Below, in pieces: positions 1-64,000 of a stretch of 64,000 nucleotides of DNA. How positions within the stretch are numbered: position 1 is the first letter of the stretch; each line of letters opens with the position of its first letter. Origin of the DNA: Sminthopsis crassicaudata (lineage: Eukaryota); assembly GCF_048593235.1 (NCBI RefSeq), contig NC_133620.1:23809123-23873122 (forward strand), read 5' to 3'. The notes under the pieces are model-generated. The model searched no databases and was not told the origin of the DNA. It saw only the letters and a program-made list of their open reading frames with translations. Both the position numbers and the translations under genes were made by a program.

Positions 1-556
1 GGACTGTTGGGATTCAAGTCTCTTGGCAGAGGCGTGCCAGCCTGCACCAGCTCCCCTGGATTTAAATCCACTGACTGCCACGATCCATGGCAAATAGAGG
101 GTCAAGAGCGGGCCTGCTGTTCCCCAGGACAAGAGAAACAACGCTTCACAAGGAGATGGGTCTAGCTGTTCATACACCCCTAAATGGAGAACAACCTTCT
201 TGTCTAGATGAGAGGTGATGAGGAGCACTAACAAAGGCTGATCAAACCGCTTTAAGACAAAAGGGGGCAGGGAAACATTAGGAAAAAAAGAAGGGAAAGA
301 AACCATGGAGTGAAAGGCAGCAAGACCAAAGGTATTCCCCAGCCCACGCCCTGGCAGGAGGTCCGCCCCTATCTCTCAGAAAGACATTTCAAACACAGGA
401 AAGGATTTGCAAACACAATAGTTAACAGAGCCAATTGAAATGCAGTCTCAGAAGTTCTGATGTCTTGAGTTCTTGAAGTCTAGACAAGACATTCGCTTTT
501 CACTATTACTGTGCACTATTGGCCAAAGATAAAAAGAAAGAGACTTAAAGATTTGT

Positions 557-562
557 TTTATT
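557..562 (-). terminator. BTF3L4: BTF3L4 proximal polyadenylation signal (AATAAA on minus strand)
   Basis: Plus strand reads TTTATT about 350 nt downstream of the BTF3L4 stop codon. It sits at the end of a 3'UTR block that resembles my recollection of the human BTF3L4 3'UTR. Confidence 0.65.
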
Positions 563-910
563 TTCTACTGGGGGGCAGGGGGAGGATCGATAGAACTGTT
601 AGCCAATTTGCTCTCCACTGTACACCCCCCCACACGCTCGTACAACCACACACAACGCTCGCGCGCGCACACAAAAACCCTCAAAGCTGCACCGATACTT
701 CGTATTTTGACCAAAAGAGTAGATCCTGGGAGAAGTGCAAAATGCAAAATCAACTGACAGAAAAATGCTGAACAAACAGCATCATTAATATACAAAATAT
801 TTATATTACTGAACTATTAACAGGCGACGTTCTCTGTCGCTGTACAGCTCTGGAGCCACCCGCTCCTTTCTCCAACCTAGTCCATGCTGGCCGCCAAGAA
901 TCATTAGGCT

Positions 911-957
911 CTAGTTCGCTTCATTCTTTGATGCTTCATCAAAATTTTCTACGAGAT
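911..957 (-). CDS. BTF3L4: BTF3L4 last coding exon (DLVENFDEASKNEAN*)
   Basis: ttcag acceptor, 47 nt of CDS ending in TAG. Translation matches the BTF3L4/NAC-beta C-terminus and phase is consistent with the upstream exon. Confidence 0.97.
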
Positions 958-1154
958 CTGAAGAAAAGCAGAGGAAGAGAATCATCAATGGCTTCTGCCG
1001 TCCCCCTGGTAGCCACAGCAGCATCTGGCCTCTCCCCCAACCCCTGACCTCCCCTGCCTGAACTCAATCCCACCCAGGAAGATGGGACCCAGACACCAGC
1101 GGTCCAACTGCCCTGGTTTTCACAGGTGCACAGCTCTGTAAGGATGCCAGTTAT

Positions 1155-1442
1155 TCACCTATGCCCAGAGAGGGGGCCGTGGGGACCATATGGATCATAA
1201 CATAGGATTTTCACTCTTTTTGTTGCCGTTTGCTTGCACTTTTTCTTCTCATTTCTTTTTCCTTTTTGATCTGATTTTTCTTGTGCAATGTGAAATATGT
1301 ATAGAAGAACAGCGTATGTTTAACATATACTGGATTATTTGCTGTTCAGGGGAGGATGATGGGAGAATAAAAATTTGGAACATAAAGTTTTATAAGGGTG
1401 AGTGTTGAAAACTATCTCTGAGTGTATTTTGAGAATAAAAAG

Positions 1443-1471
<29 letters not shown>
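1155..1471 (+). mobile_element. 5'-truncated marsupial L1 3' end with poly(A) and target-site duplication
   Basis: L1 3'UTR-like sequence followed by AATAAA and a long A tail. Flanks are aaggatgccagttat (1140-1154) and aagaatgccagctat (1472-1486), matching at 13/15. Confidence 0.8.
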
Positions 1472-1476
<5 letters not shown>

Positions 1477-1935
1477 TGCCAGCTATCGCCATTGCCAATG
1501 CAAGTGGCCAACACAGTTCCAAAGACCATCTCTGGCGTGGAGTTCAGTATGTGAAATATGGGGCTGTATGTGTTTGAGTGAAGTTTTTTAGGATAACACA
1601 TCAAAGAAAGCTTCTTTTTTTCTTTTTAAACCTCAATGACTGGATTTTATCGGTACAGATGGATATTTTTCCTGTGGACAGACATCTCCTCCAAGGCTGA
1701 AAAGAAATCTCATCAGCTAGCAGACAGTTCCACCTTCACTATGTTAGGCCTCTGAACTCAGATAACCAATGCAGCCATTACGGGGCTCAGGGGAAGCACA
1801 CCTTAGGGGGCTCAAACAGTGCACCCCCAGTGTGCGGAAGAAGCAGAGGAAGCCACAGGGAGCCCAATCCTTGGCAGTGCCCGGCCGAGCTGTCAGGAGT
1901 CAAACCTACCAACCACACGGAAGGAAGAAACTCAC

Positions 1936-1995
1936 CTGGCACATCATCATCCTCTTCATCAATGTCTTCGGGCTTGGGTGTTTTGCTATCCAACA
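1936..1995 (-). CDS. BTF3L4: BTF3L4 coding exon (VLDSKTPKPEDIDEEDDDVP)
   Basis: 60 nt exon with ttcag acceptor and gtgag donor; translation matches BTF3L4. Confidence 0.97.
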
Positions 1996-2614
1996 CTGAA
2001 AAGAGTTTAAAAACATTGAAGCCACTGAGTATGTGCTTAAAAAACTCCAAACTCTCTTCCACCGTCCCCGCTCCATGTCTAAATGAATCTAAACATTTAC
2101 AGGAAAAGAAAGTGTCAAGGCGCTGACTGCCCATTTGAAGCTCAACACGAGAGCTTCCACTAGAAATCGGACAGAGACCAGTTCAAACACTGTCTCCGTT
2201 TCCTCATCTGTCAAATGAGGGAGTGGGCCTAGATGGGTCATTTCCAGTTCCAGCCAATGACTTTGGGACCAGGGACAGCTCTAAAGCAGAGCCAGTTTTT
2301 AAGTTTCTGCCCCAAAACTGAATCAACCAGGTGAGATGGGAGGACAAGAACAATCCCGTACCACTATGGGCCGAGAGGAAAAGCTCTCCCTTGGGCTGCC
2401 TTTACAAACAGAGTGGGAGGGCCAGGATCCTCGTTCCACAGCTTTTAAGTGACCTCTGCTTACTCTGAGAGTGTTGCTCCCAGTCAATAAAACTTATCTG
2501 CTCTCTGCATGCTATAACATCAATAAACCCTTCCTAATGGAGATGCTTTCCCATAAAGCCACAAAGTAAAATTACCCTAATTGGGGGGCTGGGGGTACAG
2601 CGGAAGGCACCTAC

Positions 2615-2816
2615 CTTGTCGTGGGAACTGTTCAGCTAACTTCCTAAGACTCGTTAAGCTGTCAGCACCAAGCTGGCTTAATATTCCAGGAAGCATTTCT
2701 GTGATTGGCTTTGCTTCTGCGTGGCCAGTGATTGCAAAGGTATTGGCAGAGAGGGAAGCCTGGACTTTGGGGTTGTTGAAATGAATAACCGTTCCATCAT
2801 CTTTAATCATGTTCAC
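2615..2816 (-). CDS. BTF3L4: BTF3L4 coding exon, NAC domain ([67 protein letters not shown])
   Basis: 202 nt exon with gcag acceptor and gtag donor. It lies inside ORF-track entry 2577..2930 and matches the NAC-beta domain. Confidence 0.98.
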
Positions 2817-5800
2817 CTGCCGGAACACAAGACACACAGAAAGTTCACAAGCGTCTCCCCACTTTCTTTCCAAGCAATTCAGCTGAACGGGACCTGGCTT
2901 GCAGGCCCCCCAAGCTGCACCTCTTCCCATCCTTCAGAGGGGGAATCTACTCTTAGAAATGAACCAGCACCACTCACCGCATGGGGAACAAGGCTGGTGA
3001 CCTCGAACCAGAGCAGCAAAGTTGCAGGCTCCCCACAGTCCTGGCCTTGTTTCTGCATGAATGCTTCACCAACTGCCCAGTGGGCATTCCTCCCAAGCCC
3101 TAGCTGGTGCAGGCACCCAAGCTCCCCAACGCAGTCAGCCCTCTGCTCCTCGTGTCCAACCAGGTGGTAGCTTCTCTCCCCTTCTCGCCACTCCCTCCCT
3201 CCCCATTACATGCCCTGCTTTCTTTCAAAGCCCATCCAAATGCCATGCTCTATACGAAACCTTTCCCTCGTTCTGTTGTCTTTACCCAAAAAACCCTCAG
3301 CCTGATTTTGTACATCCTCCTATGTATCTATAGAATGTAAATCCATCAGGTAAATCTTTGGATGATTTAAATCATTTTTGTCTTGGTACCCCTGTCCCTG
3401 TCCCAGCATTTGGCACACAACTGGTACTCAATAACAAATCGCTGACAGATAAGGACAGTCATCCTTTCATGCCCTTCATCGCGGCTGCTCCCCCCATCAA
3501 GAGCTGGCAGTCTAAGACCACCAGGTTTTTCTATTGAAGGCCACAGCCAGGCCTCTTCAACCCTCGAAGATCACAGGATCTCACTCACTTGAGTCAGAAA
3601 GCCTAAATCCTTAAATACCACGATTGGGGATGTTAGAAACCACAGGCCAAGAGAGGGCGAATTTAGGGTGTTTGCCAGCTCTGGCATCTGCCACAAGTTA
3701 CTCATCCCTGCAGCTCCGCCATGATAGCACCCTACCTCCCACACCCAAAACAAAGCCAACCAGCAGTTCAGAGCTGGAAGGGCCCCTGATGGTCATCACG
3801 TCCAACACTCTCATTTTGGATGGGAAAATGGCAGCAGAAGTTACGTGACTCCCCAGGGGTCACATGGCTAGTGAGGACTGGGGGCAGGATCTGAATCTTG
3901 CTCTTCTCAGCTCAGCTTCTCCTCTCCCTGTACCCTAATGTATCAGCTTCCTGACTCCAAGCAGCCAGAAGGAAACTAAGAATCTGATCCAAAGGAAAAC
4001 ACGTGGAGGGACTTAAATCCCAGGATCTGATCAGGGGACGAGGTCCCCATCTCCAGGGCGCCTTGGCCCACTTCACTACCACAACATTCTTCAGATTGCC
4101 CCTCCCTTCTGCTATTGTTTTTGTAGAGCTAAGTGACCAGACTAAATACTCAACACTCCCAGGATGCCACGCTGCATCTGTACCTGCTCTCATTGAGGCT
4201 GATTCCGAATGGTCACGTGTGCACACAGGTGGGATTCTCTAAGTTCATGATCTGACTTTACAGATGCCAGCAGTGGGCCTCTCTGCTTGGGAACCCTTTC
4301 CTCTCTGGTGCCCCCCTCCCCCTCCCCGCTATCACTGTCCCACACTTCTCATCTTGTCCCATGCCAGCACTTGTGCTGAGGGTTGGGGGGGATGGGATTT
4401 AGGGGCTGCCTCTCAAGTCTCAGCCAGGCCAGCCTAGTCCTGCTGCAACAGACCCTGGCCCAGGCCAGAGGAGCACCCACTAGGCACTCCCACTAGGATG
4501 CTGAGCTGCCACTATGAGTTAATTTTTTTCCACAGGGAAGACTGGGTGTAGCCAAAGCCCAGAGTGCTCTAGCAACACATGAGGCCAAGCATTCCTTCAC
4601 TTCCGTAATGCCCTGGAGTCCCTCAAGGCAGAAATGCCAGCCCTCCCACAAGGATGAGCACGCCTCCGCCCAACAGCTCGGCAGATGGTCCCGGATGGAG
4701 TCTGAAAAAGCCTCCCCTCCGAGGCCAACCTGGCGACAGGCTTTTTAGGGCATTAGGCCCATTCCCCAGAGCCCAGGGCTGAAACCGCTTTCACAGTGGT
4801 AGAGCCGGCTAGAGTTGGGACCTTTACGATCCTGGAGTCCTTGTCACAGCAAGATGAAGCACGTGGGAGGCCCTTGGGAGGACACAGGGGGCCCACATGG
4901 TGGGCCACACTGGAATTTAGGTTGGTCTAGGAATTAACTTTTTATACACTATTTCTATGGGGAAACTCTCCAAATTTCAAATAAGAGACTTTTAATCCAA
5001 CAGTAACTGCTCAGAACTTATTGTGGGTGGAGCCCAGTATTAAGTCCTAAGGGTGATATAAAAAGTCCAAGGGGCCACTGCCCCATGCATGCAGTTTGTG
5101 GATGGGAGAGAGAACAAGATTGGTTGTTAAAACACACATGAAGACAGGAGACGAGCAGGAGAGAGATGGGACACAAAGCGTTAGCCAAGTCCAGAAGGGG
5201 CCCCTGCTGACCAGCAGCTTCTGACAAAACTCCTCAGAGAGCCGCCCCCAACTGGGAGGGTTTGTTCCAGGACCTCGGCCTGGGAGTTTACAAGCAAAGC
5301 CACTGGACTCCAGGGGCAAAGCCCTGTCTGCACTCTGTCTCACTGCCTTCTTCTAACCCCTCCCACTTCCGTGTATCTGGGAGCACTCTAACCCAGTCCA
5401 GGGAGACCTGCAAAGTGGTACGCTGGAGAGAGAAACACATCTAGAGTCAAGAAGTTCAAATCCTGTCTCTGAAACTTCCCAGTGCCGTGAACCTGGAAAA
5501 CTCTTCACCTGTCTGCCTCACTCTAATACTAACTGTTGGCAGGCACTGGGAAGTTCCAATGAGAGCTCCTTTGGAAAGTGCTCGGTGGGGTGTCTGCACA
5601 TAGTAGGTGTTTGATAAAACATTTGCTCCCTGCCTTTTCTCAGTTTGCCACTAGCTTCAAAGATGAAGAAGGCAAACCTAAAGGCAGAATCTGTCTCACT
5701 CTGCTCTTGTGAGGGTCAGAGGGCTTTTCTTCTCAACTCTTTAAACAGGAAAATGAAATGCCCACAGGCCAGGGGAGGACAGACGAGTGGCAGGGGAGGA

Positions 5801-6419
5801 TGCTGCATGGTCTTGGGAACCAGTTCCTCCCCAGGCCACCAGTGCTAACACTCCAACATCTAGCGCAGAATCCAGAAAACGCTCTCCCATTCTTTGTTCC
5901 ATACCCAACTGAAAGTTTCTGCCACTCCCAAGTTTAATCCTGGCAAAAACTACTGAAATGCTTGGTCCTTGAGTGGCCAGTCCTACGGCTCCTGTTAGAA
6001 CCCCTTCCAAAGTCTGACTGAGAGGGGCTCCCAGGAGGCGGCTGTAGCCTATCCCTCCACAGAGGCCCAGCGGGCCTGACTCAGGAAGACCTTCAACATG
6101 GCCACAATGCTGCTCAGGCCCTGAAGAAAGCATTCTATCACGTGAAAGACAGGTTATTTTCTCTAGGTCCTGGGAGGGTACAGATGTGGCAAGGACTGGC
6201 AGGTTAGGATATCCCTACATGGGAACATCCGTTTTCAAATTAGCAAGAGCATCAGTGACTCTGGAAATGTGCAGAGAAGCAAATCAAGTCTGCTGTTTAT
6301 GGCCAACACGCTGGTCAACTCAAGACCAACTGGGTCTATGAATAAAACTTCTCAAAGTGGCAAGTTCTAATAGTATATGCATGTGTACATGGATGAGCAG
6401 GGACTTGTGATGGGCTAAA

Positions 6420-6806
6420 CCTGCCTGAATGGCAAGAGACTTGTGATACAAAGTGCCATCTGTGTCCAGAGAGAGAATTATGGAGAATGAATATGGATCA
6501 AAGCATAGTATTTTCACTTTTTTGTTGTTGGTTTTTTGCCCCCCTCCCCCCCCGATCTGATTTTTCTTGCTCAGCATGGCAAATATGGAAATATGTTTAG
6601 AAGAACTGTACATGTTTAACCTAGATTGGATTGGGGAATGGGGAGAGGGAGAGAAAAATTTAGAACACAAGGTTTTACAAAGGTGAATGTTGAAAACTGC
6701 CTTTGCATGTATTTAGAAAAAAAAAATACTATTTAAAATTTGTTTATTTATTTAAAATACTATTTAATTTAAATTTAATTTTATTTAAAATACTATTAAA
6801 AAAAAA
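6420..6806 (+). mobile_element. L1 3'UTR fragment with AT-rich tail
   Basis: Similar to the other L1 3' ends in the window (ttaacctagattggattggggaatggggagagg...gttgaaaactgcctttgcatg), followed by an A/T-rich tail. Left boundary approximate. Confidence 0.7.
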
Positions 6807-7131
6807 AACCCCAAACCCTGCCTGCCATTGAATCAAACCTCTTCTCTTCAAGAAGGCAGCAGTTTGTAATTTGGGACAATTTCCCATTGTCCTTCTCCAT
6901 GCATTCATATTTTCATTGAGTACATGAGTTATTTGCGATAGTGCCATTTTTACCCGTGGTTTAAATTTCCATCTGGAGCTGCCCTTCAGAAGTCTGCTGG
7001 GACCAGATATACCGACACCAAGGACAGTTAAACAAAACAATGACTTCCCATAGCAGTTCCAAGTCCTTGGAAAAGGCCAGGGACTCAGAAAAGTCAAAAC
7101 CACCTTAGCTATTGCAGCCCCATGACCTTAC

Positions 7132-7245
7132 CTCTTCAATACCAGCAATATTATTCACAGCCAACTTTTTGAGAGAACTCTGAAGTTTCTTGTCATCTGC
7201 TGTGGCCGTTCTGTGTACGACCTTCTTCTTTCTACGCGCCGTGCC
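7132..7245 (-). CDS. BTF3L4: BTF3L4 coding exon ([38 protein letters not shown])
   Basis: 114 nt exon with cttag acceptor and gtaag donor; translation matches the BTF3 family. Confidence 0.97.
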
Positions 7246-10200
7246 CTAAGAGAACCAGACAAAGGAAAAAGCCTCAGTCAGCAGAGCCACGATCGGGCGG
7301 CCACAGTCCCAGACACTCCCACGCTCGCATCGTCTCACTGCTCCCAGGAAGGAAGCCGGCAACTCTCATGCTCTGCTCTCGGGGGCCTGTTTTCTACAGT
7401 TCAGATATGAACCACCTTACCCAGCTGCCAAATGGGACCATTTCAATGAGTTTTTAAAAACATGCGCCTCCTGGATAACTCAGCAACCTTTCAAGTAACG
7501 TCTGCTCCAACTCCAACGCCGTCTTGAATTAGGTTAGCCAGTTCTAGAAGCCAGATGACTCAAAGGTCACTGCTCAAATGACTTTTTGATCTCACCAAGG
7601 TGGGTAGTTCTTCCAGTAGTAGAGATTACCACCCATCCAAGCCATGAAGACAGATTCCTAAATTGCTCCCCACTTATGTGTCTTCCCCTACATTACTTTC
7701 CTATATGTACCTACATACTTAATATGAAGGGCAAAATCTTTCTAAACATAACAGAGTTTTAGAAATTGGGAGCTAATACAGACGACTTTAAAAGTCATTA
7801 TACGTCAACGCCATCATTAAAAATGGATACCTGTTAAATGCCAGTGTAAAATAAACAAAAAATGAAATGCCTACATTATACCGGGCCATATTAAAAAGGG
7901 GATCATCATTAAACAGCTCCCAACTTAATAGAGTGAGCCGCAACCATGAATTTCAAGGTCCCTCCTGGAATGCTGATGTCGTTCAGCTCAACCACAATAG
8001 TCAACTTACCCAATAATGTAACTCAAATCCAACTAACAGCAGCCCAAGCCAAGAGATTTATTTAATTAAGCTCTTAAATAGCAAAAAGGCAGAGGCCTGA
8101 CCACCAGCAGGCATCTTGAGGTCACTGCGTGTAAGCGGAGGCTTCTCTTTATAGGCAGCAGGTCCCTCACAGGCCTAACATCACATGTGGAGCAGAAATT
8201 GCTCCTTCTTCAGCTCCTTTTACAGATGAACAAACTGAGGCAAACAGAGTGACTTGCCCAGGATTACAGAATGTGTCTTGAGTTCAAATCTGATTTAAGG
8301 AGGAGGAGTGTTTATGACTCCAGACCTGGAACTCTCTCCACTGGACCTGAGCTGCCCCTGACAAGTGGCCGGCCATATTAGCTTCCTGCCTTTCCTACGA
8401 AGGGTTCCCTGGCAGTGATGTGTCAGTAAAAATTTAACTCCCAGTAATATACTTTCAGTTTCACATGCCATTACTATTGACATTTTCTTCCTCACTTTCT
8501 TAAGTCTAGATAATCTACAAGACAACAAACCCAGCCCCGATTGGAGCCTCTGCTGATTTCTGAGAAGTGTTCCCACTGAAAATTATACCACCAGCTCTCC
8601 AGTTTGATGGGGGACCCTGGCTTCCTCCCACAGAATCTCTATATCATCCATACCATAGCATTTCGATTATGAATCAACTGTAGATTGCCTTTTGGTATTA
8701 TAAAATTACAAGATATATCCCTTAGCCATTAGATAAGAAAAGAACATCCTAATACTGAGGTCCGAGAAGGCCCTTAGAAAAAGAGGAAGGAAAAACCAAT
8801 AGCTGGTAGAACAGACTGGGAAAAGATTCCCCTCCTTCCCCCTGCCCCAGTAACTGTACTGGATGTTTTCATATATTTGTTTTTTGATGGAATCATCACT
8901 TAATAAGCATTTATTAAGCTCTGCTATTTCCCAGGCCCTGTGCGAGGGGATGCAAGCACAAGAAGGTGAAAGAATTAATACTGACAAGAAACAAGGACTT
9001 GGAGCAGTAATGTCCGTGGAGACTGGTGCCAGGTTGGAAAGGACTCTGAAGTTCAGACTGGAGTCCGGAGGCAATAGAAACCTGACTGAGGCGGAGGATC
9101 CCATGCCTTGCTCTTCCTTTGCCTGCCGAAGGGCATGGTGGGGGTCTGGGCGGCTGCTAGGACAAGTTCATTCTGTCTGTCTCTGGGGGCTGGCACAAAG
9201 TAGACCTTGATAAATGCTAGCAGCTGAAAGGATCAGACTTTAGCTTGGACCCTTCTTCCTGGCTCTCATCTGTCCCCTCCCTTTTTATTATTATTAGCAG
9301 TAGTAGCATGCACCCATTGCTGATTTCTCCCTTTCCACATCCTCATCTGCCAGGGGACAGAGGAGCAGACAAGCACGGTCCCTGAGGGGCTCAGGCCTGT
9401 CACACTTTCTCTTCTAACCCAAACCCAAACTCCAGCTTCCTTCCAAGCTTCTCCTCCTATGGACCCAGCTCTAGGCTCATTGTCTCCCCATGGGTCAGAG
9501 CCGTGAAGGCAGAAAGCCTCCCCCTTTCTCTGAAACCCTGTGATAAGCAATGGTGAACGCCGGCTGCTGCTCAGGCTGGCAAGAGGCTCTCCATGGCTAA
9601 GGAGCACTCGCTTCCCTGCCTGGCAGGACTTCCCTGCCCAGACCTGGCATCCAGCAGGTGAACTTCCACCTTCCCCAACTCCCAGCACCAGGATTCCCTC
9701 AGTAAGTGCCCCCTGTGTGCCCGGCAGCGTGCTAAGCCTAAGGCTAAGAGGGCTAAAGTGAAAAGCCCCTGCTCTTGTTACCTTCTAACGTGGGGGGAGG
9801 CGACAGCGGACACATGGCGCACAGAGAGCGACCGACAGGAGCATGACGTAGTCTGGGTGGGAGAACAGGAACCGCCATGGAGGGGGAGGCTTCACACGGA
9901 AGCTGCTGCTCGGGCTGAACTCTGCCCAAAGGCAGAGGTGAGAGGTGAAAGGTGAGGAAACAACGAAAAAAGCGCAGAGATGGGAGATGGGCCATTTGGC
10001 GTGAGAAATGGGAGCAAACAGACCATTTGGGAAGAGCAATAAGGTTAAAAGAGAAGCTTCTATCTAAACCCATTGCTTACTTCTAGTTTCCCAGGTGGCT
10101 CTGAACAGATGACTTCTAGAAGAGAGATGTCACAACACTGAGTCCTAATGAGACAACTGTCCCTTGTCCCTGAGGAGTCAGTCCCAGAGGCCCTGAGAGG

Positions 10201-10488
10201 GAGGGGCTAGGAAGCTCAATCAGAGGCTCCTTCCCAGGCCAGTGAGGAGTCCTGTCTGTCCACAACACCTGGCAGTTGTGGGCCCCTGGTTTAATGGGAA
10301 TGTCTGGTCAGTGCCCCCCTCCCCCCCGCCACTGCTGCCCAGAACATGGGCTCAAATTCTGGTCTTGCCCTTTAACCTACACTAAGGGACAAACCCTTCA
10401 CCTCTGGAGCTCAGTCTCCCGCAAGGACAACGAGATGTCAGCTGGAAGCAGCCTTCCTCCTCCATCCTTTACGGCCTCAGGTACTCAC

Positions 10489-10542
10489 CTTGCCTCCTAT
10501 CCGGACCTGAGCCTGAAGCTTGGCTAGCTTCTCCTGATTCAT
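10489..10542 (-). CDS. BTF3L4: BTF3L4 first coding exon (MNQEKLAKLQAQVRIGGK); exon extends to 10555 with 13 nt of 5'UTR
   Basis: ATG at 10542 in context gacagcATG, ttccag acceptor and gtgagt donor. The five coding exons total 477 nt, i.e. 158 aa plus stop. Confidence 0.97.
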
Positions 10543-11639
10543 GCTGTCAGCAGATCTGGAAGAGAAGCAGACCTTTCAAGTCTCTGGCAAGGGTCAGAGC
10601 AAACCCACTCCCAGCCCACGGGCCCCCGCTCCAACAGGGGCTACCCCAAGCTGCTCAGGCTGACTGGATGCCCGAGAACTGGCTTGGGTGAAGTGGGGAG
10701 AGGCTTCGGGAAGGAGCCCACTTGCCGACCAACCGACTGTGGCCATTCCTGACACCCATCTACTAGGGGACGGAAGTCAGGGGCCCCAGCGGTCAAAGGG
10801 AGACCTTCAAAACTAACTTCCTGACCATTGCACATAGTAAAGGACAGAGATTAAAATGATCCTGAAAAGGAGTTCTAGATGCAGAAAAGAGCCAGAATGG
10901 CCAGGAAAGTCACCAATTCTGAGGTACCTCCTCAGAAAAACCATTTCCTTCTCTGACTTCAATGAGGAAATAATTTTTTTTTTTTTTTTTTTTTAATATA
11001 GCTAGCTATATAAATAGCTAGCTGCTGCTGGTGTTTAAGCAAGGACTTTTTAAACAGAGCTGACATCTATGGCAGAATACATTGATAAAGAAAAATCTAA
11101 AAACAGACCACATTCTCAAACTCTCCTGACTCCATTTCAAAAGACCGTCCACGGAAACACAAAAGGCAGCCGGGCCCAGATCCGATGCAATGAATGGCTA
11201 GATCTTCAAGCCTTCAAAGATGTGAACCCAAAATAAGGACATCTTTGTCCAAGACGAGATGATGAAGTATCAGTGAGAGGGCGAGGGAGGCCCAAAGCCT
11301 CCAGAAAGCCACAAAGTTCTCTCAATGCCTCCTCCACAGGCTCATTAATTTCTGGTATCCACAGCACTTTCTCCCACAATATCTTCTTTGATCCTATCTC
11401 CACACTACTGGGTAGATTATGGAGGAACACGCTGTCACTACAAAAGTACGTGTCATTCTCTACTGGTTCTCAGCCCTTTTTTTTAACCTTTTAAGGCACA
11501 AAAGGAGGCAGCCAATCAGCTGCCCCACTGGCTCACCCCCAAAGGTACCCCCAGTTATCGGGGTGCTCCTTTCTCACATGACCTTGGATCGAGCAGAACA
11601 TCCAAGACCAGCATTAACTTCATCCTTAGGTTCCTGCGG

Positions 11640-13320
11640 CCTATAACAGTGCTCTGCATATGATTAACAAGAGGCACCAGGGAATAGAGATAAAAATGCA
11701 ATTGTTTCTGCCCTCCCCAGCTTATGTCCTATCAAGGAAGCCATAATGTATGCAGCTAGATAGCCACAAAAACCACAAGATGGAGGGGGCCCTAGGCAGG
11801 AAAGTGGGTTTTTTAAGGAGGCACAACCAGTGCTAGGCGCTGGCACAGACTGGGGAGACGCCCGCCAGGTGGGTGACAATTTGGCAGCGTGGTTAAGTGT
11901 GTATGTCAGCAGGGCAGGTTAGGTCTGCTTTAAGGCTAAGCTGAGCAGTTCTGCCTTTACTGAGTACAGGAGACTGGATCAGACTGTGTCGGGTGAGAGA
12001 TGATGAGGGCTGGGGCACAGGAGAGAAAGGTCAAGAGATAGAAATGACAAGACCTGGCAACGACTAAATATGGGAATGAGAACAGAGTCAGGGAGGCTTT
12101 GGTCTAGTCCTGGGAGGGCGGTGGGGCTGCTGGGAGAATAGGGAAATTTGGAGGGGAAAATCCAAATGGAGGCTGAGATGCCCATGGGACACCCAGCTGG
12201 TGCTATGGGCCTGGGGCCTGGAGATCCTGGATGGATCCTGAGATTTGGGAGACAGGTGCAGAGATAGACCAACGCTGACATGGTCACCAAGTGAGAGGGG
12301 CTATAGAAAGAGCTTTGGGACATGTCCACAGTTTGGGGGGAACGACATGGGGGAGGACCAGCAAAGGAGGTGAAGGAACCAAGGGAGGGGAGAGTCCCCC
12401 GTGTGGTCCACCGTGCTTGGCCCTGGGGAGCAGAGGGGGCAAGTGTGACATGCCTGAGGAAGAGAGCTTGTCACTGACCTCTGGTGCCTTTGGAGAGAAC
12501 CTTCAGCTGAATGATGGAGTAAGAAGGGGGCAAGGAGTGATCCGTCACAGGGAGCCTACAAGTGCAGACAGCTCTTCTGTAGAGTCTGGCCAGGAAGGAG
12601 ACGGATCCAGGCCAGTAACTGGAGGCAATCACTGACGACAGTATGCTAAGTCTGGGGGAGACTTGGATGCAGTTGTAAGCAACAAGGAAGGACTTAGAGA
12701 TGCAGAGACAGTGACTAAGAGAAAAAGGGGATGTTCAGATCAGGGGGGAAAGCTAGAAGAAGGACTGAAAATCACGCCCTCTTCAATACCTGAAGTAAAA
12801 AATGAAGGATGAGATCAGGGGATTCTGGGACGCAGAGAAAAGAAGCTCATAACAAATGAGCTCTACTTGTTCAATAAAGCCTGGTTTCCTTATCTGGGAG
12901 AGTAATCGGTGCTGGTGGGGGAGGCTTGGAAGGGAGGTCAGAACAGCCTCTGTGGGGAGGATTGCCTTGTGGCAGGGAGGGCCCAGGTGAGAGCAGTCAG
13001 CCAATAAGCACATCCGTGCTTGGGGAGAGGCAGAGTTAAGTAGTTACAAAGTCCTAGGGACTAAGCTAATAGACACAAAGAAAAAGCAAAAACAGTCCGA
13101 GACAACAGTAAATCTCTAGACCCAAGGCAATGCAGACACAGAGGAAAGTGTATGAGGGCCCCAAAAAGGCCTCTGGTAGAAGCTGAGATTTTAGCTGATT
13201 CCTGAAGAAGGTCAGAGAAGCTGCCAGGTGCAGCTGCCACAAGAGGAGGGGGCGCAGCGTTTCAGGAATGGGGGCAGTGAGGGCAAAAGTGGGAGATGGA
13301 GACGTGCTGTTGTCGTAGCA
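11640..13320 (-). mobile_element. Decayed L2 LINE fragments
   Basis: Purine-rich degenerate sequence typical of antisense L2 (gagagatgatgagggc, tggcaacgactaaatatggg, tcagctgaatgatggag). Boundaries approximate. Confidence 0.5.
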
Positions 13321-14579
13321 GCCCCAGTGGGCTCAGGGGGTGATTCGCTTCAGCTCCATTCAGCAGAATGTGAGTAGGAGTGGAGGAGGTGGATAAGGGG
13401 AATAAGCTAGGCATTTAAGAAAATATTTATTACATGAATATTTCTACTCAACTTTAAAAACGTTTTTTAAGTTTACAAGATATTGTTAAAATTATATTTT
13501 ACCTAAATGCATAAAATTCAATTGTTTAAAAGTCACTTGTCCTTTTGATTCTGGACACAGTATAAGGGGAAGGGAGGGATCATAATTAATGCTCATTTAC
13601 ATTTAACTCCAAGCTTTCAAGTCTAGTCCTTCCTAACCCCTGCCTGAACATGACCCTGGATTTGCAACATGCGGCCAGGTGTCTGAGTCCCAGCTCCGCT
13701 ATTTAAGCCGTGGGACTCTGGTTCAGTCACTTCCACTCCCTCCTTAAAATCTGGCAGGAGAGATAATAACACACATGCATACACTGCTTTACGCTTTGCT
13801 ACATATTTACACACATTATCTCCGGAGGCATTATCGCGATCCCCACTTTGCAGATGAGGAAGGTGAGACTGAAGTACGGGAAGCAGAATGGAACCAGGCT
13901 CCCCGCTTCTCACATCAGCAGGAGGAGGCTCCCCCATGATTTCCAGAGTCCCCTTTCACAGCTATAGGACACAGGAGGGGAGGCTGGGTGTGCGCCCTCA
14001 CGCCCGCCCTGGCCAGCTCCAACTGGAGACTACAGGTGTTGGCCCCAGTGCTCCGGGAGAAGAAGCCCTGCCAAGCACAGCCCTGTCCCTGTCCCTTCCT
14101 GGGCTCGTCCCAGGGAGTCTCCCCTTTCTAAGCTCGCTCACAAGGCTTCCAGACCATCTCCACCCACACAGGGTGACCACCTCACTCTTGCTCCAAAACC
14201 TTCAGGAGTCAGGGACACCTCAAAGGCCTTTGACCTGCACCCGAAGGCCTCTGGCTGCCTGGCCCCATGGCTCTCCCACCCTGTCAACACTGAACCCGGC
14301 CCAGTGAATTTTGGGAACCGGAATAACCCCTTCTGCCACTTTTTCCATTCTGTCCCCTACGGTCCGAGCGCCCGCACATACACGGGGCTTCAGTCTCAGC
14401 ATTAGAATGCCCCCATCTCTTCTCCCCCAGCCTGTTTCCTCAGTGCTTGTGCTCCCTGAGAGCAGGACCTGTGCATGCTACTGCTGCCAAGCAGCAGGTG
14501 CCCACTGTTTGCTGAACCTAACGGAATATTTTTACACAGAGAAGAGAGGGCACCCGGCACCTAAATGCTCAGGGAGAGC

Positions 14580-16900
14580 TGCTGAGTAGACTGAGGCGGC
14601 CCGCCGGCTGTCCGGGGGACAAAGGTCCGGCTGCTGCGGAAGGAGCAGGTGGCTGCCATCCCCTCAGAGCGGACACTTCTCGGGGTCTGGTTCCACCATC
14701 TAGGAGCCGGATGGCTTTGGGGGTCGGGGTGAGCATTAGAGAGCATGCCCGCCAGTCTCAGGAAGGGGGGCTAAAGGGGCTCCACAAACCCAGAAAGCTC
14801 TGGAACCAAACTCCAAAGAGTCCGTCCCAGAGCCGGCCTCCGGCCAGAAGCATCAGGAGGAAAGAGGCAGGGCAGGAGAGTGGGGCCCGAGTCTGAGCCC
14901 CGAATGTCCCAGGGAGAACAAGGGCCTTCAGACCCCCAGAAACCGACTGTCTCGGCCGTGTACGGGAGCCGGGACCGCACCTGGGTGAGCCCCCAGAGGA
15001 GGCGGGCGCAAGGCCCCCTCAGTCCCTCAGGACCACATCTGCCTGTTCCCCCTCCCATCCCCGCGGCCAGGAGATGCCCGCTGAGGCCCTGCCAGAACAG
15101 GCCCCCCACTGCACTGGCAGGGTGGCCCCCTACTCAGCACAGTCCCGAGCGGGAGGCGGGGCGTCACCTCGGAGCCTGCTCCTCACAGGGAGGGCGTCAG
15201 GAGCGGCCGGCCGGCCTCCAGCACTCCCGGCCACGAGGGCTCCTGGGCCAGCGGCCTGACAGTGAGCGGCTCGCCCGCGCCGGCCTCGCTGTCCGGAAGT
15301 GTCTCCCCGAGGGTTTGCCGCCCCGTGGGGCTCGGCCTCTGACCCTGTCAGCTTTGTCCCCCTGGCCCCAGGCCGGGACCCAGGCAGGGCTGCACTCCGG
15401 AGGCCCGGGGCAGGGACACTTCCGGGACGGCCCGTGCTCCCGGCCCGGCCCGTTCCTGCTGCTCCCTGCTGCTCGGGGACAGGGATCCCAGAGGAGGAAA
15501 CCGGCCCCAGGGTACCGCAACTTTGGAACGGTCTGCCGGTGTGCTCTCCCTGAGCCATCCGGGAAACGGACACCGGCAAGGGCCGAAACAGAGGCCGGGG
15601 GATCTCAGTCTCCTGGGGGCTAAGAGGGACGCGAGAGGCCAGCCCTCACTTTACAGACGGGGAAACTGAGGCCCAGAAAAAGAGCTCGGGAGTCCAGCTT
15701 TGTAACTGGGAAGATCCTCCGGGCCGCTGGGTCCCGGGTGCGCCCCTCCTTTGGCAGGAGGCACTGGGGTGACCCTCCAGGACGGGGAGTCCTCCTCTGA
15801 CTGAAATAGACTGATCGCGATCTCGGAGTCCGCGGAGTCCTAGGCCCGCATTTGACAGAAAAGGAAACTGAGGTCCAGAAGGGCCCCGGGATCCCAGAGC
15901 TCCGAGTCGGCGGAAACCCAAGCCTCCTTCGGCAGAGAAGGAGCCTGAGGCTCAGAGAGGACCCGGGGAGGGCCTGCCTCAGTCTCCCCCTCCCACTAAC
16001 GGCCGGGCTCCGGAGTCGGGCCCGGGCCCCCGCTCCTCCTGAGCCACTTAGGCCACTGCGCTCTGCAGGGCTCGCTCACCGGAGGCACCGAGACCGAGGC
16101 TCCGGCAGCAGCCGCTTTACCTGGAGTCGAGGCGGGGGGTTCCTCCGACGGCAACACGCGGCGGCAGCAAGATGGCGGTCGCGGCGGAGGCAGAGAAAGG
16201 AGGCGGCGGCCGCGGGAGCGCGGACACGTGACACCGTCCAGCCCACCTCCCGGTCCCCCGAGCAGCCAATCGCCGTATGCGCCCGCCGGAGGGGGGTGTC
16301 CGAACCCTGGAGTCCAATCGCGAGGCGGCGGATTCGGGGGGCTCGCCGTGTATGCTGGAAGCTGTAGTCCGCGGCGGAGTACATTGTGTCCCTCGCTAGG
16401 GCTTCTGGGAGCGGGCGGAGAGCGAGTTTTTGTTTGGCAGCCTGGACCTTCCCGGGGCATTGTCACGGGACTGGGGAGCAGCCTCCCGGCTGATGCGTGG
16501 GAGGCGGCGGGGGACGGATTCGTCGTCCTAGTACAGTCCGGGGGAGGGACTCTGGAGCGGGAGGAGTCGTGTGAAACCTGACATTTAGCTTTAGGCGACC
16601 TTGAAATCAATTCTAGAAGGTTTATCGGGCGCCTGCTTTAAGGCTGACCCCGTCCAACGCTGGTCCCAGCTTTCCTGCTCAAGGCAAACTTTGTTAAATG
16701 CCTCGTTGGCTGTGCAGACACTGGGCCTAGAGCTGGCGCAGAAACCGCGCCTGCCCTCGGGGAGCTTCCGCCCGGGGGCAATGGATGCAACGCGTGGCGA
16801 TGAGCCCGGCAGAACACGTCAAGTTTCTTATTGACAAGGGAGCCCTGAAATGCACACCTCGTCAGTATCTGCAGTCCCGCGCGCTGCAAGGAAGAGGCAG
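14580..16900. promoter_or_regulatory. BTF3L4: CpG island covering the BTF3L4 promoter, exon 1 and start of intron 1
   Basis: Dense CpG and high GC. Motifs include YY1 CAAGATGGCGG (16168-16178), E-box CACGTG (16225-16230), CCAAT boxes (16266, 16314) and a ZNF143-like ACTACA..TTCCAGCAT on the minus strand (about 16345-16370). Confidence 0.85.
16121..16203 (-). other. BTF3L4: BTF3L4 non-coding exon 1 (5' end approximate)
   Basis: CTCCAG|gtaaag donor at 16121/16120 inside the CpG island, no upstream ATG, and a pyrimidine initiator-like tract at about 16192-16203. Confidence 0.7.
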
Positions 16901-17122
16901 ACGTCCGGTCTTTCCCCCTATTGTCTGATGGCACGAACTTCTCTTTGTCATCTTCAGTCACGTCTGAGTAAAATCGCATCTTTTACCGGAAGCCTCTTAA
17001 TTCTAGTGTTTTCTCCCTCTATTAATTATCTCTTAAGTGAAGTTATGTCTATATGCATATATATTCCCTCTGTATATAGCTTGCTTTGCATATCTCTTTG
17101 TTTTTTGTCTTTCCCTCTCGTG

Positions 17123-17287
17123 CAGTGGTCCTCACACTTTTTAAATGGGGGCCAGTTCACTGTCCCTCAGACTGTTGGAGGGCCGGACTATAGTAAAAAC
17201 AAAAACTCACACAATGTCTCCGCCCCTCAGCCCATTTGCCATAACCAGGGGGCGCATAAATGTCCTCTGCGCCCGGGGGCCGTAGTT
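17123..17287 (-). mobile_element. OC1 (OposCharlie1)-type non-autonomous hAT MITE, one end truncated
   Basis: Begins CAGTGGTCCTCACACTTTTTAAATGGGGGCCAGTTCACTGTCCCTCAGACTGTTGGAGGGCCGGACTATAG. It is the reverse complement of the 22730-22919 copy, and its termini match my recollection of OC1/nhAT ends. Confidence 0.8.
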
Positions 17288-18496
17288 CTAGATTGTGAGC
17301 TCCTTGAGGGCGGAGATTCAATCCATGGACTTCACCCTGCTGATATCAGTTCATCAGTCTTCTCATGCTCCTCGGAATTTCTCATCTTAGTCTTTTATTA
17401 GAGCACGGTATCCGTCCATTACGCTCTTGTACCACAATTTGTTTGGCCATTTTGCAATCGATAACAATTGCTATAGGAAAATGTTGCCCGAAAATCTCTA
17501 GATCTCACACCCAGAAAACTGAATTATCTCTACAGCCCCAGGTCATTAAAAGCCTGGCTCTTTGGGGATGTGAGGGGTAAAAGTAGTGAGTGATTCTTGC
17601 ATCTGAAAGGCAGCGCTCTTAACTTTCATTTTCTTTGATGTGATTGTTGACCTAAAATCATCCATTTAGAAAGTATTCCTTTCCCAAGAATGGGGAAAAC
17701 AGACTGGAGAGTCTGACCACTTCTAACAAGTGATCTCTAACAAGTCGCCCAGATCGCCCGGGTCATCCCCTAAACTCCAGAATCCAGGTCAGTTCTATTC
17801 AACAAATACCTAGTTTACAGAAAAGAAAGCCCCAGTTTTTTGGGGGTGGGGGAGTAAGAAAAATGATTCTCCAAAAAAGACAAATTTAGGAAGTAGTGGA
17901 AATGGGATGAGAACTCTGATGAAGTCCTCTAGGGTTTTCCATTCCCCATGGGGCTCCTCATGCCTTTCTTATCTCTCAGGGTTGTTGGGAGGGAGGGCAC
18001 TTGGTAAACAGAGGATTGGGAGTTGCCGTTATCATCCATCCTCCCAGGCAGACTCGAGATGTCCTTGTTGAGGTTTGTGGAGGAGTGTGGGGAGGCGGGA
18101 GTAGCCAAGAATGGGAACAATACAATAAAGACTCCAGTTTAGATCGGGATGCCTGGAAGAGACCAGGGAGACAGCTTTTCACAGCCACAGCCCAGGAGAA
18201 GGCTCATTCCTATTGGGGGAAGGACAGTTATTGACTCCAAACCAGTTTGTCCAGTCTCATTTGGTGACTCTAGTAGTTGACCAAAAGCAAGTTTGCAAGG
18301 GCAGGGAGGAGGGAAGGGCAGTGGGAGCTGACAGCATTCCAAAGCAAGATCACTGGAGCAAATGTACGTTAAAGCACTGTGTCAACAAGAAGCCCACCTC
18401 CCTAGGACTCAGTTTCCTCATCTGCAAAAGGAGAATGATAACCATTAAGACTCAAATGAGAAATTATATCAAGTGCATTGTAAACCTTCAGTTTGT

Positions 18497-18535
<39 letters not shown>

Positions 18536-18536
<1 letters not shown>

Positions 18537-18793
18537 GTAATTGTTCGGTTGTGTCAGTCATGTTTAACTCTCCATAAGCCCTGTTAGAGTTTTCTTGGCA
18601 AAAATCCTGAAGGTGTTTGCCATTTCCTTCTCCAGCTCAATTGACAGAGGAAGAAACTGAAGCAGACAGGGTGAGGTGATTTGTTCAGAGTGGCACGGCT
18701 GGGAAATGTCTGAGGCTGGATTTGAACTCAGGAAGATGAAACTTGGACTCGAAGCCCTGCACTCTGTGCACCATGGCACCCCCTAGCTGCCTC
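18536..18793 (-). mobile_element. MAR1-type CORE-SINE with RTE-like tail and poly(A)
   Basis: On the minus strand: gaggcagctaggggg tRNA-like head, CORE (cagtttcttcctctgtcaa), RTE-type tail (gaaggaaatggcaaac...ccaagaaaac) and a 34-nt A tail. Confidence 0.8.
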
Positions 18794-19129
18794 GATCCCA
18801 CCCAGGGCTTCCTTGTGCTAATTTGCTTCTGACAGAGTCCCTCATCCCGGTAATAAGTTATCCCTTCCAGATTTCAGAAGTTTAAGTTGTATGGGAGTAA
18901 TCGGGGGAACTCTAGAGGAAAAAAAAAGGAGGCTGAAGCTTAGTGGAGACTTAGTGGAAAGAGGCCTTGGACTCCGGAAAAGCTGGGCTCTAGAGCAGCC
19001 TCGGACCCATCTGGGCCACACTCCGGGCAGGAACCTTACCTTGTGGGTGCCCAAGACCGTCAGTTATAGGGGATTTATGGTCCAGCCTTGCGAAGGGACT
19101 TAGAGCGGCTGTTTGCTTTGATTCTTAGC

Positions 19130-20700
19130 CTGTTTCCTTTCCTTGGGCCTCACTTCCCCCTCTGTCCGGAGCGCACGAGTGCCCCCCAGAAGGCACCGAG
19201 CACTGGCTAGCCAAGGGGCTTCATCGGATGCCTGGAGAGCGGAGGGGACGTGCAGAACGTCCCAGAGCAGGGCAGGAGCTGCTCCTCTGACCCCAGAGCC
19301 CGGAGGCCTTGCCTGGCAGGGCCGATGCCTGGAATGTTTTGCCCCCTCCCAAGTGTTGCATTACTCCTTATTGTACTGTATAAGATAATTGCACGTATTT
19401 GTGTGCACATTGGCTCCTCCATTAGACTGTAGGCTCCTGAGGCAGGGGCTTGGATCCCCGGTGCTTTACGTCAGCTTTGGGATTAGTTTGTCAGTTCCTG
19501 CTCTGGCTCATTTTACGGATGGGGAAACTGAGACAGAGGGAAGGGCCGCGTCCGGGGTCTCACTGCGAGGGAGGCGCCTGAGGCCAGATGGCTCTCCGGA
19601 AGCGGCCGGAGTTCTAGCAGCCTACGCACCGTCAGCCCGGCGGGAGCGCAATAAGTCCAGCGGACAACAAAGAGGACACAGAGGAAGTCCCAAAGGGCAG
19701 AGGGTTCTTTTTTCTCTGCTCGCACACTCCGGGCACGCAATAAGTGCTAGCGAGGGAAGAATGGAGCAAAATGCGACCTACGGACCACTGGCCACCCTGG
19801 AGCAGCACTGGAGGCACGTGCCAACCGCCCCGCCCAGGCTCCGCCCCCAGGCGAGACCTCGCCTCCGGATCGGGCCCCGCCCCACAAGGCCCCAGCCCCG
19901 CCTTCACAACCGGCTCCGCCTCCGGACGTGGGCGGACCAGATCCCGCCCCTCTAGGCCCCAGCCTCTCCTTCAGGCCGGCTCCGTTTTCGGACAGGCCCG
20001 CCCCTTAAGGCCCCAGCCCCGCCTCCGGGCCAGGCCCTGCCCCCAGACTGCCCCGCGAGGCCGCGGCTTTCAGTGCCTTTAAGCCGCCAGGCCGCAGGCT
20101 CCGCCCACATCCGTCGGACTTCACTTCCTTCGCTGTGGAGAAGCGGGGAGACAGAGAGGAGGGGACGAAGCCGAGGAGGCTGCCCGCTCGCCCGCGCTCC
20201 GGCCATGGGTCCTCCGCTGGCGCTCCTGGGCTGCTGCTGCTGCTGCCTGCTGCTCCTCGCCGCCTCCGCCTCGGCATCGGAAGGGCTCGGAAAGGGTCAG
20301 ACTGCCTGCCCCCCAAAGCTGCTCCCCACGTGCCCCAGTCCCGCGGGGGCACCTCTCCCTGCACCCTCCGCCTGGGCCCTCGCTGCTACCCCTTCAGGGC
20401 TCCCTGACCCCCCCGTCCGGCTGAGACCCCTGCACCCCTCCCCCACCCGGCTGGAGCCCTGCACCTCCTTCTGGGGCCCCGGACCCGCAGGCACCTCTGG
20501 AACACTCCCCCTCGGGGTCTGGCTCCCCTGTACCCTTCTCTCAATTCCCAGGCCTTCTCCTTTGCTGCCAGACTCCTCCCGTACCCCCTTCCAGTCCCAG
20601 AACCTGGCGTGTTCTTCCCAATTCCCAGACCCCCCTCTCCTCATTTCCCTCTCAGCGCCCTCTGCACCTCCGGACCCCCGCAACGCCCCACCCCCCAGCC
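19130..20700. promoter_or_regulatory. TXNDC12: CpG island / TXNDC12 promoter
   Basis: High GC and CpG, many CCGCCC GC boxes (19829-20110), E-box gcacgtgc at about 19814 and ETS-like cacttcc at about 20122, upstream of the ATG at 20205. Confidence 0.85.
20205..20295 (+). CDS. TXNDC12: TXNDC12 exon 1, signal peptide (MGPPLALLGCCCCCLLLLAASASASEGLGK)
   Basis: Strong Kozak context gccATGg, hydrophobic signal peptide ending in GLGKG as in ERp18, phase-1 donor gtcaga. Confidence 0.93.
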
Positions 20701-22264
20701 TCAGGATGCCCCCACCCCCCTCCAGGAAGGCTGGACTAAGCGGCCTCAGCTACCCTGCCAGAGCATGCCCTGGGCGCTCTCTAGGGCTGGGATTGCAGAG
20801 AAGGTGGCAACCTGCACGGGTGGGGGGACTTCCTCAGGCTGGAGCTCCCTACCTGCTTCAAGCCCCGCCCCAGTTCCTTGTGCCTGGTATACAGCAAGCA
20901 CTTAGTAATGCTTGTGGGTTGATTGGCTCACTCGCTGTCCCTTAATTTGGTTTGCCTCATAGCTGCCCAGAGGTGTAATTGTTAACCTTACCTCATAGAC
21001 AAGGAAACTGAGGCTGGGAACCTTAGCTGATGGTGTCCAGTCCAGTCCAGGTCTTTCTTATTCTGAGTCTGGCCCTAGGTGGCCGAGGAGTGACCCCTCC
21101 CATAAACTCGCCTCAGTTTCTGTGTGATCCTGGGCAAGTTACTGCCTCAGTTTCACTAAATGGAGATAATGTCCCCAAACTTCTATAGGCGTTTAGCTAC
21201 TATGGCTGTTATTATTATTGTGAAGGTGAGTTTTTTGCACAAATCCCTCCCCCTCGCTTCACCTTCAGAACAGAATGTAGGAATCCCTGCCGTCTTGTCC
21301 TGGATGGCATTTGGTGACGTCTGAGGCACAGGATCCTTTGGGTCACTTGGCCAGTGACCTGTCGGGTAACCTCTGGGGAGCCGGCTTCTGGAGGTTAAAG
21401 ATGGGCAGCTGGGAAATACTGCTTCCGCCCAGCACTGGCCATTGCCAGGAAGGCAGCGAGCAGCACTGACTGGGCCGACGGGCCTGGCTGGGGCTGCCGC
21501 GTGAAAGGCGGAGACGGGCTGAGGGCGCTGCTTTTAGAGCTTGCAGGACCTTGGAATCATCCAGTGCAACTCTGGGGGAGAGAGGCCAGTCTCTGAGGTT
21601 TTTCTCAGGGTCAGGAAGGATCAACGGAGCTAGAATAATTATGTGACTCTTAAAAATAAAAGGAGTAGCATATTAATGGTGAGGACATGATGGCAGTTTT
21701 ACTTCCCTCATTTTAATAATAGCTGACTTTCATATGGGGTCCCCAAAGCCTTAGTTTGAAACTAGTCTTGATTTTAAAGTTTAATGACAGAGAAAACTCA
21801 ATCAGTACCCAATACCACACCTGCTGTGTGCCAGGTACTGAGATCATAGAGACAGAAGTGAACCAGTCCTGCTGGACCAGCCATCCCGGGACCACCATGG
21901 GCGACTCAGAGGAGACTGCTCTCCTCCTATCCCGGAGGGGATTTTCAGCATGAAAGCAGAAAGGACCAGCTGGGCACAGTCACGAGCTCTCTGAGCAGGC
22001 CTCTAGTCCATCTTGTCCTTGAAGTTTCCTCTACAAGTGGGCACTGCTCCTTTTGGAAACCTCCAGGAGTGGGGAGTCCATTCCATCCTGGGAGAGCTGT
22101 GAGCCCTTATCTAATATCCTGGTCTAAGAAGGAACAACTCAATCTGCCTACTTGAAGACAATGGGGAATCATGTGGCACTTTGTAGACTCTGTGATTGTG
22201 TTATCAGCTTCCTGCTGCTTTTCATGATAGAAAAGCTTATTTTAGGTCTTTGGTTTTTTTTTAG

Positions 22265-22325
22265 GTTTTGGGGATCACATTCACTGGAGAACACTAGAAG
22301 ATGGAAAGAAAGAGGCAGCTGCCAG
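22265..22325 (+). CDS. TXNDC12: TXNDC12 exon 2 ([21 protein letters not shown])
   Basis: 61 nt, T-rich tract with tag acceptor, gtagga donor; matches ERp18/AGR1. Confidence 0.97.
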
Positions 22326-22729
22326 GTAGGAAGAGTCACTATAGGTGACCCATTGTGGGGGAGATGGAGGATGTGTGGGTGGTGGAAGGGACTCTGGTTT
22401 GAGTTTGAGAATCTGGCTTCCAATTCTGTGAATGATGCTTACTGCCTTACACGACTTTGATCACATCCCTGGAAAGGAGCAGAACTGACTGGGCCCGACT
22501 GCCCTGGCTGGGGCTCCATGTGAAAAGGAGAGAGGGTCCAATGGAGCTGCTTTTAGAGCTTGAAGAGATCTTGGAAATCATTCAGTGTAACTGGTGTAAA
22601 ATGAAGGCTTTGTGTGACCTATGAGGTGCTGGTGGCCCCAGATTAATGATCCCTCCAACCTAGATTTTAGCAAAAGAGGTCCACAGCCCTACTAGAAAGT
22701 AAGGAATGGAGCTGAATGATTGCCTAGGA

Positions 22730-22919
22730 CTGAGGTTCTCAAACTACAGCCCGCGGGCCACATGCGGCCCGCTGAGGACGTTTATGCTGCCGGCTGGGTT
22801 ATGGCAAATGGGCTGAGGGGGGGAGACAGTGTGAGCTTCTGTTTCTACTATAGTCCGGCCCTCCCACAGTCTGAGGGACAGTGAACTAGCCCCTATTTAA
22901 AAAAGTTTGAGGACCACAG
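22730..22919 (+). mobile_element. Complete 190-bp OC1-type hAT MITE with 8-bp TSD
   Basis: 16-bp TIRs CTGAGGTTCTCAAACT and AGTTTGAGGACCACAG (14/16 complementary). Flanks gcctagga (22722-22729) and gtctagga (22920-22927) fit the hAT-Charlie TCTAG target preference. Confidence 0.88.
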
Positions 22920-23019
22920 GTCTAGGACTTCTAAACCTCACCACATTGGTTACCTCAGGCCTTCCAGGAGTCAGGAAGGGGCAACCACAGGAAGATCAGG
23001 AACAGGGGGAGGCTCTGGA

Positions 23020-23466
23020 TCATCTTCAACATTTCAGATACACGAAAAAATGACTAGGATCAGTTTATTAGTTAGGAGAGCAGTAACCAATAAATTGGTC
23101 AGTGGCTTCTCAATGTCCAGAGACCCAAGGGGTGCACCAGCCTTCTTATGGTTTTGGAGAGTAGATCACATGATAGATTACATGATTGGTTAGGGATAAA
23201 CCACCTGAGTGTGGGGGTAAGAATCACCCCTCTCTGCCAGCCTAGAACCACTGATTGTTTTATGGCCTAGTTAGTGTACTACCATTAGCAACATCTTGGC
23301 GCCCAGAGTATTTGTACAGAAGTAAAATCCTCCCTGATTGTACAAGGACAGGCAAGAACAGACAATAGACTTTTTGGAGATAACAAATTAACTTGTAACT
23401 CCAGCTCAGAGGAAAAGCTGACTCCTTATAAAATTAATACAGCATAAAATTAGTTAAACTCCTACA
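23020..23466 (-). mobile_element. Possible solo LTR (antisense to TXNDC12)
   Basis: Minus strand starts TGTAGGAG, then CCAAT, a cataagaa TATA-like element and AATAAA (plus 23064-23069) in U3-R-U5 order. No TSD found and the left end is uncertain. Confidence 0.4.
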
Positions 23467-23524
23467 GTAGGAACTAGAGTACTATTTTGATATTTTTATC
23501 TGTGGTGGGCAGGCTTTCAGTTTA

Positions 23525-23740
23525 GAGGCAGCTAGGTGGTACAATAGATGAAGCTCTGACCTAGAAGGAAGACTTATATCTGACCTCGGACACCTGTCTG
23601 CCTCAATTTCCCTAACTGTTAAATGGGGATAATAGCAGTACCTATCTTTTAGGTAGTTGTGAAAATCAAGTCAGATCATATTTGTAAAGCACTTAGCACA
23701 GTGCTGGGCATTTAAAAGAGGCCATAAAAATGCTATTATT
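23525..23740 (+). mobile_element. MIR-type CORE-SINE
   Basis: gaggcagctaggtggtac head, ctcaatttccc..aaatggggataatag core and gtaaagcacttagcacag tail. Confidence 0.75.
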
Positions 23741-23789
23741 TTGTTATTGTGACCAGCTTGTATCTCACATCAAGTTAATAGCAGAACCT

Positions 23790-24380
23790 TTTTGGTGGGC
23801 TGCAGACTTGGTATAAGGAAGCCCTGAGACATCTGGGCCTAGAAATCAAAGGCCATCCTGGGCCACTTTAAGAGAAGCTCAGTGTCCAGGACTAGGAAGG
23901 GTGTGGTCTCACTGTGCTGTGCCTGATCCAATCCAGCCAGAGCTTTGTGTTGGCTTCTGAATGCCAGCCTTTAGGAAGGACATTAGCAATCTGGGGAGCA
24001 CTCAGAAACAAAGTGATGGGGATGGGGAGGAGCCATAAGTCTAAGGAACTGGGGCAGACTTATGGGGAACAGGGGAGCTTTCTTCAGGTATAAGAAGGCT
24101 GTTATATATAAAAGGGATCAGCCTGATTCTGTTTAGCCCCATGCAGCATAGCTGGGGAAAGGAGAGGGAGGAATTTCAGTGAAGCAAATTAAGGGAAATT
24201 CTTCTGACATCCATTAAATGGAATTTAGAGCCCCAAGCTCTGAAGGAAGGGGCTGCCTTGGAAAGTGATGAACTGTTGGCTGGACTTTGCTAGAGGCTGG
24301 CTATCTATAGGAGATTGTAGCAGGGGATTCTTGATTACAAAGGCCCTTTCCTATTCTGGCCTTCTGTGAGTCTGTAATCC
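23790..24380 (+). mobile_element. CR1/L3 LINE 3' fragment
   Basis: Degenerate L3-like motifs (ggaaggacatt, gctgccttggaaagtgatg), ending aaggccctttcctattctggccttctgtgagtctgt like the CR1 3' terminus. Confidence 0.6.
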
Positions 24381-25919
24381 TTTATAAAGAAGTTGTTGGG
24401 AAGATAACTTAATGGGGTTGAGCCTCTTTTGTTAAGAATCTCCCAGGATCCATCCTTATCTCTTATCTGCAGAAGAATGGAGGACTGATAAGGGAAGTTT
24501 TGTTCTTCCCTCCCCCATAACTGGGGTTGGGAGCCTCTGGAAATCCTGGTCTAGAAAAGAATGTAGTTGGAGCCAGACCCTGCTGAAACCCTTATATTTA
24601 GGCTTCTGGGAACAGCTGAGGGATTGGAAATGGATTTTGAAGGCTCTGTGTTTTATTCCTTGTTTGGGAATTAAATCCTTCCCCTATTTTAGGGTCCTGA
24701 GAAGGTATCCCAGAATTAGAGACCTCATTTTCCTTAGGGTCTTTGAAACCCGACCTGTGACTCCTTTAAAATAAAGTGTGGTGGCTTGTTAATGCCATGA
24801 ACCTCATAAATAAGTGGAAAGGCACTTGCTGAGCACTTACTGTATGCAAAGAGCTGAATATACCGAGGGAAAGGCAAGCCAGTGCCCTGTTCTCTAGGAA
24901 CTCCTCTCTAGTGAAGGACACAGCAGGTATAGGGTTCAGCTGCACTTTGGGTCCTGCCCGTCTTTGATGTCATTCCCACTGATAACATCATATCAGTTAC
25001 TGCCGATGGTGAACCCGAGGACTTGGGTTTACTGGCACATATAGCCCCAAAGCCACTGCAGGGGGAAGAAAAGGGCCCCTGGCTGGGAGCTCCCTTCCCC
25101 CACCTTCTGCTCCATCGCATCAGGGAAGGGGGGACAGAAGGCAGTCAGTCAGTCAGCTGAGTGCTGGAGAGAAGAAGAAATGCAAACAGACCCTCGGATC
25201 AGGTGGAGAGAATTGGAGATGGGAGACTTGGTTCTCATGTCATCATTATTCTCCCCGTCCTGCAGCTCTGAGGCATCGGGCTGAGTGCCAGGGCTTGGAG
25301 GCCTGGAACTCCGGCTTTGGCCTCTGATCCTTGGCCTGTTTTCCTTCTCTAGTGGGCGGGTTAAGGGAACCTGCTGTTGCTGGGGGGGGGGGGGGAGCGC
25401 AGCAGCTTATTTCCCCAGAGGTGGGCAGGCTACCTCCCCCCCTGGCTGGGGATGACTTGAGGGGGTGGCCCAGGGCTCCCTCCTAGTTCTTTGGTTTGGT
25501 AGCGGGAGGGAAGGGGTGCAGACCGAGTGGCTCCCAGCTCATCTGTGAAAGGGGCCCAGAGTCCCCCTGGGTGGAGGAGGATCGGTGGCTGTTCTCCATC
25601 CCCTTGAGGAGAGGGCAGCTTAAAGGGGGGCCCAGATGTTTTAGCCCCCCCACAATCACCAAGAATTAGTGCTTTGGGGGACAGATCTCCAGATTGTGGT
25701 GAGGTCAGGGTGGGTTTATAGACACTGAAGCCTGAGCTTCCTAAATTGTAACTTCCACGTCTAGCGGGATCGAGTCACCCTTTTGATCTACCCGCTTTTG
25801 TACCCTTCTGACCCCTTTTTGCTCACGTGAGAGGTACGTCACTGTCTTATCCCCTCCTCCTCCTGCTACTATAGCAACCGGGTCTTGGCCAGTTTCCTGT
25901 CTTTCTTCCGCCCGTCCTC

Positions 25920-25993
25920 CAGAGTTGCGAGCTGATTGGCTGGGGGCGTAGGACGGAAGTGTAGTCCGCCCCGGAAGCGGTTCTGGGATAATC
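25920..25993 (+). promoter_or_regulatory. KTI12: KTI12 proximal promoter (intronic CpG-island promoter)
   Basis: Inverted CCAAT (ctgattggct), two ETS/GABP sites (cggaagt, ccggaagc), a GC box and an overlapping ACTACA-type (ZNF143-like) element, all within 75 nt of the ATG. Confidence 0.7.
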
Positions 25994-27064
25994 ATGCCGC
26001 TGGTGGTGCTGTGTGGGCTGCCGGACAGCGGCCGGAGTCTGCGAGCAGACGAGCTCCGCAGGGCGTTGGAGGCTGAGGGTCGGCCCGTGACGGTCGTGCG
26101 CGATGCCGACGTGCTTGGGCCCGGTGGGCCGGAGGCTCTGTGCGAGGCCTACTCGGACCCGGCCCGCGAGAAGGCGCTGCGCGCAGCTCTCAAAGCCTCG
26201 GTGGAGCGCGGCCTGGGCCCCCGGGCCGTGGTCCTCCTCGACTCTCCCAATTACATCAAAGGCTTCCGCTACGAGCTCTACTGCCTGGCGCGGGCGGCGC
26301 GCACCCCGCTCTGCCTGCTCTACTGCCTGAAGCCCCGGCCGCGGGCGCCGGGCGCCGGGGAAGACTGCCTCCCGAAGGCCGGGGCTGCAGCCAGCAGCTG
26401 GAGACCGAAGCTCGCGACCTCGGAGCCGGAGCGGGGTCTGCCAGCGGGGGACGCCCCTGAGGATGGCGACCCTCAGTGGAGAGGTTCGGAGGAAGATCCC
26501 GAATCAAGACTAGAGGGAGCCCCGGATTCAAGGGCACAAAATCCTGGGAGCCCGGGGGCCCCGAGGGACGGAGCGGCGGGGGAGCTGGAGCCAGAGCCGG
26601 ACCTCGGCTTCCCCCCGGAGCTCGTGGACGCCCTGGCCCAGCGCTTCGAGCCCCCGGATTCCCGCAACCGCTGGGACCGGCCCCTGTTCACGGTACTGGG
26701 GCTGGAGGAGCCTCTGCCCCTGGCCCAGATCCGGGCGGCCCTCTTCGAGAGCCAGGTGCCCGCCCCGCATCAGGCCACGCAGTCCCAGCCGCTGGCTTCC
26801 ACCAACTTCCTGCACCAGCTGGATCAGGTCACGAGCCAGGTCCTGACAGCACTGATGGAGGCCCAGAAGAGCGCCGTCCCCGGGGACCTGCTGTCGCTGC
26901 CCGGGACCACGGAGAGGCTGCGCTTCAGCCGCCCGCTGTCCATGGCCGAGCTGAGCCGGCTCCGGCGCCAGTTCATCTCGTACACCAAGCTGCACCCCAG
27001 CCAGGAGAACCTGCCGCAGCTGGCCAACATGTTCCTGCAGTACCTGGGCCAGAGCCTGCACTGA
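25994..27064 (+). CDS. KTI12: KTI12 chromatin-associated homolog (Elongator regulator, PSTK-like P-loop protein), intronless, 356 aa
   Basis: ORF contains MPLVVLCGLP, LDSPNYIKGFRYELYCLAR, RFEPPDSRNRWDRPLF and the C-terminal LHQLDQVTSQV...LRRQFISYTK...NMFLQYL, all matching KTI12. High GC3; nested in TXNDC12 intron 2 as in eutherians. Confidence 0.97.
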   Translation: MPLVVLCGLPDSGRSLRADELRRALEAEGRPVTVVRDADVLGPGGPEALCEAYSDPAREKALRAALKASVERGLGPRAVVLLDSPNYIKGFRYELYCLARAARTPLCLLYCLKPRPRAPGAGEDCLPKAGAAASSWRPKLATSEPERGLPAGDAPEDGDPQWRGSEEDPESRLEGAPDSRAQNPGSPGAPRDGAAGELEPEPDLGFPPELVDALAQRFEPPDSRNRWDRPLFTVLGLEEPLPLAQIRAALFESQVPAPHQATQSQPLASTNFLHQLDQVTSQVLTALMEAQKSAVPGDLLSLPGTTERLRFSRPLSMAELSRLRRQFISYTKLHPSQENLPQLANMFLQYLGQSLH

Positions 27065-27256
27065 GGCTCCGGGGCCACCCCAGGGGCGGGCCAGTCTGGG
27101 CTCTGGGACAAGTCTGGGACTCTTCCAGAGAGAACACTTCTTTTTGGAAGTGGTGGATGCTGAACTCCCCTTCTCAGTCTGGGGGCAATTAGAGAGAAAG
27201 CTCAGAATAACAGGAACCTGTAAAACAACAGAATTCTGTTTCCCAGTCTGTGCTGC

Positions 27257-27262
27257 AATAAA
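27257..27262 (+). terminator. KTI12: KTI12 polyadenylation signal
   Basis: AATAAA about 190 nt after the stop codon, followed by a GT/T-rich downstream element (ggtttttgtttgggttttt). Confidence 0.8.
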
Positions 27263-27559
27263 AGGTTTTTGTTTGGGTTTTTTTTATTGGAGTCATTCTT
27301 TGCTGGTAAAACTCAGAGAGCTAGAGGCCTTTGAACTAAAAAAAGGAAGTTCTCAGGCATAAGAATCTAGGGAATATGCATTGTATTCTGTGCTTGAGGG
27401 TTTGGTTTCTAGCAAGTAATTAGTCTTGACATCTGACACTGGGGCCTTATGAAAGATGAGCTGGAATTTTTACAGACCTGGGTGGGTGGCGTCAGTCCAG
27501 TGGCAGTCACTCGGAACCTGTGGTTTTGAGCCGGTCACTTGCCTCTTCTGGACTTTAAT

Positions 27560-27735
27560 GTACCCAAAGATGGGTTTGACTTGTAACTTGGATGGGGAAA
27601 AACAAATTATTTTGATATTTAGGTCCCCTTGTAATTTTATTATTTTATGCATTTAAAAACATTCTGAGAAAGTTTCATCGGCTTCAACAAACAGCTTAGG
27701 AATCCAGGACAAAAAAGGTTAGGAATCCTTGGATT
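27560..27735. mobile_element. Old hAT-Charlie-type non-autonomous DNA transposon fragment (related copy in opposite orientation at about 58770-58945)
   Basis: attttatgcatttaaaaacattctgagaa...aaaaaaggttaggaatcc resembles ancient Charlie MITE ends; family not determined. Confidence 0.5.
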
Positions 27736-28669
27736 AAAAGATCACTGAGAGTTTCTTCCAGCTGATTTTCGGGGTTTGAAGGTCCCTCTCTCATATCTGA
27801 TTGTATTCTGGCTTCTGTGGTTTAACATTAAAGTCCTAAAAGTTGATGCTGACTTGGTTAAATGCCAGAACCAGAAAGTGCCAGGTGCATCCTCCTACTG
27901 AGGAGGAAATTAAAGACCAAAGATAGGATTGATTTTTCCAGTGTCTTGGTGGTGACCTTGTGGCAGAACCAATCTAGACATAGCCCAGGCCTTCTGACCC
28001 AGGGGTCCAGTAGAAACCCCAGGAAATTTCTGAGGGGGAGAAGTAGCCCTACTTGGAACTAGAAGTGACCTCTGCAGTCAGTCAGGTGATGAGCATTTAT
28101 TAAGTGCTTTCTATATGCTCAGCACTGGGAAACAATCCCACTGTTAAGGAGCTCTTAGGGGAAACCACATGCAGAGTCTCACCTGTGAAAGTGCTGGTTC
28201 TGCTGTTGAACCCTGAAGACCACCAGGCTATTCCATTTGACATGTAACTCAACCCTAGCTAGGGTGGGAGCTCTCTAAGTGGAAAGACTGGCTTTTTTCC
28301 ATTTCCAGCACTTAGCATAAGGCTGACACATATAGTAAATTAAAAAAACAAACAAACCAACCCTTTTCCTTCATCCTCAAAAGACTTGATGAATGGGCCT
28401 CCATCCTTAGCTGAACACCTCCAAAAAAAGGGAGACGCCCACCTCACAGCTGTACTTACTAGGACTTTATATTGGAACTGAAATCAGCTCTACTCTAGTT
28501 CTTTCTGGGGCCAAACAGAGCAGGTCACAGAAAGGGAAAGCCACTTGTTTCATTTGTCTTAAAGTGGCAAAACTAAGGCTGGATCAGACTTCATCTGAGT
28601 TTCCAAATAGTTTAAGTAGCTTAGGTAATGGGGTAAGAAATAGTATGATTTCCTTTTCCAAGATGTTTT

Positions 28670-28915
28670 TCTGAGGCAGAAGGTGTCTGGAGGCAGGTAG
28701 GTAATTCAGTGGTTTGCGCCCTAGACCTGGGATCAGGCTTGAGTTCAAATCCAGGCTGATGTGCACTAGTTGTAAGATCCTTCATGTGTCATAACCTTCG
28801 CCTTAGTTTTTTCATCTCTAAATGTAGGTTGTAGTAGCACCTAATTCCCAGGGTTTTTGTGAAGAATAAATGAGATTATTTGTAAAGTGCCTGGCATACA
28901 TTAGGTAAACTAACT
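28670..28915 (+). mobile_element. MIR-type CORE-SINE
   Basis: gaggcaggtagg head, gagttcaaatcc B box, ccttagttttttcatctctaaatg core and gtaaagtgcctggcac tail. Confidence 0.7.
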
Positions 28916-28989
28916 ATATTTATGTACAGTTATCAAATTATTAAAACCAATGAATCTTAGGTTAAGAATTCCTGCTTTTAAATATATAA

Positions 28990-29130
28990 TTTAACATGTA
29001 TAGGACTGCCTGCCATCTAAGGGAAGGAGGGGAAAATTCAGAACAGAAGTGAGTACAAGGGATAATGTTGTAAAAAATTACCCATGCATGTGTACTGTCA
29101 AAAAAAATTATAATTATAAAATTAATTAAA
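28990..29130 (+). mobile_element. Short young L1 3' end
   Basis: ggataatgttgtaaaaaattacccatgcatgtgtactgtcaaaaaaaattataattataaaa is the reverse complement of the 41060-41160 L1 tail. Confidence 0.75.
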
Positions 29131-29908
29131 AATATATATATATATAAAGAAAGTTCACAGTTTTATATAGTCCTCTTTTTTTGTTGTTCTTTATGTATCA
29201 GAAAGTTTACATTTGTTGATTGTTAAATTTGTAGTTAAAAAAAGAAAATTGTGCTTTAAAAGAATTGTTTCCCTAGACTAGACTTCATGGAACATTATGG
29301 ATGGAGGGAATAGCTGGTTTTGGGAGAAACAAACCTTGAAATTTGTGGGGTTTTGAAATGAGATCAGCTGTACACTATTAGTGGTCTTGAGTGTACCAGG
29401 GGTCATTTGGTTCACGTGTCAACATTTCCTCTCACAGCAATTTTAATTTCAGGACATGTCAACATAGCCCCCAAAAATTCCTAGTGACCAATATTCTGGT
29501 GATGAGAGCTTAGTTAGGCTGGTCCTTGGGATAGAAAGAGTGCGTCCATTTTAGTGAGACCTCCCCTTGAGCCTGTGCTCCTCTGTGGTGGCCTTTTCAA
29601 GCCCAGAGTTATCTAGATGGGTGAGAAAGAATGTCTCTGGAAAATTTTGTTCAAAATGTGTTAATGCTTTAGAAAAAATCCTCATCATTTCCCAATTGTT
29701 CTCTGACTAATAGAATCTCTTGCACAGTCAGGAAGTCCAGTTATGTCAAACATATGGACACCTTGGCTCCCTCCCCTAGTCCTTCACCTCCAGTGAGAAG
29801 AGGGAGCTTTGTCTTGTCCTCATTTCCAAGAGGGTTTTTAAGATGGCAGCGGGTGGGATCCACCTCCCTCCTGAACCTTCTGACTGACGGCTTGTTTTGT
29901 TTCCTAAG

Positions 29909-29961
29909 TGGGCTGCCTCTGATGGTCATCATCCACAAGTCCTGGTGTGGAGCCTGCAAAG
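29909..29961 (+). CDS. TXNDC12: TXNDC12 exon 3 with thioredoxin active site (GLPLMVIIHKSWCGACK)
   Basis: 53 nt, cctaag acceptor, gtacgt donor; intact WCGAC motif. Confidence 0.98.
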
Positions 29962-30282
29962 GTACGTAGATCCCTGGGGTTCCAGCGGCCCTTCAGATTT
30001 TTGTTTAAAAGCCGGCCAGCTTTAAATCCAGGAGCCCATGTTCCCTCAGTTCCATGCCAGACACAGTGATCTCCATCTCCTGTTCTTGACTCATCCTTTC
30101 CTTCCCTCATGCCTCTGATCATGCTGTATTCCCTTCATCCTCACCCCCAGATATTCCTGTTGAAGTCCTTTCTTTCCCAACTTGGCCCAGGTCAGGTGCA
30201 GCCTTTTGGATGAAGCCTTCCTGACTCCTCTCTCTTCAGATTTCTCCTCTACACTAATCACATTCTGCCTCATATTCTTCTT

Positions 30283-30645
30283 CTTTTTTTTTTTTTTTAG
30301 CAGTTATTCTCAAAATTTAGACAAAGATAGCTTTCAGCATTCATCCTTACAAAACCTTGTGTTCCAGATTTTTCTCCCTCCCTTCCTCCACCCATCCTCT
30401 AGATGGCATATTATCCAATATATGTGCAATTCTTCTATACATATTTACACATTTATCATGCTACACAAAAAAATCAGATCAAAAAGGAAAAAAAATGAAA
30501 AAAACCAAAAAGCAAGCAAACAACAAGAACAAAGGTGAAAATTTTGTGCTGTGATCCACACTCCATCTCCCTGGTCCTCTTCTTTCTGAATACAGGCGTC
30601 CCTTTCCATCCCAAGTCTGTTGGAATTCTGCCTCAGTTTTTTCTG
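30283..30645 (-). mobile_element. L1 3'UTR fragment
   Basis: T-tail followed by antisense L1 3'UTR (ttcagcattcatccttacaaaacc...tgtgatccacactcc), homologous to other copies in the window. Confidence 0.8.
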
Positions 30646-31759
30646 CATATGATGTGTGAGGTCTTGTGCCCCTCGCTAGACTAAAAGCTCCAGGAGGCCA
30701 GGTCCTGTGCCCTTCTTTCACCTTTGCGTACCTTTGTACTTGTTTAATAAATGCTTTCATGGAATAGAGACTGCCCAGGAGTGCCTCTTGTGGATATGTG
30801 GCCGTGCTCCAGTAGATTCACTTTGCCCAGATCAGGGTAGGTGCAGAGGGCAACAAGATTTCATGGCAGGAGGGGCTAGGGAGGCAGAGATGAGAGAGGA
30901 CCTTCAGAAAGAGTCCGGGGAAGAGCATCAGAAATGAGCAATGTCCTTTAGTTCCACGGGGTTCCGGGGGGTGCACCAAGGTTCAGAGAGTCACACATGG
31001 CCAAAGGGGAGCTTGAATCTAGAATCTCTGGCTCCAGCCCAGAGCCAGTCACAGCCACTGGCGGCCTCCCAGCTTAGGATCCCAGATTTAGAACTGGCAG
31101 GGAGCTTGCAGACATCGAGTCTGATCCCCTCATTTGCTGATGAGGAAACAGACCCAGCTCACACATGTAGAGAGTGTCTAAGGCAGGATCCAAACTCAGG
31201 GCTCTCCACTGAACTCCTTCATTGCTCAAAGGAAAGGCACCTTGTTATTTTGGGAAATGATGTAGCATGAAGACTAGCATCCTGGCTCGTCTCCTTACTC
31301 TGGGAATTGGGCTGTAATCTCTTAAGAACCTTTTGGTTATAGAGGGAGGGTCTTCATATTGAGAACCAGCATGGGTCCAGTCCGGATCACACTGGGCTGG
31401 AATTCCGTCCTTGGCACTTGTCCCTTGTGTGATGTTGGGTAAGCCCCTCTCCCTTCTCTAAACTTCAGTCAGTATACTCATCTATAAAATGGGGTGGTCA
31501 TCATCATTAGAGCTAGCTCTTCTATAGTGTTTTAAGGTTTACAAAAACTTAACAAATATTTTATATTTACATAATAGTTGCTCAGGGTTGTTTGTTGCAA
31601 AGAGAGTGTCTTTGTAACCCCCAAAACTATTAGAATTGGGTGAAATTAGAATAAAGAAGCCCTCTCATGTCAGGCACAGGGTTTAGATCAGGTGAAGATA
31701 GATCTTCTTTCGAATCATTTTGTCCTTTTTTTTTTCTTTTTCCTTTTTTTAAAAATCAG

Positions 31760-31833
31760 CTTTAAAGCCCTTGTTTGCGGAGTCCAAGGAGATCTCAGAA
31801 CTTGCTCACAATTTTATTATGGTCAATCTTGAG
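31760..31833 (+). CDS. TXNDC12: TXNDC12 exon 4 ([25 protein letters not shown])
   Basis: 74 nt, atcag acceptor after a long T tract, gtaagg donor; matches ERp18. Confidence 0.97.
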
Positions 31834-32324
31834 GTAAGGTTGGAAGAGGTTCCATGTCTGTTGGGAGTAAAGGGGCTAAGGCAGAGCTTAGCATGTCTGT
31901 ATTGATAGTTGACTTGCTCTAAATCAAAAAGCATTAGAGTTGGTGCTGGGTATATTGCCTGTACACAGTAAATGCCTTATAAATGCTTTTTCATTCATTG
32001 GAAGAGATCTCAAAAGCCAGTTCTCGTGGCCCAGCTCAGGTGCCCAGGGGGCTGGATATTTGTCGTCCCATGTGGGACTCACTCATCCCCTCAGGAAAAA
32101 TGTTAACCACATATAACTTGTTTTTAGAACTAGAGGTGGGTTCTAACTATTGTCATTTTTTAATTGATCTTTTTTCCCATCACCCAGATTTCCCATTATA
32201 GCACTTTCCCTTCTTCCTCCCAGAAATCCAAACCTTATAATGAAGTATAAGAAAGAGAAAGGAGAGTTTTTTTTTTAAATTGACCAAGATATCTAGAGTC
32301 TGACGGAATGCGATGTTTATTTAT

Positions 32325-32520
32325 ATTGTTTTCTTTTTCTTTAAATAATACCTTTTCTTTTTCCAAATACATGCAAAGATAGTTTTCAACATTCACCCTT
32401 ACAAATCCTTATGTTCCAAATTTTTTTCTCCCTCCCTTCCTCTAGATAGCAAGTAATCCAATATATGTTAAACATAAGCAGTTTTTCTAAACATATTTAC
32501 ACAGTCATCCTGCTACATAA
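32325..32520 (-). mobile_element. L1 3' end fragment
   Basis: ttccaaatacatgcaaagatagttttcaacattcacc...tagatagcaagtaatccaatatatgttaaac, the same family as the other L1 tails. Confidence 0.75.
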
Positions 32521-32789
32521 TCTTGTTTTAACAAAAATCTATTTTTTTTCCCTTCTCTTCCCATTGAAAGAAAAAAAGGAAAGAACAATTTTTAACAAGT
32601 GTGCATAATCAAAAAAAAAAATTCTTTCAGTAGCCATGTCCAAAAACTATATTTCCATTCATGAGTCCTCTGAGTCCCCCTTCCCCTTTCTGTCAGGAGG
32701 TGGGGATTTGAACTCAGGTCCTTGTGACTTCAAGGCTGGTGCTCTATCCCACTGCTCCACTTAGCTGCCCCATTTTCCTCTTTATTGAT

Positions 32790-33320
32790 CTCATTGGAGC
32801 TTGGTATCTCTGGGTCAAGGGAGGCACAATTTAGTATCTTTTGGGACATTGTTTCTTTTGTTTTCCAGTATGATTGCCATTACATGTAGCTGCTGTCCAC
32901 AGAGCTCTGGGATGTTACCTTCCTTCTCCATGAGTTGTTTTCCTCACAGTCTTTCTCTCCTCCCTGGCTCCTGCCTCATCTTAGGGAACTTCACTGTACA
33001 GATTGCTGCTCCCTCCAGTGTGTTCCTCCACTTCGCCTCTGTTCTCAGAGACGGTCTTACTTTAGGTCTCACCATTCCCCACATATGTTCAAGTGTTCAT
33101 GTTTGTGAACTCTGAAATCAATTGAACTCATCCCAACTTAGTGACTTTCCACCTCTTCCTATGTCTTGCAAACTCCAACCCTGTTCTTCTCCTTACTTCA
33201 ATCTCTTGTCCGCTCACCTACTTCTCTCCCACACCATCACCACTGTACTCTCCATATTTTTCTCTCCATCTTGACCCCCCCCCTCAACCATTTCAACTCT
33301 ACCCTGTCCTCTTCTCTTGA
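32790..33320 (+). mobile_element. Decayed L2 fragment
   Basis: Pyrimidine-rich degenerate L2 ORF2-like sequence (ggaacttcactgtaca, caaccatttcaactctaccctgtcc). Confidence 0.45.
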
Positions 33321-33449
33321 GTTTCTTTCCTCATTTTTCTCCCCTATTTATTTATTTTATCATTGTTTTGTTTTGTTTTTTAATGGGACAGGTAACTCTT
33401 TTGTTTCATGTATTTTCATTTATGATCCCTTGAGGAAAACCAGGTTTTG

Positions 33450-33960
33450 TCAAAGCCCAACAAGATACAAATAAAGCTATTAGACTATGCCTCCGAACCC
33501 ATATCACTCTGTCTCACTGATTGCCCAATAGTAGGTTGCAGCTCAATCCTCACTTGTTGGGTTTTGATAGCTCAGAGTGAATCTAAATAGCAATTATTTA
33601 TTTTCTGGTCAGAAACTCTGAGGCTCTTCCCCTCTCAGGTTGATTCTTTTGTGAAGACAAACTCATTCTTTACCTCTGATCTAACAAAAAATTAGCCGTA
33701 ATCAGTGAATGGCTGTAGCCTTGATCCATCTGAGACCGTTGAAGGCCTGAGCTTAAAAAGGCCAAGATCTCCCACTGCATCCAGGCCATCTCTAGTCCCA
33801 GTCTGGGTCTTGCCACTCGACCCATGTGGTACCTGAGAAAAAAGTGAGACAGGTGACTTTGCACAGCCTTCCCTTCCTCCAATCCAATTCGCTTGCTTGA
33901 TGTGACATTCCCTCCCTGATGTCTTGGTCCTCTTAAAGCATGAAGGATGATCAACAAACC
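33450..33960 (+). mobile_element. Marsupial RTE-associated SINE-like repeat (second copy inverted at about 39580-39840)
   Basis: cccactgcatccaggccatctctagtcc...gtgactttgcacagcc...gatgtcttggtcctcttaaagcatgaagga has a reverse-complement homologue at 39.6-39.8 kb. Exact family name uncertain. Confidence 0.65.
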
Positions 33961-34949
33961 TTCCCTCTATAGGAAGCCTTTCCCATTTGCCCTTGATCCT
34001 GGTTCTTTCCCTTTGTCCATATTAATTGTTATCTTGTCTGTATCTTGTTTGTACACAGTAGTTTGCTTGTTCTCTCCCTCATTACAGCTGCTAGAAGGCT
34101 GGGGACATTTTTGCCCTAGTACACAGTGCCTGCCACATAGTAGGTGCTTAAAAATGTTTTTTGGTGACCAACAGTAGTCGACCTGAGTGATCACCGTGGC
34201 TTCTTATCACCCTTCTAAAGTTTTGTCATTCAGCTCTCTGGGCTGCTCTTCCCATTCGTACATTGTTCTCTTAGTTCTACCCTTTTCTTTTTGTATCAGT
34301 TCATAAAACTTTTCCCTTGCTTCTCACACATCTTATTCATGGTTTCTTACAGCATTCCACCCATACAGCCATCCAAACTTTGTTCACTCCTTCCCCAATT
34401 TCCACTTTGCTTCCCCTAACAGTGTTGCTATAATACTGGGGTGAATATAGCAGTTCATGCTTTTTCAGAACAACTCAGCCAAAATTTATGAGGCATCTCC
34501 TGGTGCTTGTAATAGGAAGGACAAAAATGAACTTATTCCTGCCTTCAACATATTTTTATTCTGCTGAGCACTAGAGGCAGCTGTAGTGGGGAAAGTACTG
34601 GTTTTGTTTTCAGGGGTCTTAGATTCAAATCCTGATGCTGTTATTATCTATATGACCCTTAAACTTTGGGCCTGACAAGGTGGGGATAGAGGCAGCGATT
34701 TGAACCCAGGTTCTCTGGGTGCCATACTGATCCATACTTGAGCAAAGGGAACTGTTGTCAGGTAGGACAGAGACCTCAAAGGGATGGTAAGGGGCCTGGG
34801 TCAGGTGCTCTAGGGGCAAACTAAGAGCTCACTGGGGTCAAGGACAAGAGTGTTCCTGAAGATGGCATGGAGAAAGGCTCCTGTAGACTCGTCTTTCTTG
34901 GGTGAGTGGGATTCAGGGAAGTGAATGATCCTGCCTTGGTTGTCCACAG

Positions 34950-35019
34950 GATGAAGAAGAACCCAAGGATGAAGCCTTTAGCCCTGATGGCGGTTATATT
35001 CCAAGAATTCTTTTCCTGG
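34950..35019 (+). CDS. TXNDC12: TXNDC12 exon 5 ([23 protein letters not shown])
   Basis: 70 nt, cacag acceptor, gtaagc donor; contains the [10 protein letters not shown] motif of the AGR/ERp18 family. Confidence 0.98.
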
Positions 35020-36424
35020 GTAAGCTCAGGCTTTGTGTTCTGAATGTTGGGTAAATGCATGACTGGAAGGAAAAGGTAAGACAAAGGAAGAAGCGTTCCC
35101 AAAGCACCTACTGTGAGCCAGACACTGTGCTAACGGCTGTGTGCACATATTATCTCATTTGACCCTCACAAGAATCCTGGGAAGCTAAGGTAGACAAAAG
35201 TTATGTGTCTGAGTATCTGAGGCTGGATTTGAATTCAGGTCTTCCTGACTCCAGCTCAGTGCTCATCGTACCCATCAAATTGCCCCGAATTTCATTTGAT
35301 CCTCACAGGAAACCTGGGGTGTAGGTGCTATTGTTGTCCCAATTTTACAGTTGAGGAAATTGAGGCAGACGGGTTAAGTGACTTACCCAGGATCATACAG
35401 TGCTCCATGCTCTTAGCTCTGTGTAAACCCCCACGGTGCCAGATCATTGCCTACCTGGTGGCAGCATGGACCCCCAAATCACAGAAACTCAAACAGGTTC
35501 TTCAGTTAGCAAATGATGGCACAGTGAAGATAATGCTCAGTTCTGTTCCTTTCTGAGGTTTGTGAAGCCCTTTCTTACAGCTGTTTGGTAAGTGGGCTGA
35601 AGAGGCTAATTTATAGAATATAGATTAAGAGCCCCAATTTATAGATGTGTAAATAGAAGGAACATGGCTTGTGCAAGGTCACATGGCCAGTCAATGTGTT
35701 ACCAGTCAGTAACACCTACCTGTGCCAAGTGATGGGGAGACTGTCTCCGGCCAGGCAGGACACAGGTGGGTGGAAGGGGTGATATCTGGAGGAGCAGAAA
35801 GGGCCTGGCTAGGAAGGGCTTGGAGGGTTTCCTGGTTCCTGGAAGTGATAGGAGTATTTTTGTTGGAAGTGGGATTGAACCTGAGTTAGGAAAATCACAT
35901 TAGTTCCCCCATGAAGGGGAGACTGGAGTGGAGAGACTGGGGCCGGCTTTGAGCTTTAGGGCTCCCCAGGAGGAGTGAAAAGCATTCCCACCTTGCTGTT
36001 GGTGTGCCTCGTACCCCTGCCAAATGGAGAGTTCTCTGGGACTGGAGTCAGGCCAGCTCGCTGAGCAGAATTCTTGTGAACTGTGGGGCATGAATAAAAT
36101 GAGCTCTGGCATAGCCTCAGGAAGGCTTCAAGGCCTACCACTGACCCATTAGTGGCTGCGGGTCTCAGTTAGTGAGAATGGAGGCCTTATTGCCGATTTT
36201 ATTGGAGGATAAATGGAGCTAGAATCAGCAGGTCTGGGGTTGGAATCCTGATGGTCAATCTCAGTTTTCTCATCTGTAAAATGGGCATGATTTGATGCCT
36301 AACGCTGTAAGAATCTTATAAGAATCAAATGAGATCCATGTAAAGTGCCTTGGGAGCCTTGCACACTCTTAGGAAGGCTGAGTTATTATGACATATTTGA
36401 ACACTTTTCTCCTCTGTATCTTAG

Positions 36425-36508
36425 ATCCCAGCGGTCAGGTGCGCCCCGACATCATCAACGGGAAAGGAAATCCCAGCTACAAGTACTTCTACATCAACGC
36501 TGACCAGG
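36425..36508 (+). CDS. TXNDC12: TXNDC12 exon 6 (DPSGQVRPDIINGKGNPSYKYFYINADQ)
   Basis: 84 nt, cttag acceptor, gtgtgt donor; matches ERp18. Confidence 0.96.
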
Positions 36509-38016
36509 GTGTGTTGGGGCAGGGTGGACGGGAGGGGGAAGCTGCAGCTCCCCAACTTGGCCAGGAAGTAGCAGGTTCAGGATCTGCATGAGAAAGTCAG
36601 TTAAAGAAATCTTTATAAAGAACCTACTGTGTGCTACCTGGGTCCCACATGTGGTACAGGAAGGAAAGTGCAGGGAGGTGTAAACTCGGCTAGTTAATCT
36701 CTGCCATGACCAGAACTGAGAGCCAAAAAAGCCTTCACTGGAAGCCTTCAGGGCAGACTGTAATTAGGACTTCCGAGAGCTGGCAGTGAAAGCACAGGCC
36801 CTTGTGTTTGTCAGCTACATCTAAGGGAAAGCCTTGTGGTATAATTGGAGACCCCCAAGGGGATGTGGCAGGAAATGGGCAAAGAGAGAAGGGTAGAGTG
36901 AGGGCAGCTCCCAGATCCCTGGCAGCACCTAAGCTGGTGGCTCCAGAGCTGGGAGCCAGGGCCGTCCCTAGGAAGAGTGGGGGGCAGGGAGGTCGGTCTG
37001 GTTTGGGCAGGTTGCCCCCCTCAGCTGGTATTTCTGCCATCGAGCTTCCTGTGATCATCAGGATATCATTCCAAGGGCAGCTGCCCAGCCTCTCAGAGGG
37101 TTGCCACTCCCCCTCCCATGTTTGGAGTATTTTCTGTGCTTGGCACTAATGGCAGGAAGGCTCTTAAGCTGGGCGGTCCCGAAGAAGGCCATCCCGATAG
37201 GAGGCCCAGGAAACTCCGAGCTGTCTTCATGTCCTTGGAAGTCCTGTGGGAGAAGCTCCAGAGGCCACTTGGGCTTCCTTGCATTAAAGCCCCTCAGAGG
37301 GGAATGGGCTTCCCAGGATGGAGGTAGTCAGGTACAGATGAGACTGGAAAGGCCGGAGGTCCCTCCTTAGTCTGAGAAGTCCACCCCACATCCCAAGATG
37401 TCCTGGGATCACTCAGGGGTCACTGCCCTGCTCAAATCTAACCTCCCCACCCCCAGCCTTAGTCCTGGATTCTTTTCCAGAAGGCTCCTTCACTCCCTTG
37501 TTTTCTGTATTTCTGAACATTTTTTCTTGTTTATTGCAAACTTGATCATCAATTTCACACCCATCATCTCCCAGTATTGGCCCAACTCCTTGCTTTTGCG
37601 CTGACCACCCCCCACAGCTGGAGCTCTCCTACCTCCTTGACAAGAACTCCTCTCATATCCCGTCTCCTACAGAAGGCTTCCCAGCCCTTCCTTCCCCAGA
37701 GATCACCTCCCAGCCACTGCCAGCATTCTGTGCAGACCCCCTGGAAGCCCTTGAAGATGAGAGCTACCTTTCCCTTTATTTGTGCCTGGTAGGGAGCCTG
37801 GCACTGTGCCCAGCCAGCGTGCACAGGGACAGGTGCCACAAACACCGGCATTTGATACAAAGAGCAGGCAAGGGAAGAAATTTAAGAACCAGGCTCCTCC
37901 TGGGTCCAGCATCAGTGCCAAGTGGCACGGCTGCCCCGTCACCCCTCCTGGATTCTCTTTCTTCCCCTTTGGGTGATGTCTCCTTGTTTTTCCCTGTTTT
38001 TTTTTTTTTTTTTCAG

Positions 38017-38096
38017 TGGTTGAAGGGATGAAGGAAGCCCAGGAAAAGCTGACGGGTGACGCCTTCCGAAGAAGCCACCTGCAAGATGAGCTGTGA
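38017..38096 (+). CDS. TXNDC12: TXNDC12 exon 7 ([26 protein letters not shown])
   Basis: 80 nt, long T tract with cag acceptor, ends in the ER-retrieval motif QDEL. All 7 exons total 513 nt, i.e. 170 aa plus stop. Confidence 0.97.
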
Positions 38097-38708
38097 TGGA
38101 GCTGGGAGCGTCTTCCCTAAATAAGAGTGAGCGGAGGAGTCTTCTCCTGGAAAGGCCCTGAGACGGGCCTTGCACTGGAAGGCAGGGCCTGCCCTTCTGG
38201 GAGAGGGTGCTTCCCTCTGGAGAAGACTCAGCCTTCCCATCCAGGCACATGCCCTGGGATTCCTCTCCCCTTTCCTCTCCTACCTTCCACTAATTTGTCT
38301 GAGAATGGGCATCCGATGAGCCCTTGCCACTCATGCTTGGTTTCTCATTGTTTCTTCCCCATCCTCCATGCCCTGCTCACAAGGGCACTGAGAATGTGGG
38401 CAAGAACCACGACTGAGCAAATCAGCCCGTCACTTTCCATTTCCAAAGGGAAACAGGAAGGTTGATCAGTGGTTCTGGCCCCATCAGAAAACCAGGGAAT
38501 GTTAGCAACCTGCCCTTGACCTTCCTTCCTCCCATCTTGTTCATTTTCCCTGTTTGTTCCAGAAATTAAGTGAACTCTGAATCAGTCGTCCCCCCCCCCA
38601 ACAATCCCCCCCAGCATCTGAGCAATGCCTCACCTCCTATAGATCCATTCTAGTAATTTCATCACACTGTATTTTTGTACTAGGGTTTGGAAAATGACTT
38701 GTAGTTTA

Positions 38709-38714
38709 ATTAAA
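38709..38714 (+). terminator. TXNDC12: Probable TXNDC12 polyadenylation signal (ATTAAA)
   Basis: First poly(A) hexamer I found after the stop codon, about 610 nt downstream, followed by GT-rich sequence. Confidence 0.5.
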
Positions 38715-39399
38715 CTTTTAAATAATGCTTTAAAGGAAACTGCTGCTTGTTTGGGGTTGGGGGGGTAGATGGGGAGGGACAAAGCCTATGTTGGAACTGT
38801 CCCAAAGTGGGGTGAGTTGCCACAAAAGATGGTGAAATGTCTTCTTCCCTGAAGGATCTTCACGTGGAGACTAGATGGCCACTTCCTGGGAATTTTCTCA
38901 TGGTGTACTTGTTCACTCTGGGGTTGGGCAAAATGATAAAACACTGAATTTGGGGCTCCAGGGTTCAAGACCCAGCTCATGCCTTAGCTTTGTGACCCAA
39001 GTCATAAGATTTCTCAGGGCTTCAGCTGGTCTCCCTGTTGCTCTCTATGTTCTCTAGAGACCCCTCCAGTTCCAAATTGCTTGATCCTAAGAAGCCAAGG
39101 CCCCAAGTTCTGTGAGGGTAATGACTGACTTGCCTTCCCAGAAACGAAAGACCCTGCTCTGGATCAGGGAGGGCTCAGAAAAGGTGGAGGTGGCAGAAGG
39201 TGATATCTGAGCCAGGCCCCAGCAATTCCAGGAAGTGGAGGGGAAGGGGGGCAATATTTGAGATATGAGATGGTTGATATAAAGCAGGGAGGCAGGAGAT
39301 GGAATGTCCTCTCTCTGGAACAACAAGACCACCCTTTGGTCTGTACTAAAGTCTGGAAAGGTAGCTCAGAGCCAGGTGATGAGGGGCTTTAAATGATGA

Positions 39400-40500
39400 A
39401 CGGCTGGTCAGCAGATTAGAAAAACAATTCTCAAAGTACTATTAATTATATAGGAAGGATGTTCTATATCACTAATAAGAAAAATTGAGATCAAATCAAC
39501 CCTGAGGTTTTATCTTATACCCAGCAAATTGGCAAAAAGGAATAGTCGCTGTTGGAGAGGTCGTGCAAAGGGAGATAAACTTGTTTGTCCTTTGCTCTCA
39601 AAGAAGACCAATGATATTACAGGGGCGAGGTCTTGACTCTCAGACGAAGTAGATTTAAGTGAGGCAGAGTGGAATAAAGTCTCCAGCCTCATTCCTTGGT
39701 CATCCAAGTCCAGTGGCAGGACAGAAGTCAAGATGGCTGGTGATGGCCCGGGATGCAGTGGGTGACCTTGATCTTTGACATTAAAGTCTTTACCTAGTCT
39801 CAGTTTGTCTGAAGCAATGCTCATTCAATGACTGAGGGCTAGTAATAATTTGAGAAAAAAACATAGCCTCATTTACCATCGAAAAAATATCAGTCTGGGA
39901 GAGGAAGCCTCAAGATTTCTGGCTCAGACAAAAACCAATGGCTATTTACATATTCTAAGCCTTCAAAATCCGAAGACACCTTAAAGCATCATTGGTAGAA
40001 CTATAAATTAGCATGACCATTTTAAAAAGCAGTTTAGAATGCTACAAATAAAGTGGCTAAAATGTTTCCACCCTTTGACTCAGAGGTTTCACCGCCAGGC
40101 TATAGCCCAACAGAAAAGGCCTCTCATACCACAAAATCCTTTTAGCAGCATTAGTCATGGTAGCCAAGGGTTAGGGGTGCAGTACATGCCCGAGCACTGG
40201 GTAACGGGAATGTCATCGACTATTGTGTGTCGTAAGGAACAGCGGATATGATGAATTTAGAGAACCACAGAAGAACTTCCTTGAATGGATGCAAACTGGC
40301 ATAAGCAGAACTAAGGAGACTGCAGGAGGATGACGACAATATACAGGGAAAAAAGCCACCGTGAAAAATCAAAATTACAAAGGATATGATGTGACAAAAG
40401 GTCTCCATCCTCTCTCTTGCACAGATGGGGATCCCCAGGTAAGGAATGTTGCATGTATTGTCAGATTTGGGAGGGATGGGGAAGGGGAAGGGGAAAGAAG
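39400..40500 (+). mobile_element. Old L1 (ORF2 C-terminal/3'UTR remnants) interrupted by an RTE-type SINE
   Basis: Degenerate L1 motifs (gagatcaaatcaaccctgagg, ccctttgactcag, cagcattagtcatggtagcc). Confidence 0.55.
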
Positions 40501-40726
40501 GAAACATTGATTAAGTGGCTGCTGCATCCCAGGCACAGTGCTAAGCACTTTACAGATGTTTGATCTTCACAACCCAGAACGTAGCTGCTGTTATTAGCTG
40601 TATTTTAGAGTTGAGGGAACTGAGGCAAATGAATTTGAAGTAACTTGCCTAGATTCACAGTGAGGCTGGAGTTAAACTTGGGTCTTCCTGGCTTTAGACC
40701 CAACATTCCATTTCACATCATCACTT

Positions 40727-40924
40727 NNNNNNNNNNNNNNNNNNNNNNNNNNNNNNNNNNNNNNNNNNNNNNNNNNNNNNNNNNNNNNNNNNNNNNNNNN
40801 NNNNNNNNNNNNNNNNNNNNNNNNNNNNNNNNNNNNNNNNNNNNNNNNNNNNNNNNNNNNNNNNNNNNNNNNNNNNNNNNNNNNNNNNNNNNNNNNNNNN
40901 NNNNNNNNNNNNNNNNNNNNNNNN
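40727..40924. other. Assembly gap (N run)
   Basis: Run of N between CORE-SINE sequences. Confidence 1.
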
Positions 40925-41058
40925 TTGCCCAGGGTCAGACAGCTAGGAAGTGTTAAAGAGTCTGAGATCAAATTTGAACTCGGGACCTCCTGAATTCAGG
41001 GCTGGTTCTCTATCCATTGCGCCACCTCACTGCCCCCTTTCTCTCTCTCTCTCTCTCT

Positions 41059-42003
41059 TTTTTTAATTTAATTTTTATTTTATTTTATAATTATAACTTT
41101 TTTTTGACAGTACATATGCATGGGTAATTTTTTACAACATTATCCCTTGCACTTACTTCTGCTCAGATTTTTTCCCTTCCTCCCCCAACCCCCTCCCCCA
41201 GATGGCAGGCAGTCTTATACATGTTAAATATATTACAATATATTCTAGATACAATATATGTGTGTAGAACCGAATTTCTTGTTGCACAGGAAAAATTGGA
41301 TTCAGAAGGTAAAAATAACAGTTTACACTCATTTCCCAGTGTTCCTTTTCTGGATGTAGCTGGTTCTGTCCATCATTAATCAATTAGAATTGGATTAGCT
41401 CTTCTCTATGTTGAATTTATCCACTTCCATCAGAATACATCCTCGTACAGTATCATTGTTGAAGTGTATAATGATCTTCTGGTTCTGCTCGTTTCACTCA
41501 GCATCAGTTGATGTAAGTCTCTCCAAGCCTCTCTGTATTCCTCCTGCTGGTCATTTCTTACAGAACAATAATATTCCATAACCTTCATATACAATAATTT
41601 ACCCAACAATTCTCCAATTGATGGACATCCATTCATTTTCCAGTTTCTAGCCACTATGAAAAGGGCTGCCACAAACATTTTGGCACATACAGGTCCCTTT
41701 CCCTTCTTTAGTATTTCCTTGGGATACAAGCCCAATAACAGCACTGCTGGGTCAAAGGGTATGCACAGTTTGATAACTTTTTGGGCATAATTCCAGATTG
41801 CTCTCCAGAATGGCTGGATTCTTTCACAACTCCACCAACAATGCATCAGTGTCCCAGTTTTCCCACATCCCCTCCAACATTCATTGTTATTTGTTCCTGT
41901 CATCTTAGCCAATCTGACAGGTGTGTAGTGGTATCTCAGAGTTGTCTTAATTTGCATTTCTCTGATCAGTAGTGATTTGGAATACTCTTTCATATGAGTG
42001 GAA
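41059..42003 (-). mobile_element. Relatively young 5'-truncated L1 (ORF2 C-terminus plus 3'UTR)
   Basis: ORF 41430..41993 encodes L1 ORF2 C-terminal sequence ([16 protein letters not shown]...[16 protein letters not shown]...). A T-rich tail is at 41059 and a SINE is inserted at the 5' junction. Confidence 0.92.
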
Positions 42004-42020
42004 CTTCTTTTTTAAAAAAA

Positions 42021-42051
<31 letters not shown>

Positions 42052-42159
42052 TTGTGAGGCAATTGGGGTTAAGTGACTTGCCAAGGATCACACAACTTTT
42101 GAACTCCTGACTTAAGGGCCGGTACACTATCCAGTGTGCCATTTAGCACACCTTTCTCA

Positions 42160-42192
<33 letters not shown>

Positions 42193-42336
42193 ATATATAG
42201 CTATAGATAGATAGATAGATATAAGGAGAAAATTAGGAAACAAAACCAAAAAACAATAAAAATTTATTTTAAAAATTTCTTTAAAATTCTAAATGGAGGC
42301 ATTTTTAATTTCATCTTCTGAGTCTTTGCAAGTCAG

Positions 42337-43100
42337 AGGTAGCTGGGTGGCATAGGTGGAGAGTGGGCCTGGAATGAGGAAGAGTCATCTTCCTGAGTTA
42401 AAATGTGGCTTATTCAGAACCAGGAGATCATGTACACGGCAACAACAAGACTATACAGTGATCAATTCTGATGGACGTGGCTCTTTCCAACAATGAGACA
42501 ATTAAGTGCATTTCCAATGATCTTGTGATGAAGAGAGCCATCTGCATCCAGGGGGAGGACTGTGGGAACTGAGTGTGGACCACAACCTATGTTCTCATTC
42601 TCTCTGTTATTATTTGCTTGCATTTTGTTTTCTTTCCTAATTTTTTTCCTTCTTAATCTGATTTTTCTTGTGCAGCAAAATAACTATATAAATATGTAAA
42701 TATATATTGTATTTAACATATATTTTAATATATTTAACATGTATTGGACTACCTGCCATCTACGGGAGAGGATGGGGGGAAGGAGGGGAAAAGTTGGAAC
42801 ACAAGTTTTGCAAGGGTCAATGTTGGAAAAATTGCCCATGCATATGCATTGTAAATAAAAAGTTATAATTTAAAAAATGTGACTTATTTACTAAGTACTA
42901 CTTACTTACTAAGCTTAAATTTGTGGCACACTTATCTGTGTGACCCTGGATGAATCACTTAACCGAATTTACCTTAGTTTCCCCTATCTGTAAAATGGGC
43001 TAGAGGAGGAAGTGGCAAAATCACTTCACTATCTCTGCCAATAACCCCAAAAAGTGTCACAAAGATTCAAATGTGACTGAAAATAACTGAATGACAAAAA
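42337..43100 (+). mobile_element. MAR1-type SINE interrupted by an L1 3' fragment (42415-42873) with 15-bp TSD
   Basis: SINE head at 42337 and core/RTE tail after 42890. The inserted L1 is flanked by aaaatgtggcttatt (42400-42414) and aaaatgtgacttatt (42874-42888) at a TT/AAAA site. Confidence 0.85.
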
Positions 43101-43443
43101 CTGGAAGTCACTGGAGTTAAATGAGTAGAGGAGTAACTGAATTTTAGAAATATTGCTCCTGTGAAGGATGAATTGACCAGGGGTGACCAGTTGGAACGCT
43201 GTCATTGTAGACCAGGTGATAAAGACCTATATGCATCCAATGAGAAGGTAGAAGTGAGGAGCTCAGGTACCTATTGCATGTGGGCATGAAGGAGTGAAGA
43301 GGAAGACTGTGAAGTCATGAATCTATGGGACTGGAAGTATTGACGTCAATGGCTAGACTTTAATCCAGATCCTGTGATTTTGAGCCAGTGTTATTTCCAC
43401 TATACCTAAGGGTCAAGCCAGGCTCCTCTTTTTTTTTCCCCCC

Positions 43444-43593
43444 TGAGGCAATTGGGGTTAAGTGACTTGCCCAGGGTCACACAGCTAGGAAGTCTTAAGT
43501 GTCTGAGATCAGATTTGAACTCAGGTCCTCCTGACTTCAGGGCTGGTGCTCTACCCCCTGCGCCACGCAGCTGCACCGCCACCCAGCTGCACC
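43444..43593 (-). mobile_element. WSINE1-type SINE (similar copies at 40925-41037, about 42050-42150 and 45762-45870)
   Basis: ctgaggcaattggggttaagtgacttgcccagggtcacacagctaggaagt..aagtgtctgag..tttgaactcaggtcctcctgac; the head carries a short tandem duplication. Confidence 0.8.
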
Positions 43594-44519
43594 CCCCCCC
43601 CTTCTTATAGGGTCACCAGTCCATTAAGTAACCAGCCCAAGGTCTCCCAAGTTAAATCAATGGATTTGGTCCCATGTCCTCCCGAACAAATTCTGCCCTC
43701 TTTTCATGGCGCCTCCCTCAGTCTCAGGCTCTGCTTCTTTCCCTTCTTCCCTTTCCTCCCTCTCTCCTCCCATCCTGCTCCTCTTCCCAAATGTGTAGTC
43801 ACTTTATTGTGGCCTTGGACAGTGACTGGCAGGCTGTGGCTTCCTTGTTGGACACTAGGGGGCAGCATCTACTTGCAGCTGGCTGGCTCTGCTCTCTGGC
43901 CCGACAATCCCCAGCATAGTCATCTGCCTATAATGAGGCGTTTGATCCGTTAGACAGCGTTGATGAGCATCAGGGGTCTCAGGCTCTCCAGACTCCATTT
44001 TATACCAGAATAATTTCTGACGTCCCCAATCCCACCTCTGAGTTTGGGGACCGTCCTCCTGAGGCCGGGGCCCCCAATGGGAAAAGCCTTGACCAAAGCG
44101 CCACAGCCAGGGTGTTCCCACATGCATAATGGGAGGAAATGCTAAATTTCAGGGACTTAGTGGAAATCAAACCATACTTGGCTTTTTCTTTCTTATTTTT
44201 GAGGATCTATGTTTTCATTCACAATTAACATGACCAACATGGAAACATGTTTTACATTTATGTAAATAATTGTTTATTTTCTCACTGTGGAGGAAAGAAG
44301 GGAGAGAAATTGGAACTCAGTTTTTTTTTTTTTTAAAGGCTAAAGACAAGTCACTTAATGCTATTTGCTTTCAATTTCCTCATCTGGGCAAATCGCTTAA
44401 CCTTTCTTCATTAGTAAAATGGGAGATAATAATAGTATTTATTTCCCAGAGTCATTGGGAGGATCAAATAAGATCATATTTCTAAAACATTTTGCAGCGT
44501 TTTAAAGCACTACACAAAT

Positions 44520-47500
44520 GCTTTTTTTTTGTTTGTTCTTTATTTTCTTTTCCCCAATTACATGTAAAAACAATTTTAACATTCATTTTTAAATGAATGA
44601 GCTGAGCTCCAAATTCTCTCCCTTTCTCCCTCCCCACTCCCTTCATTGAGAAAGCAATTTAATATAAGTTATACGTGTATAGTCATGCAAAACATAGTTC
44701 CATAATAGTTATGTTGTGAAAGAAAACACGGACCAAAAAAACCCTCAATAAAAATAGAGGAAATAAGCAAATAGACATGTCCAACTCTTCTTGACCCCAT
44801 TTGAAGTTTTCTGAAGTGTTTTGCCATTTCCTTCTCCAGCTCATTTTACAAATGAAGAAACTGAGGCAGAGAGGGTAAAATGACTTGCCCAGAGACACAC
44901 AATTAATAACTATATGAGTCTTTGAATTCAGAGAGCTGTCTTTCTGACTCCAGGTCCAGTGCCCCCTAATAGCAATGTAAGTTAGTAGCTATTTTATTAT
45001 TTGGGCTACTACCAACTCACAAGGCTTCTTTGCTTCTGCCATCTAGACTTCTGTTAATACTAGTGCCTTCTCTCCATTGATTATCTTCAGTTTATCCTAT
45101 CCATATCCTTATTGTTATATCTAATTGTTTGCATATCATTTCCCCCCCCCCAGATGCTGAAGTCCTTCAGGGAAAGAGCTGGGTTTTTTTTTTTTTCTTT
45201 CTTTGTACCCCCAGCACTTAGCACAAGTTAACATAGTTAAACATAGTTAAAAATCAGTCAGCAAACATTAATAATGCCATATTGCAAACTTAAGGTGATT
45301 ATTTTTTATCTTATTGATTTTAGTATTTTATTTACATGTAATTACATGTAAAACAATTATTAATATTCATTTTTAAACTTTTGAATTCCAAATGCTTTCC
45401 CTTCTTCATTCTCTACCTCCCTCATTGAGAAGGCAAGCAGTTTAATATAGGTTATACATGTTTAGTCATGCAAAACATGTTTCCATAATAGTTATGTTGT
45501 GGAAAAAAACAAAGACAAAAAAAAAAAACTCAAGAAAGATAAAGAAAATAAACAAAAAAGTATGCTTCAATCTATATTTAGACACTATCCATTCTCTAGC
45601 AGTATTTTTTGAAAAGATTTGCCTTTTTCAGTTCCCGGTGATAATTTAGCTGAGCCTTATAAAAGATATGAATGAACAGTTTTGACAAATTTGAAAATAG
45701 CCCTACTATGTGTCAAATGTATGTGGCTACTGCTCTATTTATTGCACCAAACAGCTGTTCTTTGAGGCAATTAGGTTAAGTGACTTGCCCAAGGTCACAC
45801 AACTAGGAAGTGTTAATTGTCTGAGATCACATTTGAACTCAGGTCCTCCTGACTTCAGGGCTGCTGCTCTGGCAATTGAGTAGGAGATGGAAGTCCAAGC
45901 TGTTCATTTACTTTCTCCATTTCTTCAATTTTTCATTATAAGTCTGCCAAAGTTGTCTTGGATCATTATAGTCCTGAGGATAACTAAATCATTCATAGCC
46001 AATCACTTTAGAATATTGCTGTTACTTTGTACTTAGTACGTTTTACTTTGCATCAGCTCATGGGGATTTAAGGTAATTAATTTTGTCATTATTATTATTT
46101 CATCCCATTCCCTCATTTTGTATACCAAAGTTCTGGAAAAGGTTCACATTAATTCCATAGTCACATAGGGAATAAGTGATAGAGAGGGGACATTTGGCCC
46201 CATGCTCTGATTCCTAATCCATCTCAGTTTCTATGGCTCCACTAGAAACTTAGAGTCTTTATAATTCTTACGTCTTTAAGAAATGGAGCACCAGTCAGAG
46301 TGAGCGCCCCAAATCTCAGTTAGACTGTTCTGCAGGATGGGATGGAATCTCACTCCTCAGAGAAGGCCGTGCCCTAGGGAGCCTGGCCCAACAACTGTTG
46401 CAGACCCCTTTCCCCCTGACACCAGCTTCTGCTCTCTGCCTCAGTTGTCAAGGGGTGTTGCTAAGGCTCCATCCTCATGAGATCTCCTTCCCTTGGTATT
46501 GTCGAGGATGTTTTTCTTCTTTTGGGAGAAGCAAATGTTTTGATCTGGTGATCTTACTTATTTGGGAATATAATGTCCACCTTTCAATAATTTAATACAA
46601 TAAGTATTTTTTAAAAGCATCTTTTGTGTACCTAGGGCAGCTAGGTGGTACAGTGGTTTGAGTGTCCAGTCTGTACTCTGAAAGATTCATATTCCTGAAT
46701 TCAAATCTAGTTTCAGACCTTTACTATCTGGGCAAGTCACTTAACCTCGTTCGCCTCAGTTTCTTAAACTAGTGGCAAACCATTTCTGACTTTGTCAAGA
46801 AATGCTTCTGAAGTTAAGCCTGAAGTTAAGATCCTCCTGTGTCCAGGCCCAGAGCCCCATGCCCTATGGCATCGTCTAGTTACCCTAATAATAATACACA
46901 TGTATAAACAAAAATACCCAGAGTGGAGGCAACAAACAGGAACTTGGGGTCTTAATTTCAGATGGCAAATTTGATCGGTGAAAATGTCAGCTCACTGTTA
47001 GTGGGAATAATCTCATTCTTTTTATTTGTATCCTCAGTATCTAGCACAGGGTATGATTTAAAATATATGTTTAACAAAATGATTATTGAGACTTGGAATG
47101 AACACCCAGACTCGGACTCTGGATCAACCTCTCTTATTTTTTAAGGGAATTTAATTTTCCTCAATTCTGTGTGAAGACAATTTTTTTTTTAAACATTCAT
47201 CAAAAAAAAAATTGAGTTCCAAATTTTCTCCCTTCCCCCTTCCTAGGATGGTAAGCGATTTGATATAGATTACATATGGGCAATCATGTAAAACATTTCT
47301 ATATATAAAATATTTCTATGTTAGTCATGTTGTGAAAGAAGAAACATGCCAAAATGAAAAAAAAAAAACCTCACACAAAAAAGAAAGTGAAAATATATGC
47401 TTTCATCTGCATTCAGATGCCATCAGTTCTTTCTCTGGATGGGATAGCATTTTCCATCACAACTCTTTTGGAATTGTTTTGGCTCATTATATTGCCGAGA

Positions 47501-47560
47501 AGAGCTAACTCATTCATGGTTGATCATCATACAATGTTGCTGTTATTGTGTACAATCAAT
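44520..47560 (-). mobile_element. Cluster of L1 3' fragments (about 44520-44760, 45300-45600, 47165-47560) interleaved with MAR1/WSINE1 SINEs
   Basis: Repeated antisense L1 tail motif (ttacatgtaaaaacaatt...catgcaaaacat...atgttgtgaaagaa) with CORE-SINE segments in between. Confidence 0.7.
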
Positions 47561-47689
47561 ACACTTTACTAAGAAGAAATAAGATTGGTAAGGGGATGGA
47601 GAGGGGTAACATTGTATATGAAGAAGATATACTTATGTGAACAAATCCAGGTACCAGGATGAGGAAACATATGGGACAAAGGAACAAAA

Positions 47690-48203
47690 GGGATTATGTG
47701 ATCAGAATAGACTAGAGACCACCTGGACAGAAGGGTGAATAAATGAGATACTCTAGAAACAAATCACCAGCCTGGTGTAGAAGCATAATATGCTGGTGAC
47801 TGGAGACTTTCAATATCTTCTTCTTGTCGAAAAGATAACTTATGTTTTGTTTTTTTTTCTTTAATATGGAGGAACCAACAAAGAGAAATTCTATTCTGGA
47901 TCTGATTCTCACTAAGGAGGAGGAACTATTTATCAAGAGATCATGGGAATCCTGGATATAAGTGACCATTCCCTCTTAGAGTTTATAACAGAGGAGAAAG
48001 AACTCAGGATTCGTCTGATGGGCATTCTGGATTTAGAAGAAACAGATTCAGCAGAAAGGATTAAAATTCTAGCCGGGGAATCAGCCAGAAACAATAGGAA
48101 ATTTACAAGACTGAAATTCTCAAGACACAAAGTGAAACAATTTCAACGAGAGAGAAAAAAAATCTGATGAGATTAATGTGGATTCATAGGGAACTCTCCA
48201 AAC

Positions 48204-48246
<43 letters not shown>

Positions 48247-49500
48247 ATTGAACGGAAGACAGAAGATAGAGCAAGAAACAAAGTAATTTATAAATACAGT
48301 GTTTGGAGAACAGAAGTTGAAAAGGAGATAGGGCTAGTGAGAGAAATTAAGGACATTTTTAGAGTCATTTTGGGAGAAAAGGAAACTATAAAACATTGCT
48401 GTGCATAAATTGATGGAAAGTAAAACTACTAAATCATCATTTAGTACTAAATACTAAATGGGCTCCTGGTTTGTTGGTTGGTTTGCTTGTTTTTCTTTGT
48501 CAGAGGGAATGATTTTTGCACTGGGAAGGACAGGACCAAAGGAGTTAAGAGGAATTTGAGATCCAACATTGTAAGGAAGCACCCAATGATATTCTTAATG
48601 ATTTCGAGTCACTCTGTCCTGAGTTGCTGTTGAGTCCCTGCCTGTGTTATTTGCAAGATTGCCGAGATGTGGAGAAGCGTGCAAAAGGGTCAGGCTCCTT
48701 CTAGTCATGAGAAGAAAGAGAATTGAATCTGAATATAGATGAGTAAGCTTGACTCTGATTCCTGAATTTTAGAATGGAACGTTAGAGAGATGTGTAAGAG
48801 CAGCTAGGTGGGCCCAGTGGATACAGCACTGACCCTGGTTCAGGAGAATCTGAGTTCAAATCTGATTTCAGAGTTGCTTGGTAACCATAGGCAAGTCATT
48901 TCACCCCACCTGCCTCTAAAAAAAGAAAAAAGAAAGGGAGAGGAAGAGAGGGAAAGAGGGAGAGAGAGACTCACTCTCCCCAAATCCACCCTCTGATTAG
49001 CTCCTTAGATTCTTAGAGCAAGATGACTTCTCCCTTCCGGGAGAGGCAACTCTCAGGGGTGAGAGGTTTCGCTCCATATTATCAGTCAATAACTCTTGTC
49101 TGATATCTTCCTGCAATATCATTGCCAATTCATTTCTAACCAGTGATCACTTCCATGGGCAATTAATATTAAATTAGCTTTCATGGAGGGAAATTTACTG
49201 AAAAAGTATAACAAAGGCAGAAGTGTGAAAATCTTCTCTCTTCCCTCTTTCCCTTTATCAAATCTCTCCTTTACACACTCATGGATCCCTGGAAAACTCA
49301 AAAGTTCAAATGCCATAAAACATCCCCCCTTCCCAAATTTACTTCTGGCTATAGCATTGGTTGGAGGAACCATTATCAAACTTATTAGACAGGATGTCTT
49401 GACAAGTGAATGGACTCATTACTGGGTAAGGCAGAGTGTTCCTCAGGGTTGGCTCCTTGCCACTGACTGTGTCTAGCAACAGTTCCATTAGGGACCTCTA
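47690..49500 (+). mobile_element. Decayed CR1/L3 LINE ORF2 (endonuclease to RT region)
   Basis: Frameshifted translation EEPTKRNSILDLILTKEEEL / GILDISDHSLLEFI from 47866 matches the CR1 endonuclease end, and SVPQGW near 49435 resembles the RT GVPQGS motif. Confidence 0.7.
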
Positions 49501-49731
49501 AGGCTGGACTTCTGGTGGTGGTGGTTTATTTTTCTGAAACTCAGAAATATTCACAGCAGTAACAAGAGGAAAGAGGTGGCTATGGCAGCCTAGAGGAAGA
49601 AATGAGGCAGATAAGGGGATTGCACGTACCCCCTCTTCCCTCCACTATCTCCCTCTCTCCCTCCCTCTCTCTCCTTTCTCTTTCTCCTCTGTCTGTCTCT
49701 TCTTTCTCTCTGTCTCTCTGTTTTTTCTCTG

Positions 49732-49924
49732 NNNNNNNNNNNNNNNNNNNNNNNNNNNNNNNNNNNNNNNNNNNNNNNNNNNNNNNNNNNNNNNNNNNNN
49801 NNNNNNNNNNNNNNNNNNNNNNNNNNNNNNNNNNNNNNNNNNNNNNNNNNNNNNNNNNNNNNNNNNNNNNNNNNNNNNNNNNNNNNNNNNNNNNNNNNNN
49901 NNNNNNNNNNNNNNNNNNNNNNNN
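49732..49924. other. Assembly gap (N run) following a TC-rich microsatellite
   Basis: Run of N preceded by (TC)-rich low-complexity sequence at 49640-49731. Confidence 1.
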
Positions 49925-51058
49925 TCTTGGCTCATTTGGCACTGAGGCAGAGAGAGTGAGCTTTTGTCTGTTCAAGCCACTGGGATACATTGTTCTAGTA
50001 GAGCACCCAGGTAAAAAAAATTTCCTCTCCACATAAATAAAAAGAACCAGTAAGAGAATACTTCTGTGTATGCTCAAGTGTGGCAATGAATGTCTGCCTA
50101 TATTTCGAAATCTAGAAGCAGGCTCATCAAGCCCCCAGTTAGGCTGTCAGCAGGCAGAATACACTGCTTATGTTCCCAGCCTGAGCCCCCACTGGCTGGG
50201 CCCCTTACATCGAATTGGTAAACAGCCAGAAAATGAAGCAATGATCACAAGAAGCCAAACTGGTTTTATTTTGAACAGGTCTTATCAGAGGCAGCGAAGT
50301 GGGACAATCGATACAGCATCAGTTCTGGAGTCAGGAGGATGTGAGTTCAAATTCCACCTTGGACACTTGACATGTAGTAGCCATGGTACCTGGCAAATCA
50401 CTTAACTCCCAACAGACCCAAAAAATCAAGTCCATAACCCACAATTAGATTGACTGTCCTGTCAAACACCTAGACAGTTTAGTGGATTTCAAGCTCAGTG
50501 AGCAGCCCAGGACTTAGTGCGGTTCTTTGTGTCCAGTCTGCCCCCATACATACTGGCTGAGTAGATTGAATGGGAGGAGGGATATTGCCAAGGATCACTT
50601 GGTCAGTATCCCCCTAGCTACCTCTTCTCCCACTGGTGAGATCTGCAGATCACTGAGTACAGCTGTTTTATAAACTTTCAGAGCCACAAAAGGGAACTGA
50701 AGTTCATTTTAAAAGACAAAATCAGTTGGGAGAATAGGAGAAAACCTAGCAAAACAGAGTTAGTTGGGCTGGGAAAGAGCTCACCTGGAGAGCAGCTGCA
50801 AGGAATAATATGCTGGCCAATAGCTTTTTGCTTTTACTCTTTTTGCCAGTTAGGACAGCTATTTAACCCCAAATGGGGTCACAAGGAGTTGGACATGACT
50901 AAAACAATTCAACCACATAAAAATTCTGCAAATTGGCTATTGCCTTCTAAATTTTATTGCTCTTGGACATAACTCCAATTGCCTCACCCTAGTTTTGTCT
51001 CTGTCAATAATCTACCTTAGCAAAAACCTCCAGCATCCTTTGTAGTTATCCATTTGTG

Positions 51059-51060
<2 letters not shown>

Positions 51061-51102
<42 letters not shown>
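51061..51102. repeat. (CA)21 microsatellite
   Basis: Perfect CA repeat. Confidence 0.98.
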
Positions 51103-51105
<3 letters not shown>

Positions 51106-51349
51106 GAATCGATCAATCTATTAGCAGACATTTATTTTAGTGCCTGAATGTATCAGGCTTTGTGCTATTTGCCTTACAAATCTTCAGAAAAGAAGACCTT
51201 ACTAGAGATGTCCTACCTAGTAATAAACAAAGACAAAAACTGAGACACAGAGGTGGAAAGTGACCTTTTCAAGGATATGGGGGCATGAAGTCACGGATCC
51301 GGGATTTGAACCTCTAGGATTTCAAATTGTCCAAATTAGAGACCTTAGG

Positions 51350-51585
51350 TAGCTCAGGGGCTTCCAGAGTGCAAAGAGCACTGCACCTGGAATCAGAAAG
51401 ACCTGATTCAAATGTGCCCTCAGACACTTCCTAGCTGTGTGACCTTGGGCAAGTCACTCTATCCTGTGCCTCAGTTTCCTCATCTGTCAAGTGAGCTGGA
51501 GAAGGAAATGGCCAAATCCTTCAAGATCTCTACCAAGAAAAGCCCAACTGGGGTCATGGAGAGTTGGCATGGCTAATTGACTAAA
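51350..51585 (+). mobile_element. MAR1-type CORE-SINE
   Basis: Head, cttcctagctgtgtgaccttgggcaagtcac core and gctggagaaggaaatggc..ccaagaaa RTE tail. Confidence 0.8.
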
Positions 51586-52504
51586 ATCAACCCGAAGCAG
51601 CAGTCGCAGGGCCAACAAGTCACTTCTCTGGTCTTGGTTCTGCTAAGAACCCTTCCAGTTCTAAGGTTCTATAACTACTTGAGCTCTTCCTTCTGATCTC
51701 AGGGTCCATGTTTATGTGAGTTGGGAGCACTGGCACTTTAGAAATCACTTAGGAAATTCTCTCAGAGGGTGGGCAGCCTGACTTCCTACCAGACCAGCCA
51801 GCTCTTCTTGGAAATAATTCCCAGTCTCTGTCTCTCTATCTCTCTGTGTGTTTCTATTTCTGTCTGTCTCTGTGTCTCTCTGCTCTCTTTCTGTCTCTCT
51901 CTCTTTTGTCTTCTAGGTAAAATTTATAGCTCAGCCAAGTCTGGTTTGACAGCCCGGAGAAGAGGGGGAGGAAGGACAGAAGTTGGCAGTTGGAAACTGG
52001 CCCAAATCTAATGCCTTCAAATCTCTCTGACCAATCACCACCTATCTGACCCAAGGCAGCTAGATCTGCCAGGACTTCCCTGTTCCCATTATTCACATCA
52101 GTTTTATAGTAAAAGGAGCCTTGAAGATTCAGCTTTGAGTCTGGGCTCAGCCACTTAACACTCTGGGTAACCCTGGGCATCGGGTCTCAGCCGGTGGGAT
52201 TTTCAGTCAATGATCTGAACTTAAGTCCAAAGGTGTGGCAAAGTATAGGGATTGATTAGGTGGTCATTCAGACTTGGACCAGCAGTGAATACTATGGGCA
52301 GTCCATATGTGCTCACCTTTCTGTCTAGGGTAAAACAGCAGGCCCCTGAGGGACTAGAAGGCCCTGCCCTTCCCCAAGGCCCTCAGACTTTCCCTCTTGG
52401 GTTTCTAGGATGGGTCCCCCGAGATGCTTCAGCAGCCTATCAATCAAGAAGCATTTATTAAGTACCAGCTGTGTCCCAGGCAATGTTCTTAGTGATAGGG
52501 ATAC

Positions 52505-52710
52505 AAAGAAAGTTAAAGAGAGACAGAAACAGACAGAGATAGAGGCAGAGGCAGAGGGGAGAGAGAAAGGAGAGGAGAGACAGAGACTGAAAGAGAGTGA
52601 GAGATAGAGACAGAGAAAGAGAGAGAAAATGAGAGACAGAGAGACAGAGATAGAAAGAGAGAGGGAGGAGAGAGGGGGAGAGAGAGAGAAAAGGAGAGGC
52701 AAGAAGAGAG
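52505..52710. repeat. GA-rich low-complexity tract (also TC-rich at 51825-51910)
   Basis: Imperfect (GA)n/(GACA)n. Confidence 0.9.
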
Positions 52711-52989
52711 GAGATCAATCCTTTTTCTCACAGCTTTACGTGGGGGTGACTCAGTGCAAACCAAAGCAAGTATAATTATTGAATAGATTATCAATATTCA
52801 AATTCAAAGGAACTTGGAAATTAACGCACTTAACCCTCTTCATTTGCAGAAGAGGAAACTGAGGCCGGAAAGAAACGACTCAGTCACCCAGCCAGAAAAT
52901 GGCTCCAAAGTGAGATTAGAATCCAAGTCCTCTGACGCTCTTAATTCTCCTAGTCCAGGATCAAATGCTAAGACTTTAAGCCCTAAGAA

Positions 52990-54400
52990 GAGCGGATCCG
53001 GGCGGGTCCCCTGGGGCCGCGGAGGCACCGGGCGGCCCCCATCTGTCACCGGGAGCCCCCAAGCGTCGGGTTAGTTAAGCCTCCCCGGCCCTCCTGGGCT
53101 GAGCACCTGGCAGCCACTGAGGGGCGGGGACTGAAAGGGGGTGGGGGCGCCGAGACCTGAGAGGAAGGACGCCCGCGGGCCTGAGGGGGAGAGTTAGGGA
53201 AGGGGGATGAGGATGGGGGGGAGGCTGAAGAGGCGGAGGCTAAGAGGAGGGAGCAGAGGGGCCTGAGCGGGTTTAGGGTCTGAGTGCAAAGGCTAGGGCG
53301 CGGATGTTTGGAGAATTGACCGAAAGGGGTCGGGGGGCTGAGGGGCGGGGCCTCAGAGGACTGACGACCGGGGGTCTAGGTCTGCAGAGCCGAGGAGAGG
53401 GGCTGGAGGTTGGGGGGACTTGAAGGGCTGGCCGAAGGGGCGGTGCGTGCGGGAGGGGCGTGGCAGGGCCTGGCTCCGCCCCGGGGCGGGGCCGGGCGCT
53501 CAGCCGCTGACCAGTCCCGGGCGCAGCCCCAGCCCCTTTTCCCGAGCCGGTCCGGAGAGCCGGAGCTGGGCGCGCGCAGTCCGCCGCAGATCCAGCCGGG
53601 CCAGAGCCAGAGAGTTCTGCTGGAGACTAAGCGGGGTCTTCTGAGCTCCGTCCCCGGCCCCGGGACTGCGGCCACAGCTTGTCCTTGCCCCGCACTGCCC
53701 CGCGCTACCAGTCGGTCCCGTCCCGGGGCTGTGCTGCCCCTGCAGGTGCCGGCTCCGCCTCCCCGACCACCCGGAGGCTTGACCTCGAGAACAGCGTCAC
53801 GAGCCCCCTTTCCAAGTTCCCAGAGCCCCCAGCCGAGGTAGGGGGCGCGCCGGGGCAGAGAGATCTGGGAGGGGGCGTTAGGGAATGAGTGGAGGGTTGG
53901 GGGGCAACGGAGTCTGGGGTGCAGGGGCATCGAGGTGCGGAAGGAGGTCGAGGTGCAGGGGCCGGGGCAGGGCCGGGGGGCGTTGGGGGAGAGGGACGCT
54001 GGCTACCGAGAACATGGGGGGACGAATGCTGGCGGCACGCAGACCAGGACTGATTGTTCGGGGTTTGGGGTCTCCAGACCGGTAACCTGAAGGAGAGGCC
54101 ATGTGTGGAGAGGCTGAAGCAGCCGGAGGATCTGCAAGCAGGGGCTGGACCCTCGGCTGCGAGGGGGGGCGGGTCAAGCCTGGTCGCTGTGTGCGGTGGG
54201 TGGGGCAGCGCTGGGCACTGACATCTGGATGGGCGGGGGGGGGGGGCAGTGGTTGGGTTCTGGTTCTGGGAGGGTACAAGGGCAGCTCGGCTCCCCCCTC
54301 TTTGCCTTGGTCTTGGGAGTGGCCCCAAGGGGGTGGGGGGGCGGGGCCGCCTCCCGGCGGAGACCTCCTTCTCGGGTGCGCTGAGGAGGCTGCGGGCTAG
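52990..54400. promoter_or_regulatory. CpG-island promoter of a plus-strand gene, by synteny RAB3B
   Basis: Dense CpG, tandem GGGGCGGGG boxes (53122-53492) and strong G skew downstream. The gene order BTF3L4/TXNDC12(KTI12)/RAB3B is known from human; identity is inferred only. Confidence 0.7.
53500..53837 (+). other. Putative non-coding first exon (probably RAB3B 5'UTR)
   Basis: ATG-free GC-rich segment downstream of the GC boxes, ending in CCGAG|gtaggg. No Rab3 coding exon occurs in the remaining 10 kb. 5' end approximate. Confidence 0.5.
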
Positions 54401-55740
54401 ACTTCTTTGGAATGGGAAGGGGCATTAGCCAGGCCAGAGGAGGGGACATGGAGATAAGGCAGTGAAAATGTTCCGGCTTCTCTGGGTATTATGCTTGCAT
54501 GTATGTGACCCTGTGCTTGTGTGTGGGGATTTATAAGCGTGGAGGTGAGCGGGGGAGGAGGTAAGTGAATTTCCCAGCGTGCAGAGGACTGAGCTCCTTG
54601 TCAGGAGGATGGGCAGAAGTGGTGGCGGATACAGTGAGATGGGGGTCTAGTGAGCCCCTCAAATACGCTCCTCTCCCAGATAGATCACCATGTATTCGGC
54701 TCTGACGTCCCTTCCAGCTCTGAGATTCTGGAGCTCTGTCACTTCTCCCCAGTTTCCCTATTTGTCCAAAGACTCAATATGACTCCTCCTGCCTTCCTAG
54801 TTGCGCTCCGATTCAGTGCTTTTTTTGGGAGTATTTATCAGATCATGGAACAAAGCACCAGAAGAGCCATTCGGGGATTAGCCAGTACGGACAGTCAGCA
54901 AACATTTATTAAGCACTTACGGGGGCCAGACATAGAGCTGTGCTGAAGAAATAAAGACCAAAAAAGTCCCCACCTGCCAAAAGCTTAGAAAAGGGGAAGC
55001 TTGCCTAGACTTTCTGCTTCTCCCAAACAGGGAAACTGAGGTCTGGAGGCAAGGAAAGTGCCTTAGCTAAGATCTGGGACCTTCAGTTTCAGAGCCTGCC
55101 CTCTTTCTATATTACTGTGCTCTGGGTGGGGTAGAAGTGAGTGCCATCAAGAACCAGGGAAGGTCATGGCTGCCCTTCCACGCCAACCACAGGTCACGGC
55201 TGTGCTGGGCTCAGTCTCTTCTAATAGCTCCTTGTGGGTCTCACTCAGGAATCCCACTGGATCTTTTTTTAGAGAAGAGCCCATAATGGCTCAATTACCC
55301 ACAGGTCACTTCTCCGACAACCCTAATTCATACATCAGTTTCGCTGAAGCTTTTTGATCTGTAGCTATTTTTAGCCTGTACTACATCTCAGGGCTGGACT
55401 CATCTATCAGAAGGAAGACTTGCCTCTCTGGTTTGGGTCTTTTCTTTTTTAAAGCTCAGCCTGATTTCTTTGCCAAGTTCATGGACTTGAGGTAGAATCA
55501 CAATGTCATCATGCAAGTTAGCAATCAACTAACAAAGCAGAAATTGAGAGACTTTTAAATATGAAAAAACACATGGATGAGAGAGGCAGATCCAGATGAG
55601 ATCCAGGGAGAAAAGGGAATAGGTTTTTGCAAGATCCAAGAGGAAAAACGATGTCCTGCCTACAAATAGGGTTGTGAAGCATTTATTAAGTATCCATCAC
55701 ATGCCAGGAAATATGCTAATTACCGAGCCAGCTATACAGA

Positions 55741-56160
55741 GATTGTCTCTGTCCTGATGGAGTTTACATTCTATTGGAAACCATCAACCAGTAATCATTT
55801 ATTAAACACCTACTATATACAAAGAGAGATTGTCTCTGTCCTGATGGAGTTTACATTCTATTGGAAACCATCAACCAGTAATCATTTATTAAACACCTAC
55901 TATATACAAAGAGAGATTGTCTCTGTCCTGATGGAGTTTACATTCTATTGGAAACCATCAACCAATAATTATTTATTAAACACCTACTATATATAAAGAG
56001 AGATTATCTCTGTCCTTATGGTGTTTACATTCTATTGGGAAACCATCGACCAATAATTATTTATTAAGCACCTACTATATACAAAGAGAGATTGTCTCTG
56101 TCCTGATGGAGTTTACATTCTATTCAACCAATAATTATTTATTATGCACCTACTATATAC
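55741..56160. repeat. 87-bp tandem minisatellite, about 4.8 copies, L2-derived
   Basis: Units start at 55741, 55828, 55915, 56002 and 56090. Copies 1 and 2 are identical and later copies diverge. The unit contains L2-tail motifs (atttattaaacacctactat; tcctgatggagtttacattcta). Confidence 0.95.
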
Positions 56161-57029
56161 CCAGCACTATGTTCCAATGCATTCATTTATTAATAAGTAA
56201 ATGCTTTATAAATACATACATAATATATACACATCTATCTTTGAATCTGTTTCCATCTTGCAAAACAGATCAACATTTTCTCTGCAATTCAGACAAAGAA
56301 CAATAATGACGGAGGTGTAAATGAGCAAATGAAATCACTTGCTTATGTGTCCAAGACCACATCAGTAATTATACTTTAGTGTCAGGTTTTGAATCCAAAA
56401 TCCAAATCTTCTCCCCTGCCCCATTTTCAAATACTGGATGGATTTTAAATAAATACACAATGTTGGTGAAGGCATGGTCCAGCGGGAATCCAGGAAATGG
56501 GTAGAGACCTTTGAAGGATGTAGTACTGGAGGTGCCTATCTTTGTCTACCTTGTGCTTAACGCTGTATCTGGCACATAGTAGGCACTTCAAAATGCTTGT
56601 TGACTGTTGGTTGATAGAGTAAGGACTGGCTAGAATAAGTCTTCAGGTGAAATTTCCTTTCTGTCCCATAATTCAATAATGCCTTTCTATCTAGAATCTC
56701 GCTTCTTCCTTTGTCTGTCTCAAATGCCCTGCACATACTTGATATGGTCATTATCTGTAACTGTGTCTTCTCCCTCTATTAGACACTCCATGCTTCAGAA
56801 GGGCAAAGGTGTGTGGGACCTGCTCTAGAACCCAGCAGCATTCTGGGCACCCCTGAGGCACTCAGTAGATGTTTGAATGAAGGAAAGAAATCTTGCTAGT
56901 GGGTCTAGGATTCTGGATAGAGGATTGAACTGGATTCCGGGTTTGGGACCCAAGGCTTCCACTGAATTGCTACATAACCTCACTGAAGTTATGTTCCCTG
57001 TTTAGGCAGCAGTTTTCTTTTTCTTCCTT

Positions 57030-57950
57030 TTTTTTTTAATTAAAGCTTTTTTTTTTAATTTTTCAAAACATATGCATGGAAAATTCTTCAACTTTAACCC
57101 TTGCAAAACTCTGTGTTACAATTTCTGCCTTCCCGCCACGCCCTCTCCTAGATGGGTATAGTCCAATATATGTTAAATATGGTAGAACTATATGTTAAAT
57201 CTAATGTATGCATACATATTTATACAATTATTGTGCTGCACAAAAAAATCAAATCAAGCCAGTAAAAAAAAAAAAAAAAAAGGAAGCAAAATAAAATGCA
57301 AGCAAACAACAACAAAAAGAGTAAAAATGCTATGTCATAATCCACACTCAGTTCCCACAATTCTGTCTCTGGGTATAGATGGCTCTCTTAATCACTGAAC
57401 CATTGAAACTGGTTTGAATCATCTCATTGTTGAAGAGAGCCATGTCCATCAGATAATCTTGCTGTTGCTGTGCACAATTATCTGGTTCTGCTCATTTCAC
57501 TCAGCATTAGCTCATATAGGTCTCTCCAGCTCTCTCTGAAATCCTCCTGCTGGTCATTTCTTACAGAACAATAATATTCCATAACATTCATATACCACAA
57601 TTTACCCAACCATTCTCTGAAAATTGTGAATATCCTTTGACCATTTATCAGTTGGAGAATGGCTTGATTTCTTATAAATAAGAGTCAGTTCTCTATATAT
57701 TTTGGAAATGAGGCCTTTATCAGAACCTTTAACTGTAAAAATGTTCTTCCAGTTTATTACTTCCCTTCTCATCTTGTTTGCATTAGTTTTGTTTGTACAA
57801 AGGCTTTTTAATTTGATATAATCAAAATTTTCTATTTTGTGATCAATAATGATCTCTAGTTCTCCTTTGGTCACAAATTCCTTCCTCCTCAATCATGGAC
57901 CCGTTTTGATCTTATCTTGGTGTACAGTATTAAGTGTGGGTCCATGCTTA
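57030..57950 (-). mobile_element. L1 3' fragment with internal deletion
   Basis: 3'UTR and ORF2 end joined to an upstream ORF2 segment (ORF 57602..57892: ...GSDKGLISKIYRELTLIYKKSSHSPTDKWSKD...). Confidence 0.88.
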
Positions 57951-59419
57951 GTTTCAGGCAGCAGTTTTCAAACCTTCACAATGAGGGGATTGAATAAGTT
58001 GGCTGCTGAGGTACTGTCTATTTTAAATATTTCCTGGGGTGTGTTCACATTAAGTAAACTGGGAGTAAAGTCATTAGTGGATGACCAAGCGATTGGGAGA
58101 CTGCCTCTGGGCCACATTCTTGGAACTCAATGGGTATTTTTAGAGTCATGGAATATGAGAACTGGAAAGAACCTTAGAACCCAAAATGTCAGAGTTGGAA
58201 GGAACCTTGGAAAACATCATGTCTATCCTCATACTTTCATTCATGCCATTCATCCATTCATCTATTCATTCCTACATCCAACAAATGTTTATTAAACATC
58301 TTCTAGGTACAGAATCTTGAGCAAGGGAGTAGGGGAGAGATAAAGTTTGAAAAACAAATTGGTTCCTCAAAGAGCTTACATTCAAAGAGGGGGCACAAAG
58401 AGATAAGCATAATACACAGCATTACATATTTAGTGCACACGAGAGGTACAAAACTGTTTTTGAGATTTCAGGACTGTAATGTGTTCATTTGAAGGATCAT
58501 CGGCCTGGGAATCCTGGAAGGGTGCCTTTTGAGGTGAGCTTTAAAGGATGGTTATTAGGAATTCCAGGAGTGAAAAGGAAAACAAAAATATTCCAGGTAG
58601 AAAGAACAGTTTTGACAAAAGGTGGGATGAGGTCCAGAAGTGACATTTTTTGCTTCAGGTCACAAAATGAATGGTAAAGCTTAAATGAAGCAGAGAAAAG
58701 GCTTTAGCTGGTCTTTTTACCCTTTCTTCATTGTTTTCTAGTCCCTCATGTTACTGAAGCCCAGAAGGATCCATTAAATTAGAGATTCTGCATCTTTTTC
58801 TTTTTGGCAGTCATTCTGGTGAATAGTGTTTTTCAGAATGATTTTAAATGAATAATATAAAATATGTAGAATTCCAGAGGATTCTGTATTGAATCCATAT
58901 CAAAATATGAAAAAGAACACGTTCACAGACTCCTCCACATGAGTCATTTGCCTCTCTGCTTAGAATTTTGCTTACAGTGTCTTTCTTTTTATGAAAAACT
59001 TGTTTCTGACAATTATCTGGCAAAAGGAGGGAGGAAAAAACGGAGAGAGGGAGCTTTCAAAATACCCTTAGTCTCATGAACTGGGCCAGGTCCTGCCTAG
59101 AATTTTGGAGGGACCTCTAGACTAGCGGATACTGATACCTGGAGTCTGGGGATGAAAAAAACTTAGGGTGCGTCAAATTCAAATTGTCTTTTATCCAAGA
59201 AGGAAACTCAGGCTCAAGGATATTCATTCAATCACTCATTTATAGATACATTTTTTCATTCTTTTATCCAACATTAATCATCTAGTCTGTGGCCAGCATC
59301 ATCTTAGATACAGTGAGGGATTCACCCTAAGATTAAGACAGTCTAAAAACCCTGAAGCAGTCTATAGTCTGACTATAGAAATAAATACAACACAGTATAG
59401 AAAGATGAACCTGATCGAA

Positions 59420-60160
59420 CATAAACTAAACATTGCCTGCTTCAAAAAAAATCTACTTCACGAATATATGTAGTGAGATGACTGAAAAATTTGAGGGTCT
59501 TAGTGGACTGCAAGCTCCTAGGAGTCAACAGAAATCTACTGTGACCTTGGTCTGCTTTAAGAAGCACACCATTCAGGATTTGGAGAGCTCTTCTCACAAA
59601 GGGTTCCTTTCACTCAGGGCGAGTCAGTAATGGGAGGTGATTGTCCTTTGCCTTTGAGGGGTCTCCTCTGGGGTATAGCATTCAGTTATAGCTCCACAAA
59701 TTAGAAAGGACTTTGATAAGTCAGAGAGGGGACAAAGGAGAGAGCAAGTAGAGACTGGAGAAGACCTGAAGCCCTTGCTATATAAGGCCAGATTAAACCA
59801 ATTACACCTATTTAGTTTGGAAACGGGAAGACTAAAAGACAGGAGTTTTTAAGTGCCTTCATACAGAAGAAAGAAATCGGAAAGAAAAAGAAGTCTGTTG
59901 GACTCCAGGGTCATGGGCAGGAGCAGTGTGAAGAGGAGCATTAAATTCAATCTTGATGACTGGGAAAAAAAATTTCCAACCAGGAGCGAGTGACATGAGT
60001 CGCTCTGGAAATAATGTGGACATAGTGAGGACTGTGGGCTTCAGGAGAAGTGGGGATAGTCATTTGTAGGGTCTGTTTTTGAGAGGATTCCTAATTACAT
60101 GTGGTGGGCTGAATTAGCTGGCCTTGAAGATCCCTTCTAGATGAGATTCTATGACTTTGT
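59420..60160 (+). mobile_element. CR1/L3 LINE 3' fragment
   Basis: gggtcttagtggactgcaagct..., gtttggaaacgggaagact..., ending gaagatcccttctagatgagattctatgact like the CR1 terminus. Confidence 0.65.
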
Positions 60161-61579
60161 TTAAGCAGAATTAATGAGATTATCAGTCATTTGGTTATAA
60201 ATTTATTTCTTTTTTTCCTCAATAATATTTTATTTTTCCAAATACATGTAGCGTTTTCAACATTAATTTTTGTAAAACTTTGTGCTCCAAATGTTTTTTC
60301 CTCTCTCCTTTACCTTCTTCGTCCCTCAAAACAGCAATGTGATATAAGTTAAATATGTGCATTCCTTTTAAATATATTTCCATATGATTATAAATTTATT
60401 AAGTGCCCACTATGTGCCAGGCCCTGGACTAAGCTGGAGTCTTAGGGGATGCTGGGAGTGGAGAGTGGAGAAGGGACGAAAACAGATCTTGTTCTAGAGG
60501 AGCCAATAGACTAATGTGGAGATAACATGCAAACAATCATGGACAGGCAAACTGTTTATGGGATAGAATGGAAATAACAGGAAGGAGACAGAATTAAAGG
60601 CAACTGGAAAGGCTTCCAGTAGGATTTTAGCTAAAGAAAGCCAGGAGACAGGATGGAGATAATTCCAGGCATTGAGGCAGGAATAGGAGGATGTGTATGT
60701 GTGTGGAGGGAGGCTGCCAGTGTCAATGCCCAAGTCTGCAGATGGAGGAACCCTATGGATCACAGAGTATGTTGGCAGAGAAGGGACTTCTTGGAGAGAA
60801 GGGACCACTCTGCCTTAGAACTGGTCCCTTTCAGCAGAAATTCTCCGATCATTAATATGTTAACTTTCAAAGACAGCATCCAGCGCCCGAGCCCTCCCTG
60901 CTCCCCTATGGGAGGGTCTTGCTACCTTCCACCCACCCAGGGTTTCATCTACATTAATGCCAGTGAGATGTAACTACCAGGCTCCTTATTTATGGGACTG
61001 AAAAGAACAAGCCATGTTTCCCTTAGCACACTGGCTTCCAAATTCACAGCTGGGCAGTGGCCTGTCTGTCCTAATGTTTCCTGGCCTGGGCAGCCCCAAG
61101 GGTACCTGCTTTCTCAGCTACCTCTGAATGCCTCAGTGAGTCCTGTTAAATTGTCCCAGTGTAATAGAGAAGAAGCCCTGAGGGGCCTGTCCAAATGTGT
61201 CCTCCCCATCGCCAGCCATTCTTCCTTTACTTCTCTTCTCACTATGACAACAGTGTAAAGACAGGTGTTTGATTCTCACTTGTATTTAAGATTTTTTTTT
61301 CAAGCCTGAATCGCAGAGCTGGAAGGAATGTGTGGGTGCAGGAGATGCTGGGAGTGGGCAGTGGTACCTGGTCTAACTGGCACTTTTCTCTCTACAACAT
61401 CCATTCCTTGGTCCACTCTAGTCATACACTTTGCACTGCTTCCTCTTTCCTACTTTTTTCATTATTTCCCTCGAGAATCCTAGACCTTTTGTTCTTTTAA
61501 ATAAATTTTGTTATTTGGTCTAGTTCCATAATTGATATAGGACTGAATTTGTACATTTAATTTAAGCAGTGTCATCATT

Positions 61580-63285
61580 TGTATTCTATTGGCAAGATCC
61601 AGTCATAAACACTGACTACCTCAAGTTATTTAAAAGTTTCCTTATTTAAGAAGTAGATTTTATTAATATCTTTTGTTTTTACATAGCTACACTTCCCACT
61701 TTATCCCTTTCTCAGTAACATCTCTTATTAAAAAAAGAGAAAAGAATAATAAGAAAAACATTTAGCAAAACCAGTTTTTAAAAGGCTAGATGTTATGTGG
61801 AGTATTCCATATTTGTGGACCCCGCTTTCTTCAAGGAGTTTGGAGGGTGATGTCTTCTTATATCTCTTTGGGGCCATACTTGGTCTTTATAATTTCACAG
61901 TATTAAGTTTCTGTTGTTTTGTTGTGGTTATTCCTTTCATTTGCAAAGGCCTCTGAGTTTGCTCTGAAACTAACTCTAATTTACTCTATGTCTATGTGTA
62001 TATACTATTATATCTAGAAATATTTATATCTATATGTACATAGCTGTTTTAAGCTATGTTGTTTTTCTCACCAGAATGTGAGCAAAGATTTTTGCCTTTC
62101 TTTGTCCACGGTACCATAGCACAATGCTCCCCACCATCAGCACTTAATGCTTGTTGACTTGACTCTACTTACCTCTAAATTTTTGTTTTTTTGAAGCTCT
62201 ATCCAAATATTCAGTATATGTTGGTAATTAATTTTCAGATATTCATTTTATAGTTATTTAGAGAGGAACTTTACTTTCTATTATTTTCTCTTGAATTTTG
62301 TTTTGTTATATAGAAATGCTCTTTTTTATTTTATGTTTTATATATTTTATTTTATAAACTGCTACTTCCCTAAATCACTCCTTGCTTTACCAAGTTAATA
62401 ACTACTTTGCTAAATATTTTGTCTTAGTTTATTTGCTAACTTTCTATAAGTTAATCAAATTGCCAAATCATCATTCAATAAGGAGAGTTTTATTTTTTAT
62501 TTTTTGCTTGTATTTATGCTTTTAATTTCTTATTCTTGTCTTATTCATTTCTAGAACTACATTCAATAATAGAAAGGAATGGGGTCATCCTTGTTTTATT
62601 CCTGTATTTACAGGGAAAGTTTCTAGTGTTTCCTTATATATAATAGTATTTTTTGGTTTTAAAGGACTACTTCTTTAAAACCATATTTTTAAAAGGTTCT
62701 CTTTATGCCTGTTGTCATTTGGGTGTGTAGTGTCAGTGGGTCTTGTACTTTGTCAAAAACATTTATCTTTATCTCTTGATATAATGGTGTGGTTTTGGAT
62801 GGTTTTGCTCGCAATATGAATATTTATATTGTTTTTTCTAATATTGTTTTTACAGCTCCAACTTGATTTTGCTGAGTCATTTTTGGCTGTTGTCTTGTTG
62901 CCAGTAATTTATTTAAAGTTTTTGAATCAATATTCATTAATTATACTTTATTGGGCTGTGGTTTTTCTTTGCTTTGTCCTTCTCTAGTTTATAAAAAGCA
63001 TTGTCTCCTATAAGAAGAACATGATAGGGTTTTGTCTTAATATTTGAAAACAAATCTTTAAAAGTTTGATGGATTCATTTAAAAATCCATCTGAACTGGG
63101 GGTTATGGATAGTTCCTTTATAGTTTTTTTTTAAAATGTGGAATTTGTCTAAGATCTCTATTTCATGTTGTGTTGTTGCAGATATTTTGCTTAGTATGAT
63201 CTATTTCTTTTTAAGTTTCCTAATTTTTTGATATATTATACACATGTACATATAAATACAAACACACACATATATATGCATACAA

Positions 63286-63321
<36 letters not shown>

Positions 63322-63550
63322 GTATGTATATTTGTGGGTAATAGGCTCCAATATTTCTTATTTCTTCCCTTTCGTGATTTTATGTTACCAGTTTTTGTTT
63401 GGTGATTTGATTTTTATGTTCTTTTTAAATTAGGTTTTTAAAATTTTTGTAGTTTTCCCAAGGAACTTCTATATTTAGAGTTCCTATTTCCCGTAGTTTG
63501 TGTTTCTGCCTTCAGAAATTCATTTTTGAGAATGAATGAATGAAAAAGTG
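61580..63550 (-). mobile_element. Ancient AT-rich L1 remnants with (TA)/(CA) microsatellite at about 63230-63330
   Basis: Antisense L1 ORF2 motifs (ggaatggggtcatccttgttttattcctg...ggaaagtttctagtg); highly degenerate. Confidence 0.55.
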
Positions 63551-64000
63551 TTTATTAAGTCCTTACCCTCAAGGAGCTTATATTCTAAAGAGGGAGACAA
63601 CCCACAAAGGGGCATAGTGGTCAAGGAGGGGCATTTTGGTCCACATATTTACCAGGATGGTGAGTTGAGTTTTGAAGGAATACATCAGTCGGAGTTGATT
63701 TGATCATGTTTCATGTTTTCACAAATGGAAAGTAGGTTGAGGAGGAAAGTATCTTTATGGGGGCAAAATGATTGTCAAGGCTATGAAGTTTCTGCCTGGA
63801 GAGTTCCTAACTTAATAACCTTTCTAAACCCTGTAGAATTTTAGTCCTTGGGATCGTAACTATGCTTTCTGTGAATTTTTTGAAATATCTGTTCTCCAAA
63901 TTTAGGACCTGGTTTCTTTCTTTATCACCAATTCCTAGATAATTACAATTTTTAATCACTTAACTCTTTGCCTCAGTTTCCTCAACTGAAAATGAGGATA

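What the first reader, a model, noticed from the sequence alone, without database searches (positions are those of the whole stretch)
26015..26038. KTI12 has lost the invariant Walker-A lysine (GLPDSGRS instead of GxPxSGK[S/T])
Seen: codons 8-15 read GGG CTG CCG GAC AGC GGC CGG AGT, i.e. G-L-P-D-S-G-R-S. Arg14 is CGG, two substitutions away from a Lys codon, so a single base-call error is unlikely. Position 11 is acidic Asp, and the conserved DSLNYIKG motif reads DSPNYIKG (Pro85). The rest of the ORF, including RFEPPDSRNRWDRPLF and the C-terminal tRNA-binding region, is intact and conserved. Known: Kti12 is a PSTK-like tRNA-stimulated ATPase required for Elongator-dependent U34 tRNA modification; Lys14 is the Walker-A residue in yeast and human; K-to-R is the classical change that cripples hydrolysis in P-loop NTPases. 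Inference: this lineage may run Elongator with a pseudo-ATPase or rewired KTI12, or the catalytic role has moved elsewhere.
Basis: partly seen in the sequence, partly recalled or inferred. Interest (0 to 1): 0.75.

Follow-up and report, generated by a model that had tools for sequence, protein, structure and literature searches.

The report
Marsupial KTI12 carries arginine for Walker-A lysine
The KTI12 gene here really has arginine in place of the ATP-binding lysine, but every marsupial examined shares this change, dogs, some bats, a shrew, a sloth and a galago acquired it independently, and the domain is still under normal selection, so it looks like a tolerated natural variant, not a dead enzyme.

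Summary
Window 25994-27064 (+) is an intact single-exon KTI12 of 356 aa (Pfam E 6e-79). Its Walker A reads GLPDSGRS, with codon 14 = CGG, and its Walker B reads DSPN.

The interpretation needs revising.
- R14 and D11 are not special to this species. All 12 marsupial KTI12 proteins found carry them (five orders), and codon 14 is CGG in the six marsupial coding sequences read.
- R14 also arose independently in at least six placental lineages: all Canidae, some Myotis and Eptesicus bats, Sorex, Choloepus, Otolemur and a squirrel-like rodent.
- All 128 P-loop-bearing KTI12 cluster representatives, nearly all non-mammalian, keep K.
- dN/dS of the ATPase core is the same in marsupials (0.126) and placentals (0.125).
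- The gene sits at the ancestral locus, inside a TXNDC12 intron.
- A published natural K14L variant of fungal Kti12 is still functional.

The best reading is a tolerated, long-fixed conservative replacement in a working KTI12. A binding-only switch or a co-adapted pocket (D11, R36, L81, loop insertion) remains possible.

I found no paper reporting K14R in KTI12. I class it as a new variant of a known kind, of moderate interest.

The parts
25994..27064 (+). KTI12 coding sequence: single exon, 356 codons plus stop
   Evidence: PF08433 E 6.1e-79, residues 1-351 against profile 1-270/271; 94% identical to Antechinus flavipes KTI12
26015..26038 (+). Walker A / P-loop, GLPDSGRS (codons 8-15)
   Evidence: identical in all 12 marsupial proteins
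26033..26035 (+). Codon 14, CGG = Arg in place of the Walker-A Lys
   Evidence: CGG in six marsupial coding sequences; AAG in Nycticebus and Elephas; AGG in Otolemur and Choloepus; CGG in Sorex
26024..26026 (+). Codon 11, GAC = Asp (Tyr, Ser or Cys elsewhere)
   Evidence: D11 is found only together with R14, in marsupials and independently in Otolemur
26099..26104 (+). Codons 36-37, CGC GAT = Arg36-Asp37. R36 is fixed only in marsupials. D37 is the conserved Asp at the end of strand 2, and I align it to Ct D77 / Sc D45 (my own alignment, from memory for the yeast sequence).
   Evidence: D37 is nearly invariant; role of Ct D77 from PMC6511879
26240..26251 (+). Walker B of the DxTN-type kinases, reading D83-S84-P85-N86. 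L85P is shared with Antechinus only.
   Evidence: CTC to CCC
26339..26608 (+). Mammal-only insertion, variable and predicted disordered (residues 116-205)
   Evidence: absent from amphibian and fish KTI12; pLDDT below 50 for residues 116-203; dN/dS 0.47
26609..27061 (+). [quoted passage not shown]
   Evidence: dN/dS 0.062 in marsupials
27257..27262 (+). AATAAA polyadenylation signal, about 190 nt after the stop codon
   Evidence: read directly from the sequence; not tested
22273..22326 (+). Upstream TXNDC12 coding exon piece (host gene, same strand)
   Evidence: 18/18 residues identical to the TXNDC12 part of P0109
31774..38093 (+). Downstream TXNDC12 coding exons, at about 31774-31833, 34947-35020, 36412-36510 and 38016-38093
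   Evidence: tblastn with the TXNDC12 part of P0095, exon by exon; the exons were not joined

Best explanation
This is the orthologous, intact and selectively maintained KTI12 of a dasyurid marsupial. The Walker-A lysine was replaced by arginine on the marsupial stem (AAG to AGG to CGG) and has stayed fixed since. By my own estimate that is 80 million years or more. Arginine keeps the long side chain and the positive charge. In this slow, tRNA-stimulated PSTK-like ATPase that is evidently enough for the job KTI12 does for Elongator. The N-terminal domain still folds as a P-loop domain and is as constrained as in placentals. I infer that it still binds ATP, probably with altered affinity or rate. 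Shown here: the sequence state, its phylogenetic distribution, the constraint and the synteny. Inferred: that nucleotide binding and at least some hydrolysis persist. All the nucleotide changes involved go from A/T to G/C in a very GC-rich gene (GC3 0.72-0.90). GC-biased fixation may therefore have helped a near-neutral change spread repeatedly.
For: Every marsupial KTI12 found has GLPDSGRS: 12 proteins from 10 species in 5 orders. Codon 14 is CGG in the six marsupial coding sequences read. R14 occurs in 6 of 95 placental 90%-identity clusters with a readable P-loop. These are all seven canid taxa listed; Myotis yumanensis, M. brandtii and Eptesicus (but not M. myotis or M. davidii); Sorex fumeus; Choloepus; Otolemur (but not Nycticebus); and a squirrel-like Logan protein. 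The fewest K/R changes on a gene tree built without the P-loop columns is 10. The placental R14 genes lie in the same TXNDC12-nested locus and arose on different backgrounds, without the marsupial companion changes. NG86 dN/dS for the ATPase core (residues 1-115) is 0.126 in marsupials and 0.125 in placentals; for the C-terminal part it is 0.062 and 0.075. The other pocket residues are kept: S15, D37, D83, N86, Y87, I88, K89 and the RFExPDSRNRWD motif. The AlphaFold model keeps strand 3-8, loop and helix 14-27 at pLDDT 87-92. In the literature, K14A kills Kti12 (PMC6511879). The natural K14L of Eurotiomycetes rescues yeast kti12-delta and keeps ATPase activity at high ATP, with Kd rising from 1.5 to 25 uM (PMC7363723).
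Against: No biochemical measurement exists for any R14 KTI12. In many P-loop NTPases K-to-R keeps binding but abolishes hydrolysis (general knowledge). Outside mammals K is invariant in 128 of 128 representatives, so the site is not freely exchangeable. Placental R14 lineages are all shallow, at family level or below, which could mean that R14 is mildly deleterious there. Marsupials carry extra fixed changes around the pocket that a purely neutral reading does not need.
Confidence: 0.6

Rival explanations
1. Binding-only switch (pseudo-ATPase). R14 lets the domain bind ATP but not hydrolyse it, so marsupial, canid and other R14 KTI12 proteins act on Elongator as nucleotide-loaded tRNA adaptors. 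ATP turnover by KTI12 would then be dispensable in mammals.
For: K-to-R classically separates binding from hydrolysis in P-loop NTPases (general knowledge). Strong constraint on the core fits a domain that must still bind nucleotide and Elp1. The role of Kti12's ATPase activity is described as ill-defined (PMC11995267).
Against: In yeast, ATPase-defective K14A and T15A mutants lose Elongator function (PMC6511879). K14L shows that the lysine amine is not needed for catalysis in Kti12 (PMC7363723), so Arg need not block it. Nothing was measured here.
Confidence: 0.25
2. Co-adapted, rewired pocket. In marsupials R14 is locked in by companion substitutions (D11 in the P-loop, R36 next to D37, L81 two residues before Walker B D83, and a 4-residue insertion after G42). 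Together these restore or retune catalysis.
For: These changes are fixed in all 11 marsupial proteins compared and occur in no more than 10% of placentals and outgroups. D11 is seen only with R14, in two independent lineages. R14 has persisted in marsupials far longer than in any placental lineage.
Against: R14 arose in canids, bats, Sorex and Choloepus without D11 or R36, so it needs no companions. Two co-occurrences carry no statistical weight. All the changes run towards G/C and could be hitch-hiking on GC-biased fixation.
Confidence: 0.13
3. Artefact or dead copy: a sequencing or assembly error, or a retrocopy or pseudogene with the working gene elsewhere.
For: KTI12 is intronless, so a retrocopy would look the same.
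Against: The same codon is present in six independent marsupial assemblies. The ORF is intact with dN/dS about 0.06-0.13. The gene sits in the ancestral position inside a TXNDC12 intron, as in the placental loci fetched. No marsupial protein with GKS appears among the 120 best hits. Eighteen runs from eight studies hold the stretch.
Confidence: 0.02

Closest known systems
KTI12 / Kti12 (yeast, Chaetomium, human), the PSTK-like tRNA-dependent ATPase that supports Elongator (PMC6511879; PDB 6qp0)
   Same: Full-length PF08433 match. Same domain order: P-loop ATPase domain, then the tRNA-binding C-terminal domain. Same Walker B DSxN, RFExPDSRNRWD and LRRQFISYTK motifs. Same genomic nesting in TXNDC12 as in the placental loci fetched.
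   Different: Arg replaces the Walker-A Lys, which those studies treat as the central catalytic residue. Asp is at position 11, Arg at 36 and Pro at 85.
Eurotiomycetes Kti12 with a deviant Walker A (K14L/I) and an elongated linker (PMC7363723)
   Same: A natural, clade-wide replacement of the Kti12 Walker-A lysine in an otherwise conserved gene with Elongator intact. It is the precedent that Kti12 tolerates loss of this lysine.
   Different: Here the residue is Arg, not Leu or Ile, so the charge is kept. The clade is marsupials, plus scattered placentals, rather than fungi. The long mammalian insertion lies inside the ATPase domain (residues 116-205), not in the inter-domain linker, and it is present in K14 mammals too, so it does not co-vary with residue 14.
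Engineered Walker-A K-to-R mutants of P-loop NTPases (for example RecA and Rad51-type; general knowledge, not tested here)
   Same: The same substitution at the same motif position.
   Different: Those are laboratory mutants that usually bind but do not hydrolyse ATP. Here the change is natural, fixed and under purifying selection.
PSTK (O-phosphoseryl-tRNA(Sec) kinase; PDB 3a4l, 3adb)
   Same: Homologous fold and domain order, with a weak direct sequence match (E about 1e-3).
   Different: PSTK is a true kinase that keeps GKS/T. The window protein is clearly KTI12, not PSTK.

Membership tests
KTI12 (Pfam PF08433) | Full-length match to the family profile above the curated cut-off | tested here: met
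   265.8 bits against a cut-off of 22, residues 1-351 on profile positions 1-270 of 271
KTI12 (Pfam PF08433) | N-terminal Walker A GxxxxGK[ST] | tested here: not met
   GLPDSGRS, with Arg at the Lys position; the Gly, Gly and Ser positions are kept
KTI12 (Pfam PF08433) | Walker B of the DxTN-kinase type (hhhhDSxN) followed by YIKGxRYxL | tested here: met
   VVLLDSPNYIKGFRYEL; D83, N86, Y87, I88, K89 and G90 are invariant columns; position 85 is Pro instead of Leu
KTI12 (Pfam PF08433) | [quoted passage not shown] | tested here: met
   invariant columns; dN/dS 0.049 for residues 246-356; helices at pLDDT 84-91
KTI12 (Pfam PF08433) | Orthologous locus: intronless gene inside a TXNDC12 intron, on the same strand | tested here: met
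   TXNDC12 exons on both sides in the window; same arrangement in 5 marsupials and 5 placentals
KTI12 (Pfam PF08433) | tRNA-stimulated ATPase activity, and binding to Elp1/Elongator | not testable with these tools
   needs recombinant protein and assays as in PMC6511879
Pseudo-ATPase (catalytically dead P-loop domain) | Loss of catalytic residues, together with relaxed constraint on the pocket or demonstrated lack of hydrolysis | tested here: inconclusive
   Only the Walker-A Lys is changed, and conservatively. S15, D37 and D83 are kept and constraint is not relaxed. Hydrolysis was not measured.
Eurotiomycetes-type deviant Kti12 (PMC7363723) | Leu or Ile at position 14, co-occurring with a 55-60-residue linker between the N- and C-terminal domains | tested here: not met
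   Residue 14 is Arg. The long insertion (116-205) lies upstream of the RFEPPD motif, inside the ATPase domain, and is shared by K14 mammals.

The most novel reading that the evidence does not exclude
Marsupial KTI12 carries a co-evolved, remodelled nucleotide pocket: R14 with D11, R36, L81 and a 4-residue loop insertion. By my own estimate it has been locked in for 80 million years or more. It binds ATP but turns it over little or not at all. U34 tRNA modification by Elongator would then not need ATP hydrolysis by KTI12 in these mammals. Dogs, some bats, shrews, a sloth and a galago would be younger natural replicates of the first step.
Probability: 0.2. Interest if true: 0.75.

Novelty: new variant of a known kind. 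Interest (0 to 1): 0.5.

Why it matters
The Walker-A lysine is among the most conserved residues in biology. In Kti12, K14A abolishes ATPase activity and Elongator-dependent U34 modification. What the KTI12 ATPase is for remains an open question (PMC11995267).

This finding supplies a natural series of K14R proteins:
- one very old and fixed (all marsupials);
- one at family level (Canidae, which includes the domestic dog);
- several very young ones (Myotis species differ from one another).

The series is a ready-made test of whether ATP binding or ATP hydrolysis is what Elongator needs. It also tests whether companion substitutions entrench a deviant P-loop. Finally, it is a caution for automated calls of 'dead enzymes' from a single motif residue.

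Tried and rejected
After that I sent no window letters overlapping those places to any search tool. The only later scripted uses were local: one script printed codons from the codon alignment made earlier (none in 26270-26326), and another copied the notes' 'by words' search.

2. Expression is therefore only inferred. Runs of 62-850 million letters hold 82-94% of the sampled words. That is too little data for a DNA run of a mammalian genome, so these are probably RNA libraries. Read-through from the TXNDC12 pre-mRNA cannot be excluded.

3. Sequencing error, retrocopy and pseudogene were all rejected.

4. A second GKS-bearing marsupial paralogue. None appears among the 120 best protein hits. 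The genome itself could not be searched, because no tool here covers vertebrate assemblies.

5. Link between the mammalian insertion and residue 14, as in Eurotiomycetes. Rejected, because the insertion is present in K14 and R14 mammals alike.

6. Distances between residues 11, 14, 36 and 37 in the AlphaFold model. The coordinates are not exposed, so this was not measured. I ran no fold search.

7. The monotreme state of codon 14 could not be determined, because no monotreme protein was identified among the hits.

8. Earlier scan notes. Nothing was recorded near this place, and no note mentions KTI12.

9. Literature. No paper holds KTI12 together with 'marsupial' or 'K14R'. Smejda et al. 2021 on human KTI12 is not in the library.

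Full report
**What is in the window.**
Positions 25994-27064 (+) hold one uninterrupted ORF of 356 codons. It matches the Pfam KTI12 family end to end: PF08433, E 6.1e-79, residues 1-351 on profile positions 1-270 of 271. It also matches the solved ATPase domain of Chaetomium Kti12 (6qp0, E 9e-19) and, weakly, archaeal PSTK.

Codons 8-15 (26015-26038) read G-L-P-D-S-G-R-S, with codon 14 = CGG (26033-26035).

An AlphaFold model built on a 23-sequence alignment keeps the canonical strand (3-8), loop and helix (14-27) at pLDDT 87-92. It shows residues 116-203 as disordered, with pLDDT below 50.

An AATAAA lies at 27257-27262. I read this from the sequence and did not test it.

**It is the orthologue, at the ancestral locus.**
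TXNDC12 coding pieces lie on the same strand on both sides. One is at 22273-22326. The others are at about 31774-31833, 34947-35020, 36412-36510 and 38016-38093. I searched these exon by exon with the TXNDC12 parts of fused annotations and did not join them.

The same nesting, KTI12 inside a thioredoxin-domain gene on the same strand, is recorded for Monodelphis, Antechinus, Trichosurus, Dromiciops, Notamacropus, Otolemur, Sorex, Choloepus, Nycticebus and Elephas.

The closest proteins are Antechinus flavipes (94%) and Sarcophilus (93%), so the window is from a dasyurid marsupial.

**Distribution of Arg14.**
- *Marsupials.* All 12 marsupial KTI12 proteins retrieved read GLPDSGRS. They cover Antechinus, Sarcophilus, Vombatus (two), Trichosurus, Notamacropus, Petaurus, Dromiciops, Monodelphis (two), Gracilinanus and Macrotis. 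The window and the five marsupial coding sequences I fetched all use CGG. The change therefore dates to the marsupial stem.
- *Placentals.* R14 is not confined to marsupials. It occurs in 6 of 95 placental 90%-identity clusters with a readable P-loop.
  - The canid cluster: dog, dingo, Mexican wolf, Lycaon, Nyctereutes, Vulpes vulpes and V. lagopus all read GLPYSGRS.
  - A vespertilionid bat cluster in which species differ. Myotis yumanensis, M. brandtii and Eptesicus have R. M. myotis and M. davidii have K.
  - Sorex fumeus, plus a 92%-identical Logan relative.
  - Choloepus didactylus (GLPHSGRS).
  - Otolemur garnettii, which reads GLPDSGRS like marsupials, while its relative Nycticebus has GLPYSGKS.
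  - An unnamed protein closest to Sciurus.
- *Codons.* They trace the path: AAG in K species, AGG in Otolemur and Choloepus, CGG in Sorex and marsupials.
- *Number of changes.* On a gene tree of 137 vertebrate KTI12 proteins, nearly all mammalian, built without the P-loop columns, the fewest K/R changes is 10. By taxonomy there are at least seven independent origins.
- *Outside mammals.* A profile search of 1.84 billion cluster representatives returned 150 KTI12 representatives. They were mostly short-form, non-mammalian proteins such as abalone, chicken, frog and an amoebozoan. All 128 with an N-terminus have K, and the other 22 are N-terminally truncated.

Arg14 is thus a mammalian phenomenon. 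It is universal in marsupials and sporadic in placentals.

**Selection.**
Pairwise Nei-Gojobori dN/dS values are shown below.

| Region (window residues) | Marsupials | Placentals |
|---|---|---|
| ATPase core (1-115) | 0.126 | 0.125 |
| Insertion (116-205) | 0.47 | 0.61 |
| C-terminal part (206-356) | 0.062 | 0.075 |

The nucleotide-binding core shows no relaxation in the clade that has carried R14 longest. Other pocket residues known from the Chaetomium and yeast work are kept: S15, D37, D83, N86, Y87, I88, K89 and the RFExPDSRNRWD motif (residue roles from PMC6511879).

**What the literature says.**
- K14A abolishes ATPase activity in CtKti12 and phenocopies kti12-delta in yeast (PMC6511879; confirmed in PMC11995267).
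- The same laboratory later found that Eurotiomycetes naturally carry Leu or Ile at position 14. K14L rescues yeast kti12-delta. It lowers ATP affinity (Kd 1.5 to 25 uM) without losing activity at high ATP (PMC7363723).
- So the lysine amine is not indispensable for Kti12 catalysis.
- That survey reports K14 as otherwise constant and does not mention mammalian Arg14.
- No paper in the library pairs KTI12 with 'marsupial' or 'K14R'.

**Most likely mechanism.**
Arg14 is a tolerated, conservative replacement in a working KTI12. The long cationic side chain is kept and the domain is still constrained. The same change has been accepted repeatedly on different sequence backgrounds without the marsupial companion changes. 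I infer that ATP binding persists, and probably slow hydrolysis too.

Every substitution concerned runs from A/T to G/C:
- AAG to AGG to CGG (codon 14);
- TAC to GAC (codon 11);
- CTC to CCC (codon 85);
- ATC to CTC (codon 81).

The gene has GC3 of 0.72-0.90 in marsupials. GC-biased fixation of a near-neutral change is therefore a plausible driver. This is inference only.

**What remains open.**
Marsupials also fix D11, D19, P31, T33, R36 (next to D37), L81 (two residues before Walker B D83) and a 4-residue insertion after G42. D11 is found only with R14, in two independent lineages. Placental R14 lineages are all shallow, whereas the marsupial one is ancient. This fits, but does not prove, entrenchment by companion changes, or a shift to an ATP-bound, non-hydrolysing mode. 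Only biochemistry can decide.

L85P sits at the 'T' position of the DxTN-type Walker B. It is shared only with Antechinus, and that position also varies elsewhere: Met in some rodents, Ile in bats.

**Limits.**
I sent no window letters overlapping those places to any search tool afterwards.
- Expression in this species is only inferred, from small runs that hold most of the stretch.
- The genome could not be searched for a paralogue. No GKS-type marsupial KTI12 appears among the best 120 protein hits.
- The monotreme state is unknown.
- An earlier scan note (s1-180351) says that marsupial ELP5 at its ancestral locus is a relic replaced by a retrogene. I did not check it. It suggests that Elongator components have other marsupial-specific histories.

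**Verdict.**
The 'pseudo-ATPase in this lineage' reading is not supported as stated. The variant is real, old, apparently unreported and experimentally tractable. It is a new variant of a known kind, of moderate interest.

Noticed in passing
P0298 / P0150 (Gallus and other birds), not in the window: Bird KTI12 is short (238 aa) and strongly derived. The Walker B region reads DASNELRS instead of DSLNYIKG. The P-loop reads GPPGSGKS and keeps Lys.
   Followed up: no
P0098, P0109, P0095, P0132, P0133 (Thomomys, Tupaia, Sciurus, Eptesicus, Myotis davidii): Several proteins annotated as TXNDC12, or over-long 'KTI12' proteins, are KTI12/TXNDC12 fusions or read-through models. The cause is that KTI12 sits in a TXNDC12 intron on the same strand.
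   Followed up: partly
window 26339-26608 (residues 116-205): This is a mammal-only insertion inside the ATPase domain. It is low in complexity, predicted disordered (pLDDT below 50) and evolves fast (dN/dS 0.47-0.61). It is absent from fish, amphibian and bird KTI12.
   Followed up: partly
window 26039-26041 (codon 16, CTG): Leu16 is unique to this window. Other marsupials have Arg or Gln (CGG or CAG) and placentals have Arg. The equivalent T16A change in Chaetomium Kti12 is nearly neutral.
   Followed up: no
alignment A1, columns after window G42: Fish and amphibian KTI12 have LGxxRN after the conserved Asp, an Arg that I align to Ct R84. Placentals read LGAED, and marsupials have a 4-residue insertion there. 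The pocket-lining loop was therefore remodelled in mammals generally.
   Followed up: no
P0131, P0134, P0132 against P0135, P0133 (Myotis and Eptesicus): Closely related vespertilionid bats differ at the Walker-A residue, K in some and R in others. This points to very recent changes, or to a polymorphism sorted among species.
   Followed up: partly
That would be a second marsupial-specific event in the Elongator pathway.
   Followed up: no
They encode the highly conserved RYELYCLARAARTPLCLLY stretch.
   Followed up: no
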